A stretch of 44,214 nucleotides of DNA from a virus (Duplodnaviria; Caudoviricetes), in IMG/VR virus record IMGVR_UViG_3300049141_000137, positions 1-44,214 of that record, one strand, 5' to 3'. Both the position numbers and the translations under genes were made by a program. The number at the start of each line of letters is the position of its first letter. Position 1 is the first letter of the stretch. Positions 1 to 44,214 of this stretch are shown piece after piece. The notes beneath the pieces were generated by a model, which was not told where the DNA came from, did no database searches, and saw only the letters and a program-made list of their open reading frames with translations.

Positions 1-642
1 ATGCTTAGGCGACGTTGGGTCCTGGCGGCCTCTGAGCAGGATGCAATTACGCTCGCGTGGGGTTCCATCGAGTCGGAATCTGCGGGCACGTCCATGCTCC
101 ACGCCAATAAGGGCGTTGTGTTCGGGGCGCCTGAGGATCTGTGGAATCTGTGGGCTCAGTGGGGTAAGCGGAATGACCCCCAGCGCAAGCGCTACCCGCG
201 CGCCTATGACGTGTACTGGCTTTGGTTCAGGCCGGAGTGCAAGCCGGACCACAAGCACCACGTGAACCCTGGTGACGGGAAGTGCCCGAGCATCAAGGTT
301 AAGCGTGAGGTCATGGAAATGCCGTTGTGGAATACCCCTACGGGTTTCCCTCCGCGCCGTGACCCGGATTGCTCGGAAGCGATGGGGGGCGGCATTCGGT
401 GCGCCGTTTGCTTCCACGGCAACATGCCTTACGGACACGCCGGAAACGGGCTGTGTGCGGCGCACGTGGACGAGGACTTCAACGACTACACGCAGATTCG
501 GCACATGCAGTGCGGCGCCTGTAGCGGGACGGTCGTGGTCACGCTGGTGGATTTGCGGCAGAAGGATTCCGTGCCGTGCCCTCATTGTGTCGACGGGGGC
601 GTTGACCTCATTCACGCACGTCGCCACGGCGACGAGCACTGA
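1..642 (+). CDS. Hypothetical protein with several CxxC pairs (Zn-binding)
   Basis: 213-aa ORF with CAVC, CGAC and CPHC motifs; start may be internal. Confidence 0.6.
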   Translation: MLRRRWVLAASEQDAITLAWGSIESESAGTSMLHANKGVVFGAPEDLWNLWAQWGKRNDPQRKRYPRAYDVYWLWFRPECKPDHKHHVNPGDGKCPSIKVKREVMEMPLWNTPTGFPPRRDPDCSEAMGGGIRCAVCFHGNMPYGHAGNGLCAAHVDEDFNDYTQIRHMQCGACSGTVVVTLVDLRQKDSVPCPHCVDGGVDLIHARRHGDEH

Positions 643-662
643 GCCAAGGAAAGGCGAATGCA

Positions 663-1022
663 ATGACTGACGAGACTCCCGCTATCTCCCCCGTACTCAA
701 ACAGGGGGCGAACAAGCGAAACAGGGATGCGGCCCGTAAGGCGGTCGCGGTGGCTCTCTACAACGGGTGGACCCTCGTGGGCCCGTACAACGGGAGCGAC
801 ACCCGATCCCACTGGAAATGTGAGCTGGGCGGCCCGAAGTGTGTGGTCATCGAGAAGTTCTACAGCCACATCAGGGGGCGCAAGAGGAAGGACGGCACTG
901 TCGTCCCGAGCCCCCGGCACAAGGATTGCATTCCGACTGAAGAGCGTGAGGCCGCTTTGACGGCCTGGCGTAAGCAGAACGGTCTGACCGAGGAGTGGGC
1001 GAAGACTCACGAAGTCCTCTAG
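663..1022 (+). CDS. Hypothetical protein, possible Zn-ribbon
   Basis: 119 aa; RBS AAGGAAAGG upstream; WKC..C..H..C pattern. Confidence 0.7.
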   Translation: MTDETPAISPVLKQGANKRNRDAARKAVAVALYNGWTLVGPYNGSDTRSHWKCELGGPKCVVIEKFYSHIRGRKRKDGTVVPSPRHKDCIPTEEREAALTAWRKQNGLTEEWAKTHEVL

Positions 1023-1033
1023 TCGGTGAGTTT

Positions 1034-1071
1034 GGGGCACGGACGGATAGGGACACTCGTCCGTGCCCTTT
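1034..1071 (+). promoter_or_regulatory. 11-bp hairpin with TAGGGACAC loop, followed by TTTG (terminator-like)
   Basis: GGGCACGGACG (1035-1045) pairs with CGTCCGTGCCC (1058-1068). Confidence 0.7.
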
Positions 1072-1098
1072 GCTCGGCAACTAGCAGGAAGGGAAAGC

Positions 1099-1416
1099 AT
1101 GGAACACACACACGTGGCCGTAGGCACGGACACGATGGACATGGGCGTTCGCGTTGATGTCCAATGGACGCCTGAGGCGCAAGGGCTTGAGGTGACGGTC
1201 AGAGAGGCCGAATCCCTTAGGGAGTACGGCACCTATCGAGCATCCTCCCTTCAGATCATGAGGGGGACCCCGGAAGGCTCCACTCTCAGTCACTCCGTCG
1301 AAATGGTGTTGGCTGCTGCGGACCGGCGCGAAACAACGGTGAGCCTGGCCTACCACTTTGCCCGTAGGCGGTTGCTGACGTGGGTACCGGAAAAGATGGC
1401 GAGGGTCGCTAAGTGA
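1099..1416 (+). CDS. Hypothetical protein
   Basis: ATG at 1099 behind AGGAAGGG; GTGA overlap with the next gene. Confidence 0.65.
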   Translation: MEHTHVAVGTDTMDMGVRVDVQWTPEAQGLEVTVREAESLREYGTYRASSLQIMRGTPEGSTLSHSVEMVLAAADRRETTVSLAYHFARRRLLTWVPEKMARVAK

Positions 1417-1763
1417 AGTGCCTTCAGTTCTTCCCTGTCATCGTGACCCGCTATCCCCAGGACGAGGACCATGCTCCCATCCTGGAGGACGAAGTACACG
1501 CGCGCATCTCCCTGGCGGAAAACGTGTGCGACGGGGATTTGATCCTGGCCTCATTCGAGGACGACGGGCGTTCGCTGTACTTCAACGACCAGTATCCGGC
1601 GAGCGGTTACGCCTATGACCCGGACTGTGGGTGTGGTGTCTGCCCGCTGGACCATTCCGGTCCGGTCGTCGTCCTGGCGGACTGGGGTGGCTGGTGTGAC
1701 CCGTGGCCCGCGAACGCCCCCGTCCTGATCATCCCGACGGAAGACGGGCGGTTGAAGGGGTGA
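1413..1763 (+). CDS. Hypothetical protein (CGCGVC motif)
   Basis: 116 aa; coupled 4-nt overlaps at both ends. Confidence 0.7.
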   Translation: MKCLQFFPVIVTRYPQDEDHAPILEDEVHARISLAENVCDGDLILASFEDDGRSLYFNDQYPASGYAYDPDCGCGVCPLDHSGPVVVLADWGGWCDPWPANAPVLIIPTEDGRLKG

Positions 1764-1987
1764 GCGGGTCTAACCGCTGGAGTGTGGACGTGGTGCGGGC
1801 TCGCGATGGTGCCCGAGCTGCGGCCGGCAACCCGGATTCCTGCACGCGCATGGCTGCCTTCCGTGACCTCTGCGGAGAGCTGGGAGAAACGGCCAACGTC
1901 TACGTCTGTCCGCTCAAGGCGGCTCGCGCGCTGGTCGGAGAGGCCGCCCGCGCATTCGTAAATGAGATGAGAAAGGTACGCGTCTGA
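1760..1987 (+). CDS. Hypothetical protein
   Basis: GTG start overlapping the upstream TGA; TGATG junction downstream. Confidence 0.55.
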   Translation: MSGSNRWSVDVVRARDGARAAAGNPDSCTRMAAFRDLCGELGETANVYVCPLKAARALVGEAARAFVNEMRKVRV

Positions 1988-2214
1988 TGAGTTCTGGCAC
2001 GGATGAGAAGTGGATCATTTACCGGGTCTGGTTTCCCGTGGAAGTCGAGGGCGGACCGAGTCAGAACGTTTCCATGGAAGTCTCGGCTCACCCGCTCGCT
2101 AGCCGAATCCTGGTGAAGCATCAGGTGTGGCTCTTGCTGAGTAAGAAGGGTTACGACCTGGACCCCACCGAGGGCGGCATTGAGGCCATCGGGACGGAGG
2201 AAAGTGGAGACTGA
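1987..2214 (+). CDS. Hypothetical protein
   Basis: 75 aa in a tightly packed operon. Confidence 0.55.
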   Translation: MSSGTDEKWIIYRVWFPVEVEGGPSQNVSMEVSAHPLASRILVKHQVWLLLSKKGYDLDPTEGGIEAIGTEESGD

Positions 2215-2461
2215 CCCGGTCGTGGTGCAGGAGCGGGCCATTGCGGCGGCCCGCGAATTCACGCAGCGGCACGGCTTCAGGTGCTACCGCTTCAACGGCT
2301 CTCGTCGGCTCATCTCGGATGCTCACCTGACGGCAGGGCTATGGGCTCACGTGGGTTACCCCGTTGAGTTCGATGACGCATCCGGCACCATGACGATTCG
2401 TCGGGGAGGCAACACACCCGACATCGTTTATGAGGGACGGACAAGTCGAAAGAGGGGCTGA
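2204..2461 (+). CDS. Hypothetical protein
   Basis: GTG at 2204 after GGAGG. Confidence 0.55.
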   Translation: METDPVVVQERAIAAAREFTQRHGFRCYRFNGSRRLISDAHLTAGLWAHVGYPVEFDDASGTMTIRRGGNTPDIVYEGRTSRKRG

Positions 2462-2474
2462 GCCTCTTTGGTGA

Positions 2475-2501
2475 GGGCTGGAATAGGGACACTTCCAGCC
2501 C
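2475..2501 (+). promoter_or_regulatory. 9-bp hairpin with TAGGGACAC loop
   Basis: GGGCTGGAA pairs with TTCCAGCCC around the same loop as at 1048-1056. Confidence 0.7.
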
Positions 2502-2561
2502 GATCCATGGACGCTCACACGCTGAGTGTGGACGTACAACCAAAACAGAAGAGGGGAAGTA

Positions 2562-4004
2562 GTGGACGAGAAGGCGCGGTATGAGGCGATGGCTCACGGC
2601 CCCATCGGGGCCGCAGTCAAGGCAGCCATGCCACACACGGAGGCCGACCCCATTGGGGTTCACGCTGCGGTCCTGGCGCTCTATTCGGCGGCCATCAATG
2701 GAAAGGTCACGCAGCCGAATGGAAGCCCGGTCGTGACATGGACGGCCCTCGTCGGTCCGTCACGGATCGGGCGCAAGGGATTCGCCCTGAAGACGGCTAA
2801 GGCGATTCTGAAGGACAGCATCGGGGAGTGGCTCGCCCTTCGCGAGGAGGGGGGTATCTCCTCGGGCCCGTCTCTTGTGCAGACGATTTGGGAGAATGAA
2901 CAGGACTCCCTTACGTCCGAAGGTGGGCCGGACAGCCGGACTCTGATCATTGATCAGGAGTGGCAAACCACTCTGCTCTTGACGAAGCGGTGTCCCAAGT
3001 ACGGCGGGATTCTGCGGACCTCGTGGGACGGTGGCCGCATCTCGAATGTCACCAAGAAGGACGGCAAGCGGGTTGAGGCTACGGTTGAGGAACCGGCCCT
3101 TGGGTTTCACGTTCATATCCAGCCGCCGCTTTGGGCGAAGTTCATCAGCCTGACCGAAGCTCAGGGAGGTACGTACAACCGGATTCTTCCCGTGATGGTG
3201 AAGAAGTCCAAGCGCCTCCGTAAGCGGGACTACAAGACCGGTAATTCGCTGGATGAGATCAGGGTCAGTGCCTCTCTTCGCCTGGCTTACGAGTGGGCGA
3301 TGAAGGAACCCCGCCGGATGGAGTTCACCGACGCGTCTGCTGATCGTTTCGACGACATCAGCGCTGAGTACGAGGACATGTTGGAGGAACTCCCCGATGA
3401 CGTGTCCTGCTACATGGAGCGTGCAGACGAACAGGTCTTGAGGGTGGCTTGCGTTCTCACTGCGGCTGAGCGGAAGACCGTCATCACGATCAAGGCCCTG
3501 GAGGCTGCAAAGGCGTTCGTGGACTACTCCATGGCCTCTGTGAAGCAACTGATCTCACAGACCAATGTGACCAAGTCCCGCACGGTTCAGCCGCTTGACG
3601 TGAAGATCACTCAGAAGCTCGAAATGTACGGAGGGGAGATGACGAGTACGCAGCTCTACCGTGCACTCTCCTCGCGGTACTCGGCTGCCCAAATCCTCAA
3701 CCAAGTCGAGGACATGGCGAACGTTGAAATCGTGGAGGTGCGGCAGAACAGGCCGGGGGCTAACCCTGTCGTCTTCCGCCTGGTCCCGGTCATGCCCGAG
3801 CCCGAGGCGGAGCCTCAGCCCGAGCCCGAGAAGCCTGCTGCGAAGCGTCGGGCGCCTGCCAAGAAGGCAGCCCCCGCCAAGAAGACGACGGCCACCGCGA
3901 GGAAGCCCACCCCCGCGGGCTCCCCGCCGGCAACTCGTCGGAAGGCTGCGTCCAAGGCGGTACCCCGTAAGAAGACAGCCCAGCCTGTTCCGGCTGGGAA
4001 GTAA
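2562..4004 (+). CDS. DUF3987/YfjI-like P-loop protein with a C-terminal wHTH-like domain and a Lys/Ala/Pro-rich histone-like tail
   Basis: GPSRIGRKG P-loop-like motif, ISSGPSL, LRTSWDG and GTYNRIL resemble the family; PAKK-type tail; RBS GAGGGG before GTG at 2562. Confidence 0.7.
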   Translation: MDEKARYEAMAHGPIGAAVKAAMPHTEADPIGVHAAVLALYSAAINGKVTQPNGSPVVTWTALVGPSRIGRKGFALKTAKAILKDSIGEWLALREEGGISSGPSLVQTIWENEQDSLTSEGGPDSRTLIIDQEWQTTLLLTKRCPKYGGILRTSWDGGRISNVTKKDGKRVEATVEEPALGFHVHIQPPLWAKFISLTEAQGGTYNRILPVMVKKSKRLRKRDYKTGNSLDEIRVSASLRLAYEWAMKEPRRMEFTDASADRFDDISAEYEDMLEELPDDVSCYMERADEQVLRVACVLTAAERKTVITIKALEAAKAFVDYSMASVKQLISQTNVTKSRTVQPLDVKITQKLEMYGGEMTSTQLYRALSSRYSAAQILNQVEDMANVEIVEVRQNRPGANPVVFRLVPVMPEPEAEPQPEPEKPAAKRRAPAKKAAPAKKTTATARKPTPAGSPPATRRKAASKAVPRKKTAQPVPAGK

Positions 4005-4016
4005 GGAGAAGAGACC

Positions 4017-4844
4017 ATGTCCACTGACCTCAAGACGATGCTTGCCCAGGTCAAGGCAGGCGACTACGTGACCGCCTTCGGGAAGACCACGACGGGCGGG
4101 GAGGTGACGCGTACGGGCGTCCTGCTGGCTGAGCCTCAGGACATGAGGGCCACGCACAACGGGGAGAAGGTTGCCGCGATCCGGGTGCGCGTCGGGGAGG
4201 CAGGTACCGACCCCGCGAAGCGGTCGACCTGGACCACGCTGATTCCGGGGCACGGGAGCATTCGACCTGCTGAGGGTCCGAAGGAAGCTGACCAGGGCCA
4301 GGCGCCCGAGGCCGATCCGTACAGCACTGACCTGGAGCAGGGACGTGCGCTTGGGCTCGACTATGGCGAGGCGCACGACTTCGCCGAGTCGCGAGCGAAG
4401 GCCCGTGGGGCAACCGCCGGCAACTCCGAGCCGGGAGGGAAGCAGGAGTGGGTCTCCGACCTTCAGAGGGCGACGGTGACCATCGATCCGGAAGGGGTCG
4501 TCTGGCAGGACACCGAGTTGCGTGCCTGCATCAGCAGCTCCGTGTTCCTCTATGGAGGCAAGGGCGGGAAGAACAGCTCTGGCCCCAGCCAGGCCGTGAA
4601 GGTCTCCGTGACCTACACGGAGGGTGGCGCCTACGAGCTGCGCGACCTGGAGACGCGTGAGGTCGTTGTCACCCTGCGACTTCAGTCCCGCGTCTGGTGG
4701 GCCCCCATGCCTGCGGACCACTACGCACCGGAGGGTGGCTACGGCAAGCCGGTTCACCACGTCGACACGGGCGAACTCGTGGGCTTCTGGACTCCGGAGA
4801 GGTTCACGCCCGTGGAAGAGGTCCCGGGATACAGGGTCCAGTAG
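4017..4844 (+). CDS. Hypothetical protein
   Basis: 275 aa; RBS AAGGAG; GC3-biased codons. Confidence 0.8.
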   Translation: MSTDLKTMLAQVKAGDYVTAFGKTTTGGEVTRTGVLLAEPQDMRATHNGEKVAAIRVRVGEAGTDPAKRSTWTTLIPGHGSIRPAEGPKEADQGQAPEADPYSTDLEQGRALGLDYGEAHDFAESRAKARGATAGNSEPGGKQEWVSDLQRATVTIDPEGVVWQDTELRACISSSVFLYGGKGGKNSSGPSQAVKVSVTYTEGGAYELRDLETREVVVTLRLQSRVWWAPMPADHYAPEGGYGKPVHHVDTGELVGFWTPERFTPVEEVPGYRVQ

Positions 4845-4877
4845 GGGTGTGAACACTATGAACATAAACCCCTCGGC

Positions 4878-4907
4878 TTCAAAACCGGTTGGCCAACCTG
4901 TTATAGC
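4878..4907 (+). promoter_or_regulatory. Putative sigma70/HrdB-type promoter
   Basis: TTCAAA-N18-TATAGC just upstream of the structured RNA. Confidence 0.4.
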
Positions 4908-4924
4908 GGAGGTAAAGCCCCCCG

Positions 4925-5196
4925 AGTTGGGTGCATCCACCAAGGAAGGCAAGGCTGGGCTTCCCTCGATGATGCCGAAAGTTCGACGCTCAACTACCCG
5001 AGCAATACAGGGGCGTTACTCCCCGATCTGCCGTAAGTGGGCTGAAGGCAAGTGGAGGGATTGAAACGGAGTTGAGTAAGGGGAGTGAATATGGCAGCCT
5101 CCCCGTGACAGATCCGCGCTACACGGCGCTGAAAGGGATACAGGCTTTCGTGCAGGGACACCACTAAAGCCAACCCGCTCGGACGTAAACCCAACT
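4925..5196 (+). ncRNA. Candidate large structured RNA (raiA-motif-reminiscent) upstream of lsr2
   Basis: Closing helix AGTTGGGT/ACCCAACT plus at least 7 further complementary pairs, some crossing; no credible CDS in the 370-nt gap. Confidence 0.6.
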
Positions 5197-5214
5197 AAGC
5201 AGACAGGGAAAGAC

Positions 5215-5559
5215 ATGGCGCAGAAGGTTCAGGTTCTCCTGCTCGACGACCTGACGGGGGGAGACGCCGACGAGACGATCACATTCGCTCTGGACGGGAA
5301 GTCGTATGAGATCGACCTGAGTGACAAGAACGCTGCGAAGCTCAGGAAGTTCCTGGAGCCGTACACGAAGGCAGGCCGGAGGGTGAAGGGCGCGGCCCCC
5401 GCCGGCAACCGCGGCCGGAAGCCCAAGCCCTCTCGCACGGAGAGTGAGCCGTCCTCTGAGGTCTACCGGGCGTGGGCTGCCTCCAACGGCTACGAGGTGA
5501 GCAAGCGAGGCCGCGTCCCCCAGTCCATCAAGGACGCTTACGCGGCAGCCAACAAGTAA
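5215..5559 (+). CDS. lsr2: Lsr2 nucleoid-associated protein
   Basis: MAQKVQVLLLDDL..ADETITFALDGKSYEIDL N-terminus and RAWA..NGY.VS.RGRVP AT-hook C-terminus. Confidence 0.97.
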   Translation: MAQKVQVLLLDDLTGGDADETITFALDGKSYEIDLSDKNAAKLRKFLEPYTKAGRRVKGAAPAGNRGRKPKPSRTESEPSSEVYRAWAASNGYEVSKRGRVPQSIKDAYAAANK

Positions 5560-5585
5560 CCCGCAGCAGCAATACAGCAACACAC

Positions 5586-5625
5586 GGCGGCTCACTCCCT
5601 CAGGGGGTGGGCCGCCTCTCGTTTG
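5586..5625 (+). terminator. Hairpin terminator after lsr2
   Basis: GGCGGCTCACTCCC-TCA-GGGGGTGGGCCGCC followed by TCTCGTTT. Confidence 0.65.
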
Positions 5626-5638
5626 AAGGGGATTCATA

Positions 5639-5821
5639 GTGACGAAGAGGTACCGGGTTGCGCTCCACGCGCACGCGTCGGCAGAGGTCTTCGTAGAGGC
5701 GTCGAGCCCTCAGGAGGCGAACCGCCTTGCGCTGGAGGAGGTGAAGGCCGGAAGGGCGAAAGTCCACCCGGTCAAGCAGTGGACACCGGTAGCAACCTCT
5801 GATTTGAGCCGGGAGCGGTGA
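5639..5821 (+). CDS. Hypothetical protein
   Basis: 60 aa; RBS AAGGGG. Confidence 0.65.
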   Translation: MTKRYRVALHAHASAEVFVEASSPQEANRLALEEVKAGRAKVHPVKQWTPVATSDLSRER

Positions 5822-5822
5822 C

Positions 5823-6275
5823 GTGAGCGCAGAGCAGCCCTACGGGGGCGCATACGCCGCCATACTGCGTGAGATGGTGCGGGAGCTGGATCGGTCGAAG
5901 CGGGCCGAGGGACGGGCGCAGAAGCGCGCGTCCAATGCCCGCATAGGGGCCTGGCGTCAGGCTCTCCTCTGCATCCTCCTGTTCGAGCACGGGATGAACG
6001 AGAAGCAGGCAGAGAGGGCCGTCCTGGACAGCGTGAGGAACTGGAAGAGCGTGCATGACTCTGAGTTGGCAGCCGCGATCCGCTCAACCCTTCGGGAAAA
6101 CGGCGGAGAAGTAACCTTCTCCCAGCTCTACAGGGAACTCGGGGACCGATTCCTTGCAACAGAGATCAAAACAGCGCTGGACAGTATGAGTGGCGTTGCC
6201 TGCTCTCACGTGCGCACGGCCTACAGAGGGCCGGGTACGTTGGTCATCCGCAGCAATGAGGGGGAGGGGCAGTGA
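5823..6275 (+). CDS. Hypothetical protein with a C-terminal wHTH-like domain paralogous to that of 2562-4004
   Basis: GGEVTFSQLYREL versus GGEMTSTQLYRAL. Confidence 0.7.
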   Translation: MSAEQPYGGAYAAILREMVRELDRSKRAEGRAQKRASNARIGAWRQALLCILLFEHGMNEKQAERAVLDSVRNWKSVHDSELAAAIRSTLRENGGEVTFSQLYRELGDRFLATEIKTALDSMSGVACSHVRTAYRGPGTLVIRSNEGEGQ

Positions 6276-6427
6276 AGAGTTACCGCGTGAGGTGGACGCA
6301 GGACGGCCAGGAGCACGAGTCAGCCGTCATGTACGACGCGCCTTGTGCCGAGAAGCGTGTGAACGAGCTGGAGGCCACTGAGGGCGTGTCCAACGTCGTC
6401 AGCGTGCCCGCGAAGCCGGGAGAGTAA
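6272..6427 (+). CDS. Small hypothetical protein (51 aa, not in the ORF track)
   Basis: GTGA overlap and GGGGAGGGG RBS; MKSYRVRWTQDGQEHES... Confidence 0.65.
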   Translation: MKSYRVRWTQDGQEHESAVMYDAPCAEKRVNELEATEGVSNVVSVPAKPGE

Positions 6428-6619
6428 GTGTCGTCGGTTTACCTGTGCAGACATCATGGGGCCGAGCACCGGACCTACGGCGAACTCGCTCTTCGGATCT
6501 GTGGATGCGACGGAACGCGTCACCACGCGTGCACTCCCCGCCCCGCTCCGCCCGGTACCCCCCGGCCTGAAGACTGGCCGATTCATCTGGCATGGGCAAC
6601 CACAAAGCAGGGAGAGTAA
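6428..6619 (+). CDS. Small Cys/His-rich hypothetical protein
   Basis: Abuts the upstream stop; GGAGAG RBS. Confidence 0.45.
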   Translation: MSSVYLCRHHGAEHRTYGELALRICGCDGTRHHACTPRPAPPGTPRPEDWPIHLAWATTKQGE

Positions 6620-6825
6620 TGGAGAACTGCTCGAACTGCCGTGGTCGGTACGCTGACGACGGGCGGGGAATAGCTCAATACCACAATCGACCGTGTACCT
6701 GGTGCGCCAGCGAAGGGCACTCAGCCTGTCAGTGCATGGAACCAGAGGAGAGCCCCGCTGCGGCGGCTCTGCGGCGCCTTCGTTCGCCCCACGTCGCCTA
6801 CGGTGATCCCGGAGATAACCGGTAG
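6619..6825 (+). CDS. Small CxxC hypothetical protein
   Basis: TAATG overlap; GGGAGAG RBS; CSNC, CTWC and CQC motifs. Confidence 0.55.
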   Translation: MENCSNCRGRYADDGRGIAQYHNRPCTWCASEGHSACQCMEPEESPAAAALRRLRSPHVAYGDPGDNR

Positions 6826-6833
6826 CACAACGC

Positions 6834-6880
6834 AAAAGAAGGCCCCCCTGCCAAACGGCAGGGGGGCCTTTTTGTGTTTT
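6834..6880. terminator. Bidirectional intrinsic terminator between the converging arms
   Basis: 14-bp stem AAGGCCCCCCTGCC/GGCAGGGGGGCCTT with an A-rich left flank and T-rich right flank. Confidence 0.9.
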
Positions 6881-6923
6881 CTCTCAACCCCAGGCGTACC
6901 CCTACGCCTAGTTCGTGGTCGGC

Positions 6924-7157
6924 CTACTGGCCGAGTCCGCCCTTCAGCTCAGCCTCAAACGGGCTGTCCTCGTAAAGGGCCTTGAGGGTCTTGGTGTCCT
7001 CGTGCGAGGCCGCAACGACACCGACACCGAGGAGAGCAGCGGAAGCCGCTACGAGTGCCTCCCAGGGGACCGTAGGCCACACCAGGACGAGCGCCGGCAC
7101 CAGGGCCGCGAGGACGGAATAGATCCGAACACCGTGCGCGGAAATGAAGTCGTGCAT
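6924..7157 (-). CDS. Holin
   Basis: 77 aa; two hydrophobic segments; directly after the endolysin. Confidence 0.75.
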   Translation of the reverse strand: MHDFISAHGVRIYSVLAALVPALVLVWPTVPWEALVAASAALLGVGVVAASHEDTKTLKALYEDSPFEAELKGGLGQ

Positions 7158-7168
7158 GAGTCCCCCTC

Positions 7169-8077
7169 TTAGCTAAAAAGCCGCTTCCAGGTCTGCGGAC
7201 CGGGGTAACCGTCAGCGTCGCTTCCGGTCCAGCCCTGCGCCTTCTGGAATGCCTTAACGGCGGCTCGGTCAACGGCAGTCCACTGAGGGCCTGGACCCTG
7301 CTTGTAGACCTTCCCGTAACCCTTCTTCACAAGCTGACGACCGAGCATGGTCACATACTGGTTCTTCGCGCCAGGGCGGAAGTAGTAGGCACCAGGGAAG
7401 GCAGGAACACCCGGCTTTGGCTTCGGGGCAGGAGCAGGCTTAGAGGGCTTCTCAGGCTTGCTCGGTGCGGGCTTGCCCTTCTCCATGGTCGCCTTGATGT
7501 CCGAACGGACCTCGTCCATGTCCATCATCGTGCCTGGCTTGAAGCCCGGGTCCCACTTGCCCGGAGACCCCCACTCACCGTGCCCGATGACGCTTCCCTC
7601 GTCCCATCCGTGGAAGTCACAGATGGCCGCAGCCAGAAGCCGAAGAGTCGCGTACTGCGCCTCGGTCATCGGGTGACTTCCCGAATACCAAATCTCGATG
7701 CCGTAAAACCGAGAGTTCCCGTCAGTGTTGCTCTCGTCATCGTTCGGAATCGGCTTCTCGGCAATGACAGCATCCAGAACGTCATCATCACCCGAGCCCG
7801 CGTGATTTGCTCGACCCCAGCCGACAAGATGAATGGTGCCGTCCTGAGAAAGCCCGAACTGGCAGAGAGGGCCTGGAAGGGTGGCAGTGCCCTTGTACAG
7901 AAGCTCTCGCTGATCCTTGGAGTCGGAGCCCGTGTGATGAACCATCAGGCCGTGTACAGGCCCCCACTTACCCTTATGGTTCCGGTTGTGGGTCTTCCAA
8001 TCCTTGTACTCCTTGAACGGAATACCGAACTTCTTGAGCTGCGCTACAGCCTGCGCAGCAGTCATAGGAGTTGCCAT
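7169..8077 (-). CDS. Endolysin: N-acetylmuramoyl-L-alanine amidase (Amidase_2) plus C-terminal peptidoglycan-binding domain
   Basis: VHHTG, ANHAG, GIE, GH.E...KWDPG motifs; Pro/Lys linker; AVKAFQKAQGW..ADG.PGP.TW. Confidence 0.92.
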   Translation of the reverse strand: MATPMTAAQAVAQLKKFGIPFKEYKDWKTHNRNHKGKWGPVHGLMVHHTGSDSKDQRELLYKGTATLPGPLCQFGLSQDGTIHLVGWGRANHAGSGDDDVLDAVIAEKPIPNDDESNTDGNSRFYGIEIWYSGSHPMTEAQYATLRLLAAAICDFHGWDEGSVIGHGEWGSPGKWDPGFKPGTMMDMDEVRSDIKATMEKGKPAPSKPEKPSKPAPAPKPKPGVPAFPGAYYFRPGAKNQYVTMLGRQLVKKGYGKVYKQGPGPQWTAVDRAAVKAFQKAQGWTGSDADGYPGPQTWKRLFS

Positions 8078-8361
8078 TAAACCTCCGTGGGGTTAGCGGC
8101 CTGCCGCACAGCGGCGAGACGGATGGGGTCGAGAGAAGTCAGCAAGGCGACGAGGCGCGCGTTATCGCGCTCGATGTGGGTCAGCCGCTCCTTGATCTCC
8201 TTCAGGTCTGACTCAAGGCGGTTGGCTCTTGCGGTCTGCGCTTCGGCCTCTTCCTTCCAGACCCGAGCGGTATTCGTGCGGAAGGCTGCGAGGACGACAA
8301 CGGCAGCAGCAATGAAGGTCACCAGAGGACCCGAATAGGAGAAGAACTGAGAAAGGGTCAT
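8077..8361 (-). CDS. Membrane protein with coiled coil (lysis cassette)
   Basis: N-terminal TM segment and heptad-like C-terminus. Confidence 0.7.
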   Translation of the reverse strand: MTLSQFFSYSGPLVTFIAAAVVVLAAFRTNTARVWKEEAEAQTARANRLESDLKEIKERLTHIERDNARLVALLTSLDPIRLAAVRQAANPTEV

Positions 8362-8381
8362 AGGGGCTCCATGAGGGCAGC

Positions 8382-8414
8382 AAAAGGCGGCTACGGTCTA
8401 TCCGCAGCCGCCTT
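8382..8414 (-). terminator. Internal late-operon terminator
   Basis: AAGGCGGCTGCGG-ATAGA-CCGTAGCCGCCTTTT on the - strand. Confidence 0.75.
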
Positions 8415-8428
8415 CGATGGGGGAGGGG

Positions 8429-10000
8429 TTAGGAAATAACCCGGTCCTCTGCATAGTTGTTGCCGGCCACGGTCGTGATGCCTGTGAACCGAACTCGCTC
8501 GTTGGTGCCTTCCTGAAAGACTCCAGCCGTGAGGCCGTGCAGGTAAGCGCCAATGACGTTCACGTCCCGCGCGTTTGCAACCCTCACGCCGTACTGGGGG
8601 CTCGTGTTGGCCGTACCTCCGTCGTCTGTTCCGACGTAGCACCCGAGCCCAGTTACGACGACTGGAGCGCGGTTGAGGAGTGCGAGACCTGCGTAGCCCC
8701 CTCCGCCTGGCCCTCCATTTCGGCCGTCCCGTCGCGTATTCAGGGCGTTGATGAGAAAGGGGCCGTTGCCCGTCGCGTCGATTCGCACACCATCCCAACC
8801 GTTTCGGTCGGTGCTGCACGCGCTCAGGGTCATCGAGCCCGAGCCAGGCCAGTTACCCCACGCGCCGGTAATGTGGAATCCGTAACCGCCACACCACTCA
8901 ACACGGCAGGCTTCAAGAATGGTGTTGGCGGAGTTAACCAGCTTGATTCCAGTAGCCCAGCAGCCAATTACCTGAACGTCGATCAGAGAGAGGTCGGTCT
9001 GACGCTCAAACACGATGCCGTTAGCCTTGCAGTTGTCGACCATGACGGAGTGCAGGCGCCATGAGTACGGCCACTCATTCCCGGCATTGGCAGCGGTGAT
9101 GATGCCGTTGTTCGGCATCTTCCGAAGGCAGACATCCCGCATCACAACGTTCTGCACGTTCCCCTTGGAATAGACACCATCAAGAGTTCCGGTGGGTACC
9201 TTGGAGCCGTCGAGCATCAGATTGAAAATCCTCTGCTCACCGTTAATCGCGGGGTGAGTTCCGTCGGCATCGCCAATAATCTGAATCATGGCGCCAGTGG
9301 TGAACGTGGGAAGGGCCTGGATGTAGCACGGGAAATCCTCGTCGACCATCCCGGGCCCGATCATCAGGTTGGAGTGTGAGCCCATGAGGGTCACTCCGCG
9401 GGGAAGGTCCAAGGGCGCAGAGGTGCGATAGATACCCTTGGGGAAGTAGACGAGGCCGCCGATGCCGGCTGCGTTGATGGCCGACTGAATCGCGGTCGTG
9501 TCATCAGTGACCCCGTCGCCCTGGGCGCCGAAGGCGGGGGCCTGAACGTTCAGCCAGTCGAGGAGATCCGGAGGCGTGAGAACTGGGATCTGAGACGTTG
9601 GCACCTTGCCTGTGGTGTCGAGCGTCGCCAGGCCGTTAGCGGCGCCCCGGAGGGCCTCCAGCTCCGCCATGACAGCCTCTCGCGACCCATGGGGGTCATC
9701 AGCTCCCACGTGGGCAGACAGCCGCTCACCAACGTCGTTGGCCACCAGTGCAACCCGAGGGCCTCCGAAGTCGATCCAGAGCCGCTCAGCCCCCTCCGGG
9801 CCGTAGAAGCCGGGGATCATCCCGTCCTCGTCGGCAACCAGCTCGGTGATAGCGGCGCCGGACAGGTCCGTGAGGTCTGTTACCTGGGCAGCGCCATCGC
9901 TGGAGCCGTCCCAGCAAGTTCCAGTAGCACCAGGGACACGGGCACCCGTAACGTCCTCAGCCACGTCAGCGGCCGTGCCGCCGAACAGAAGTCGAGCCAT
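8429..10000 (-). CDS. Tailspike / receptor-binding protein with pectate-lyase-3-like right-handed beta-helix
   Basis: FGAQGDGVTDDTTAIQSAIN...VYFPKGIY signature followed by beta-helix-like repeats. Confidence 0.85.
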   Translation of the reverse strand: MARLLFGGTAADVAEDVTGARVPGATGTCWDGSSDGAAQVTDLTDLSGAAITELVADEDGMIPGFYGPEGAERLWIDFGGPRVALVANDVGERLSAHVGADDPHGSREAVMAELEALRGAANGLATLDTTGKVPTSQIPVLTPPDLLDWLNVQAPAFGAQGDGVTDDTTAIQSAINAAGIGGLVYFPKGIYRTSAPLDLPRGVTLMGSHSNLMIGPGMVDEDFPCYIQALPTFTTGAMIQIIGDADGTHPAINGEQRIFNLMLDGSKVPTGTLDGVYSKGNVQNVVMRDVCLRKMPNNGIITAANAGNEWPYSWRLHSVMVDNCKANGIVFERQTDLSLIDVQVIGCWATGIKLVNSANTILEACRVEWCGGYGFHITGAWGNWPGSGSMTLSACSTDRNGWDGVRIDATGNGPFLINALNTRRDGRNGGPGGGGYAGLALLNRAPVVVTGLGCYVGTDDGGTANTSPQYGVRVANARDVNVIGAYLHGLTAGVFQEGTNERVRFTGITTVAGNNYAEDRVIS

Positions 10001-10020
10001 GAAATCTCCTTAGGGGCAAC

Positions 10021-10042
10021 AAAAAAGCCCCCGGTGGGGGCT
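10021..10042 (-). terminator. Internal late-operon terminator
   Basis: AGCCCCC-ACC-GGGGGCTTTTTT. Confidence 0.75.
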
Positions 10043-10065
10043 GAGGCGTACGTAGGGGTAAGGCG

Positions 10066-11130
10066 TTACATCTCTGCGGCCTCATATGTTCCGGAGATGG
10101 TGAGGAACCCCTTACGGGGGAATATCGTCAAGCCGTCGAGGCCCTGTGACGTGGTGCTCGCGTTAGGTACGTAGAGGTAGAGGGTTGAGGTATTGCCACC
10201 TCTGTTGGTCTTACCCGTTACCTCAAGGAAGTTGGGCAGTGCCGGGGAACGTCCCGCGCCGTTGTTGTCGATGTGCCCAGTGACGATCTGACCGGTAGCG
10301 CCGTTCGCTGGAGTCGGCAGCGTCACACCAACAATCCAGTTGTCGCCGGTTGCCTTGATGTCAGACGAGGACGTACTAGCGATGTAGGCCGAGAACCAGA
10401 CCACGTTTGGAGCAATCCAACGCCACCGACCCGTGCGGGTCGCAGGGTTGCCGCAGTTGACCATGCTTGGCGTGTAGGTCCGAGACTTGCCCAGGTGTCG
10501 AGTGATCACCCGCCCGTCACGACCGTTGAAAGCCTCGTACTGCGAAAAGTTGCTGTTGTTGTCCATGTCCACGTAGAACGTGCCTCGTGGCTGAAGTGCC
10601 GCTCCCTCTTCCGCGTTCCAGGGGTAGGCCACCCGGGCAGGCACGTTGAACGGCATGCGGCCCTCGATGGTGACCGATGCGTTGTTGGCCGCTGCGGTGA
10701 CCTCATACAGAGGCATTTCCCAGAGACCGCCCGCCTGCCGGCGGGGAGTTGGGACTACCGGCGTAGCCGCAGCCGTGCCCGTAATCACGGCTATGTTTAC
10801 CGCGCTCTTAGCCATGTCGGCTTGAAGAACAATCAGGTCCTTACGCGGCTTGGTGGTGCTGTTATTGGGGATCGTGACAGACAGCGTTGCCGTCAGGGTG
10901 TAGTAGAAACCGCCTACCCAAGCCTTGCCTGGATTGATTTGAACGGTCCGCCCATTCACAACCGAGGCATTGAACGGCAGAGAGCTAGTTCCGTAGGTCG
11001 TTGCGGTTAGCTGGAAGTCAACTCGGTCACCGCCCCACATGTTTGCCATGGCTTGCCACTGGGATTGAGAGACGATCTGTGATCCCCCGTTGGCGTTGTC
11101 CGCGTTGAAGGGGTAACTGATCTCAGCCAC
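10066..11130 (-). CDS. Minor tail protein
   Basis: V.INPGKAWVGG.YY, PRKDLIVL and WEMPLYEV pattern typical of actinophage baseplate proteins; synteny. Confidence 0.8.
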   Translation of the reverse strand: MAEISYPFNADNANGGSQIVSQSQWQAMANMWGGDRVDFQLTATTYGTSSLPFNASVVNGRTVQINPGKAWVGGFYYTLTATLSVTIPNNSTTKPRKDLIVLQADMAKSAVNIAVITGTAAATPVVPTPRRQAGGLWEMPLYEVTAAANNASVTIEGRMPFNVPARVAYPWNAEEGAALQPRGTFYVDMDNNSNFSQYEAFNGRDGRVITRHLGKSRTYTPSMVNCGNPATRTGRWRWIAPNVVWFSAYIASTSSSDIKATGDNWIVGVTLPTPANGATGQIVTGHIDNNGAGRSPALPNFLEVTGKTNRGGNTSTLYLYVPNASTTSQGLDGLTIFPRKGFLTISGTYEAAEM

Positions 11131-11136
11131 GGGTAA

Positions 11137-12387
11137 TCACATCCTCGACTCAAGTCGGCGTAGCTTTCGCTGCATGTCATAAACGGTCTTGTAGAGGTTC
11201 AGTGGGTCGCCTGTGCCCTGCTTACCGATCTTCGGAGACACGTCCTGAACGTTTCCGCCATCGTCGATAGAGACGACAACCTCTCGAACAACATCGACGT
11301 ATTCCGTTCCGTCTACCGCAACGGTGACCTTGTCGCCCACAAAGTAGTGCTTGCCGAACTGGCAATCTGGTGTGTCGATGGGGTAAATCTGGAAGTTGCC
11401 GTTTCTCTCGCCCTCTTCCAGGACGGTACTTGCAGCATCCTTGGCGGCTTCCTTGGCGTCCTCGAATTCCTGATCCGTCATTGTCGAATCAGCCTTGATG
11501 ACCGCCCCTGTGGTCGTATTCAGCTTGAGCTGAATGTCGCGGCGGTCTACGAACTGCTCGATCTTCATACCCCACTCGGCCTCTGCCTCAGCGTCAACCT
11601 TCTGGTAGTAGTACCGATCAAACTTCTCGCCGGCACATCCCACGATGGCCCGAGTCACCTTCGGAGCGCTGAGCGTCCAAATGAACTCCCGGAGATTTCC
11701 TAGCTCAGGAGAGAATCGCACTTCCGCGGACTTGTCCGTAGGGCGGAAGACTTCGAGGTCGATACGCTGAGCCTGAGCGTTGTAGACGAAGCGGTAACCG
11801 ACACCCTTGGCGTCAAACCACTCTTCGAGCTTGGAGCCGATTACGTCCATTCGCATCTGGTCCGCGATGATGGGCCACGGCAGGGCTACCCCGTCAGGTT
11901 CAGTGCCGACATTCAGGCCCGTGACTCGTCGATCTGCAAGAGCACCAGGACCAAGAGCCCAGTTCAGCTCTCGCCATACGTGCTTCTCCATAGGGACTGA
12001 GGGCGCGATGAGGCGCCAGGGCCGAGCAGCCTGATACTGGTTGCCTACAGTCCTGGTGGGGTCAGGGAAGGCGAGACGCTGATAGGCGAGGGTGTTGTGG
12101 CACTTGCCTGCGATGTATAGCGAGCCCGGTCCTGTGTGCTGAAGCTTGGTCCAATACTTCTGATAGGTCTGAACCTGCCCCGACAGAAGCGGCTTGGAAA
12201 CGCCTTCCTGCCATATGGCAATCCCCCCACCCTTCTCTATGAGCTGGGCTTGGGGTGTGTCGTCCTTGATGAGGAGCTGCCAAGCACCTTCTTGCGAGAG
12301 ACGCACAGTGAAGTCAAGCGAGATCCATTCGTCAATCTCTCCGACGCGCTTTAGGTTCTTGTCGAACACCTCAACCCGATAGCCCAC
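11137..12387 (-). CDS. Minor tail protein (Gp37-like hub)
   Basis: Follows Dit; IEQFVDRRD and FGKHYFVGDKVTV motifs. Confidence 0.8.
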   Translation of the reverse strand: MGYRVEVFDKNLKRVGEIDEWISLDFTVRLSQEGAWQLLIKDDTPQAQLIEKGGGIAIWQEGVSKPLLSGQVQTYQKYWTKLQHTGPGSLYIAGKCHNTLAYQRLAFPDPTRTVGNQYQAARPWRLIAPSVPMEKHVWRELNWALGPGALADRRVTGLNVGTEPDGVALPWPIIADQMRMDVIGSKLEEWFDAKGVGYRFVYNAQAQRIDLEVFRPTDKSAEVRFSPELGNLREFIWTLSAPKVTRAIVGCAGEKFDRYYYQKVDAEAEAEWGMKIEQFVDRRDIQLKLNTTTGAVIKADSTMTDQEFEDAKEAAKDAASTVLEEGERNGNFQIYPIDTPDCQFGKHYFVGDKVTVAVDGTEYVDVVREVVVSIDDGGNVQDVSPKIGKQGTGDPLNLYKTVYDMQRKLRRLESRM

Positions 12388-12395
12388 GGAGCCCC

Positions 12396-13394
12396 CTATA
12401 CGTAAGACGCGTACCGGGGTTGGAAGGTGAGCACGACTGCTGCCTTGCCTGATCCGGTTACTACTGAGATGGATGCGTTGCTGTCGCCTGGCTCCACTGA
12501 CCAGAACTGTGGGTTAGTCGCGAGCTTGGGCCAGTAGTTGACGCCTAGGTCGTCCTTGACGGTCTTCTTTCCGGGCCGGGTGTCGATGGTGAGAACACGT
12601 CCCGCCGGCACCAGGTCCGAACTGTCTGCTGGCGCGTTGCCCTTCAGGGTTTCTCCGCTAGGACTGGTGAAGGTGAAGCTCTTGATGGGGCCGTGGAGTT
12701 GCCAGATGGGCCAAGCCTCGATGTCGCCAGGGTTCGAGATGACGAGACTTTCGCCGGGGCCACCCATGACGCCATCCGAAATCTTCATTGGGAAGAAGGC
12801 CGCGGTCGTGCTCAGGAATGGATCTCCAGTCCCGAAGTTCCATGAGGTCGTCTCATACCGGTCCTGATAGAACCATGGGTCCATAGCGGTGAAAGTGAGC
12901 CCGTACTTCGCCCATGTGAAACCAGCGGTGTCGGTGCTCTCAGAGCCCTCCATACCGCCCTTGTAGTAACAGGTGAGCTGTCGAGTCAGACCGCTGCCCT
13001 CGGTGAACTTCAGAAGGCAGTAACCCCGCTTGGGATTGAGGGCCTGGAACAGCTTGCGCTTCAGACTGTTGATGGTCTGTCGGTCGACCCCGTACAGGTA
13101 GACAGGGAGCATGATTTCCCGGGCTGCCGCCCGAGCAGAGCGGAATATGGCTCCATCGAGGTTCGGGGAGTCATCAGAGAAGAGCCCGAAGGGCGGCATA
13201 TCCAAGCCCGTGGCACCGGGCTGCATGATGATGGCGGGCCACTCTCGGCCAGAGAACAAGGTCAGGGGGATTTCCTCCCCCTGACCATTGCTCCCGACGA
13301 CAGAGACGCTCGTCCGACCCCACTGGACCGGTGCCGGCGGCTGTGGCCTGATGACCACAGGTGGAGCCGGTCGTGTCCTTACCGGAATTGGCAT
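12396..13394 (-). CDS. Distal tail protein (Dit)
   Basis: After the tape measure; GLDMPP, A.DPWFY, NPGDIEAWP and LTIDTRP motifs. Confidence 0.85.
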   Translation of the reverse strand: MPIPVRTRPAPPVVIRPQPPAPVQWGRTSVSVVGSNGQGEEIPLTLFSGREWPAIIMQPGATGLDMPPFGLFSDDSPNLDGAIFRSARAAAREIMLPVYLYGVDRQTINSLKRKLFQALNPKRGYCLLKFTEGSGLTRQLTCYYKGGMEGSESTDTAGFTWAKYGLTFTAMDPWFYQDRYETTSWNFGTGDPFLSTTAAFFPMKISDGVMGGPGESLVISNPGDIEAWPIWQLHGPIKSFTFTSPSGETLKGNAPADSSDLVPAGRVLTIDTRPGKKTVKDDLGVNYWPKLATNPQFWSVEPGDSNASISVVTGSGKAAVVLTFQPRYASYV

Positions 13395-13406
13395 ATGGGG
13401 TCCCCC

Positions 13407-16400
13407 TTACAGGTAAAGGGCCTCCGCAGTCTGGAGAGCCCTTAGCACTGCCTGAGGCGTCGGCTCGTTGCGAGCCTCATGGACGTGGATTTCGTATCGC
13501 TTGCCGTTGAGAATCCCTTCGGTCTCCTCGTTGTTGAACACCCGCTCTCCGCCACCGAAGGCGACGAGTTCACGGCCCTTCTCGCCCACCATGGCAAGGC
13601 CAGGAGAGGCGGAGATGGTTCCCGTCGCATATCCCTTGTTGCCAGAGAGGGCCTTCTGCCAGTTGCCGCCGTAGCGATTTCGGGCATAGTTGAGGCCGGA
13701 ATAGATGTTGGCCAACGGATTAACAGAGGTGCCATAAAGGAACGGCCCTGTCTTTCGGAAGGGACCTGCCCAACGCTGGAAGGTGGGCCCAATGACCTGC
13801 ATAAGACCAACCGACGGATGGCCCATCTTCCAGTTGCTATCCCACTTGTTGACGACGGTCGGGTTACCCCCGGACTCGACGCCAATACGGTGCATGACCA
13901 GTGGGAGAGCGCTAGAAGGGAGCCCCAGCATGGCGAGAGCCTGAGCGGCAACAGGTGCCCATCTCTGGACGCCCTTACCTGAGCCAGGCTCAACGATCAT
14001 GTTGGCGATATCAGGGATATTCGCCGTGACCTTAGAGCCACTGCTGAAGTCGAACAAGCCCTTCGTGTTCGGCATTGCTTCCTGGGCATTGGCCATCACG
14101 CCACCGAGGACGCGCCCGGCGTAAGCCATCGGCGCATCCCTGATTTCCTTCACGGTCTCGACCATGTCAATCAGGCTGTTGTACGAGCCCGAGAAGATCC
14201 CGCCGATATCGTCGAAGGCATCCGAGATGGCGCCAAAGGGATCGGTTGCAAGATCCCAGATGGAGCTTGCGGAGTCCTTTACGCCACTGAACAGGTTGTC
14301 CCAAACCTTGCTCACGGTCTCCGTACTGAAGACGTGACCCATGTACTTCTTACCCCGGTCAACGATGTTGCCCGAGCCCTTCCAAACGTCCGACCAGAAA
14401 TAGTCACCGAGGACGGGACCGAGAGCCCCGCCGAGGATTCCCGCAATCTGACCGACTCCGGAGGGCACTCGCTTGAGGAGCGAGAACAGATCCTCAGTCA
14501 TCCAGTCGTACATCCCACGGAACTTCGTAGCCGTGACAGAACCACCGATGCCGGCGGAGTGGTCACCCGTCCGCAGAATGCCGCCCTGAACGCTGCCGCC
14601 CAGCGGGTCAGACGATCCGTCGAGCTTCATCGTCTTGAGCATCGCAGTACCAACCGGAGCGATGTTCTGAAGGTCGATCATTTCCCGGATGGCGTCCAGG
14701 TTCAGCGCGCTTCCGCCCCCGCTAGTACCGCGAGCGTGACGGCTGATCTTTCCTCGGACAGCGAGGGAGTTCCATGTGTTGATGGTCTCCTCGCCCAAGG
14801 CGTTAGTCACCTCAGGACGGAGAACGGATTCACCCGGGGAAAGGACGGCTGGGATGTTGTCGACCCAAGGGGCGTATCCAGGCATGACGCCGTACATGGA
14901 TACGTCAGCCTGAGTTGCGACACCACCGCGGGCGTTCTTCTTGCCCTTGGAGGAGCCACCACCACCACCGGGAGACTTCTTCCCGATCCGGTCGAGGGCA
15001 CCATCAAGCCCATCGCCCTCGTCCTTGGCCTTCTTCAGAGCCTTGGCAAGGTCATCGACATGCCCCTTGACCTTGGACAAGGAGCGACCGTTCAGGAGAC
15101 CGACCCGGCCCGCAAGCGAGCCCGCACCCGTACCCTGACCAACCTTCTTGTAGGCGTCATCAGCGGAACTCGTGAGCTTCTTGAACTCCTGGATGATGTC
15201 CGTCAGACGACGCTTGTTCAGGTTGGCCGTACGGCCAGAGGTGGACGAGGACATAGCCCCGTCGCCGATCTGGTCGGCAGCACGCTTGGCAGCGTCTCTC
15301 AGGTCGTTGATGGAGCCGGTGACTCCACTGACCCGCTTACCGTCGAGGTTGCCAACACGGGTGTTGTCGGAAGTGATTTCCTTCCCGGCGTTCTGCGCAG
15401 CCGACTTGAGCTGATCGAACTCGGTGGTGACCGCGTTGAGGTTCTTGCCGTTCAGCGTGTCAACGTCGTTCTTGACCGTGCCGAGGCGGGAGACCACATC
15501 GCGGGCCGCCTTCTCGACCTTTTCAACCTCCTGGCGGAGCTGGTTGAGGTTGGTGTTGTTGGCCTGCTGAGTCCGTGTCTGGACCGAGTTGACCGCCTGG
15601 CCCGCCTGATTGGCGGCACCCTGCACAGAGCCGCTGCCGTTGCCGGCGAGCGCGGCCGTGATCTGCCTCATGGACTCGCGGTTGGTCTCGCGCAGCTCGT
15701 CACGGAGCCGAACGGCCTCGTCCCGTGCTTCGCGGATCTGGTCCTCAAGAGCCCGCATCTGCCGCTGTCCGTCAGCCTCACGGGAGTCACGGCCCATGAA
15801 GCCGTCTAGGAGCCTCTGACGAGTCGTCCGGCTGTCACCGTTGCGGTTGGTAGCCCTCTGCTGCCCGTAGGCGTCTCGGCCTGCCTGACGGATCGCGTCA
15901 CGAGAGCGGCCCTGAGTACGGGCCTCGTTGCGAGCGTCCCGAGCTGCACGCCGCTGACTGCGGATGTCCCGCTGCCCCTCGTAGGCGCGTACACCAGCTC
16001 GGGTCACAGCAGCAGCAGGGGCGAAGAGACGGCCGACCAGGCCCACGGCCTTGCCGACGACCTTGGACAAGAGACCCACGGCGAGGATCAGAGGTCCCCA
16101 CTCCAACAGGAACTCAGCAATCGGCTTGGCCAGATCAGCCAAACCTGATTCCTCAATCCACGTGGCAGCACGGTCAATCGTGCTGATGAAGGTCTCGACG
16201 CCATCGAGGAAGAGACCAAGGAAGTCATCGACCTTCGGCGCCCACTTCTTTGCCAGATCGGTGACCTGGTTCAGAATCCCCTCTTCACCAGCAATCCGGT
16301 TACCTAGGTCGGTGTACCGATACTGTCCACCCTCACCTTCCTCGACAAACAGATTGCCGAGTTCAAACGAAGCACGCTCCTTCATCTGCTGGAGTCGACC

Positions 16401-18047
16401 GGTAATAGTCTCGCTAGTCATCTTCGCAGCAAAGCCCTTGGAGCCCTCGCCCGTGGCGGAACCACCCTTGTACTTCTCGGGGTTCCAGTAATTGAGCATG
16501 GCATCCATGATCTGACGACCAGTGACACCGCCACCATCCTTGGCGGGGGTACCAATGACCTTCCACATCTCCGTAGAGTTCTTGAACCCGAGGAGTGCGG
16601 CAAGCTCGGAAGCGGGCATACCTGAAGCGGCAGCGAGCTGCTTCACGTTCTTCGTGGGCGCCCGGTCCATATCCATGATCATGTCCATCGCATACATAGC
16701 GCGCTGGAACTGCTGCGGATTGAGGTTACCCGCACGGGCCATCGAGTCACCGATAGCCATAATCAGGTCAGTCGTCTGGGCGGCAGCGCTGTTGGCTGCA
16801 TTCGTCCGCGTACCCGCGTCCTTGCTGTACCACTTCTTATCTGTACCAGCAACGGACCGAATAAGCTTCATCTGATATTCGTGCATTACGTCAATTGAGA
16901 ACGGCGTGTCAATTGCGTATTCCTGGATAAGCCGCATCTGTTCAGCAGACGCAGACTTGGAGACACCAGCCGAGGAAAGACCGAGCTGACCGAGAAGACG
17001 CTTATCCGCGTTCTCAACACCGATAGCCGTCAGAGCGGCGCCGGCACCAGCCAGCGGAGCGAGGAAACGAGTCGTCAGAATGTTGGCGGCCTCGTTGATG
17101 GACATGCCCACCTGATCGAACCAAGTACCCATACGGCGAAGGGCAGTTCCAGTCCGGGTGAAATAGGACTGAGTGGTTGTGTTGGCGGTGTTGATGTTGC
17201 GGTTCAGGTCCCGGATCTGGTCACGGAGAACCGTCATACGCTGCTGCTGATCCGCTATGCCGTCCTGAAGTGTTGCCCGCTGGGCGGCAGCCTGCTCGCG
17301 CAGGGCAGCTACCTGCTGCTGTACCGCAGAACGCTGTGCCTGGACCTGGGCCCGCACGGCAGCCCGGTGAGCGGCAGTCTGCGCCTGCAACTCAGCCTTG
17401 TATCGGGCAGTCTCCTGCTGCATCGTGGCCACACGGATACGGGACGCCTCGCGCAGCTCGATTTCGCGCGTACGGTTGGCCTCCCGAAGAGCCTGGATCC
17501 TCAGACGCTCCTGAGCCTGCTCAAGCCGGGTCTTCTGCATCTCCAGCCGAGCATGGTCAGTGGCGTTCTTCTTCATCAGGCGAAGGCGATCCTTCTCCAG
17601 CCTTTCAGCAGCGGCCTGACGCTGCCTGGCGGCCTGCTCCTCCTGCCGCACGGTCTCACGGAGAGCGGCCTTCGTAGCGCTGGAGGCCTTCTTAAGGGCC
17701 TTCTCCTTCTTCTGCTCAAGGTCACGGAAAGTGCGCCACCGCTTAGCGGCTTCCTCTCCGTACTCCCGAGTGATCTGCTCCTCAATGCGCTTCAGATCCT
17801 TAGCGGATTCCTTCTTGCGCTTCTTGGTGCTCTCGTTAGCCTTCTTGGCCGCCTTGTCGACCTCACCCGGGAGAGCGGCAAGCCCCTTCTTGGCTCCATC
17901 GGAGATGTCCTTAGCGGCCTTGGCGCCAAGCGCCTGCATCTCCCTCTGAACCTTACGGCGGAGGTCTTCCACGTCCTTCTGAAGGACCTTAGGAATGATC
18001 TCGATATACCCGGTACCGACCTTGATGGGGCCGCGTCCTTCAGCCAT
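13407..18047 (-). CDS. Tape measure protein with C-terminal lytic transglycosylase (SLT) domain
   Basis: 1546 aa, helical and Ala-rich; ESGGNP..N.WDSN...G.PS.GLMQVI.PTF; AMVGEKGRELV. Confidence 0.95.
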   Translation of the reverse strand: MAEGRGPIKVGTGYIEIIPKVLQKDVEDLRRKVQREMQALGAKAAKDISDGAKKGLAALPGEVDKAAKKANESTKKRKKESAKDLKRIEEQITREYGEEAAKRWRTFRDLEQKKEKALKKASSATKAALRETVRQEEQAARQRQAAAERLEKDRLRLMKKNATDHARLEMQKTRLEQAQERLRIQALREANRTREIELREASRIRVATMQQETARYKAELQAQTAAHRAAVRAQVQAQRSAVQQQVAALREQAAAQRATLQDGIADQQQRMTVLRDQIRDLNRNINTANTTTQSYFTRTGTALRRMGTWFDQVGMSINEAANILTTRFLAPLAGAGAALTAIGVENADKRLLGQLGLSSAGVSKSASAEQMRLIQEYAIDTPFSIDVMHEYQMKLIRSVAGTDKKWYSKDAGTRTNAANSAAAQTTDLIMAIGDSMARAGNLNPQQFQRAMYAMDMIMDMDRAPTKNVKQLAAASGMPASELAALLGFKNSTEMWKVIGTPAKDGGGVTGRQIMDAMLNYWNPEKYKGGSATGEGSKGFAAKMTSETITGRLQQMKERASFELGNLFVEEGEGGQYRYTDLGNRIAGEEGILNQVTDLAKKWAPKVDDFLGLFLDGVETFISTIDRAATWIEESGLADLAKPIAEFLLEWGPLILAVGLLSKVVGKAVGLVGRLFAPAAAVTRAGVRAYEGQRDIRSQRRAARDARNEARTQGRSRDAIRQAGRDAYGQQRATNRNGDSRTTRQRLLDGFMGRDSREADGQRQMRALEDQIREARDEAVRLRDELRETNRESMRQITAALAGNGSGSVQGAANQAGQAVNSVQTRTQQANNTNLNQLRQEVEKVEKAARDVVSRLGTVKNDVDTLNGKNLNAVTTEFDQLKSAAQNAGKEITSDNTRVGNLDGKRVSGVTGSINDLRDAAKRAADQIGDGAMSSSTSGRTANLNKRRLTDIIQEFKKLTSSADDAYKKVGQGTGAGSLAGRVGLLNGRSLSKVKGHVDDLAKALKKAKDEGDGLDGALDRIGKKSPGGGGGSSKGKKNARGGVATQADVSMYGVMPGYAPWVDNIPAVLSPGESVLRPEVTNALGEETINTWNSLAVRGKISRHARGTSGGGSALNLDAIREMIDLQNIAPVGTAMLKTMKLDGSSDPLGGSVQGGILRTGDHSAGIGGSVTATKFRGMYDWMTEDLFSLLKRVPSGVGQIAGILGGALGPVLGDYFWSDVWKGSGNIVDRGKKYMGHVFSTETVSKVWDNLFSGVKDSASSIWDLATDPFGAISDAFDDIGGIFSGSYNSLIDMVETVKEIRDAPMAYAGRVLGGVMANAQEAMPNTKGLFDFSSGSKVTANIPDIANMIVEPGSGKGVQRWAPVAAQALAMLGLPSSALPLVMHRIGVESGGNPTVVNKWDSNWKMGHPSVGLMQVIGPTFQRWAGPFRKTGPFLYGTSVNPLANIYSGLNYARNRYGGNWQKALSGNKGYATGTISASPGLAMVGEKGRELVAFGGGERVFNNEETEGILNGKRYEIHVHEARNEPTPQAVLRALQTAEALYL

Positions 18048-18055
18048 GGAACCTC

Positions 18056-18777
18056 CTAGGCGCTGTTCAGCCGCCCAAAGAAGGCCGTGAGTTCCTGCGC
18101 ATCGCTGAACTCCGACTCACGCTGTTCGGGCTGCGGCTCCGGTTCGCCGGGCCGTGGAATCGGTGGAGGAAGCTCAAGGTCTCGTGCGTCCTCGTCGGGG
18201 ACGTTCGCCTTGAGAAAAAGGAAGTTGGAAAGCTCAAGCGCGTCAGACACACGCGCGAGCATGTAACTGCTCTCGGGCCAGGAGGCACGTTCATCCATGG
18301 CCATCAGCAGAGTTGAGCGTCCGGGCTTACTCATCAGAGAACGGATGAGCACACCCACACGCCTAAGAGAAAGCCGTCCGCGCCACACGTCCAGGAGGTC
18401 AACCCCGAAGAACTCAAGCAAGTCCGCTTCAAGTTCATCGGGGAACTCCCGGATGACACGGACGACTGTTATCAGTTTCCCGACTCGTCGTCCTGCCCCT
18501 GTGCCTCGCCCATCTTGCGGGCGAACTCACCGAAGTCCTCGATGGTCGGGCGAGTGGAGAGGTAGGCCGCCCACTGGTCCTCGCCAAGGATGAGCTGAGT
18601 GGCAACAATCTCGTCATCCGTCATCAGCACCTCAAGAGGGAAGTGCTTCGGGTGAGGAAGCTTGAAGGTCAGGCCGCGGTGCTCGAACGATGCAAAGGTC
18701 TCGGTAGCTTCGGCCGCAGCCGCCGCAACCTTCTTCGTGCCGTTCTTCTTCGCACCAGACTTCTTCTCAGTAGGCAT
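18056..18777 (-). CDS. Tail assembly chaperone, long form (-1 frameshift product)
   Basis: G GGA AAC slippery heptamer at 18475-18481 just before the stop; the -1 frame is open into 18056-18421. Confidence 0.85.
18472..18777 (-). CDS. Tail assembly chaperone, short form
   Basis: Between the major tail and tape measure genes; ends DDESGN*. Confidence 0.88.
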   Translation of the reverse strand: MPTEKKSGAKKNGTKKVAAAAAEATETFASFEHRGLTFKLPHPKHFPLEVLMTDDEIVATQLILGEDQWAAYLSTRPTIEDFGEFARKMGEAQGQDDESGN

Positions 18778-18846
18778 GGGGAACTCCTTGGGGTGGGGTG
18801 AGAGAGAGTGCCGGGGGCGTAACCCCGCCCCGGCTCAGGGCATCAC

Positions 18847-19437
18847 TTACGGGCTCTCAACGATGTCATCGTTGGTCAGGACGTAACCGAGCTTGCCGGC
18901 GGAGTCCAGGGCCTCAATGGTCAGCTCGAACTTGCCGTTCTCGGTACGGCTGAGCTGGATAGCGCCACGGTCGGAAATCATGGCGCGTGGGATAACCACC
19001 CGGTTCCGGATGGAACCCTGGTTCCAGTCCACGACCAGAGAGATTTCCTTCAGCTCGGGAGTGGACGAAAGGTCGAGCTTGAAGACCCCGGTACCAACGG
19101 GGGTAGGGTCGTTCGACATGATCTCAACCCACTGAGCACCCCAAAACAGTTCCGTGGTTACCTCGTTGGTCTCCTGAAGGGTCGCCTTCACCGAGAACGA
19201 AGCAGAGGTCACGTTGTAGAGAACGGCGGTTGCCGACTGCCACGCATTGACGGGCTGAGTCTCGATGGCGGGGGTAAGGGTTACACCGCCCTCGTCCACA
19301 TAGCCGAGGGCCTTGTAGCCAGTAGGCGCGGTGTCCGCTGTGCCGAGATCAACCGGCACGGTCAGGCTCTCCGAAGCGGGAGCCACATAGATGGAGCCGT
19401 TCGGCGCAAACCGAATCTTCTGAGCGTCATTGGCCAT
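18847..19437 (-). CDS. Major tail protein
   Basis: G.IYVAP, LGYVDEGGVT and V.AWQS motifs; ATG at 19437 behind AGGAGG. Confidence 0.9.
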   Translation of the reverse strand: MANDAQKIRFAPNGSIYVAPASESLTVPVDLGTADTAPTGYKALGYVDEGGVTLTPAIETQPVNAWQSATAVLYNVTSASFSVKATLQETNEVTTELFWGAQWVEIMSNDPTPVGTGVFKLDLSSTPELKEISLVVDWNQGSIRNRVVIPRAMISDRGAIQLSRTENGKFELTIEALDSAGKLGYVLTNDDIVESP

Positions 19438-19455
19438 GGGGCCTCCTGAGGGCAT

Positions 19456-19478
19456 AAAAAAAGCCCCCAACAGGGGGC
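19456..19478 (-). terminator. Internal terminator before the major tail gene
   Basis: GCCCCC-TGTT-GGGGGC-T7. Confidence 0.75.
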
Positions 19479-19494
19479 CTACAGATGTCGGGGG

Positions 19495-19881
19495 TTAAAC
19501 GGCGGTATAGAAAACCGCTACCTGACCGCAGTAAACGTGCTCGCGTGAGGAGTCGTCAGGGTCGTATTTCGGAGAGTCGATCTCCGTAACGTCCAGGACG
19601 AGAGCCCCGCCAACGGCAGTGTCAGGAAGCTCCTCTAGAAGCTTCTCGCGTACGAGAAGGGCGAGATCGACGGCTTCCTTGCGGTCCATCGAGTAAGCGG
19701 CATACTCAACGTCGATCCGGTCCATGCGGTCTCGCACAACGCGGTAGCCGCCCATGTGCTCTAGATAGACGGCAGTATCACCGGTTACATGTTCCGTGAG
19801 GTCACCCAAGACGGAACCCTCAGGGATCTCCGTAAGGGATTCGAGGTAGGTGACCAGGAACTCAATTGGGTCGATCCTCAT
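19495..19881 (-). CDS. Tail terminator protein
   Basis: Synteny; acidic 128-aa protein. Confidence 0.7.
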   Translation of the reverse strand: MRIDPIEFLVTYLESLTEIPEGSVLGDLTEHVTGDTAVYLEHMGGYRVVRDRMDRIDVEYAAYSMDRKEAVDLALLVREKLLEELPDTAVGGALVLDVTEIDSPKYDPDDSSREHVYCGQVAVFYTAV

Positions 19882-20240
19882 TCCACCCTCATCTTTAGAA
19901 GGGCGCCCTTGAGGTACCTACGGCCCTTGATCTTGCGGCCACGGGGAGACTTAAAACCGATCTCCTGTTGCCACGCGTGCCACACCTTCGGGTCTTCGTC
20001 CAGAACAACCCAGCCGTACCAACCCTCATGAACGAGCTGAATGTGTGCGGTGATGTTCTTCTTGATCGAGTTCCAGGAAAGCGGGCTGTGGCCCCTTCGG
20101 GGAGCGTCAGTTACCGCCCTGTGAAGCAGCTCTCCAGTCCGCTCCGCCACCAGGTCCCGGACCTCAGGCAGGGACATGGCCTGGCGCTCCCACCCTCTGT
20201 GCAGAGTGAGCTTCGTACGAGCAGCTCCAGGACGAGTCAT
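19878..20240 (-). CDS. Neck / HK97 gp10-like protein
   Basis: Synteny; EIGF..PRG......YL motif; ATGA overlaps. Confidence 0.65.
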   Translation of the reverse strand: MTRPGAARTKLTLHRGWERQAMSLPEVRDLVAERTGELLHRAVTDAPRRGHSPLSWNSIKKNITAHIQLVHEGWYGWVVLDEDPKVWHAWQQEIGFKSPRGRKIKGRRYLKGALLKMRVE

Positions 20241-20563
20241 CGCAGAGCCCTCCAGGCGGACACCTTCAGGTGCCGGCGGGAGGTGTAGCCCCATCGCTCA
20301 GGCTCTCCGTCCACCTCATAGAAGTGGCCACCGAGCTTCACGCGGTCACCGGAGGTGACCACAGCACTGAAGGGGAGGAAGACCGTGAGTCGCTCTTGGG
20401 AGAGGTCGCGCTCAGGGGAGAAGGACTCATAGGCCCGGTAGGGCTGGACAGAAGCCGCCCCTTCCCAGACCCTCACGGCCTGGCCCCAGTCGGGACGGCT
20501 GGTGTACGCGTTCTTGAGCTTGGGAGCCCGCCAGACCTCAACAGGGTCAGTCATGGAGAACAA
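20237..20563 (-). CDS. Head-to-tail stopper
   Basis: PDW, SVQP, DRV..GG..YEVDGEP..W motifs. Confidence 0.8.
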   Translation of the reverse strand: MFSMTDPVEVWRAPKLKNAYTSRPDWGQAVRVWEGAASVQPYRAYESFSPERDLSQERLTVFLPFSAVVTSGDRVKLGGHFYEVDGEPERWGYTSRRHLKVSAWRALR

Positions 20564-21146
20564 CGGGCCCCCTCAGGTCGAGGACGGGACCTTCCTTGCG
20601 GAGGGTCAGTGACCCGACAGAGCCACGACGCCAACGACCCTGGCGCAGGCTGGTCCTGGTGGACGCTGAGAGCGACTGCGCCGAGCTGGCCCCTGAGAAC
20701 GTGACCTCAACTTCACCGACACGTTCCGACTCGACGCCGGGGGAGAGGGCAAGCCAGCGGATGACCTCTGAACAGGTGATCGCGGTGAGCGAGGCAGGTA
20801 CAGCCTCGTAGCCCCAAGAGGCTGTGAGGGTCACCGCGGATTCGCCCCAGCCGGCAACGCGCGTCAGGTGACGGCCGTTGAAGGTGTAGTCAGTCACGGC
20901 CTGGCCGTCCTGGACGACGGCAGTGATGGTCAGGAAGGTCTGATACCGAGCCGGGATGGGGAGGACACAGCCACCCTCCGGATAGAGGGTGATGCTCTGG
21001 TCACTCCGCCTGTCCATGTCTCGACCGCAGTAGTCCTCAACGAGCCCTGTCACGTCTGCCAGAAAGGCAGTGACACGAGCTGTCTCGTCTGCGGCGACGG
21101 GCCGCCCAAGACGGGCGGCCACATCGTCAACGGAAGCCAGAGGCAA
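20547..21146 (-). CDS. Head-to-tail adaptor
   Basis: LASVDDVAARLGR N-terminus and WGY..VP motif; follows the capsid gene. Confidence 0.8.
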   Translation of the reverse strand: MPLASVDDVAARLGRPVAADETARVTAFLADVTGLVEDYCGRDMDRRSDQSITLYPEGGCVLPIPARYQTFLTITAVVQDGQAVTDYTFNGRHLTRVAGWGESAVTLTASWGYEAVPASLTAITCSEVIRWLALSPGVESERVGEVEVTFSGASSAQSLSASTRTSLRQGRWRRGSVGSLTLRKEGPVLDLRGPVVLHD

Positions 21147-21156
21147 TGCAACCCCC

Positions 21157-22197
21157 TTACGCAGCGTTGTGGGTCGCGATCAGGGATTCAACGCCCTGCG
21201 CTACGATCAGCTGTTCTGGGCGAATCACCTTGCTGTCGTAGATGACGCGCGACTTCACGGCATTCGTGAACTTCGCCTCAGGCTGGTAAGCCTGCATCTC
21301 CGCGAACGGGACGATGAGCGAAACCGCAGAGGTCGCACCCATGAACATGTCCACGCTGGAGAAGTCCGTGTGACGGTTCTTAACCAGCTTCTCAGTTGGG
21401 CGGGTGTGCGAGCCCAGGGTGTTCGCGACACGAACCGGAACGCCGAGAATCTGACCGATGACGCCGGAAGGCATAACGGCGTTCGCGCCGAAGTGCGAAG
21501 CGTCAATGAACTTCGGGTCACGCAGAAGCGCGCTCCGCAGCTTCGGGGAGATGAACAGGAAACGATCCTGTGGAGCACCCTTGATGTCCAGGTTCTCAAG
21601 CATCGCCACGACGAAGTCATAGACAGAAATGTCAACGCCCGCAGTGAAGTTGGCGTCAACGACCGCGTCAATCTTGCCGTGCAGAGCAGGCAGACCCGAA
21701 ACGGTCGCGTTGCGGTCCTCGGACCCGTTCAGGTCCTTGCCGGCCACAGCCGCAAGCAGGGTCTTGGCAATCAGCGAATCCATCGTGTTCGCCAGAGTCC
21801 GAGCCCGCTGCTTGACCAAATTCGACATGAGGTCGATACCGGTCTTGGTCTGAAGCTGGTGCAGGTTGTCAAGCTCCAGGTGGAAGCTCGAACCCTTCGC
21901 AACGGTCATCTTGATGTACTCAAGGGCCGCGTGGTCCGCCGTGCCGATGGAACCGTACGCCTTGACGATTCCCTTATCGGTCACCGAGTCAATGAAGTGC
22001 GGGATTCGCACAACGTCGCCCTCACGCCGAAACTCGCCCTCATACTGGCGATTGACGATCTCGGGGGAGCCGAGAACAAGGTTATCGTCCAGGTCCTCAA
22101 GGAGCTGGCTTACCCAAATCTCGGGAATGAAATGGCCGCCCGCGGCCTGAAGTGCACCGGCACCAGTGTTGTTACCGGCCTGAGTCGTAAAAGTCAA
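21157..22197 (-). CDS. Major capsid protein
   Basis: FIPEIW, NR.YEGE...GD.V.IP and YDSKVIRPE motifs; follows the scaffold. Confidence 0.92.
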   Translation of the reverse strand: MTFTTQAGNNTGAGALQAAGGHFIPEIWVSQLLEDLDDNLVLGSPEIVNRQYEGEFRREGDVVRIPHFIDSVTDKGIVKAYGSIGTADHAALEYIKMTVAKGSSFHLELDNLHQLQTKTGIDLMSNLVKQRARTLANTMDSLIAKTLLAAVAGKDLNGSEDRNATVSGLPALHGKIDAVVDANFTAGVDISVYDFVVAMLENLDIKGAPQDRFLFISPKLRSALLRDPKFIDASHFGANAVMPSGVIGQILGVPVRVANTLGSHTRPTEKLVKNRHTDFSSVDMFMGATSAVSLIVPFAEMQAYQPEAKFTNAVKSRVIYDSKVIRPEQLIVAQGVESLIATHNAA

Positions 22198-22214
22198 TGT
22201 GGTACCTCTTTAGG

Positions 22215-22808
22215 TCAGAGGTCCCCCTTCATCAGTGCATCGAGCTTGCCCGCCTTACGGGCAGCAGAAATTTCCTGGGGGGACATTCGAGAAAGGGCGT
22301 CACGGCCGATCTGACCGGCTGCATAAGAACCGGAATCGCCCTGACGGCCAAGGCCAATCCCCTGGGCAAACTCGGGGGAGTTGGACGGCTTGGGAAGGGA
22401 CTCCACGAATGCCTTGATGGCCTCGGTGTTCACCACTCCGTCAGTGCCGAGAAAGGCACTGGTGTTGAGGAACTCCGGGCGAGGAAGGGTCACGCCGGCA
22501 GTGGCAGCCTGTACGCGAAGCTCAGCGTCGACCAGTCGAGTACCGACCTCAGAGAGAGCCGCATTGCGCGCCTCTTCCTTTGCCTTCTCAATGGCCTTCT
22601 CTGCGTCCGTCATGGACGCGTCCTTGAGCTTCTGAAGCTCCGCGCTGGTGTCGTTCCAACGCTTCTCGTTCGTGCGAGAAAGGTTCTTCCACTTCTCCAC
22701 TTCGGCCTGAAGCGTTTCCGCATCAGGAGTCGCAGGAGGAGTGACCGGAGGAACCGGAGGTGTCGCAGGAGTCTGCGGGGCGTTCTGGGTGTTCGTGGTG
22801 TCGTCCAT
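22215..22808 (-). CDS. Scaffolding protein
   Basis: KWK.LSR.NE motif, helical body, C-terminal ARKAGKLDALM. Confidence 0.85.
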   Translation of the reverse strand: MDDTTNTQNAPQTPATPPVPPVTPPATPDAETLQAEVEKWKNLSRTNEKRWNDTSAELQKLKDASMTDAEKAIEKAKEEARNAALSEVGTRLVDAELRVQAATAGVTLPRPEFLNTSAFLGTDGVVNTEAIKAFVESLPKPSNSPEFAQGIGLGRQGDSGSYAAGQIGRDALSRMSPQEISAARKAGKLDALMKGDL

Positions 22809-22834
22809 TGGGAGCCTTCCATTTCGGTGGCATC

Positions 22835-22859
22835 AAAAAAGGCCCCCATTTCGGGAGCC
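22835..22859 (-). terminator. Internal terminator between portal and scaffold
   Basis: GGCTCCC-GAAAT-GGGGGCC-T6. Confidence 0.7.
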
Positions 22860-22878
22860 GTCCTTTGGTGTAAGTGAG

Positions 22879-24303
22879 CTACGCGGCCTTGCGGGCTGCG
22901 TTGCCCGAGTTGCCCTGAGGAGCCTTGCGGGCCGCCTTGTCTGCGTCCTGCTGGCCGTTAGGCTGTTCCGGCTGTGGTGCCGGGTACTTCTTCGCCAATT
23001 CCATTGCGTCCTTGGCGTCTTGCTCCCGCATGACGCGGAAGCGCTCAATCTGTTGTGGGGTATAACCCGCATCAAGAAGGAGCTGGTCTCTTGGTACGCC
23101 GATAAGCTGAGCCTTCAGAAGGGCGTCATAATGCTGGGCTTCGGTTCGGTTCTCAGGGTCACGCCAGATGACCTCTGCCCCGTGGGCGTCGGCCCTCTTG
23201 TCGCCCATAACCCGGAACGCGAGTCGCATGACCCTTTCCCAGGATTCACCGAAGTGCAGCATTCGTTCGCGAGTCTTGGCTATCAGTCCAGCCTCAGCAG
23301 AGGTGATGGACTCGCCAGACGGGGCCGTTCCGCCGTTCAGTAGGAAGTAGTGGAACGGAATCCGGCTGATGCTCGCCATGTGCTGTACGAGCATGTTTGT
23401 GAGATTCACGTAGTTCTTCAGGTCAGCCGCTTCAAACTGCCCAAACTTCACGTCGGGGTTCTCCGCCTGAAGGAGCTTGTCAACGGCGACCTTGTAAGGC
23501 TCGACAGGGCGCCCCTGGTCGTCCTCCTGGATCTCCAGGCCGGTGACGTACCTCTGTGGCCATGCCGCATACTCAGACGCCACCAGGGCGTCAGCCACGG
23601 TCTTATTGATCGCGTCAGCCAGAGGGATGACAACGGAAAGATCCGAGATCGGAGGTCCAGTCAGCCGAGACCGGTTGGGGATCGGAACTACCGGAGGCTC
23701 TCCGAGAGGGTTGCGGGCTTCCTTGTAGTCGCCCCACTGACCGGTCATGCCACTACCGGTGAAGACCTTTCCATCCCACCAGAGGGTGACGAACTCGCGT
23801 CCCCATTCATCCTGATAAAACTTGGCTGCGGCCTCGATGTCCCAGCGGCTTCCGGGCTTGTACTGGACAACCACGTTCTCAGCGCTCTCGACGGTGATAG
23901 TCGGCTGGCCGGCACTGTCCGCCCAAACGATGGCGTACGAGACTCCGTGAACCATCGCATCGAGGTGAGCAGCGTTCGACTCTGCGTCCAGGTGGTTACG
24001 CTGCCAGATCTCCCGAGCGTCCTTGTCGCCTCCGGGCTCGTCAGTCATCTGGAACCCGTCGATGAACATGCGCTCATTAACGCTGTCCACGATGAGCCCG
24101 CAGAAGTTGTCTGACCAGCCGTCAAAGATGCGGCCGAACTCGCTCTGATACTTGGCCTGAGCGAACACCATCTTTTGGTGCTTGCCGTCGTAGTAGTCCG
24201 AGCAGAAACGGAGATACGTCCTGCGGCGGAGTAGCTTGGAATGGAGCCAGTCAACCCACCCCGATGGGGTGTTGGGTGGAGACCCAACTTCAATATCGGC
24301 CAA
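22879..24303 (-). CDS. Portal protein (SPP1 gp6-like)
   Basis: YYDGKH, NFCGLIVD, IWQRN.LD, PVVP.PNR, SGE.I..AE.GL and FGESWE motifs. Confidence 0.93.
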   Translation of the reverse strand: MADIEVGSPPNTPSGWVDWLHSKLLRRRTYLRFCSDYYDGKHQKMVFAQAKYQSEFGRIFDGWSDNFCGLIVDSVNERMFIDGFQMTDEPGGDKDAREIWQRNHLDAESNAAHLDAMVHGVSYAIVWADSAGQPTITVESAENVVVQYKPGSRWDIEAAAKFYQDEWGREFVTLWWDGKVFTGSGMTGQWGDYKEARNPLGEPPVVPIPNRSRLTGPPISDLSVVIPLADAINKTVADALVASEYAAWPQRYVTGLEIQEDDQGRPVEPYKVAVDKLLQAENPDVKFGQFEAADLKNYVNLTNMLVQHMASISRIPFHYFLLNGGTAPSGESITSAEAGLIAKTRERMLHFGESWERVMRLAFRVMGDKRADAHGAEVIWRDPENRTEAQHYDALLKAQLIGVPRDQLLLDAGYTPQQIERFRVMREQDAKDAMELAKKYPAPQPEQPNGQQDADKAARKAPQGNSGNAARKAA

Positions 24304-24306
24304 CGG

Positions 24307-25874
24307 CTACCACCCCACTACTCGGGACCTCCGAATCTGCATTCGGCCATCAGCGATGGCGTCAGCTCTCGCCTCCAGGGCAAGCACGGCACATACGGCA
24401 AGGTCGATCTTCCTTTTGGATCTTGGGCTGTCCTTCTGAATGAGGAGGCCCTGAGGTACTTCACGAGTTACGGCGTTCAGCACGTGACGAGTAAGCCGGT
24501 AGTCTCCGTCGTGCTTTAGGTCGCCCACCATTGCGGCGGTACGGAATCGCTCAACGGCCTGCGTCATCCTCGTTGGCTTGTTCGTCCAGAACTCAAATAC
24601 GGTGTCGTCACCGTGCTCGATAGCCCAACGGCCGATGTTCTCTTGCCAATAAGGCGGGTCGGCATAGAGCCAGGCAACCCGGTACGTCTTGAAAGCGGTG
24701 TTGACTGCCGCCTCGACGGCGAGAACATCGACTTCCCAGTCATCTGGGGCGTTCTCAGGGCGCTCCCAAACACCGATGACGAACAGTTTGGCGTCACGCA
24801 ATCTGACTCCCACGAGACCTGTTGAGTCACCGCGGATCGATCCATCAAAGCCGATGGCTATTTGGTCGCCCGGCTTGATCGGGTCGTCCTCGGAGAAACA
24901 GGCGTCCCACTCGCTCTTACTCATCCAGCCGTCTGAAGACTCAGCGATCTGGTTGAAGTAGAAGCGGCAATAAGTGCTATCCGGCGTCGTCCGGTCGTGG
25001 AGGATGGTTCGTGTCAGGCCGTCGATGTCAGCCCAGGACGCGTCTCCATATGCCTCAACGAGAGCCGCGCGAACGGCCTCGGGGCTCCGGATGTCCTCAG
25101 GATCAATCGACCCCTCAAGGCAGTCGTAGAGCCAAATGCCCTGAGCCACCATCGCGGACTCGTGGATGATCTGGGCTACGCTGTCCTCGGAGGGGTTATA
25201 GGCGTTGGTCGTAGATACCCAGCGAGAACCGGCCTTCGTCGTCTTTTCGATATTCCGCTTCAGCACCTGGAAGAAGTCCGGGCCCCCGTTGCTGCCCACC
25301 CAGTGATGGCATTCGTCCATCAGACAAAACGATGGTCGATTTCCTTCGTTGGTGCGGCCGGCAGTGGCCTTTGGTTTGATGCTTCCGGGCTTACCGCTCT
25401 TGAACTGGACGACCATCTTGCCGATGTCCAGGCCGTAAATTGCTTCGGCTGGAGACTCCGAGAGCATTCCTCGGATCATGTCCATGGTTTGCTCGGTCTG
25501 GTCCAGCGCAGTGGCGCCGACCTGAACGACAGGCAGAGGGACAGGCTTACCGACAGGAAGGCCGAAGGCGTCGAAATGAGAGAACCTGCACGGGCCTAGG
25601 AATTCAACAATTGCGAGTGCCGCCAACAATGGAGTCTTGCTAAGCCCCAGCCCTTTGCTCGTCGGAGCGTAGCGGCTGAGTAGGTCCACCCCCCGTCAGG
25701 TCGGATGCTGTAGAACCACAGCACAAACCTCAACTGCTCGGGGGTGAATTGCCAGGGCTCACCGGCCCTGTCTCCATCCGGCTGGACAATGAACTTCTGA
25801 GCCCATCGGATGATGGAGTAACCAAGCGTCTCGTTAGGCTTCGGGACCCCTGCGGGCAGATTGCCTGTCTGCAA
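24307..25874 (-). CDS. terL: Terminase large subunit, interrupted by a 5-nt TTA-containing gap (25639-25643); 520 aa if bypassed
   Basis: Codons 1-77 end ...RRAKGWG; the other frame resumes KTPLLA..., with Walker B CLMDECHHW, nuclease IGFDGS...DST and KIDLAV. Confidence 0.9.
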
Positions 25875-25888
25875 GGATCACCGCCTAT

Positions 25889-26314
25889 CTAGGAGCCGTT
25901 CAGCAGCTTGTAAAGCTCCTCATCCATGTTCATCTCTTCGGGTTCCTCAGGGACGCCCGCGGGCTCTCCCTCGCCGGGCTTCTGGAAGGTCATTCGCAAT
26001 CTCGCGCGGTCCTCGACGGTCGCGCCCCACTTGGCGACGCGCTGACGGATTTCCCCAGCTAGCTTCAAGTCGCCCAGGAATAGGCCGTCTACGAGCTTGG
26101 TCGTCAGCTCCAGTTCAGCCCAGTCGGTCTCTGTCCAAGCCGCTGTCTGAGGGGCAGTGCTCCACGTCCGCCAGAAGCGCTTAGCTCCGGGGGTCGTGAT
26201 GCCGAGGCCCTTGGGCAGCTCGCGGCCGGGCTGGGGCTCCGCCGGCAACGTCTGTGCATTGGGATGGACGTTGCGCCTCTGCGCGTTGCCCTTGGGGGCT
26301 GGTCCTCGTGTCAT
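25889..26314 (-). CDS. terS: Terminase small subunit
   Basis: RGPAPK....RRN, W..W..AP....W...DW and EIRQR.AK.GAT.EDR.RLR motifs; upstream of terL. Confidence 0.85.
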   Translation of the reverse strand: MTRGPAPKGNAQRRNVHPNAQTLPAEPQPGRELPKGLGITTPGAKRFWRTWSTAPQTAAWTETDWAELELTTKLVDGLFLGDLKLAGEIRQRVAKWGATVEDRARLRMTFQKPGEGEPAGVPEEPEEMNMDEELYKLLNGS

Positions 26315-26472
26315 GGGAGCCGCACCCCCGAGAGGTCCGTGTCCACGAGGTCCGCCAGGTCCTCAATCTCGAAGAGGGCGTCCTGACGCCAACCCCGCTT
26401 CCGCTGAGCCCGGTTGGGCTGGTCAGCGGCCCTCAGCCGAGGGCCTTCGGGCTCGTCCTGGCCCTCGTACAT
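26311..26472 (-). CDS. Small hypothetical protein (53 aa)
   Basis: ATG at 26472 behind AGGGAAG; ATGA overlap with terS. Confidence 0.5.
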   Translation of the reverse strand: MYEGQDEPEGPRLRAADQPNRAQRKRGWRQDALFEIEDLADLVDTDLSGVRLP

Positions 26473-26495
26473 TGCTGCATCACTTCCCTGAGGTA

Positions 26496-26524
26496 ACAAC
26501 AACAAAGGCCCCTCCTCGGGGGCC
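26496..26524 (-). terminator. Terminator after the tRNA cluster
   Basis: GGCCCC-CGAGGA-GGGGCC-TTTGTTGTTGTT. Confidence 0.7.
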
Positions 26525-26530
26525 TGGTGG

Positions 26531-26606
26531 TGGTCTAGTCGGCAGGTCTCGAACCTGCGGCCTCCGGGTCCCAAACCCGGCGCTCTGCCTACTGAGCTAC
26601 GACCAG
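26531..26606 (-). tRNA. tRNA-Pro (TGG), CCA encoded
   Basis: Cloverleaf; anticodon arm CCGGG-TTTGGGA-CCCGG; TTCGA T-loop. Confidence 0.93.
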
Positions 26607-26749
26607 AAGCGGGGTGGCACGGTCGCTAGCCGTGCACCTCCCGAGGCGTCACCAGGAACCACCCCGTGACCACCTCCGGTGTGCGTCGCTACACCACACC
26701 CCTTGCCCTATCGTTGCGCGCTGGTTAGGCGCGCTATTGTCGGGCCAAG

Positions 26750-26822
26750 CTGAGCCGGTTGGATTCGAACCAACATCCCCCGGTTTTGGAGACCGGTGCT
26801 CTCCCAATTGAGCTACGTCCCA
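26750..26822 (-). tRNA. tRNA-Trp (CCA)
   Basis: CCGGT-CTCCAAA-ACCGG; one A-G mismatch in the acceptor stem; no encoded CCA. Confidence 0.88.
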
Positions 26823-26859
26823 CTGACGGCAGGGTGCCGGCGACCGCGTTACCCCTGCC

Positions 26860-26935
26860 TGGTGAATCTGGTTGGACTCGAACCAACGGCACCAGGATTA
26901 AGAGTCCCGTGCTCTACCAACTGAGCTACAGATTC
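26860..26935 (-). tRNA. tRNA-Lys (CTT), CCA encoded
   Basis: CGGGA-CTCTTAA-TCCTG; perfect acceptor stem. Confidence 0.93.
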
Positions 26936-26939
26936 AAAG

Positions 26940-27012
26940 TGGCGAGAACCGGGCTCGAACCGGTGACCTCCGGGTTATGAGCCCGGCGCGCTTCCAACTG
27001 CGCCATCCCGCT
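26940..27012 (-). tRNA. Initiator tRNA-fMet (CAT)
   Basis: Three consecutive G-C pairs in the anticodon stem and an unpaired A1/C72. Confidence 0.9.
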
Positions 27013-27016
27013 ACGG

Positions 27017-27088
27017 CTGACATGGCTGGACTCGAACCAGCAACCCGAGCATTAACAGTGCCCTGCTCTGCCATTGAGCTACACGTCA
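27017..27088 (-). tRNA. tRNA-Asn (GTT)
   Basis: GGGCA-CTGTTAA-TGCTC; G73. Confidence 0.92.
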
Positions 27089-27239
27089 TTAGACCGGCGG
27101 GCCGTACGGTAGACCGCCATCCCCGTTGCCCCGGTCCGTGGGCTCGGGTAACCAACCCGAGCCCTGTATGCCCCCGCTGAGACTCTTACGCGGCCCTGCC
27201 GCTGGTCCCGGTCATCCGCATACTTCCCAGCTCCAAGCC

Positions 27240-27452
27240 TCAAAGGCGCTCGCAAGAGTAGAAGACGACTGGGGCGCCCTCCTCGGGCACGTTAACGCCA
27301 CTATCCCGCAAGGTTGTGCATGCCGCTTTGTAAGCACCCAGGTATCTATCCTGGGCGTTGGCGGCTTTCGGGAAAGCCATTGCGAAACTCGATGTGGCGT
27401 TCCTGCGACCTGCGTCTAGGGTCAGGATGAAAAAGTAGGTAATCACCTGCAC
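27240..27452 (-). CDS. Small hypothetical protein embedded in the tRNA cluster
   Basis: 70 aa; YFFILTL...VVFYSCE pattern; no obvious RBS. Confidence 0.55.
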   Translation of the reverse strand: MQVITYFFILTLDAGRRNATSSFAMAFPKAANAQDRYLGAYKAACTTLRDSGVNVPEEGAPVVFYSCERL

Positions 27453-27480
27453 AGAGTATCAGCGGCACCATTGGAGCCTA

Positions 27481-27551
27481 GGCGCGTTACGGGATTCGAA
27501 CCCGTGTCACCTCCGGGCAGGAGGAGTCCTGAGCCACTAGACGAAACGCGC
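27481..27551 (-). tRNA. Non-canonical tRNA: Glu-type D arm, anticodon arm 2 nt short (5-bp stem with TGCCC loop, or 4-bp stem with GCC/Gly anticodon)
   Basis: GCGCGTT TC GTCT AGTGGCTCA GGAC T CCTCC TGCCC GGAGG TGAC ACGGG TTCGAAT CCCGT AACGCGC C. Confidence 0.8.
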
Positions 27552-27607
27552 GTCCCTTCGGCCACCTGATCAGGGCGACTTACCGGGACAGGGGAGCTAC
27601 CCCACTG

Positions 27608-27682
27608 TTGACCATCCAGGATTTGAACCTAGGACCCCCGCCTTATCAGGGCGGTGCTCTAACCGGGCTGAGCTAATGGCCA
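27608..27682 (-). tRNA. tRNA-Ile (GAT)
   Basis: CCGCC-CTGATAA-GGCGG; TTCAA T-loop. Confidence 0.92.
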
Positions 27683-27764
27683 TAGACCCGGCGGTGATCG
27701 GGCTGCGGTCCGATATCGCATACACCCACCGGGCTACCCCGTGTTAGTCGGCACGGGTACCTCG

Positions 27765-27838
27765 TCGGCCCCGGTGGATTCGAACCACCGACCTCCGGGA
27801 TTTCACTCCGGTGCTCTACTCGTCTGAGCTAGAGGCCG
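27765..27838 (-). tRNA. tRNA-Phe (GAA), atypical anticodon loop
   Basis: CCGGA-GTGAAAT-CCCGG; G32/U38 and an A31-C39 mismatch. Confidence 0.85.
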
Positions 27839-27839
27839 T

Positions 27840-28187
27840 TCACTGCTGCCGGCGGTCCTCTGCCGACTTCTCCTTGTGGCAGTCGTGGCAGAGGGTCTGT
27901 GCGTTGCTGAGCGTCCACGTACCGCCCTTGGCGATGGGTAGAACGTGGTCGACTTCCAGCCGTTCCCTAGCCCCGCAGCGGACACAGGCGAAGCCGTCCC
28001 GGACCAAGGCCCGAGGGCGAACCTGTCGGTCCCAGGCCCTCAAAACAGCGGGCTTGGTCTGGTTTCGGGCGCTCTTGCGAGCCCAAGGACGCTCAACCGG
28101 TGCATGGTCGGCGCACCGCCCTGCCTTGACAGTTCGTTGAACACACCTGGGTACGAGGCAGATTGAGGCAGCTCTAGGCATGCTCAC
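27840..28187 (-). CDS. HNH endonuclease (packaging-associated)
   Basis: RDGFACVRCG...EVDHVLP..KGG....NAQTLCHDCHKEKS. Confidence 0.93.
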   Translation of the reverse strand: MSMPRAASICLVPRCVQRTVKAGRCADHAPVERPWARKSARNQTKPAVLRAWDRQVRPRALVRDGFACVRCGARERLEVDHVLPIAKGGTWTLSNAQTLCHDCHKEKSAEDRRQQ

Positions 28188-28291
28188 CGCCTCTTGTTCG
28201 ATTGTAGTTCGAATTTCCAGAACAAACCGGGTCTACTCGGCGGTAGCCGATGGGTTAGGTTTGGCTAAGTCCTTACGCCAACACCCTTGTT

Positions 28292-28330
28292 GGTAGCCCC
28301 GGCGGCTTCTAGTCTGGCGCCGGGGCTACC
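28292..28330. repeat. 13-bp perfect inverted repeat in the divergent intergenic region
   Basis: GGTAGCCCCGGCG ... CGCCGGGGCTACC. Confidence 0.8.
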
Positions 28331-28549
28331 TCCCCAACTGGCTCTCTACCTGCCGCCTTCGCGGCAGGGAGACTCAACAGAGGGGCAGAGTTGTGATCGT
28401 CCGACTACGTAAGTGGAGGTAGTTAGTCCAGTCACTTCAACACTGTGTTGAGACTCGTAGTGGCTAGATCTATCTAAGTTCTTCTCTCTTGGCTCTCACT
28501 AGGTATGTACGTGTCCTGGGAGAGCAGACCGGACAGTCGGGTAGTGATG

Positions 28550-28565
28550 TGAGACCTGGATCACA
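28550..28565. promoter_or_regulatory. Crp-like box upstream of the repressor
   Basis: TGAGA-N6-TCACA (one mismatch to TGTGA-N6-TCACA). Confidence 0.4.
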
Positions 28566-28681
28566 CTGTCTTAGAATTAGCCTGTGTTGGGCGGCTGGAG
28601 CCCGGTAGAGTGCTGACAGTCCCACCTCTCTGCCCCTGTGAGGGTTGCCGGACCGGACAAGATAACCAGTAGAGGAATTGA

Positions 28682-29167
28682 ATGAGACCGCGACTGCTTC
28701 CCGATAACGCGAAGCTTCTGATGTTGGAAGCCGCCGGGATGTCGCACGCTCAGATTGCCGCCGAGTACAAGGTTTCCCGCCAGGCTGTAACTAAGCGATT
28801 CAATGACATGGGCGAATACTCGCAGGCGTCCAATAGAGAAGTTACCGCCGTGCTCCCCTGGGATCTCGGCTCTCACCCCGCCAAGGGTCGCCTGAAGGAC
28901 TCGGAAGAGTATTTGGGGTTGCGGGCTTTCCTCCGGGAGCGCATGAGCCTGCCCGTGTCGCCTCGATCCAGGCTGGCCCTCAAGATCTTCATGAACCACA
29001 TGGAGCGCGGGGAAGTCCTCGACCTCGACCAGGTCAAGGGTGTGAGGTACGTGCGGCGCGAGGAGAGAGATGGGTCACTGGTCATCCGGTGGCCTGAGGG
29101 CGTCCCGCAGGACGAGCGGACGGCCCTGTTCCGCCTGAGCCCAGCTCACGAGGCGTCTTCACCCTAA
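28682..29167 (+). CDS. Immunity repressor, L5 gp71-like HTH
   Basis: GMSHAQIAAEYKVSRQAV HTH, then LPW...H...LR and G.RYV.R...D..L.IR as in cluster A-type repressors. Confidence 0.85.
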   Translation: MRPRLLPDNAKLLMLEAAGMSHAQIAAEYKVSRQAVTKRFNDMGEYSQASNREVTAVLPWDLGSHPAKGRLKDSEEYLGLRAFLRERMSLPVSPRSRLALKIFMNHMERGEVLDLDQVKGVRYVRREERDGSLVIRWPEGVPQDERTALFRLSPAHEASSP

Positions 29168-29191
29168 GTGACACTTTGTCTAACAGTGTTT

Positions 29192-29226
29192 GGCCCGAGT
29201 AGGTATGACCCTGCCGGGCCTCTTTT
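29192..29226 (+). terminator. Terminator after the repressor
   Basis: GGCCCG...CGGGCC followed by TCTTTT. Confidence 0.6.
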
Positions 29227-29253
29227 GGTTGTACCAGGGGAAACGCTTTCCAA

Positions 29254-29269
29254 TGTGAAGTACGTCACA
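29254..29269. promoter_or_regulatory. Perfect Crp-type palindrome
   Basis: TGTGA-AGTACG-TCACA. Confidence 0.55.
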
Positions 29270-29382
29270 CCAATATTCACGGTTGCTTCACAGGTTGCAC
29301 GGCGTAACCTCTGAGTCACCGGGTGAGCGATCGTACGGACGTTCGACCGGTAGGCAAGAGAGGTCAGGGGGGCGTGGGGCTA

Positions 29383-29829
29383 ATGATCTTGGGGGCGGTC
29401 TGCCAGCGGCAGACGCGCGCCGAGCTGCGGCGCGCTATCGGAGAGGCTCCCGTACTGAGGCGGGCAGACGTGTACGCGTCTGAGGGCCTACGTGTCACGC
29501 GTGTGGCCACGCCTACGGTCGGGGCCTACTTCGTCATCACCGAGTCAGATTCTCTGGTTCCTGAGGACGTATCGGCCCTGGTCCAGATCAGCGCGGAGCT
29601 TAGGTCTCCTTGGCGAAACCGGGTTGTGGAAACGGACTCCTACGATCACCCTCACAAATGGTTTCCGTTGTCTACAAAGTTCTGGGTGCATGTGGTGCAC
29701 CCTGAGTTGCAGCCCGATTGGGAGGCTCATGAGCGACCGTTTTTCTGTGCTGGCAATCATGGCAAGGTCAGTCAGCCAAGCCGAGCAGTACGACAAGTGT
29801 CCGCATCAGTACGAGCTTCTGCGGCTTAG
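29383..29829 (+). CDS. Hypothetical protein
   Basis: Open frame from 29323/29383; overlaps the next gene. Confidence 0.5.
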   Translation: MILGAVCQRQTRAELRRAIGEAPVLRRADVYASEGLRVTRVATPTVGAYFVITESDSLVPEDVSALVQISAELRSPWRNRVVETDSYDHPHKWFPLSTKFWVHVVHPELQPDWEAHERPFFCAGNHGKVSQPSRAVRQVSASVRASAA

Positions 29830-30523
29830 GGAGGTCAAACCTCGTCCGGCTGCCTGGTCTCATCAAGGGACCGCATTTCACAGCGCCATCGAGGCGTACG
29901 AAGAAGGCGGGAGAAAGCTCACCGCGGATGAGGCAGCGAACGTGTTCCACGTCGAATACGTGGCTGCCACGAAGCGCGCCCTGGCGGACGAGCCCAACCT
30001 AGACCAGTGGATGACCGCCGGCACTGACGGGCAATCGGACATCGAGGCTAGGTATGCCCTCGGGATGGACCAGACAAGGGCGTACGTCAGATGGGCCGAG
30101 GAGCACAGGCCCTCCATCTGGAAGGATCCCGCCGGCAAGCCGGGCATCGAACTGCACTTGACAGCGGACATCGGTGGTGTCACTGTCCAGGGCTACGTAG
30201 ACCAGCTCCTAGACCAGTCAGACGACTCGGTCCGGGTGCGGGACCTCAAGACGGGCAGCACGAAGAGCAAGTTCCAGCTTCAGACGTACGGCGTCCTCGT
30301 GCGTAAGGTTCTGGGGGTTCCGGTCAACGACGCAGATTGGTACATGGCTAAGACAGGCGGCCTGTCCCGGCCTGTGGACCTCACGAAGGTCACCGAGGAT
30401 GACGTAGCCGAGAGGTTCGTGAAGCTCGACCAGGGCGTGAAAGCGGGGAACTTCCCGCCTGTCCCTGGCTTTCACTGCCGATTCTGCGATGTATCCCATG
30501 CCTGCACATCGAGACGCGGGTAA
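29729..30523 (+). CDS. Cas4/RecB-family PD-(D/E)XK exonuclease
   Basis: RSVSQ...Y..CP, QGTAFH, GYVD, VRDLKTG, QL.TY and C..C.....C motifs; start at 29729 or 29759. Confidence 0.9.
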   Translation: MSDRFSVLAIMARSVSQAEQYDKCPHQYELLRLREVKPRPAAWSHQGTAFHSAIEAYEEGGRKLTADEAANVFHVEYVAATKRALADEPNLDQWMTAGTDGQSDIEARYALGMDQTRAYVRWAEEHRPSIWKDPAGKPGIELHLTADIGGVTVQGYVDQLLDQSDDSVRVRDLKTGSTKSKFQLQTYGVLVRKVLGVPVNDADWYMAKTGGLSRPVDLTKVTEDDVAERFVKLDQGVKAGNFPPVPGFHCRFCDVSHACTSRRG

Positions 30524-30528
30524 CAGGA

Positions 30529-30557
30529 TTGCCAGGAAACAACCGTTGGCATATGCT
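30529..30557 (+). promoter_or_regulatory. Sigma70/HrdB-type promoter
   Basis: TTGCCA-N17-TATGCT. Confidence 0.65.
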
Positions 30558-30598
30558 GAAAGTGGAAGGACGGCCCCTCAGGGGGCATTTTTTCGCCC

Positions 30599-30617
30599 TA
30601 GTAAGTTGCCCCCTGGG
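30599..30617 (+). repeat. Conserved 19-bp intergenic motif, copy 1
   Basis: TAGTAAGTTGCCCCCTGGG. Confidence 0.8.
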
Positions 30618-30641
30618 TAGGAGTGAAAGGAAGGTGGGACG

Positions 30642-31475
30642 ATGTTCAGCCTTGCTCAGTCGGTAAGGATTCGGGGGGCCGCAGGTGAACCGATCCCAAA
30701 CCCGTTCAAGTCGCTCAAGCGGCTAGAGGTCGAGTTCCGCCGGGCGGAGCTTTCTCTAGTCGTTGCCGGCCCCGGCACCGGAAAAAGTCTCTTCGCGCTG
30801 TTCCTGGCGATGATGGCTAACATCCCTGTCCTGTACTTCTCTGCTGACTCAAGCTCTGCAACCCAAGTGGCCAGAGCTACAGCGATGATCACCGGAGAGG
30901 ACGCCAAGGGCATCAAAGATGCCTTGACTGAAGGTGACTTTTCCGAGTACGAGGATGCTCTAGGAAAACGCTGGTGGACTCGGTTCAACTTCTCGGCTAG
31001 ACCAACTCAGCAGGAACTTGAGCTTCACCTCTTGTGCTATCTGGAGGTGTACGGGTGCACTCCGCATCTTCTAGTCGTCGACAATGTGACGAACGTCGAC
31101 ACCGGAGCAGTGGGGGACGCCGAGGCGTATACATTCGGACTGGAGGGGTTGTGCGAATATCTCTCCGAAATGGCGAGAGCCACAAACGCTCACGTGCTCG
31201 GTCTCCACCATGTGACAGGACCGCACTCCGACGGCTTGACCCCCATCCCGCTGAGCGGCGTAAAGGGGCAGGTTCATCGAGTTCCGTCACTCATCATGAC
31301 CATTCATAAGGAGGTTGACGGCATGAACAGCCGAATCCTCCATGCCTCGCCTGTGAAGAACCGAGAGGGTTTTGAGGACTCCTCGGGGGGCACCTTCGCT
31401 AGCTTCCGTCTCAACCGCTCGAATCTGCGGTTGGAGGAGCTTGACGAAGAGCTTCCGGTCTCTTTCGCTGGTTAA
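30642..31475 (+). CDS. DnaB-like / RecA-fold helicase
   Basis: AGPGTGKS Walker A, VLYFSADS, LLVVDN Walker B, LHH, VKNR. Confidence 0.88.
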   Translation: MFSLAQSVRIRGAAGEPIPNPFKSLKRLEVEFRRAELSLVVAGPGTGKSLFALFLAMMANIPVLYFSADSSSATQVARATAMITGEDAKGIKDALTEGDFSEYEDALGKRWWTRFNFSARPTQQELELHLLCYLEVYGCTPHLLVVDNVTNVDTGAVGDAEAYTFGLEGLCEYLSEMARATNAHVLGLHHVTGPHSDGLTPIPLSGVKGQVHRVPSLIMTIHKEVDGMNSRILHASPVKNREGFEDSSGGTFASFRLNRSNLRLEELDEELPVSFAG

Positions 31476-31491
31476 TTAGTTGCCCCCTGGG
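31473..31491 (+). repeat. Conserved 19-bp intergenic motif, copy 2
   Basis: TAATTAGTTGCCCCCTGGG. Confidence 0.8.
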
Positions 31492-31512
31492 TTCGAAAGG
31501 CGTACCTTGAAA

Positions 31513-31860
31513 ATGGAAAGCACGAAGATCGCTCAGGTCATCCGGGGCGGGTTCAGAGCAGATCGGGAATTCGGCTTCGCCCTTGCGAACCGATTCCCGG
31601 GCCTGGACCTCTCTGAGGTGGACACGGAAGGCGTGGCAATGGTCATCGAGATCGGTGACGTGCGGCGACTCAACGTCTTCCAGCTTTCCAGGGTTCTCGT
31701 GGGGGCCGCCAAGGGGGGAGTGAAGACGGCTGTCATTCACTTCCCTGGCAAGGGACTGAGCACGGCAATCCCGCTGTTCAACCTGTTCGCCATGGTGGAC
31801 GAGACCGCCCGACTCAAGGAACTCCGCAGGCTGGAGGCGGCCATACGAACGGGGGCTTAA
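31513..31860 (+). CDS. Hypothetical protein
   Basis: ATG at 31513 after GAAAGG; TAATG junction. Confidence 0.7.
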   Translation: MESTKIAQVIRGGFRADREFGFALANRFPGLDLSEVDTEGVAMVIEIGDVRRLNVFQLSRVLVGAAKGGVKTAVIHFPGKGLSTAIPLFNLFAMVDETARLKELRRLEAAIRTGA

Positions 31861-32297
31861 TGACCGGACCCCGCAAGGGATTTCGGGAGTGCACGAAGTG
31901 CGGGAAGAACAGGTCTGAGAGGTTCTTTACCTCCTCTCGGGGGAAGGTCTGTTCTTCCTGCCGCAAGGCAAGCCGTCGGCAGGCTGCTCGAAACGCTCGC
32001 ATCCAAGCGACGTATGGACTCTCTGCCGAGGACTACCAGCGCCTCTTTCAGGCGCAGGACGGCAGATGTGCTATCTGCCGGGAAACACGCAAGACCAATT
32101 TGGCCGTGGACCACTGTCACAAGACAGAGGCGATTCGCGGCCTTCTTTGTGCCCGCTGCAATGGGCAGCTCCTAGCGCGGGGGGCTAGGGACCGCCCAGA
32201 GGTATTGCGGCGGGCCGCCGATTACCTAGAGGACTACCCGGCTTGGAAAGTCCTCGGACCTCGATACACCTACGAAAAGGGAAGTAGTCATGGCTGA
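31860..32297 (+). CDS. Endonuclease VII
   Basis: YGLS.EDY.....Q.GRCAIC...LAVDHCH....IRGLLC..CN. Confidence 0.93.
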   Translation: MTGPRKGFRECTKCGKNRSERFFTSSRGKVCSSCRKASRRQAARNARIQATYGLSAEDYQRLFQAQDGRCAICRETRKTNLAVDHCHKTEAIRGLLCARCNGQLLARGARDRPEVLRRAADYLEDYPAWKVLGPRYTYEKGSSHG

Positions 32298-32571
32298 CGC
32301 CAAGCGCACCACCGTTGAGAAGGTCGTCACCGAGAAGAAGAAGGTGCCGGCGATCACGCTGACCCTCACGCAGGAGGAAGCCGAGGCGCTTCAGGCGCTC
32401 ACCGGCAACATCACGGGAGACAGCTACGGTTCCCCGCGCAAGCACACGGATGCCGTGTATCACGCGCTCAGTCAGGCGGGTGTCAGCACCTACAGCAAGC
32501 CCATCACGAAGCAGATGACGGGCTCTCTGCGCTGGCTCTCCGAGCCCAAGCAGCCGACGTACCGCTTCTGA
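32290..32571 (+). CDS. Hypothetical protein
   Basis: 93 aa; RBS AAGGGAAG. Confidence 0.75.
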   Translation: MADAKRTTVEKVVTEKKKVPAITLTLTQEEAEALQALTGNITGDSYGSPRKHTDAVYHALSQAGVSTYSKPITKQMTGSLRWLSEPKQPTYRF

Positions 32572-32584
32572 GTCAGGTGATCCA

Positions 32585-32746
32585 GTGAGCGACACGAGCG
32601 CGGGCTATGGCCCCTCCTACTCGCGGCAGTGGCGCGGCAATCACCACATGTGGCAGGCCGCAGCCCGCAAGTACGACTTTCCGGTGACGACGTACAAGGT
32701 TGGTCCGAATGGTGAGCGAAAGCTCATCGAGACCACCAATCGCTAG
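32585..32746 (+). CDS. Small hypothetical protein (53 aa, not in the ORF track)
   Basis: GTG after AGGTGA; MSDTSAGYGPSYSRQW... Confidence 0.55.
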   Translation: MSDTSAGYGPSYSRQWRGNHHMWQAAARKYDFPVTTYKVGPNGERKLIETTNR

Positions 32747-33110
32747 AGTCCTCGCCCACTTCTACGGGTTTGAAACGAAGGCCACGAGGGGGCGAGTGAA
32801 AATCGCTTGCCCCCTCCCTTCGCATCCGGACTCCAATCCATCAGCGTCGGTGGATCTCGACAGGAACCGATGGAACTGCTTCGCGTGCAACCTATCGGAA
32901 GACTCATACGCCGTGATCATGAGGGAGGAAGGTATTGGCTTCACTGAAGCCAAAGAACGCGCATGTGCCGAATTCGGTGGAGACAGCGAAGCGGTACCAC
33001 CAGACGTATCAGGGAAGCCGGGCCGAGAAGTACATAGCAGCCCGCGGCCTCGCAGAGGTCGCAGCCCGGTTCGGCCTCGGCTTCGTGGATTCGGCTCAAC
33101 CTGGTCATGA
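32709..33110 (+). CDS. DNA primase zinc-binding (CHC2) part
   Basis: CP...H.D.NPSASV......WNCFAC. Confidence 0.85.
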   Translation: MVSESSSRPPIARVLAHFYGFETKATRGRVKIACPLPSHPDSNPSASVDLDRNRWNCFACNLSEDSYAVIMREEGIGFTEAKERACAEFGGDSEAVPPDVSGKPGREVHSSPRPRRGRSPVRPRLRGFGSTWS

Positions 33111-33627
33111 GCGCTACGCGGGAAGCCTCTGCATTCCGTACCTCCGCCCTGCTGGGGGAGAGGACGGAGTAGCCACATGCCGCTTCCGCTGCATCGCTGA
33201 CGAGTGCGTGAAGGACGCTGACGGCCTCTACCTCTTCCAGAAGGGCGAGAAGGAACGCCACCAGGGCCACGGCAAGTACCTGAGCCTCCCGGGGGATCCT
33301 CCAAGGCTCTACAACACGCCTGCCTTGATTGAGCCCAGCCCGTTCCTGGTGGTGGTTGAAGGCGAGTTCGACGCGCAGTCGTGGGCCGTCGTCGGGGTGC
33401 CGGCGGTTGGAGCCCCCGGCACCGGCACATGGCGGGACTACTGGACGCCTGCGCTGCTCGGTTACGAGGTGGTCTACCTGATAGCTGAGGACGAACCCGG
33501 ATTGGTCTTCATGGACGGCCTAGCGGCCGACCTGCCTAACGGCAAGGTCATCAAGACTGATGGGGACTCGAATCAAATCCTCATCAATCAGGGGCCTGAA
33601 GCGCTGAAGAGAAGGATCGGGCTGTGA
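32935..33627 (+). CDS. DNA primase TOPRIM part
   Basis: YIAARGL, L.IPY, KYLSLPG...RLYN, VVEGEFDA, AVG.PG motifs; TTG behind GGAGGAAGG. Confidence 0.88.
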   Translation: MASLKPKNAHVPNSVETAKRYHQTYQGSRAEKYIAARGLAEVAARFGLGFVDSAQPGHERYAGSLCIPYLRPAGGEDGVATCRFRCIADECVKDADGLYLFQKGEKERHQGHGKYLSLPGDPPRLYNTPALIEPSPFLVVVEGEFDAQSWAVVGVPAVGAPGTGTWRDYWTPALLGYEVVYLIAEDEPGLVFMDGLAADLPNGKVIKTDGDSNQILINQGPEALKRRIGL

Positions 33628-34034
33628 ACGCTGGCCAAAAGGTCGTGATCACCGAAGGGCCTCACTCGGGTAAGCGAGGGAGGGTATCCAGTGTCAGGAA
33701 TCCTTCCGACGCCTTCCCGTACAGCTATTACGTCAAGGTGTACGGCTCCGTCATTCGTTACGTCTGGTTCAAGGAAGGCGAATTGAAAGCCGATCCCGTC
33801 CAGAGTGATCCGCTCGGAAAGGCCGATACGGTCAACCATCCCGGGCATTACACATGGCTTCCGAATGGTGTCGAGGTCATCGACATCACGGAACACATGA
33901 ACTTCAACCGCGGAAACGCTGTGAAGTATGTCGCCCGAGCCGGGCGAAAGAGCAGGGCCACTGAGCTGGAAGACCTCAAGAAGGCTCGTTGGTACATAGA
34001 CCGCGAGATATCTCGAATGGAGAACATCAAGTGA
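33624..34034 (+). CDS. DUF3310-domain protein with N-terminal KOW-like segment
   Basis: VNHP.HY...EVIDI...F.RGNAVKY..RAG.K....EDLKKARWYI. Confidence 0.85.
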   Translation: MNAGQKVVITEGPHSGKRGRVSSVRNPSDAFPYSYYVKVYGSVIRYVWFKEGELKADPVQSDPLGKADTVNHPGHYTWLPNGVEVIDITEHMNFNRGNAVKYVARAGRKSRATELEDLKKARWYIDREISRMENIK

Positions 34035-34450
34035 GCATCGTCCTGACTGACACACAGGTTCTTTCTGCCCTCCGTCAGATCGCTGAGGAGAACCCGGAGA
34101 AGGTCTACGTGGCCCCGGCGGACATGCGGGACGAGTGGGGTTCCTGCTACTACGTGCACCGTGACGACCAGGGCAACGAGTCCCCGGGTTGCATCGTGGG
34201 TCAGGTGCTTCACCGCCTGGGCGTGCCCCTGGCGGACCTGAAGGAAGCCGAGACCCTTGGGGCGACCGCTGCTGTGCGGCTGACCACCCAGGGCGTCAGT
34301 GACAACGTCTCTGACTTCCTGCGCTTCGTTCAGCAGAAGCAGGACCGAGGCGTCACCTGGAGCAAGGCCGTTGCGGATGCCCTTGAGGACTACAACGACA
34401 TTCGCGGGCTCAGCCTGACCCTGCCGGCGGTTGCGGAGGCCGCCGCGTGA
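34031..34450 (+). CDS. Hypothetical protein, paralog A
   Basis: P...Y, C.YVH, GC.VG..LHRLGV...DL, Q..QD.G..W. Confidence 0.75.
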   Translation: MSIVLTDTQVLSALRQIAEENPEKVYVAPADMRDEWGSCYYVHRDDQGNESPGCIVGQVLHRLGVPLADLKEAETLGATAAVRLTTQGVSDNVSDFLRFVQQKQDRGVTWSKAVADALEDYNDIRGLSLTLPAVAEAAA

Positions 34451-34710
34451 GGCGTCTTGCTCTCGGAGTTGGGGCCGCTCTTGCGGCCCTTTCTCTTTCC
34501 GCCTGTTCCTCCAGCCCTACGGCTCCCGTCGAGCAGAGGGAAGCGGGTTCCGCAGAAATCTACGTCATGCCCGACGACTTTCCCTCAGTCGCCTCCAAGT
34601 GCGACGGCCACGGGAACCGGATCTTCGTTTCCGAGGACGGAGAGAAGGCCGGATATGACATCGCGGCTGTTGCTGATCCGAAGTGCTTCAAGAAGGGGAC
34701 GAACCGATGA
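34447..34710 (+). CDS. Lipoprotein
   Basis: MRR, hydrophobic stretch, then LSAC lipobox. Confidence 0.8.
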   Translation: MRRLALGVGAALAALSLSACSSSPTAPVEQREAGSAEIYVMPDDFPSVASKCDGHGNRIFVSEDGEKAGYDIAAVADPKCFKKGTNR

Positions 34711-35102
34711 CCACTGCCGCTCAGGTTGAGATCACCGACGAAATGGCTATGACCACCCTGCGGGACGTGGTGGCCGAACGACCGGAGTACACCTACTCGG
34801 CTCCCTCTCACATGCAGGAAGTACCGGACGGAGAGGACCCGTCGTGCTTCTACGTACACACCGACGAGACGGGGGAGCTGGTCAGTGCCGGCTGTGCTGT
34901 CGGTGTGGCGCTTCACCGCCTCGGGGTGTCACTGGATGACCTGGCCAGGGATGAGGGGATGACGGCCTATTCGCTGCTCCTGAAGCGCTTCCCGATGCTG
35001 TCCGCCAAGACCCGCGAGAAGTTCAACGACATGCAGGCACAGCAGGACTCGGGTAGCCCCTGGGGGCTGGCCTACGCGAAGGCGACGGGGGAGACCATTT
35101 GA
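34707..35102 (+). CDS. Hypothetical protein, paralog B
   Basis: Same motifs as 34031-34450. Confidence 0.75.
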   Translation: MTTAAQVEITDEMAMTTLRDVVAERPEYTYSAPSHMQEVPDGEDPSCFYVHTDETGELVSAGCAVGVALHRLGVSLDDLARDEGMTAYSLLLKRFPMLSAKTREKFNDMQAQQDSGSPWGLAYAKATGETI

Positions 35103-35908
35103 AGCGTGTAGTTATCATCTCGGATCTGCAAGTCCCGTACCACGATCCGAAGGCACTGAACAACCTGATCGGCTTCATCAAGGACTATCAGCCTGATGAG
35201 CTGTATCAGATCGGGGACCTGAACGACTACGAGACTCCAAGCCGGTGGAACGAAGGGACTCGGTACGAGTATCGGCAGCAGGTCCGAAGTGATTCGGACG
35301 TTACAAAGAAGCGGGTCCTCGAACCCATCCGGGCTGTCTATGACGGCCCGTTTGGGATCCTGGAGGGTAACCACGACCTCAGGCCTCGGACCTACCTCTC
35401 TGCCAAAGCTCCGGCCTTGGCTGAGTACGCCGATGACTTCCACTTCTCCAAGCTGCTGGAGTTCGACGCCTTCGGTATCGACCTGACTCCGCCCTTCCAC
35501 AAGGTAGGGCCGGACACGGCCCTTATCCACGGACATGAGATCAAGGGTCTGTCGAGCATCGCGGGTACGACCGCATACGGTCACGCGAGCAAGGCAACCA
35601 TGAATCTCGTCATGGGCCACACTCACCGCCTGGGCGTCCGCCGGCACGGCCCATCACATCTCGGGGGAATGCGATGGGGCTTCGAGGTCGGACACATGAT
35701 GGACCCCAGGAAGGCTCAATATCTGGGGCCTGGTGCCGTGGCCAACTGGCAAGCAGGGTTCGGCATTCTGTACGTCGGTGACCACGACGTATCCCCCTAC
35801 CCCGTAGATGTGCGCCGGGACGGCTCTTTCGTCGTGGAAGGTGTGCGCTACGGCAAGCTCGTTCGTGGCGCTGGGGGGCGCTTTGCAAAGAAGGGGGACA
35901 CCACGTGA
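35099..35908 (+). CDS. Metallophosphoesterase
   Basis: SDLQ, GD..D, GNHD, HGH, GHTH. Confidence 0.92.
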   Translation: MKRVVIISDLQVPYHDPKALNNLIGFIKDYQPDELYQIGDLNDYETPSRWNEGTRYEYRQQVRSDSDVTKKRVLEPIRAVYDGPFGILEGNHDLRPRTYLSAKAPALAEYADDFHFSKLLEFDAFGIDLTPPFHKVGPDTALIHGHEIKGLSSIAGTTAYGHASKATMNLVMGHTHRLGVRRHGPSHLGGMRWGFEVGHMMDPRKAQYLGPGAVANWQAGFGILYVGDHDVSPYPVDVRRDGSFVVEGVRYGKLVRGAGGRFAKKGDTT

Positions 35909-36456
35909 CTGAGGTCGATTGGGCCTACGTGGCGGATATCGCTGACAAGGCGGCTCGATCCATCGCTTCCGCCTGGAGCGTGGTGGAGAAAGACGACGTG
36001 AAGCAGGCCATTCTTCTTCACGCCTACGAACGACGCACGCTCATCGAGCAGAACTACACAGACACCTTCCTGTGGCAGTTCGCCAAGAAGGCAGGAACGC
36101 AGTACGCCTCAAAGGAACGCGATGCGCGCGACGTTGAGGATGGGAATTACTACTACACGCCCGATGAAGCGAAGTTGGCCCTAGCCACCTTCGTCTACTC
36201 AGACGATGAGCTTGGTCAGATGCTTGGGCGAGAGGATGACCTTCTTTCCTGCCGCATCACAGACAATCTCGTCTCCGCCCGGCTCGATGCCTCCTTGGCG
36301 CTCAACAGGCTGCCCGCCAGGACGCGAGAGGTGCTGATGCGTCGCTACGTCTATGGGCTGCCTCCGAAGGACGACACGGAGCGCAAGGCGAGCAACCGCG
36401 GGCTCGATGTGCTGGCACGCCAGATGAACCGTGACCTACGAAAGGTGACTGCATGA
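35905..36456 (+). CDS. Sigma-factor-like DNA-binding protein
   Basis: AR........DDVKQ region-2-like segment and D...AL.RLP...R..L..RY region-4-like segment. Confidence 0.65.
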   Translation: MTEVDWAYVADIADKAARSIASAWSVVEKDDVKQAILLHAYERRTLIEQNYTDTFLWQFAKKAGTQYASKERDARDVEDGNYYYTPDEAKLALATFVYSDDELGQMLGREDDLLSCRITDNLVSARLDASLALNRLPARTREVLMRRYVYGLPPKDDTERKASNRGLDVLARQMNRDLRKVTA

Positions 36457-38447
36457 CTTCATTTCCAACTGAGACCGCCAGGACGGTCTATGAGCGTACG
36501 TACTCCCGGGTGAAGCCCAACGGCCAGCAGGAGACATGGGAGGAGACCGTTGAGCGGGTAGTAGACGGCAACCTTGCCCTTGTCCCGGAGCGGTACGCGG
36601 AGGAGGGCGAGCGGGCTGCGCTGCTCGACCTGATCGGCTCCTTCAAGGTGTTGCCGGCGGGGAGGCACCTCAAGAGTTCGGGTGTCGCACCCTTCGCCCT
36701 GAACAACTGTTGGGCGGCAGGCTGGGACAGCAGCAAGCCTGAGGAGCACTTCACGTTCAGCCTGTTGAGGTTGGCTGAGGGTGGGGGCGTCGGGGCCAAC
36801 TACTCATCCCGGTACTTCGAGGGCTTCCCCGAGCTGGTGATTCCGGTAGAGGTCCACATCGTCTGTGACCCGGACCATGCTGACTTCCTTGACCTCGTTG
36901 AGGCCGGGCTGATCAGTACCGAGTACAGCCACGAGTGGACTGGGGCCTATCAGGTCCAGGACAGCCGCGAGGGCTGGGCTGAGGCCCTGGGGGACCTCAT
37001 ACGGACGGCACACGACCCGAGGACGCGTCACGCAGCTCGGGTCTACGACGTGAGCCGTGTACGGGCCAAGGGGACGCCCCTCAAGGCGTTCGGGGGGACG
37101 GCCAGCGGCCCGGAACCCTTCGGCCGCATGCTCAAGGCCGTGGGCCTGGTGCTCAAGGACGGCCATGGTCGGCCGCTCCACGGCATCGACGCCATGGCGA
37201 TTGACCACGAGGTAGCTCAGTGCATCGTCTCTGGGGGAGTTCGTCGGTCGGCCCGTATGTCGATCATGCATTGGCGTGACCCGCTCATCTGGTCGTTCCT
37301 CCACATCAAGGCGGAGGGAGGCCACTGGACAACGAATGTATCGGTCGAGATTGACGATGACTTCATTGCCCTTCTCGGGAAGATGTCGTCTCCGTCCATG
37401 CCGATCCTCCGGGAGATCGCAAAGGGGATGCTTCGGAACGGTGAGCCGGGGGTTTGGAACTCCTCACTGAGCGCCGTTGGGGAGGTGGATGGCACCTATA
37501 CCACTAATCCATGCGGAGAGGCCGTTATTACGGAATGGGAGCCGTGTAATCTCGGCTCTGTCAATCTCGGCGCCTTCGTGGACGAGAACGGGGAGATAGA
37601 CGATGAGGCCCTTCGGGAGGCTCACAGATACCTCACTCGCTATCTGATCAGGGCTACGTTCGCCAAGGTTGCTGACCCGAAGTCGGCTGAGGCCATCGCC
37701 AAATACCGCCGCATCGGGGTGGGGCATCTCGGGTTCGCTGACTTCCTGGTGAAGATGGGGGTGAAGTATTCCGAGGCGTCCCGTATGGGGATCGGATTTG
37801 AGCTTGACATCATGGCTCAGACCGTCACTCTTGCGGCTCGGGAGTACGCAAACGAACTACGAATCCCTGTCCCGATCAAGACGCGGGTTATCGCGCCCAC
37901 GGGTACGACGAGCAAGCTGGCCGGCACCAGTGGCGAGGCCGTACACGCGCCTTTCGCCGGGTATTTCAAGAGGCGTATCAGGTTCAGTGATCTGGAGCCT
38001 TCCGAGAAGGCTCAGGTGGAGGAGTATCGGCGTAAGGGCTACCACGTGGAGCCGGACAAGACTGCTGCCAATACCTCTGTCGTCACCATCCCTACGAAGG
38101 ATCCGCTTGTTGAGATGGGGGAGTGTTTCCAGCATGCAGGAGACCTAAGCCTTAGGGACATGCTGTCGGTCCAAGCGCTCTATCAGGAGCACTGGGCAGA
38201 CCAGGCGGTGTCCTACACGGTGAATGTCAAACCCGAGAAGTATTCGGTTGACGACCTCGTTGAAGCTCTGGTCCCCTTTCTTCCGAGGCTCAAGGGAACC
38301 ACGATCTTCCCGGAGCTTTCCTTTGAGCAGCCGCCTTACGAGCGGATCACCAAGGAAGAGTACGAGGAGCTTGCTGCCGCAGTTGGCATCGAGGTTTCCG
38401 ACACGTCCTATGACGAGATATGCGCATCTGGCGCGTGTCCCATCTAG
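36453..38447 (+). CDS. nrdJ: Class II (AdoCbl) ribonucleotide reductase
   Basis: PAGRHL, NC, GGGVG, GGVRRSA, TNPCGE, CNLG, APTGT motifs and C-terminal C..G.CPI. Confidence 0.93.
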   Translation: MTSFPTETARTVYERTYSRVKPNGQQETWEETVERVVDGNLALVPERYAEEGERAALLDLIGSFKVLPAGRHLKSSGVAPFALNNCWAAGWDSSKPEEHFTFSLLRLAEGGGVGANYSSRYFEGFPELVIPVEVHIVCDPDHADFLDLVEAGLISTEYSHEWTGAYQVQDSREGWAEALGDLIRTAHDPRTRHAARVYDVSRVRAKGTPLKAFGGTASGPEPFGRMLKAVGLVLKDGHGRPLHGIDAMAIDHEVAQCIVSGGVRRSARMSIMHWRDPLIWSFLHIKAEGGHWTTNVSVEIDDDFIALLGKMSSPSMPILREIAKGMLRNGEPGVWNSSLSAVGEVDGTYTTNPCGEAVITEWEPCNLGSVNLGAFVDENGEIDDEALREAHRYLTRYLIRATFAKVADPKSAEAIAKYRRIGVGHLGFADFLVKMGVKYSEASRMGIGFELDIMAQTVTLAAREYANELRIPVPIKTRVIAPTGTTSKLAGTSGEAVHAPFAGYFKRRIRFSDLEPSEKAQVEEYRRKGYHVEPDKTAANTSVVTIPTKDPLVEMGECFQHAGDLSLRDMLSVQALYQEHWADQAVSYTVNVKPEKYSVDDLVEALVPFLPRLKGTTIFPELSFEQPPYERITKEEYEELAAAVGIEVSDTSYDEICASGACPI

Positions 38448-38462
38448 GGCCTTCTTTTTACC

Positions 38463-38481
38463 TAGTTAGTTGCCCCCTGGG
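38463..38481 (+). repeat. Conserved 19-bp intergenic motif, copy 3
   Basis: TAGTTAGTTGCCCCCTGGG. Confidence 0.8.
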
Positions 38482-38506
38482 CATCCCGACTACCGGAGAG
38501 AGCTGA

Positions 38507-39025
38507 ATGAGCTTCCCGAACCCGTTCGATGGCCCCTCGCCCTGGGGAGAGCCGGACACTCCAAAGGAGATCAAGCCTATGACCGATGCTGTTTCCTCTG
38601 TTGCCCCCAACCCCTACAAGGTCGGGGTGACCCTTAAGGCCGCTGCCAGTTTCGAGGCCGAGTGGCTTACGCCCACGGTATACGGCGCCACTGGCGACGA
38701 GACCGCAAAGCGCGTGGTCGAGCTGGTGAAGGCGCTTGCGGATAACGGCGTCATCGACATCGTCTCTCACGCGGCCGTGAAGATGCGCGAGACCCACCAG
38801 CCCACCGCCGGCAAGGGCGGCAACAACGCTCCCAAGACGTTCAGTGGCGGCAAGGTCCAGACGCAGCAGAGTGCCCCGGCGTCTGATGGCGACTCCTGCC
38901 AGCACGGCCGAACTCTGCGGGAGGGCAACGGTAAGAACGGCCCTTGGGCCGCCATGTTCTGTAGCGCTCCGAAGGGCAGCCAGTGTGACCCGCTTTGGCG
39001 ACAGAAGGACGGCTCTTTCCTCTAA
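38507..39025 (+). CDS. Conserved actinophage protein between RNR and ThyX, with C-terminal C.HG...W....C.....C Zn motif
   Basis: VTLK......WL motif; synteny as in L5-like phages. Confidence 0.7.
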   Translation: MSFPNPFDGPSPWGEPDTPKEIKPMTDAVSSVAPNPYKVGVTLKAAASFEAEWLTPTVYGATGDETAKRVVELVKALADNGVIDIVSHAAVKMRETHQPTAGKGGNNAPKTFSGGKVQTQQSAPASDGDSCQHGRTLREGNGKNGPWAAMFCSAPKGSQCDPLWRQKDGSFL

Positions 39026-39052
39026 GAGCTAGCTACTTGCAATAGGCACCTC

Positions 39053-39082
39053 AGGGGGCCGGGGATTCCTCGGCCCCCTTTT
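39053..39082 (+). terminator. Intrinsic terminator
   Basis: AGGGGGCCGGGG-ATT-CCTCGGCCCCCT-TTT. Confidence 0.75.
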
Positions 39083-39098
39083 CCTTTGGAGTCATTCA

Positions 39099-39806
39099 GT
39101 GGCAGACATCACCATTCGGTCTGACGTAACCGCGAAGCTCATCAATATCTCGGCCAATGACGCCATGGTTGCCAAGGCTGCGCGCGTCTCGACCATCGGC
39201 AAGCAATCGGCTGCTGACGATCTGCCGACCGGTGGCCTTATCAACTTCCTGATGAGGGATAGGCATGGGAGCCCTTTCGAGCACACCTCATTTACCTTCC
39301 TCGTAGAGGCGCCGATCTTCGTTGCCCGAGAGCACATGAGGCACAGGGCTGGGTGGAGCTACAACGAGGAGAGCGGGCGTTACAAGGAGCTTGAAGGGAT
39401 TTTCTACCGCCCTGGCGCCACGCGCAATCTAGTGCAGAAAGGTAAACCGGGGGCTTACACCTTCGCCCCTGGTGAGGTCGAGCAGGAGCTACGTGTAGAG
39501 CACTCCTTCGGGGTGATTTACCGAGCGGCATTCAGTCATTACAAGCAGATGCTTGCTGACGGAATCGCTCGTGAGGTTGCCCGCATGGTGCTTCCTGTCG
39601 GCACCTTCACGTCGTACTACGCGACGTGCAATGCCCGCTCGCTCATGCATTTCCTGAGCCTTCGCACCATCTCTGAGGACGCACAATTCCCGTCCTTCCC
39701 GCAACGGGAAATCGAGATGGTTGCTGAGCAGATGGAGCGGGAGTTCAAGGAATCCATGCCGCATACGCATGCGGCCTTCGTCACGCATGGCCGCGTGGCG
39801 CCTTAA
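39099..39806 (+). CDS. thyX: Flavin-dependent thymidylate synthase
   Basis: H.SPFEH, RE.MRHR..SYNEESGRY, E.AR.VLP, N.RSL.HF..LR. Confidence 0.96.
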   Translation: MADITIRSDVTAKLINISANDAMVAKAARVSTIGKQSAADDLPTGGLINFLMRDRHGSPFEHTSFTFLVEAPIFVAREHMRHRAGWSYNEESGRYKELEGIFYRPGATRNLVQKGKPGAYTFAPGEVEQELRVEHSFGVIYRAAFSHYKQMLADGIAREVARMVLPVGTFTSYYATCNARSLMHFLSLRTISEDAQFPSFPQREIEMVAEQMEREFKESMPHTHAAFVTHGRVAP

Positions 39807-39824
39807 AGGGGGTACGGGGGGATT

Positions 39825-40451
39825 CTGAAACTACTTGACCTTTACTGCTGCCAGGGGGGAGCAAGTAAGGGCTACCGCGATGCGGGATTTGAGGTGGTGG
39901 GCGTCGACATCGCCCCGCAGCCTCGCTACCCGTATAAGTTTGTCCAGGCTCATGCGATTCAGTACCTATTCCAGCACGGGCACGAGTTCGACTTTATACA
40001 TGCCTCGCCTCCGTGTCAGCTATACAGCAAGACGCAGAGGATCATGCAAAACGAGCACCCTGACCTCTTGGCCCCTACTCGGGGCGCGCTGAGAGAGGTC
40101 GGCGTCCCTTGGGTGATTGAGAACGTAATGGGTGCCCAGCCGAAAATGCGGAATCCCGTTCTGCTGTGTGGGGCCTACTTCGGGCTCAATACCTACAGGC
40201 ATCGCCTATTTGAGGTGGGGGGCTGGGAGCTTCCGACTCCGGAGCACCCGGAGCACATCAGGCGGCAAACCAAAATGGGGCGCCGCCGAAAGCCCGATGA
40301 GATGGGGATTTACGTCGGGAACTTCATCGGGGTGGACGACGCCAAGGAAGACCTTGGCGTTCCGTGGATGTCCCGGGAGGGGATCCGTGAATGCATTCCG
40401 CCTGCCTACGCCGAGTTCGTAGGGCGTGCATTCCTTGCCCAGAGCGACTAG
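39825..40451 (+). CDS. DNA cytosine-C5 methyltransferase-like protein (apparent CTG start)
   Basis: Motif I LDLYCCQGG lies upstream of the first GTG; ASPPCQ and VIENV motifs. Confidence 0.8.
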   Translation: MKLLDLYCCQGGASKGYRDAGFEVVGVDIAPQPRYPYKFVQAHAIQYLFQHGHEFDFIHASPPCQLYSKTQRIMQNEHPDLLAPTRGALREVGVPWVIENVMGAQPKMRNPVLLCGAYFGLNTYRHRLFEVGGWELPTPEHPEHIRRQTKMGRRRKPDEMGIYVGNFIGVDDAKEDLGVPWMSREGIRECIPPAYAEFVGRAFLAQSD

Positions 40452-40463
40452 AAGGGAGGTCCC

Positions 40464-42272
40464 GTGATTGAGCTTGGCTATTCGCTGAAGGGTCAGCCGG
40501 TCTCGATTTACGTTGTCGAGCATGAAAGGGACCTCCCTGCCTTTGAGGAGTTCATCTCTCGACACCGGATCCTAGGATTCGATACGGAAACGACCGGACT
40601 CGACTGGTGGGCCTCTGACTTCAGGTGCCGGCTGGCTCAGTTCGGCACGGGGGCCGAGACCTGGGTAATCCCCGTGGAGCTGGGGCCCGCCTTCGCTGAG
40701 GCCGTGAGGCGGGCTCTGTGGCGCCTTGAGTGGTTGATCTGCCACAACGGGACCTTTGACCTTCACGTGGTCGAGCAGACGCTAGGAATCCCCATGGAGG
40801 AGCTTGCTCCGAAGATGTGGGACACGGCCAAGCTCGCACACTTGGTGGACCCGCGGGCCGTGAAGGAGAAGGGCCCGGGGCTCAAGCTCGAAGAGCTGAC
40901 CAAGTTCTACATCTGCGAGAAGACCGCAGATGAGGTCAAGGGCTCAATGGCGGCCATCGCGAAGAAGTACAAGACGACGAAGGAGAAGATTTGGAAGCTG
41001 GTTGAGCTTCTGGACCGTGACTATTTGCTGTACGCAGGCATGGATCCGGCGCTAGCGTTTCGGCTCTTCCAGATCCTCTATCGCCTGGTTCCGGCTCGCT
41101 CCAAGGCTCAAGGGCTTATCGGGTGGGAGCACCGACTAGCGCACGTCACAGCCAAAATGGAGCGGGCGGGATACCTCATTGACGTGGGGTATGCCGAGAT
41201 GCGGTGTGAGGAGCTGCAATACGAACAGGAGAAGTGGGAGACCGTAGCCAAGACGTTTGGTGTCGAGAACCCCAACTCCAGTCAGCAGCTCATTGAGGTA
41301 TTTCAGTCGCTTGGGGTGAAGCTCACTAAGCGGACCAAGCCGAGTAAGAATCACCCCAATGGCCAGTTGGCCATGGACGATGACGTTCTATCCGGGCTGA
41401 AGCACCCTCTTGCCGATGCGGTAATCAAGTCGCGCAAGGCTGGCAAGTGGCGTAAGACGTGGTTTGAGAGAGCGTTGAACGGACGTGGCCCGGATAACCG
41501 GGTACACGGAAGTATCAACAGTCTCCAGGCCAGAACGTCAAGGATGTCCATATCCGGGAGCATCCCGGCTCAGACGTTCCCTTCCGGGGACGGCTATGTC
41601 CGGCACATGTTCTTGGCTGACGAGGGTCACGTCAGTTGCTCGATTGACTTCGGCAACATGGAACTTCGCTATCTGGCGGCGTTCTCCCGAGATCCCACGA
41701 TGCTTGATGCCTTCCTCAATGGAAGGGACCTGCACCAGATCACGGCGGACGCTGCCGGCGTGCCTCGCAAAATCGGGAAGATGGCTAACTTCCTGACGGT
41801 CTACGGGGGCGGTTGGGCAGCCCTCATGGAACAGGCCCACATTGACGAAGAGACCGCGAGGAAGGTACTCGACGCCTTCGCGGCCACTTATCCGGGGGTT
41901 GGCGCCTTCGGTAAGCGGCTGGCAGATGAGGCCCGGAAGACGGGGTTCGTCTATACGGCCACTGGCAGGCGTCTGCCTGTTGACCCGGGTAAGTGGTTCC
42001 GCGCGCTGAACTACTTCATTCAGGGTGGAAGTCGTGACGTAACGGCTCGGGCCCTGCTGAAGCTCGACGCAGCCGGATTCACTCCGTACATGCGTCTCCC
42101 GATCCATGACGAAATTGTCTTTTCGTTCCCCGAGAGGGAGGCGCCCGAGATGGCTCGGGAGGCCGCAAAGCTGATGGAGTTCCCTGTTCAGGGGCTCCTC
42201 ATCCCAGCAGACGCGGAAATCGGTGGACGTTCCTGGGGGAGCGTGCTGGAACTGGAAGAGAGCAAGCACTAG
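40464..42272 (+). CDS. DNA polymerase A family with 3'-5' exonuclease
   Basis: FDTETTG, HN..FD, YA..D, DFGNMELR, K.ANF...YG, IHDE. Confidence 0.96.
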   Translation: MIELGYSLKGQPVSIYVVEHERDLPAFEEFISRHRILGFDTETTGLDWWASDFRCRLAQFGTGAETWVIPVELGPAFAEAVRRALWRLEWLICHNGTFDLHVVEQTLGIPMEELAPKMWDTAKLAHLVDPRAVKEKGPGLKLEELTKFYICEKTADEVKGSMAAIAKKYKTTKEKIWKLVELLDRDYLLYAGMDPALAFRLFQILYRLVPARSKAQGLIGWEHRLAHVTAKMERAGYLIDVGYAEMRCEELQYEQEKWETVAKTFGVENPNSSQQLIEVFQSLGVKLTKRTKPSKNHPNGQLAMDDDVLSGLKHPLADAVIKSRKAGKWRKTWFERALNGRGPDNRVHGSINSLQARTSRMSISGSIPAQTFPSGDGYVRHMFLADEGHVSCSIDFGNMELRYLAAFSRDPTMLDAFLNGRDLHQITADAAGVPRKIGKMANFLTVYGGGWAALMEQAHIDEETARKVLDAFAATYPGVGAFGKRLADEARKTGFVYTATGRRLPVDPGKWFRALNYFIQGGSRDVTARALLKLDAAGFTPYMRLPIHDEIVFSFPEREAPEMAREAAKLMEFPVQGLLIPADAEIGGRSWGSVLELEESKH

Positions 42273-42280
42273 GGGGGCTC

Positions 42281-42490
42281 ATGGGGGCAATCGTCAATTA
42301 CCTCTCTCAGAGGTGGCGTGCCCAGCCTGACGACATGATCGGCGGTTGGTGTGTAACACCTGAGGCCGATAAGCGGACTCCCGCCCAGGGGGCTCCGCAA
42401 CTGGCTGACTTCTCTACCGAGGAACTTGCACGGCACATTGCGCAGCTTCACAACGTTTGGCTTCAGAGCCGCATACACACGAGGGGATAG
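42281..42490 (+). CDS. Hypothetical protein
   Basis: 69 aa; A.HIA.LHN motif. Confidence 0.65.
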   Translation: MGAIVNYLSQRWRAQPDDMIGGWCVTPEADKRTPAQGAPQLADFSTEELARHIAQLHNVWLQSRIHTRG

Positions 42491-42492
42491 CA

Positions 42493-42759
42493 GTGAACGA
42501 GAACGAGCAGAACGACGGAACCGAAGCCGCGGGCGGCTTTGAGGAACTGATCTCCGGTATCGAGAACGAGATGAACGCCCAGCGGCTTCACAAGCAGGGT
42601 GCATACGCGGTGACTGCGGCTCGCATCTCCGGAACCGTCCTCACTGAAGGCATGGCGGCGGGTGTGCCCCACGACCTTGCTAAGGAGATGGCAGCGGACA
42701 CCTGGAACTCGATTATGGGATTCGCCGCCATCGAGGTAGTTGACGGGACTGAGGGCTGA
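42493..42759 (+). CDS. Hypothetical protein
   Basis: GTG behind GAGGGG. Confidence 0.7.
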   Translation: MNENEQNDGTEAAGGFEELISGIENEMNAQRLHKQGAYAVTAARISGTVLTEGMAAGVPHDLAKEMAADTWNSIMGFAAIEVVDGTEG

Positions 42760-43124
42760 GGCTCCTTGTCACAGGCTCCCGGAGCTGGACGGACGTAGCC
42801 CTCTTGGAGGGCGTCATAGGCGAACTGCTCTGGCTCGGTAGGCACAGGCCCCGTGACGTGCTGCTGATACACGGGGCCTGTCCACGGGGAGCCGATCACA
42901 TGGCCGACCGCTTCGCCCACGAGATCGGGATGAGCGTCCGCCGGCACCCAGCCGACTGGGACACCCACGGGAAGCGAGCCGGGTTCCTCCGCAACGCGGA
43001 GATGGTCAGCGCTGGAGCTGACCTCTGCTTCGCCTTCATCAAGGGCGGGAGCCCTGGAGCTTCCATGACTGCCAGCCTCGCCAAGAAGGCGGGGATACCA
43101 ACCGAGATATTCGAGGACGTGTAA
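42756..43124 (+). CDS. DUF2493 / YspA-like SLOG protein (apparent CTG start)
   Basis: RLLVTGSR.W.D, HGAC.RGAD, HPADW...GK.AG..RN.EMV. Confidence 0.85.
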   Translation: MRLLVTGSRSWTDVALLEGVIGELLWLGRHRPRDVLLIHGACPRGADHMADRFAHEIGMSVRRHPADWDTHGKRAGFLRNAEMVSAGADLCFAFIKGGSPGASMTASLAKKAGIPTEIFEDV

Positions 43125-43381
43125 TGCCTCTGTTTCCGCACTACGAGTACGCAGGCCCCGGACAGGCTCACAAGCTCGACCTGACGAACATCCCCAAGGA
43201 GTGCGTCACGGTCACGGTCAATATCAAAGACGAGAAGCTGAAGACTGCCATAGAGAAGCGCATTCGAGTGCTCAAGGGTGCCCTGGAGAACGCCAAGCAA
43301 TCCGAACAGTGGGGCGTAGCCCATCGGGTCTCTCAGAAGCTCTCGGTTCTTGAGGAAGTCCTGAAGGAAGCGGCTGTCTGA
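43124..43381 (+). CDS. Hypothetical protein
   Basis: TAATG coupling. Confidence 0.65.
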   Translation: MPLFPHYEYAGPGQAHKLDLTNIPKECVTVTVNIKDEKLKTAIEKRIRVLKGALENAKQSEQWGVAHRVSQKLSVLEEVLKEAAV

Positions 43382-43384
43382 TGT

Positions 43385-43621
43385 TTGAAGACATGGAGAT
43401 GGACTGTGAGTGACAAGAATCTGCCCCGCTTCCTGATCGACTATGGCGGGCGAGACCACCGGCTTGCTTACACCGAGGACAACGTACGGAACAGCCTCAA
43501 GGGCGTGTACGTGAGGCGTCCTTGGGGGCTGGAGTCGGCAAAGGTGTATGCCCTGCCGGGATATGAGGACGTGACAGGTCGATTCATCATCGGGGAGAGC
43601 AATGAGCCCGCACCGTTCTAG
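43385..43621 (+). CDS. Hypothetical protein
   Basis: TTG start; packed operon. Confidence 0.55.
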   Translation: MKTWRWTVSDKNLPRFLIDYGGRDHRLAYTEDNVRNSLKGVYVRRPWGLESAKVYALPGYEDVTGRFIIGESNEPAPF

Positions 43622-43790
43622 CGAAGCGCTGAAGGCGTTTCTCACGGAGCTGTCAGACCTGACAACGAAGTACGGATACGTCATCGAGGGCGACGTAGAC
43701 AGCGAGGGTTACAAGGGGTTGGCGAGTGTCCGGGGGAACGGAATCAGGCGGGATCTCGTCCACGACGGAGAGCGGTACGACGCTTACTAG
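43602..43790 (+). CDS. Hypothetical protein
   Basis: ATG behind GGGGAG. Confidence 0.6.
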   Translation: MSPHRSSEALKAFLTELSDLTTKYGYVIEGDVDSEGYKGLASVRGNGIRRDLVHDGERYDAY

Positions 43791-44214
43791 CCGCCCCTCT
43801 TGGGACAGGTGGGCGCTCGGTATTGCTGACGCTGTAGCGCCTCGGGGGGACTGCACCAGATCACGCGTTGGTGCGGTCCTCCTGGACCGCAGGCGCCGCG
43901 TAGTCATGTCGGGGATGAACGGGACGGTCCCCGGTGAGAAAGGCTGCCTAGCGGGTGCGTGTCCGCGAGGGCGGCTGACGTACGAGCAGATACCCGCTGG
44001 CAGCGATTACGGGAACTGCATTGCGATCCATGCCGAAGAGAACTTGTTGATCAACGCCAGGCGGGAAGACCTGGAAGGCGGGACGGTCTACATAACTCGT
44101 GCCCCGTGCTACCGGTGCTTGCCTCGCCTCAAGGCGGCAGGGGTCTGGCGGGTGGTGTGGCGGACTGAGACCGACTACGAAGCGAAGGTTCTGGATTGGG
44201 GGACGCGCCCTTGA
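43726..44214 (+). CDS. dCMP deaminase
   Basis: RPSWD, CTR..VGAVL, HAEEN, PCYRC. Confidence 0.93.
   Translation: MSGGTESGGISSTTESGTTLTSRPSWDRWALGIADAVAPRGDCTRSRVGAVLLDRRRRVVMSGMNGTVPGEKGCLAGACPRGRLTYEQIPAGSDYGNCIAIHAEENLLINARREDLEGGTVYITRAPCYRCLPRLKAAGVWRVVWRTETDYEAKVLDWGTRP

Follow-up and report, generated by a model that had tools for sequence, protein, structure and literature searches.

Can a phage still produce a full-length large terminase when the Walker A motif of the gene is split by five nucleotides that open with TTA? The question is raised by terL in the window, by which we mean the whole 44,214-nt stretch of DNA analysed here. As a partial phage genome of 44 kb, the window is collinear with its closest named relative, Streptomyces phage Success (85% nucleotide identity over terL), and ∼13 kb shorter. 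It ends inside a dCMP deaminase gene at 44214 and the tyrosine recombinase region of Success lies beyond that end, so that a temperate lifestyle is suggested by the relatives. The contig comes without a host record; a Streptomyces host is likely, given that Success is a Streptomyces phage and that the same gap occurs in Streptomyces prophages. In a host of the Streptomyces type, UUA is the rarest codon and is read by the bldA tRNA. The locus is arranged as follows.

25889..26314, minus strand: terminase small subunit, adjoining terL upstream, 94% identity to Success gp49
25644..25874, minus strand: 5′ part of terL, 77 codons from a TTG start, ending ...RRAKGWG, the first half of Walker A
25644..25646, minus strand: GGC (Gly77), the putative take-off codon
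25639..25643, minus strand: TTAGC, the 5-nt coding gap, with the hungry TTA at 25643-25641
25641-25639, minus strand: AGC, the putative landing triplet, overlapping the hungry TTA by one base
25596..25598, minus strand: TAG, the zero-frame stop, 15 codons past take-off if UUA is decoded, closing a 92-aa product
24307..25638, minus strand: 3′ part of terL, 443 codons, starting at AAG, which encodes the Walker A Lys and is the putative resume codon, and including Walker B and the nuclease domain
22879..24303, minus strand: portal protein, intact, adjoining terL downstream

The minus strand reads AAG GGC TGG GGC TTAGC AAG ACT CCA, which divides Walker A as KGWG/KT. An earlier note on this DNA had stated that removal of TTAGC restores KGWGKT and a 520-aa terminase, and that reading through UUA gives 92 residues ending at 25596. 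Both statements held on rereading: 77 and 443 codons add up to 520, just as the intact Success terminase has 520 residues, and TAG occupies 25598-25596. The 5′ part matches phrog_9 (terminase large subunit) and is 91% identical to residues 1–77 of Success gp50; the P-loop of HK97 TerL aligns with the motif in an alignment made with the Success homologue protein. When aligned with Success, Ponzi and Ibantik, the window terL is longer by exactly 5 bases, whose placement is ambiguous (TTAGC, CTTAG or GCTTA). Comparison of 54 Success proteins with the window leaves terL as the sole frame-broken core or structural gene, as the note had held for the structural genes; the poorly conserved Success genes 37 and 38 gave messy partial matches. 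No second gap is present in the window terL. Elsewhere in the window, the DNA primase lies in two overlapping frames (32700-33627), like Success genes 29 and 30, and the tail assembly chaperone pair (18056-18777) has the usual frameshift layout, the joined product being annotated in Success.

The suggested count of in-frame TTA codons returned one in 11,645 codons of 43 window genes, against 101 out-of-frame TTA triplets. This lone codon sits upstream of the start of the Success homologue and probably falls outside its gene. No tRNA-Leu is found among the eight tRNAs of the window, whose cluster lies within the contig, in agreement with the claim that the phage encodes no tRNA-Leu(UAA). The eight genes (26531-27838) include Gly and Met where Success has Glu and Asp, and tRNA sets differ widely across the window's clade.

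The insert is confirmed as real and not an assembly error. Sequencing run X1, the probable source (contig depth 31), shows no indel at the insert. In run X2, from another study, a 60-kb contig of depth 81 is 93% identical (146 differences in 2101 bases) and retains all five insert letters while adjacent positions differ; third codon positions hold 33 of the 40 differences listed. The evidence from both runs consists of contigs, in which rare variants would be hidden. Four further runs with small shares (X3-X6) gave relatives or nothing. The 3′ part of terL is under purifying selection, with dN/dS of 0.06–0.10 (0.06–0.08 against gapped relatives), and values of 0.03–0.16 were obtained in 20 of 21 gapped pairs, the exception being L016/L130 (0.83).

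Most close relatives are intact at the site (37 of 45, including the nearest ones by tree). The tree, from which L045, L095 and L139 were left out, interleaves gapped and intact genes, and the near-identical sisters L203 (gapped) and L204 (intact) differ within the upstream patch. The window terL is nearer to gapped relatives only over codons −45 to −1 and nearer to intact ones elsewhere; over the last 15 codons its similarity is 0.84–0.93 to gapped versus 0.69–0.82 to intact genes. With the likeness to gapped relatives limited to this patch, the gap could be a recent arrival, and for the window itself dN/dS is then weaker proof that selection has acted since the break.

Is the break peculiar to this phage? 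Our census of terminases drew on an unbiased fetch of homologues, a genus sample and pattern scans run over viral, genome and metagenome contigs; tblastn served to confirm the terminase sites. The sample is non-random, since two scans required TTA and all required fixed flanking codons. Non-terminase pattern matches (12 of 38, 25 of 52 and similar proportions in later scans) and L381, with a single A in an A run, were left out. The census holds at least 262 distinct terminase sites: at least 163 are intact, at least 95, including the window and the published cases, are gapped at G/K, and at least 3 are gapped at K/T, one codon later. Comparison of homologous terL genes, which the earlier note had called for, thus finds TTA-led gaps at the same site in at least 52 of them. 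At least 27 confirmed TTA-gapped genes come from named genomes (Streptomyces 21, Kitasatospora 4, Lentzea 1 and Salininema 1), and the laboratory-isolated phages phiHau3, GreenWeasel and BroPlease carry a TTA-led gap at the terminase G/K junction.

A sample of 401 Streptomyces genomes gave 61 matches, namely 49 ungapped, 8 gapped and 4 probably due to chance; TTA leads five of the eight gaps (two of these genomes were already known from an earlier genome scan), and TGA, TAA and CCA lead one each. A phylum-wide sample of 401 genomes gave 12 matches, of which the seed genome alone had a clearly terminase-like gap. The exact 5-nt pattern had no match in metagenome contigs, where a wider pattern gave 80 loci and 11 new distinct gapped terminases. 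Two stop-led loci searched by BLAST against named phages had top relatives of only 63–70%.

The gaps at G/K comprise at least 50 distinct strings of 4–13 nt. Among the matches listed, the first triplet is TTA in 52, a stop codon in 33 (TGA 16, TAG 13, TAA 4) and another sense codon in 10, including CCA (4), AGG (2), AGA (2), CTA (1) and GAT (1). The last triplet, among the same matches, is GGC (53), GGT (20), AGC (15), GGA (4), GAC (2) or CGC (1), so that GGN ends 77 of 95 gaps, and all 18 mismatched landings end in C. The take-off codon is GGC or GGT in 92 of the 95 gaps listed, and GGG occurs there in none of these versus 25 of the 163 intact sites. C-ending mismatched landings and the lack of GGG take-off point to re-pairing by tRNA-Gly(GCC) with at least two firm pairs.

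In-frame gaps, among the matches listed, number 16 of 33 when stop-led and none of 62 when sense-led (15 of 27 versus 0 of 23 distinct strings, p 8e-6, a value that overstates independence, as do the other p-values, because the sites are related). Their confinement to stop-led gaps is expected if read-through must never add residues to the P-loop. The 5-nt class has 15 members among the matches listed (TTAGC 8, TAGGT 4, and TAGGC, TGAGC and CTAGC). All of them end in GC or GT, so that the third base of the slow codon is also the first base of the landing triplet. TTAGC itself was found, among the matches listed, at eight distinct loci that share 31–93% protein identity, four of them in Streptomyces genomes. 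The short gap and mismatched landing had both been called unusual. The latter is not, with AGC in S. catenulae and in 15 of the 95 gaps among the matches listed; the former stands as a peculiarity, in that the landing overlaps the hungry codon.

Some relatives show further variations. L205, L220 and L221 read AAG TTAG ACN, a 4-nt gap with Lys take-off and a probable UAG landing mismatched at the first position, while L058 and L063 have a 4-nt AGGC gap that opens with AGG, a rare Arg codon, and offers a perfectly matched GGC landing overlapping it. L045 combines an 11-nt GAT-led gap with an apparent intein, recognised by eye, slightly downstream in the same terminase. A second break, ∼100 codons past Walker A and just before Walker B, consists of a 41–53-nt insert without a TTA lead that folds as one long hairpin (−38 to −55 kcal/mol). 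It is carried by L002 (Ponzi), L016, L129, L130, L144, L145, L159, L165, L222, L208 and L225; its length is in-frame-like by rough count in L208 and L225, and in the isolated phage Ponzi the gene is annotated as two. Another second gap, of the phiHau3 g7/g8 type, follows EGARS with Ser take-off and 10 nt (7 nt in L034) in L027, L028, L034, L049, L093, L125, L128, L155, L158 and L638; in L049 and L093 the first gap is TGA-led and the second TTA-led. Among those of the close relatives L176-L225 that cover the site, gaps occur in 6 of 10 records with isolate-style identifiers versus 2 of 35 with metagenome-style ones, hinting, if identifier style is a fair guide to origin, that gaps are enriched in prophages.

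Smith et al. (2013) reportedly proposed UUA-led bypass candidates in large terminases of the phiHau3 type.

Antonov et al. (2023) described three UUA-gapped genes among 100 terminases (PMC10732093): phiHau3 TTA_CTCCGGT, StrepC.1 TTA_CCGGC and S. catenulae TTA_TAGC. This precedent, which the earlier note had mentioned for the phiHau3 terminase, proved to concern the same junction (g6/g7). The full-length g6/g7 product was seen in Streptomyces; in E. coli, with UUA changed to UAA, mass spectrometry identified the junction peptide (PMC10732093, sections 3.5-3.6). The published proof of bypass concerns this E. coli experiment on the UAA version of a 10-nt gap whose landing codon is matched. In that work the resume Lys codon was changed because trypsin cuts there (PMC10732093), and for the same reason the tryptic junction peptide GWGK/... 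proposed for the window would be cleaved at its resume Lys. A search of the accessible part of the PMC10732093 supplement gave no match to TTAGCAAG, and we found neither a 5-nt nor a natural stop-led case in the literature searched, whose coverage excludes most subscription journals.

The window shares with phiHau3, StrepC.1 and S. catenulae the gene family, the KGWG/K junction and a UUA after the Gly take-off codon, avoided elsewhere, together with a Gly-like, near-cognate landing codon and an early zero-frame stop. The proposed 5′ stem-loop and internal Shine-Dalgarno (SD) motif of the phiHau3 type are found in the window's clade; the contrast in them between gapped and intact genes does not extend across the KDP group, to which the window's terminase clade has 31–43% identity. 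AGC is the landing codon in both S. catenulae and the window and matches GGC at positions 2 and 3, not fully; the 8-nt gap of StrepC.1 is in the same frame class as the 5-nt one. The window differs in gap length (5 nt versus the published 10, 8 and 7), which is why its landing overlaps the hungry codon, in a far stronger SD motif 42 nt upstream, and in having no second gap. The family described here also holds natural stop-led and other-codon-led members, which are not reported in the accessible text of PMC10732093. The window gap appears to work like the phiHau3-type terminase bypass and, by every testable feature, to belong with it.

Two upstream elements stand out in the window.

25686..25694, minus strand: internal Shine-Dalgarno-like motif GGGGGGTGG, a candidate stimulator lying 42 nt ahead of the end of the take-off codon
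25646..25680, minus strand: predicted 5′ hairpin, CUCAGCC/GGCUGGG stem with inner GCUC/GAGC, the 3′ arm ending on the first base of the take-off codon

A strong SD-like motif, defined as pairing of −10 kcal/mol or better with what we take to be the anti-SD motif, is present in all 19 sense-led gapped genes and in none of 39 intact genes of the window's clade; it had been spotted by eye beforehand, so that the p-value is not blind. Its distance is 42 nt in 17 of the 19 and 51 nt in two. Gly-Arg-Trp is written GGG AGG TGG in gapped L016, L129, L130 and L136 and GGC CGG TGG in intact Ponzi and L237, which marks the motif as a nucleotide-level signal. The contrast recurs in several separate parts of the tree, including the sisters L203/L204.

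The hairpin is the weaker signal. Its energy in the window is −18.7 kcal/mol (z −2.2 against synonymous resampling), and the clade medians are −18.95 in gapped versus −13.0 kcal/mol in intact genes (z −1.6 versus 0.04). Against dinucleotide shuffles, however, the region is not significant (z 0 to 1.5, best −1.0), and the outer stem is fully paired in 8 of the 39 intact genes too. In the larger, distant KDP clade we found no overall SD contrast (p 0.54), and the hairpin was weaker in gapped genes, the intact set there having been chosen with a stem-biased pattern; the sole difference lay in the peptide KGVxQ, where GGA was used by 12 of 22 sense-led gapped versus 2 of 26 intact genes. Neither contrast was upheld in two stop-led KTP/KSP genes. 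AAAGG just upstream of take-off is fixed by Lys-Gly and so cannot be judged as an SD. Folding of the window and the family gave no 3′ stimulatory structure.

We propose that a programmed +5 bypass of the coding gap yields the full 520-residue terminase, a reading to which we give a probability of about 0.85. The sequence of events suggested by the earlier note (take-off at GGC, hungry UUA, landing at AGC, resumption at AAG) fits the pattern of the family, as far as sequence comparison can tell. A ribosome reaching GGC (Gly77) with UUA in the A site would stall because the tRNA for UUA is scarce; peptidyl-tRNA-Gly(GCC) would release, slide 5 nt and re-pair at AGC via positions 2 and 3, and decoding would continue from the Walker A lysine codon, AAG. 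The hairpin might close only after take-off, behind the ribosome, as an analogy with gene 60 (PMC7026636) suggests; together with the strong internal SD just 5′ of it, it may promote the stall and block back-sliding. Ribosomes that decode UUA would terminate 15 codons later, so that the full-length yield would drop with a growing supply of charged bldA tRNA, the tRNA-Leu(UAA) competing with the hop. The isoacceptor that would make the hop is also encoded by the phage.

27481..27551, minus strand: phage tRNA-Gly(GCC)

This gene was rejected as a constant partner of the gap, a phage tRNA-Gly being absent from the available stretches of most gapped relatives (34 loci scanned).

Could the frame be restored, or the break explained, in another way? 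The nearest relatives, Success among them, are intact and the contig is of soil-metagenome origin, as would suit a sequencing error or a plain pseudogene. We find this hardly credible for an insert that is retained in an independent contig and shared by seven other distinct loci, in a gene under purifying selection, with non-random first and last gap triplets. A −1 ribosomal frameshift at the Gly-Leu codons would suffice to correct a 5-nt insert, at the cost of two extra P-loop residues, and four of the eight TTAGC loci do have a heptamer of the X XXY YYZ form, G GGU UUA. The window and the three others read G GGC UUA (GGGCTTA), which is non-canonical, and no 3′ structure was found. Such a heptamer is found in 8 of 33 gaps of this frame class and in 6 of 49 of the other class, where it would be useless, and no sense-led in-frame insert was seen in 95 gaps among the matches listed, which suggests that extra P-loop residues are not tolerated. 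Nor would such a shift account for the conserved final GC or for gaps of 4, 6, 7, 9, 10 and 13 nt, and we regard it as improbable. Less probable still is a pair of separate polypeptides, the 3′ part having its own start. From a GTG at 25689 onward the 3′ frame has no stop (460 aa), and the strong SD-like motif is close by. But this GTG lies inside the motif, and a 7-nt gap would put it out of frame; relatives do not conserve the leader peptide and have CTT or CTC in place of the nearby TTG codons, and the P-loop itself is cut by the break.

The purpose of the proposed bypass is a separate matter from its mechanism. UUA seems to be one of several interchangeable slow codons: TGA-, TAA- and CCA-led gaps are present in Streptomyces genomes, and the window's own clade has gaps led by CTA and CCA that share its upstream signals. 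As any slow codon would serve in the same hosts and clade, an adaptive developmental (bldA) switch is a possibility against which the odds lean somewhat. We come close to an even judgement on a selfish, protective or output-lowering cassette in which UUA is just slow and has no developmental meaning; in one protective version, as proposed for T4 gene 60, the P-loop would be shielded from a homing nuclease. Stop-, CCA-, CTA-, AGA- and AGG-led versions, some in Streptomyces genomes, TTA-led gaps in Lentzea and Salininema too, the interleaving of gapped and intact genes with sisters L203/L204 differing in the upstream patch, the status of terminase P-loops as intein hot spots (PMC5050341) and the gene 60 precedent (PMC5009743) are all consistent with such a cassette. 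Yet terS and terL adjoin in the window without an intervening gene, and no extra nuclease gene could be linked to TTAGC loci by a crude motif screen. TTA also leads 52 of 95 gaps among the matches listed, in a sampling that favours TTA, and three of six in the Streptomyces sample when the two previously known genomes are left out; among the matches listed, TTA-led gaps are never in frame. An intein at the P-loop was rejected as well, with none in 60 KGWGK-Cys matches of the terminase family. The limited tests made (motif screen and intein check) found no homing driver: neither between terS and terL nor before the portal gene is there a homing endonuclease, the neighbour screen being crude, and the HNH gene at 27840-28187 is common to the window and intact Success.

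The bypass proposed here resembles that of T4 gene 60 in peptidyl-tRNA-Gly take-off, a slow A-site codon and upstream mRNA refolding that gives direction (PMC7026636, PMC5009743). The A-site codon of gene 60 is a stop, as in 33 relatives among the matches listed. The gene 60 gap, at 50 nt, is ten times longer, and the window has a mismatched landing and lacks a take-off stem-loop in the gap, matched GGA codons and any 3′ structure that we could find. Synthetic hops at stop or hungry codons in E. coli and the mitochondrial byps of Magnusiomyces are likewise short forward hops, which cross a stop or unassigned codon with similar two-out-of-three re-pairing (PMC5009743); unlike the synthetic E. 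coli hops, the window gap is natural, conserved and in an essential phage gene. According to the accessible text of a 2016 review, no natural in-frame stop hopping was known (PMC5009743); 16 natural stop-led in-frame gaps occur in the relatives among the matches listed.

A regulatory use of bypassing has been named a goal still to be reached, for which Streptomyces phages are rated the most promising (PMC5009743). bldA-linked control of terminase bypass is a published hypothesis, and its authors say that regulatory bypassing is unproven (PMC10732093). Their study had three genes, the signals of which could not be dissected, and the proposed phiHau3 stem-loop and SD could not be mutated (PMC10732093). 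Against these three genes in the print available to us, at least 95 gaps at G/K are collected here, and natural variants already exchange slow codon, gap length and landing codon. With these variants, and with the distal SD as a candidate stimulator set apart by its synonymous codons, the regulatory question becomes directly testable. New with respect to the literature searched are an overlapping 5-nt form maintained in different lineages, a family of this size and variety with natural stop-led and in-frame members, and the codon-level upstream SD. The 5-nt form probes the minimal hop length and whether two-base re-pairing that overlaps the A-site codon suffices. Gapped terminases are annotated as split or hypothetical genes and can pass for dead prophages.

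A bolder idea, which we consider unlikely on present evidence, is that of a near-minimal programmed hop, in which a portable ∼130-nt cassette (distal SD, hairpin, Gly take-off, slow codon and overlapping landing) with a swappable first-codon sensor recombines between phage terminase genes. If so, UUA would couple packaging to the bldA tRNA and host development, stop codons would couple it to release-factor activity, and CCA, CUA, AGA and AGG to other tRNAs. Bypassing as a means of regulation would in that case be common in phages and not a T4 curiosity.
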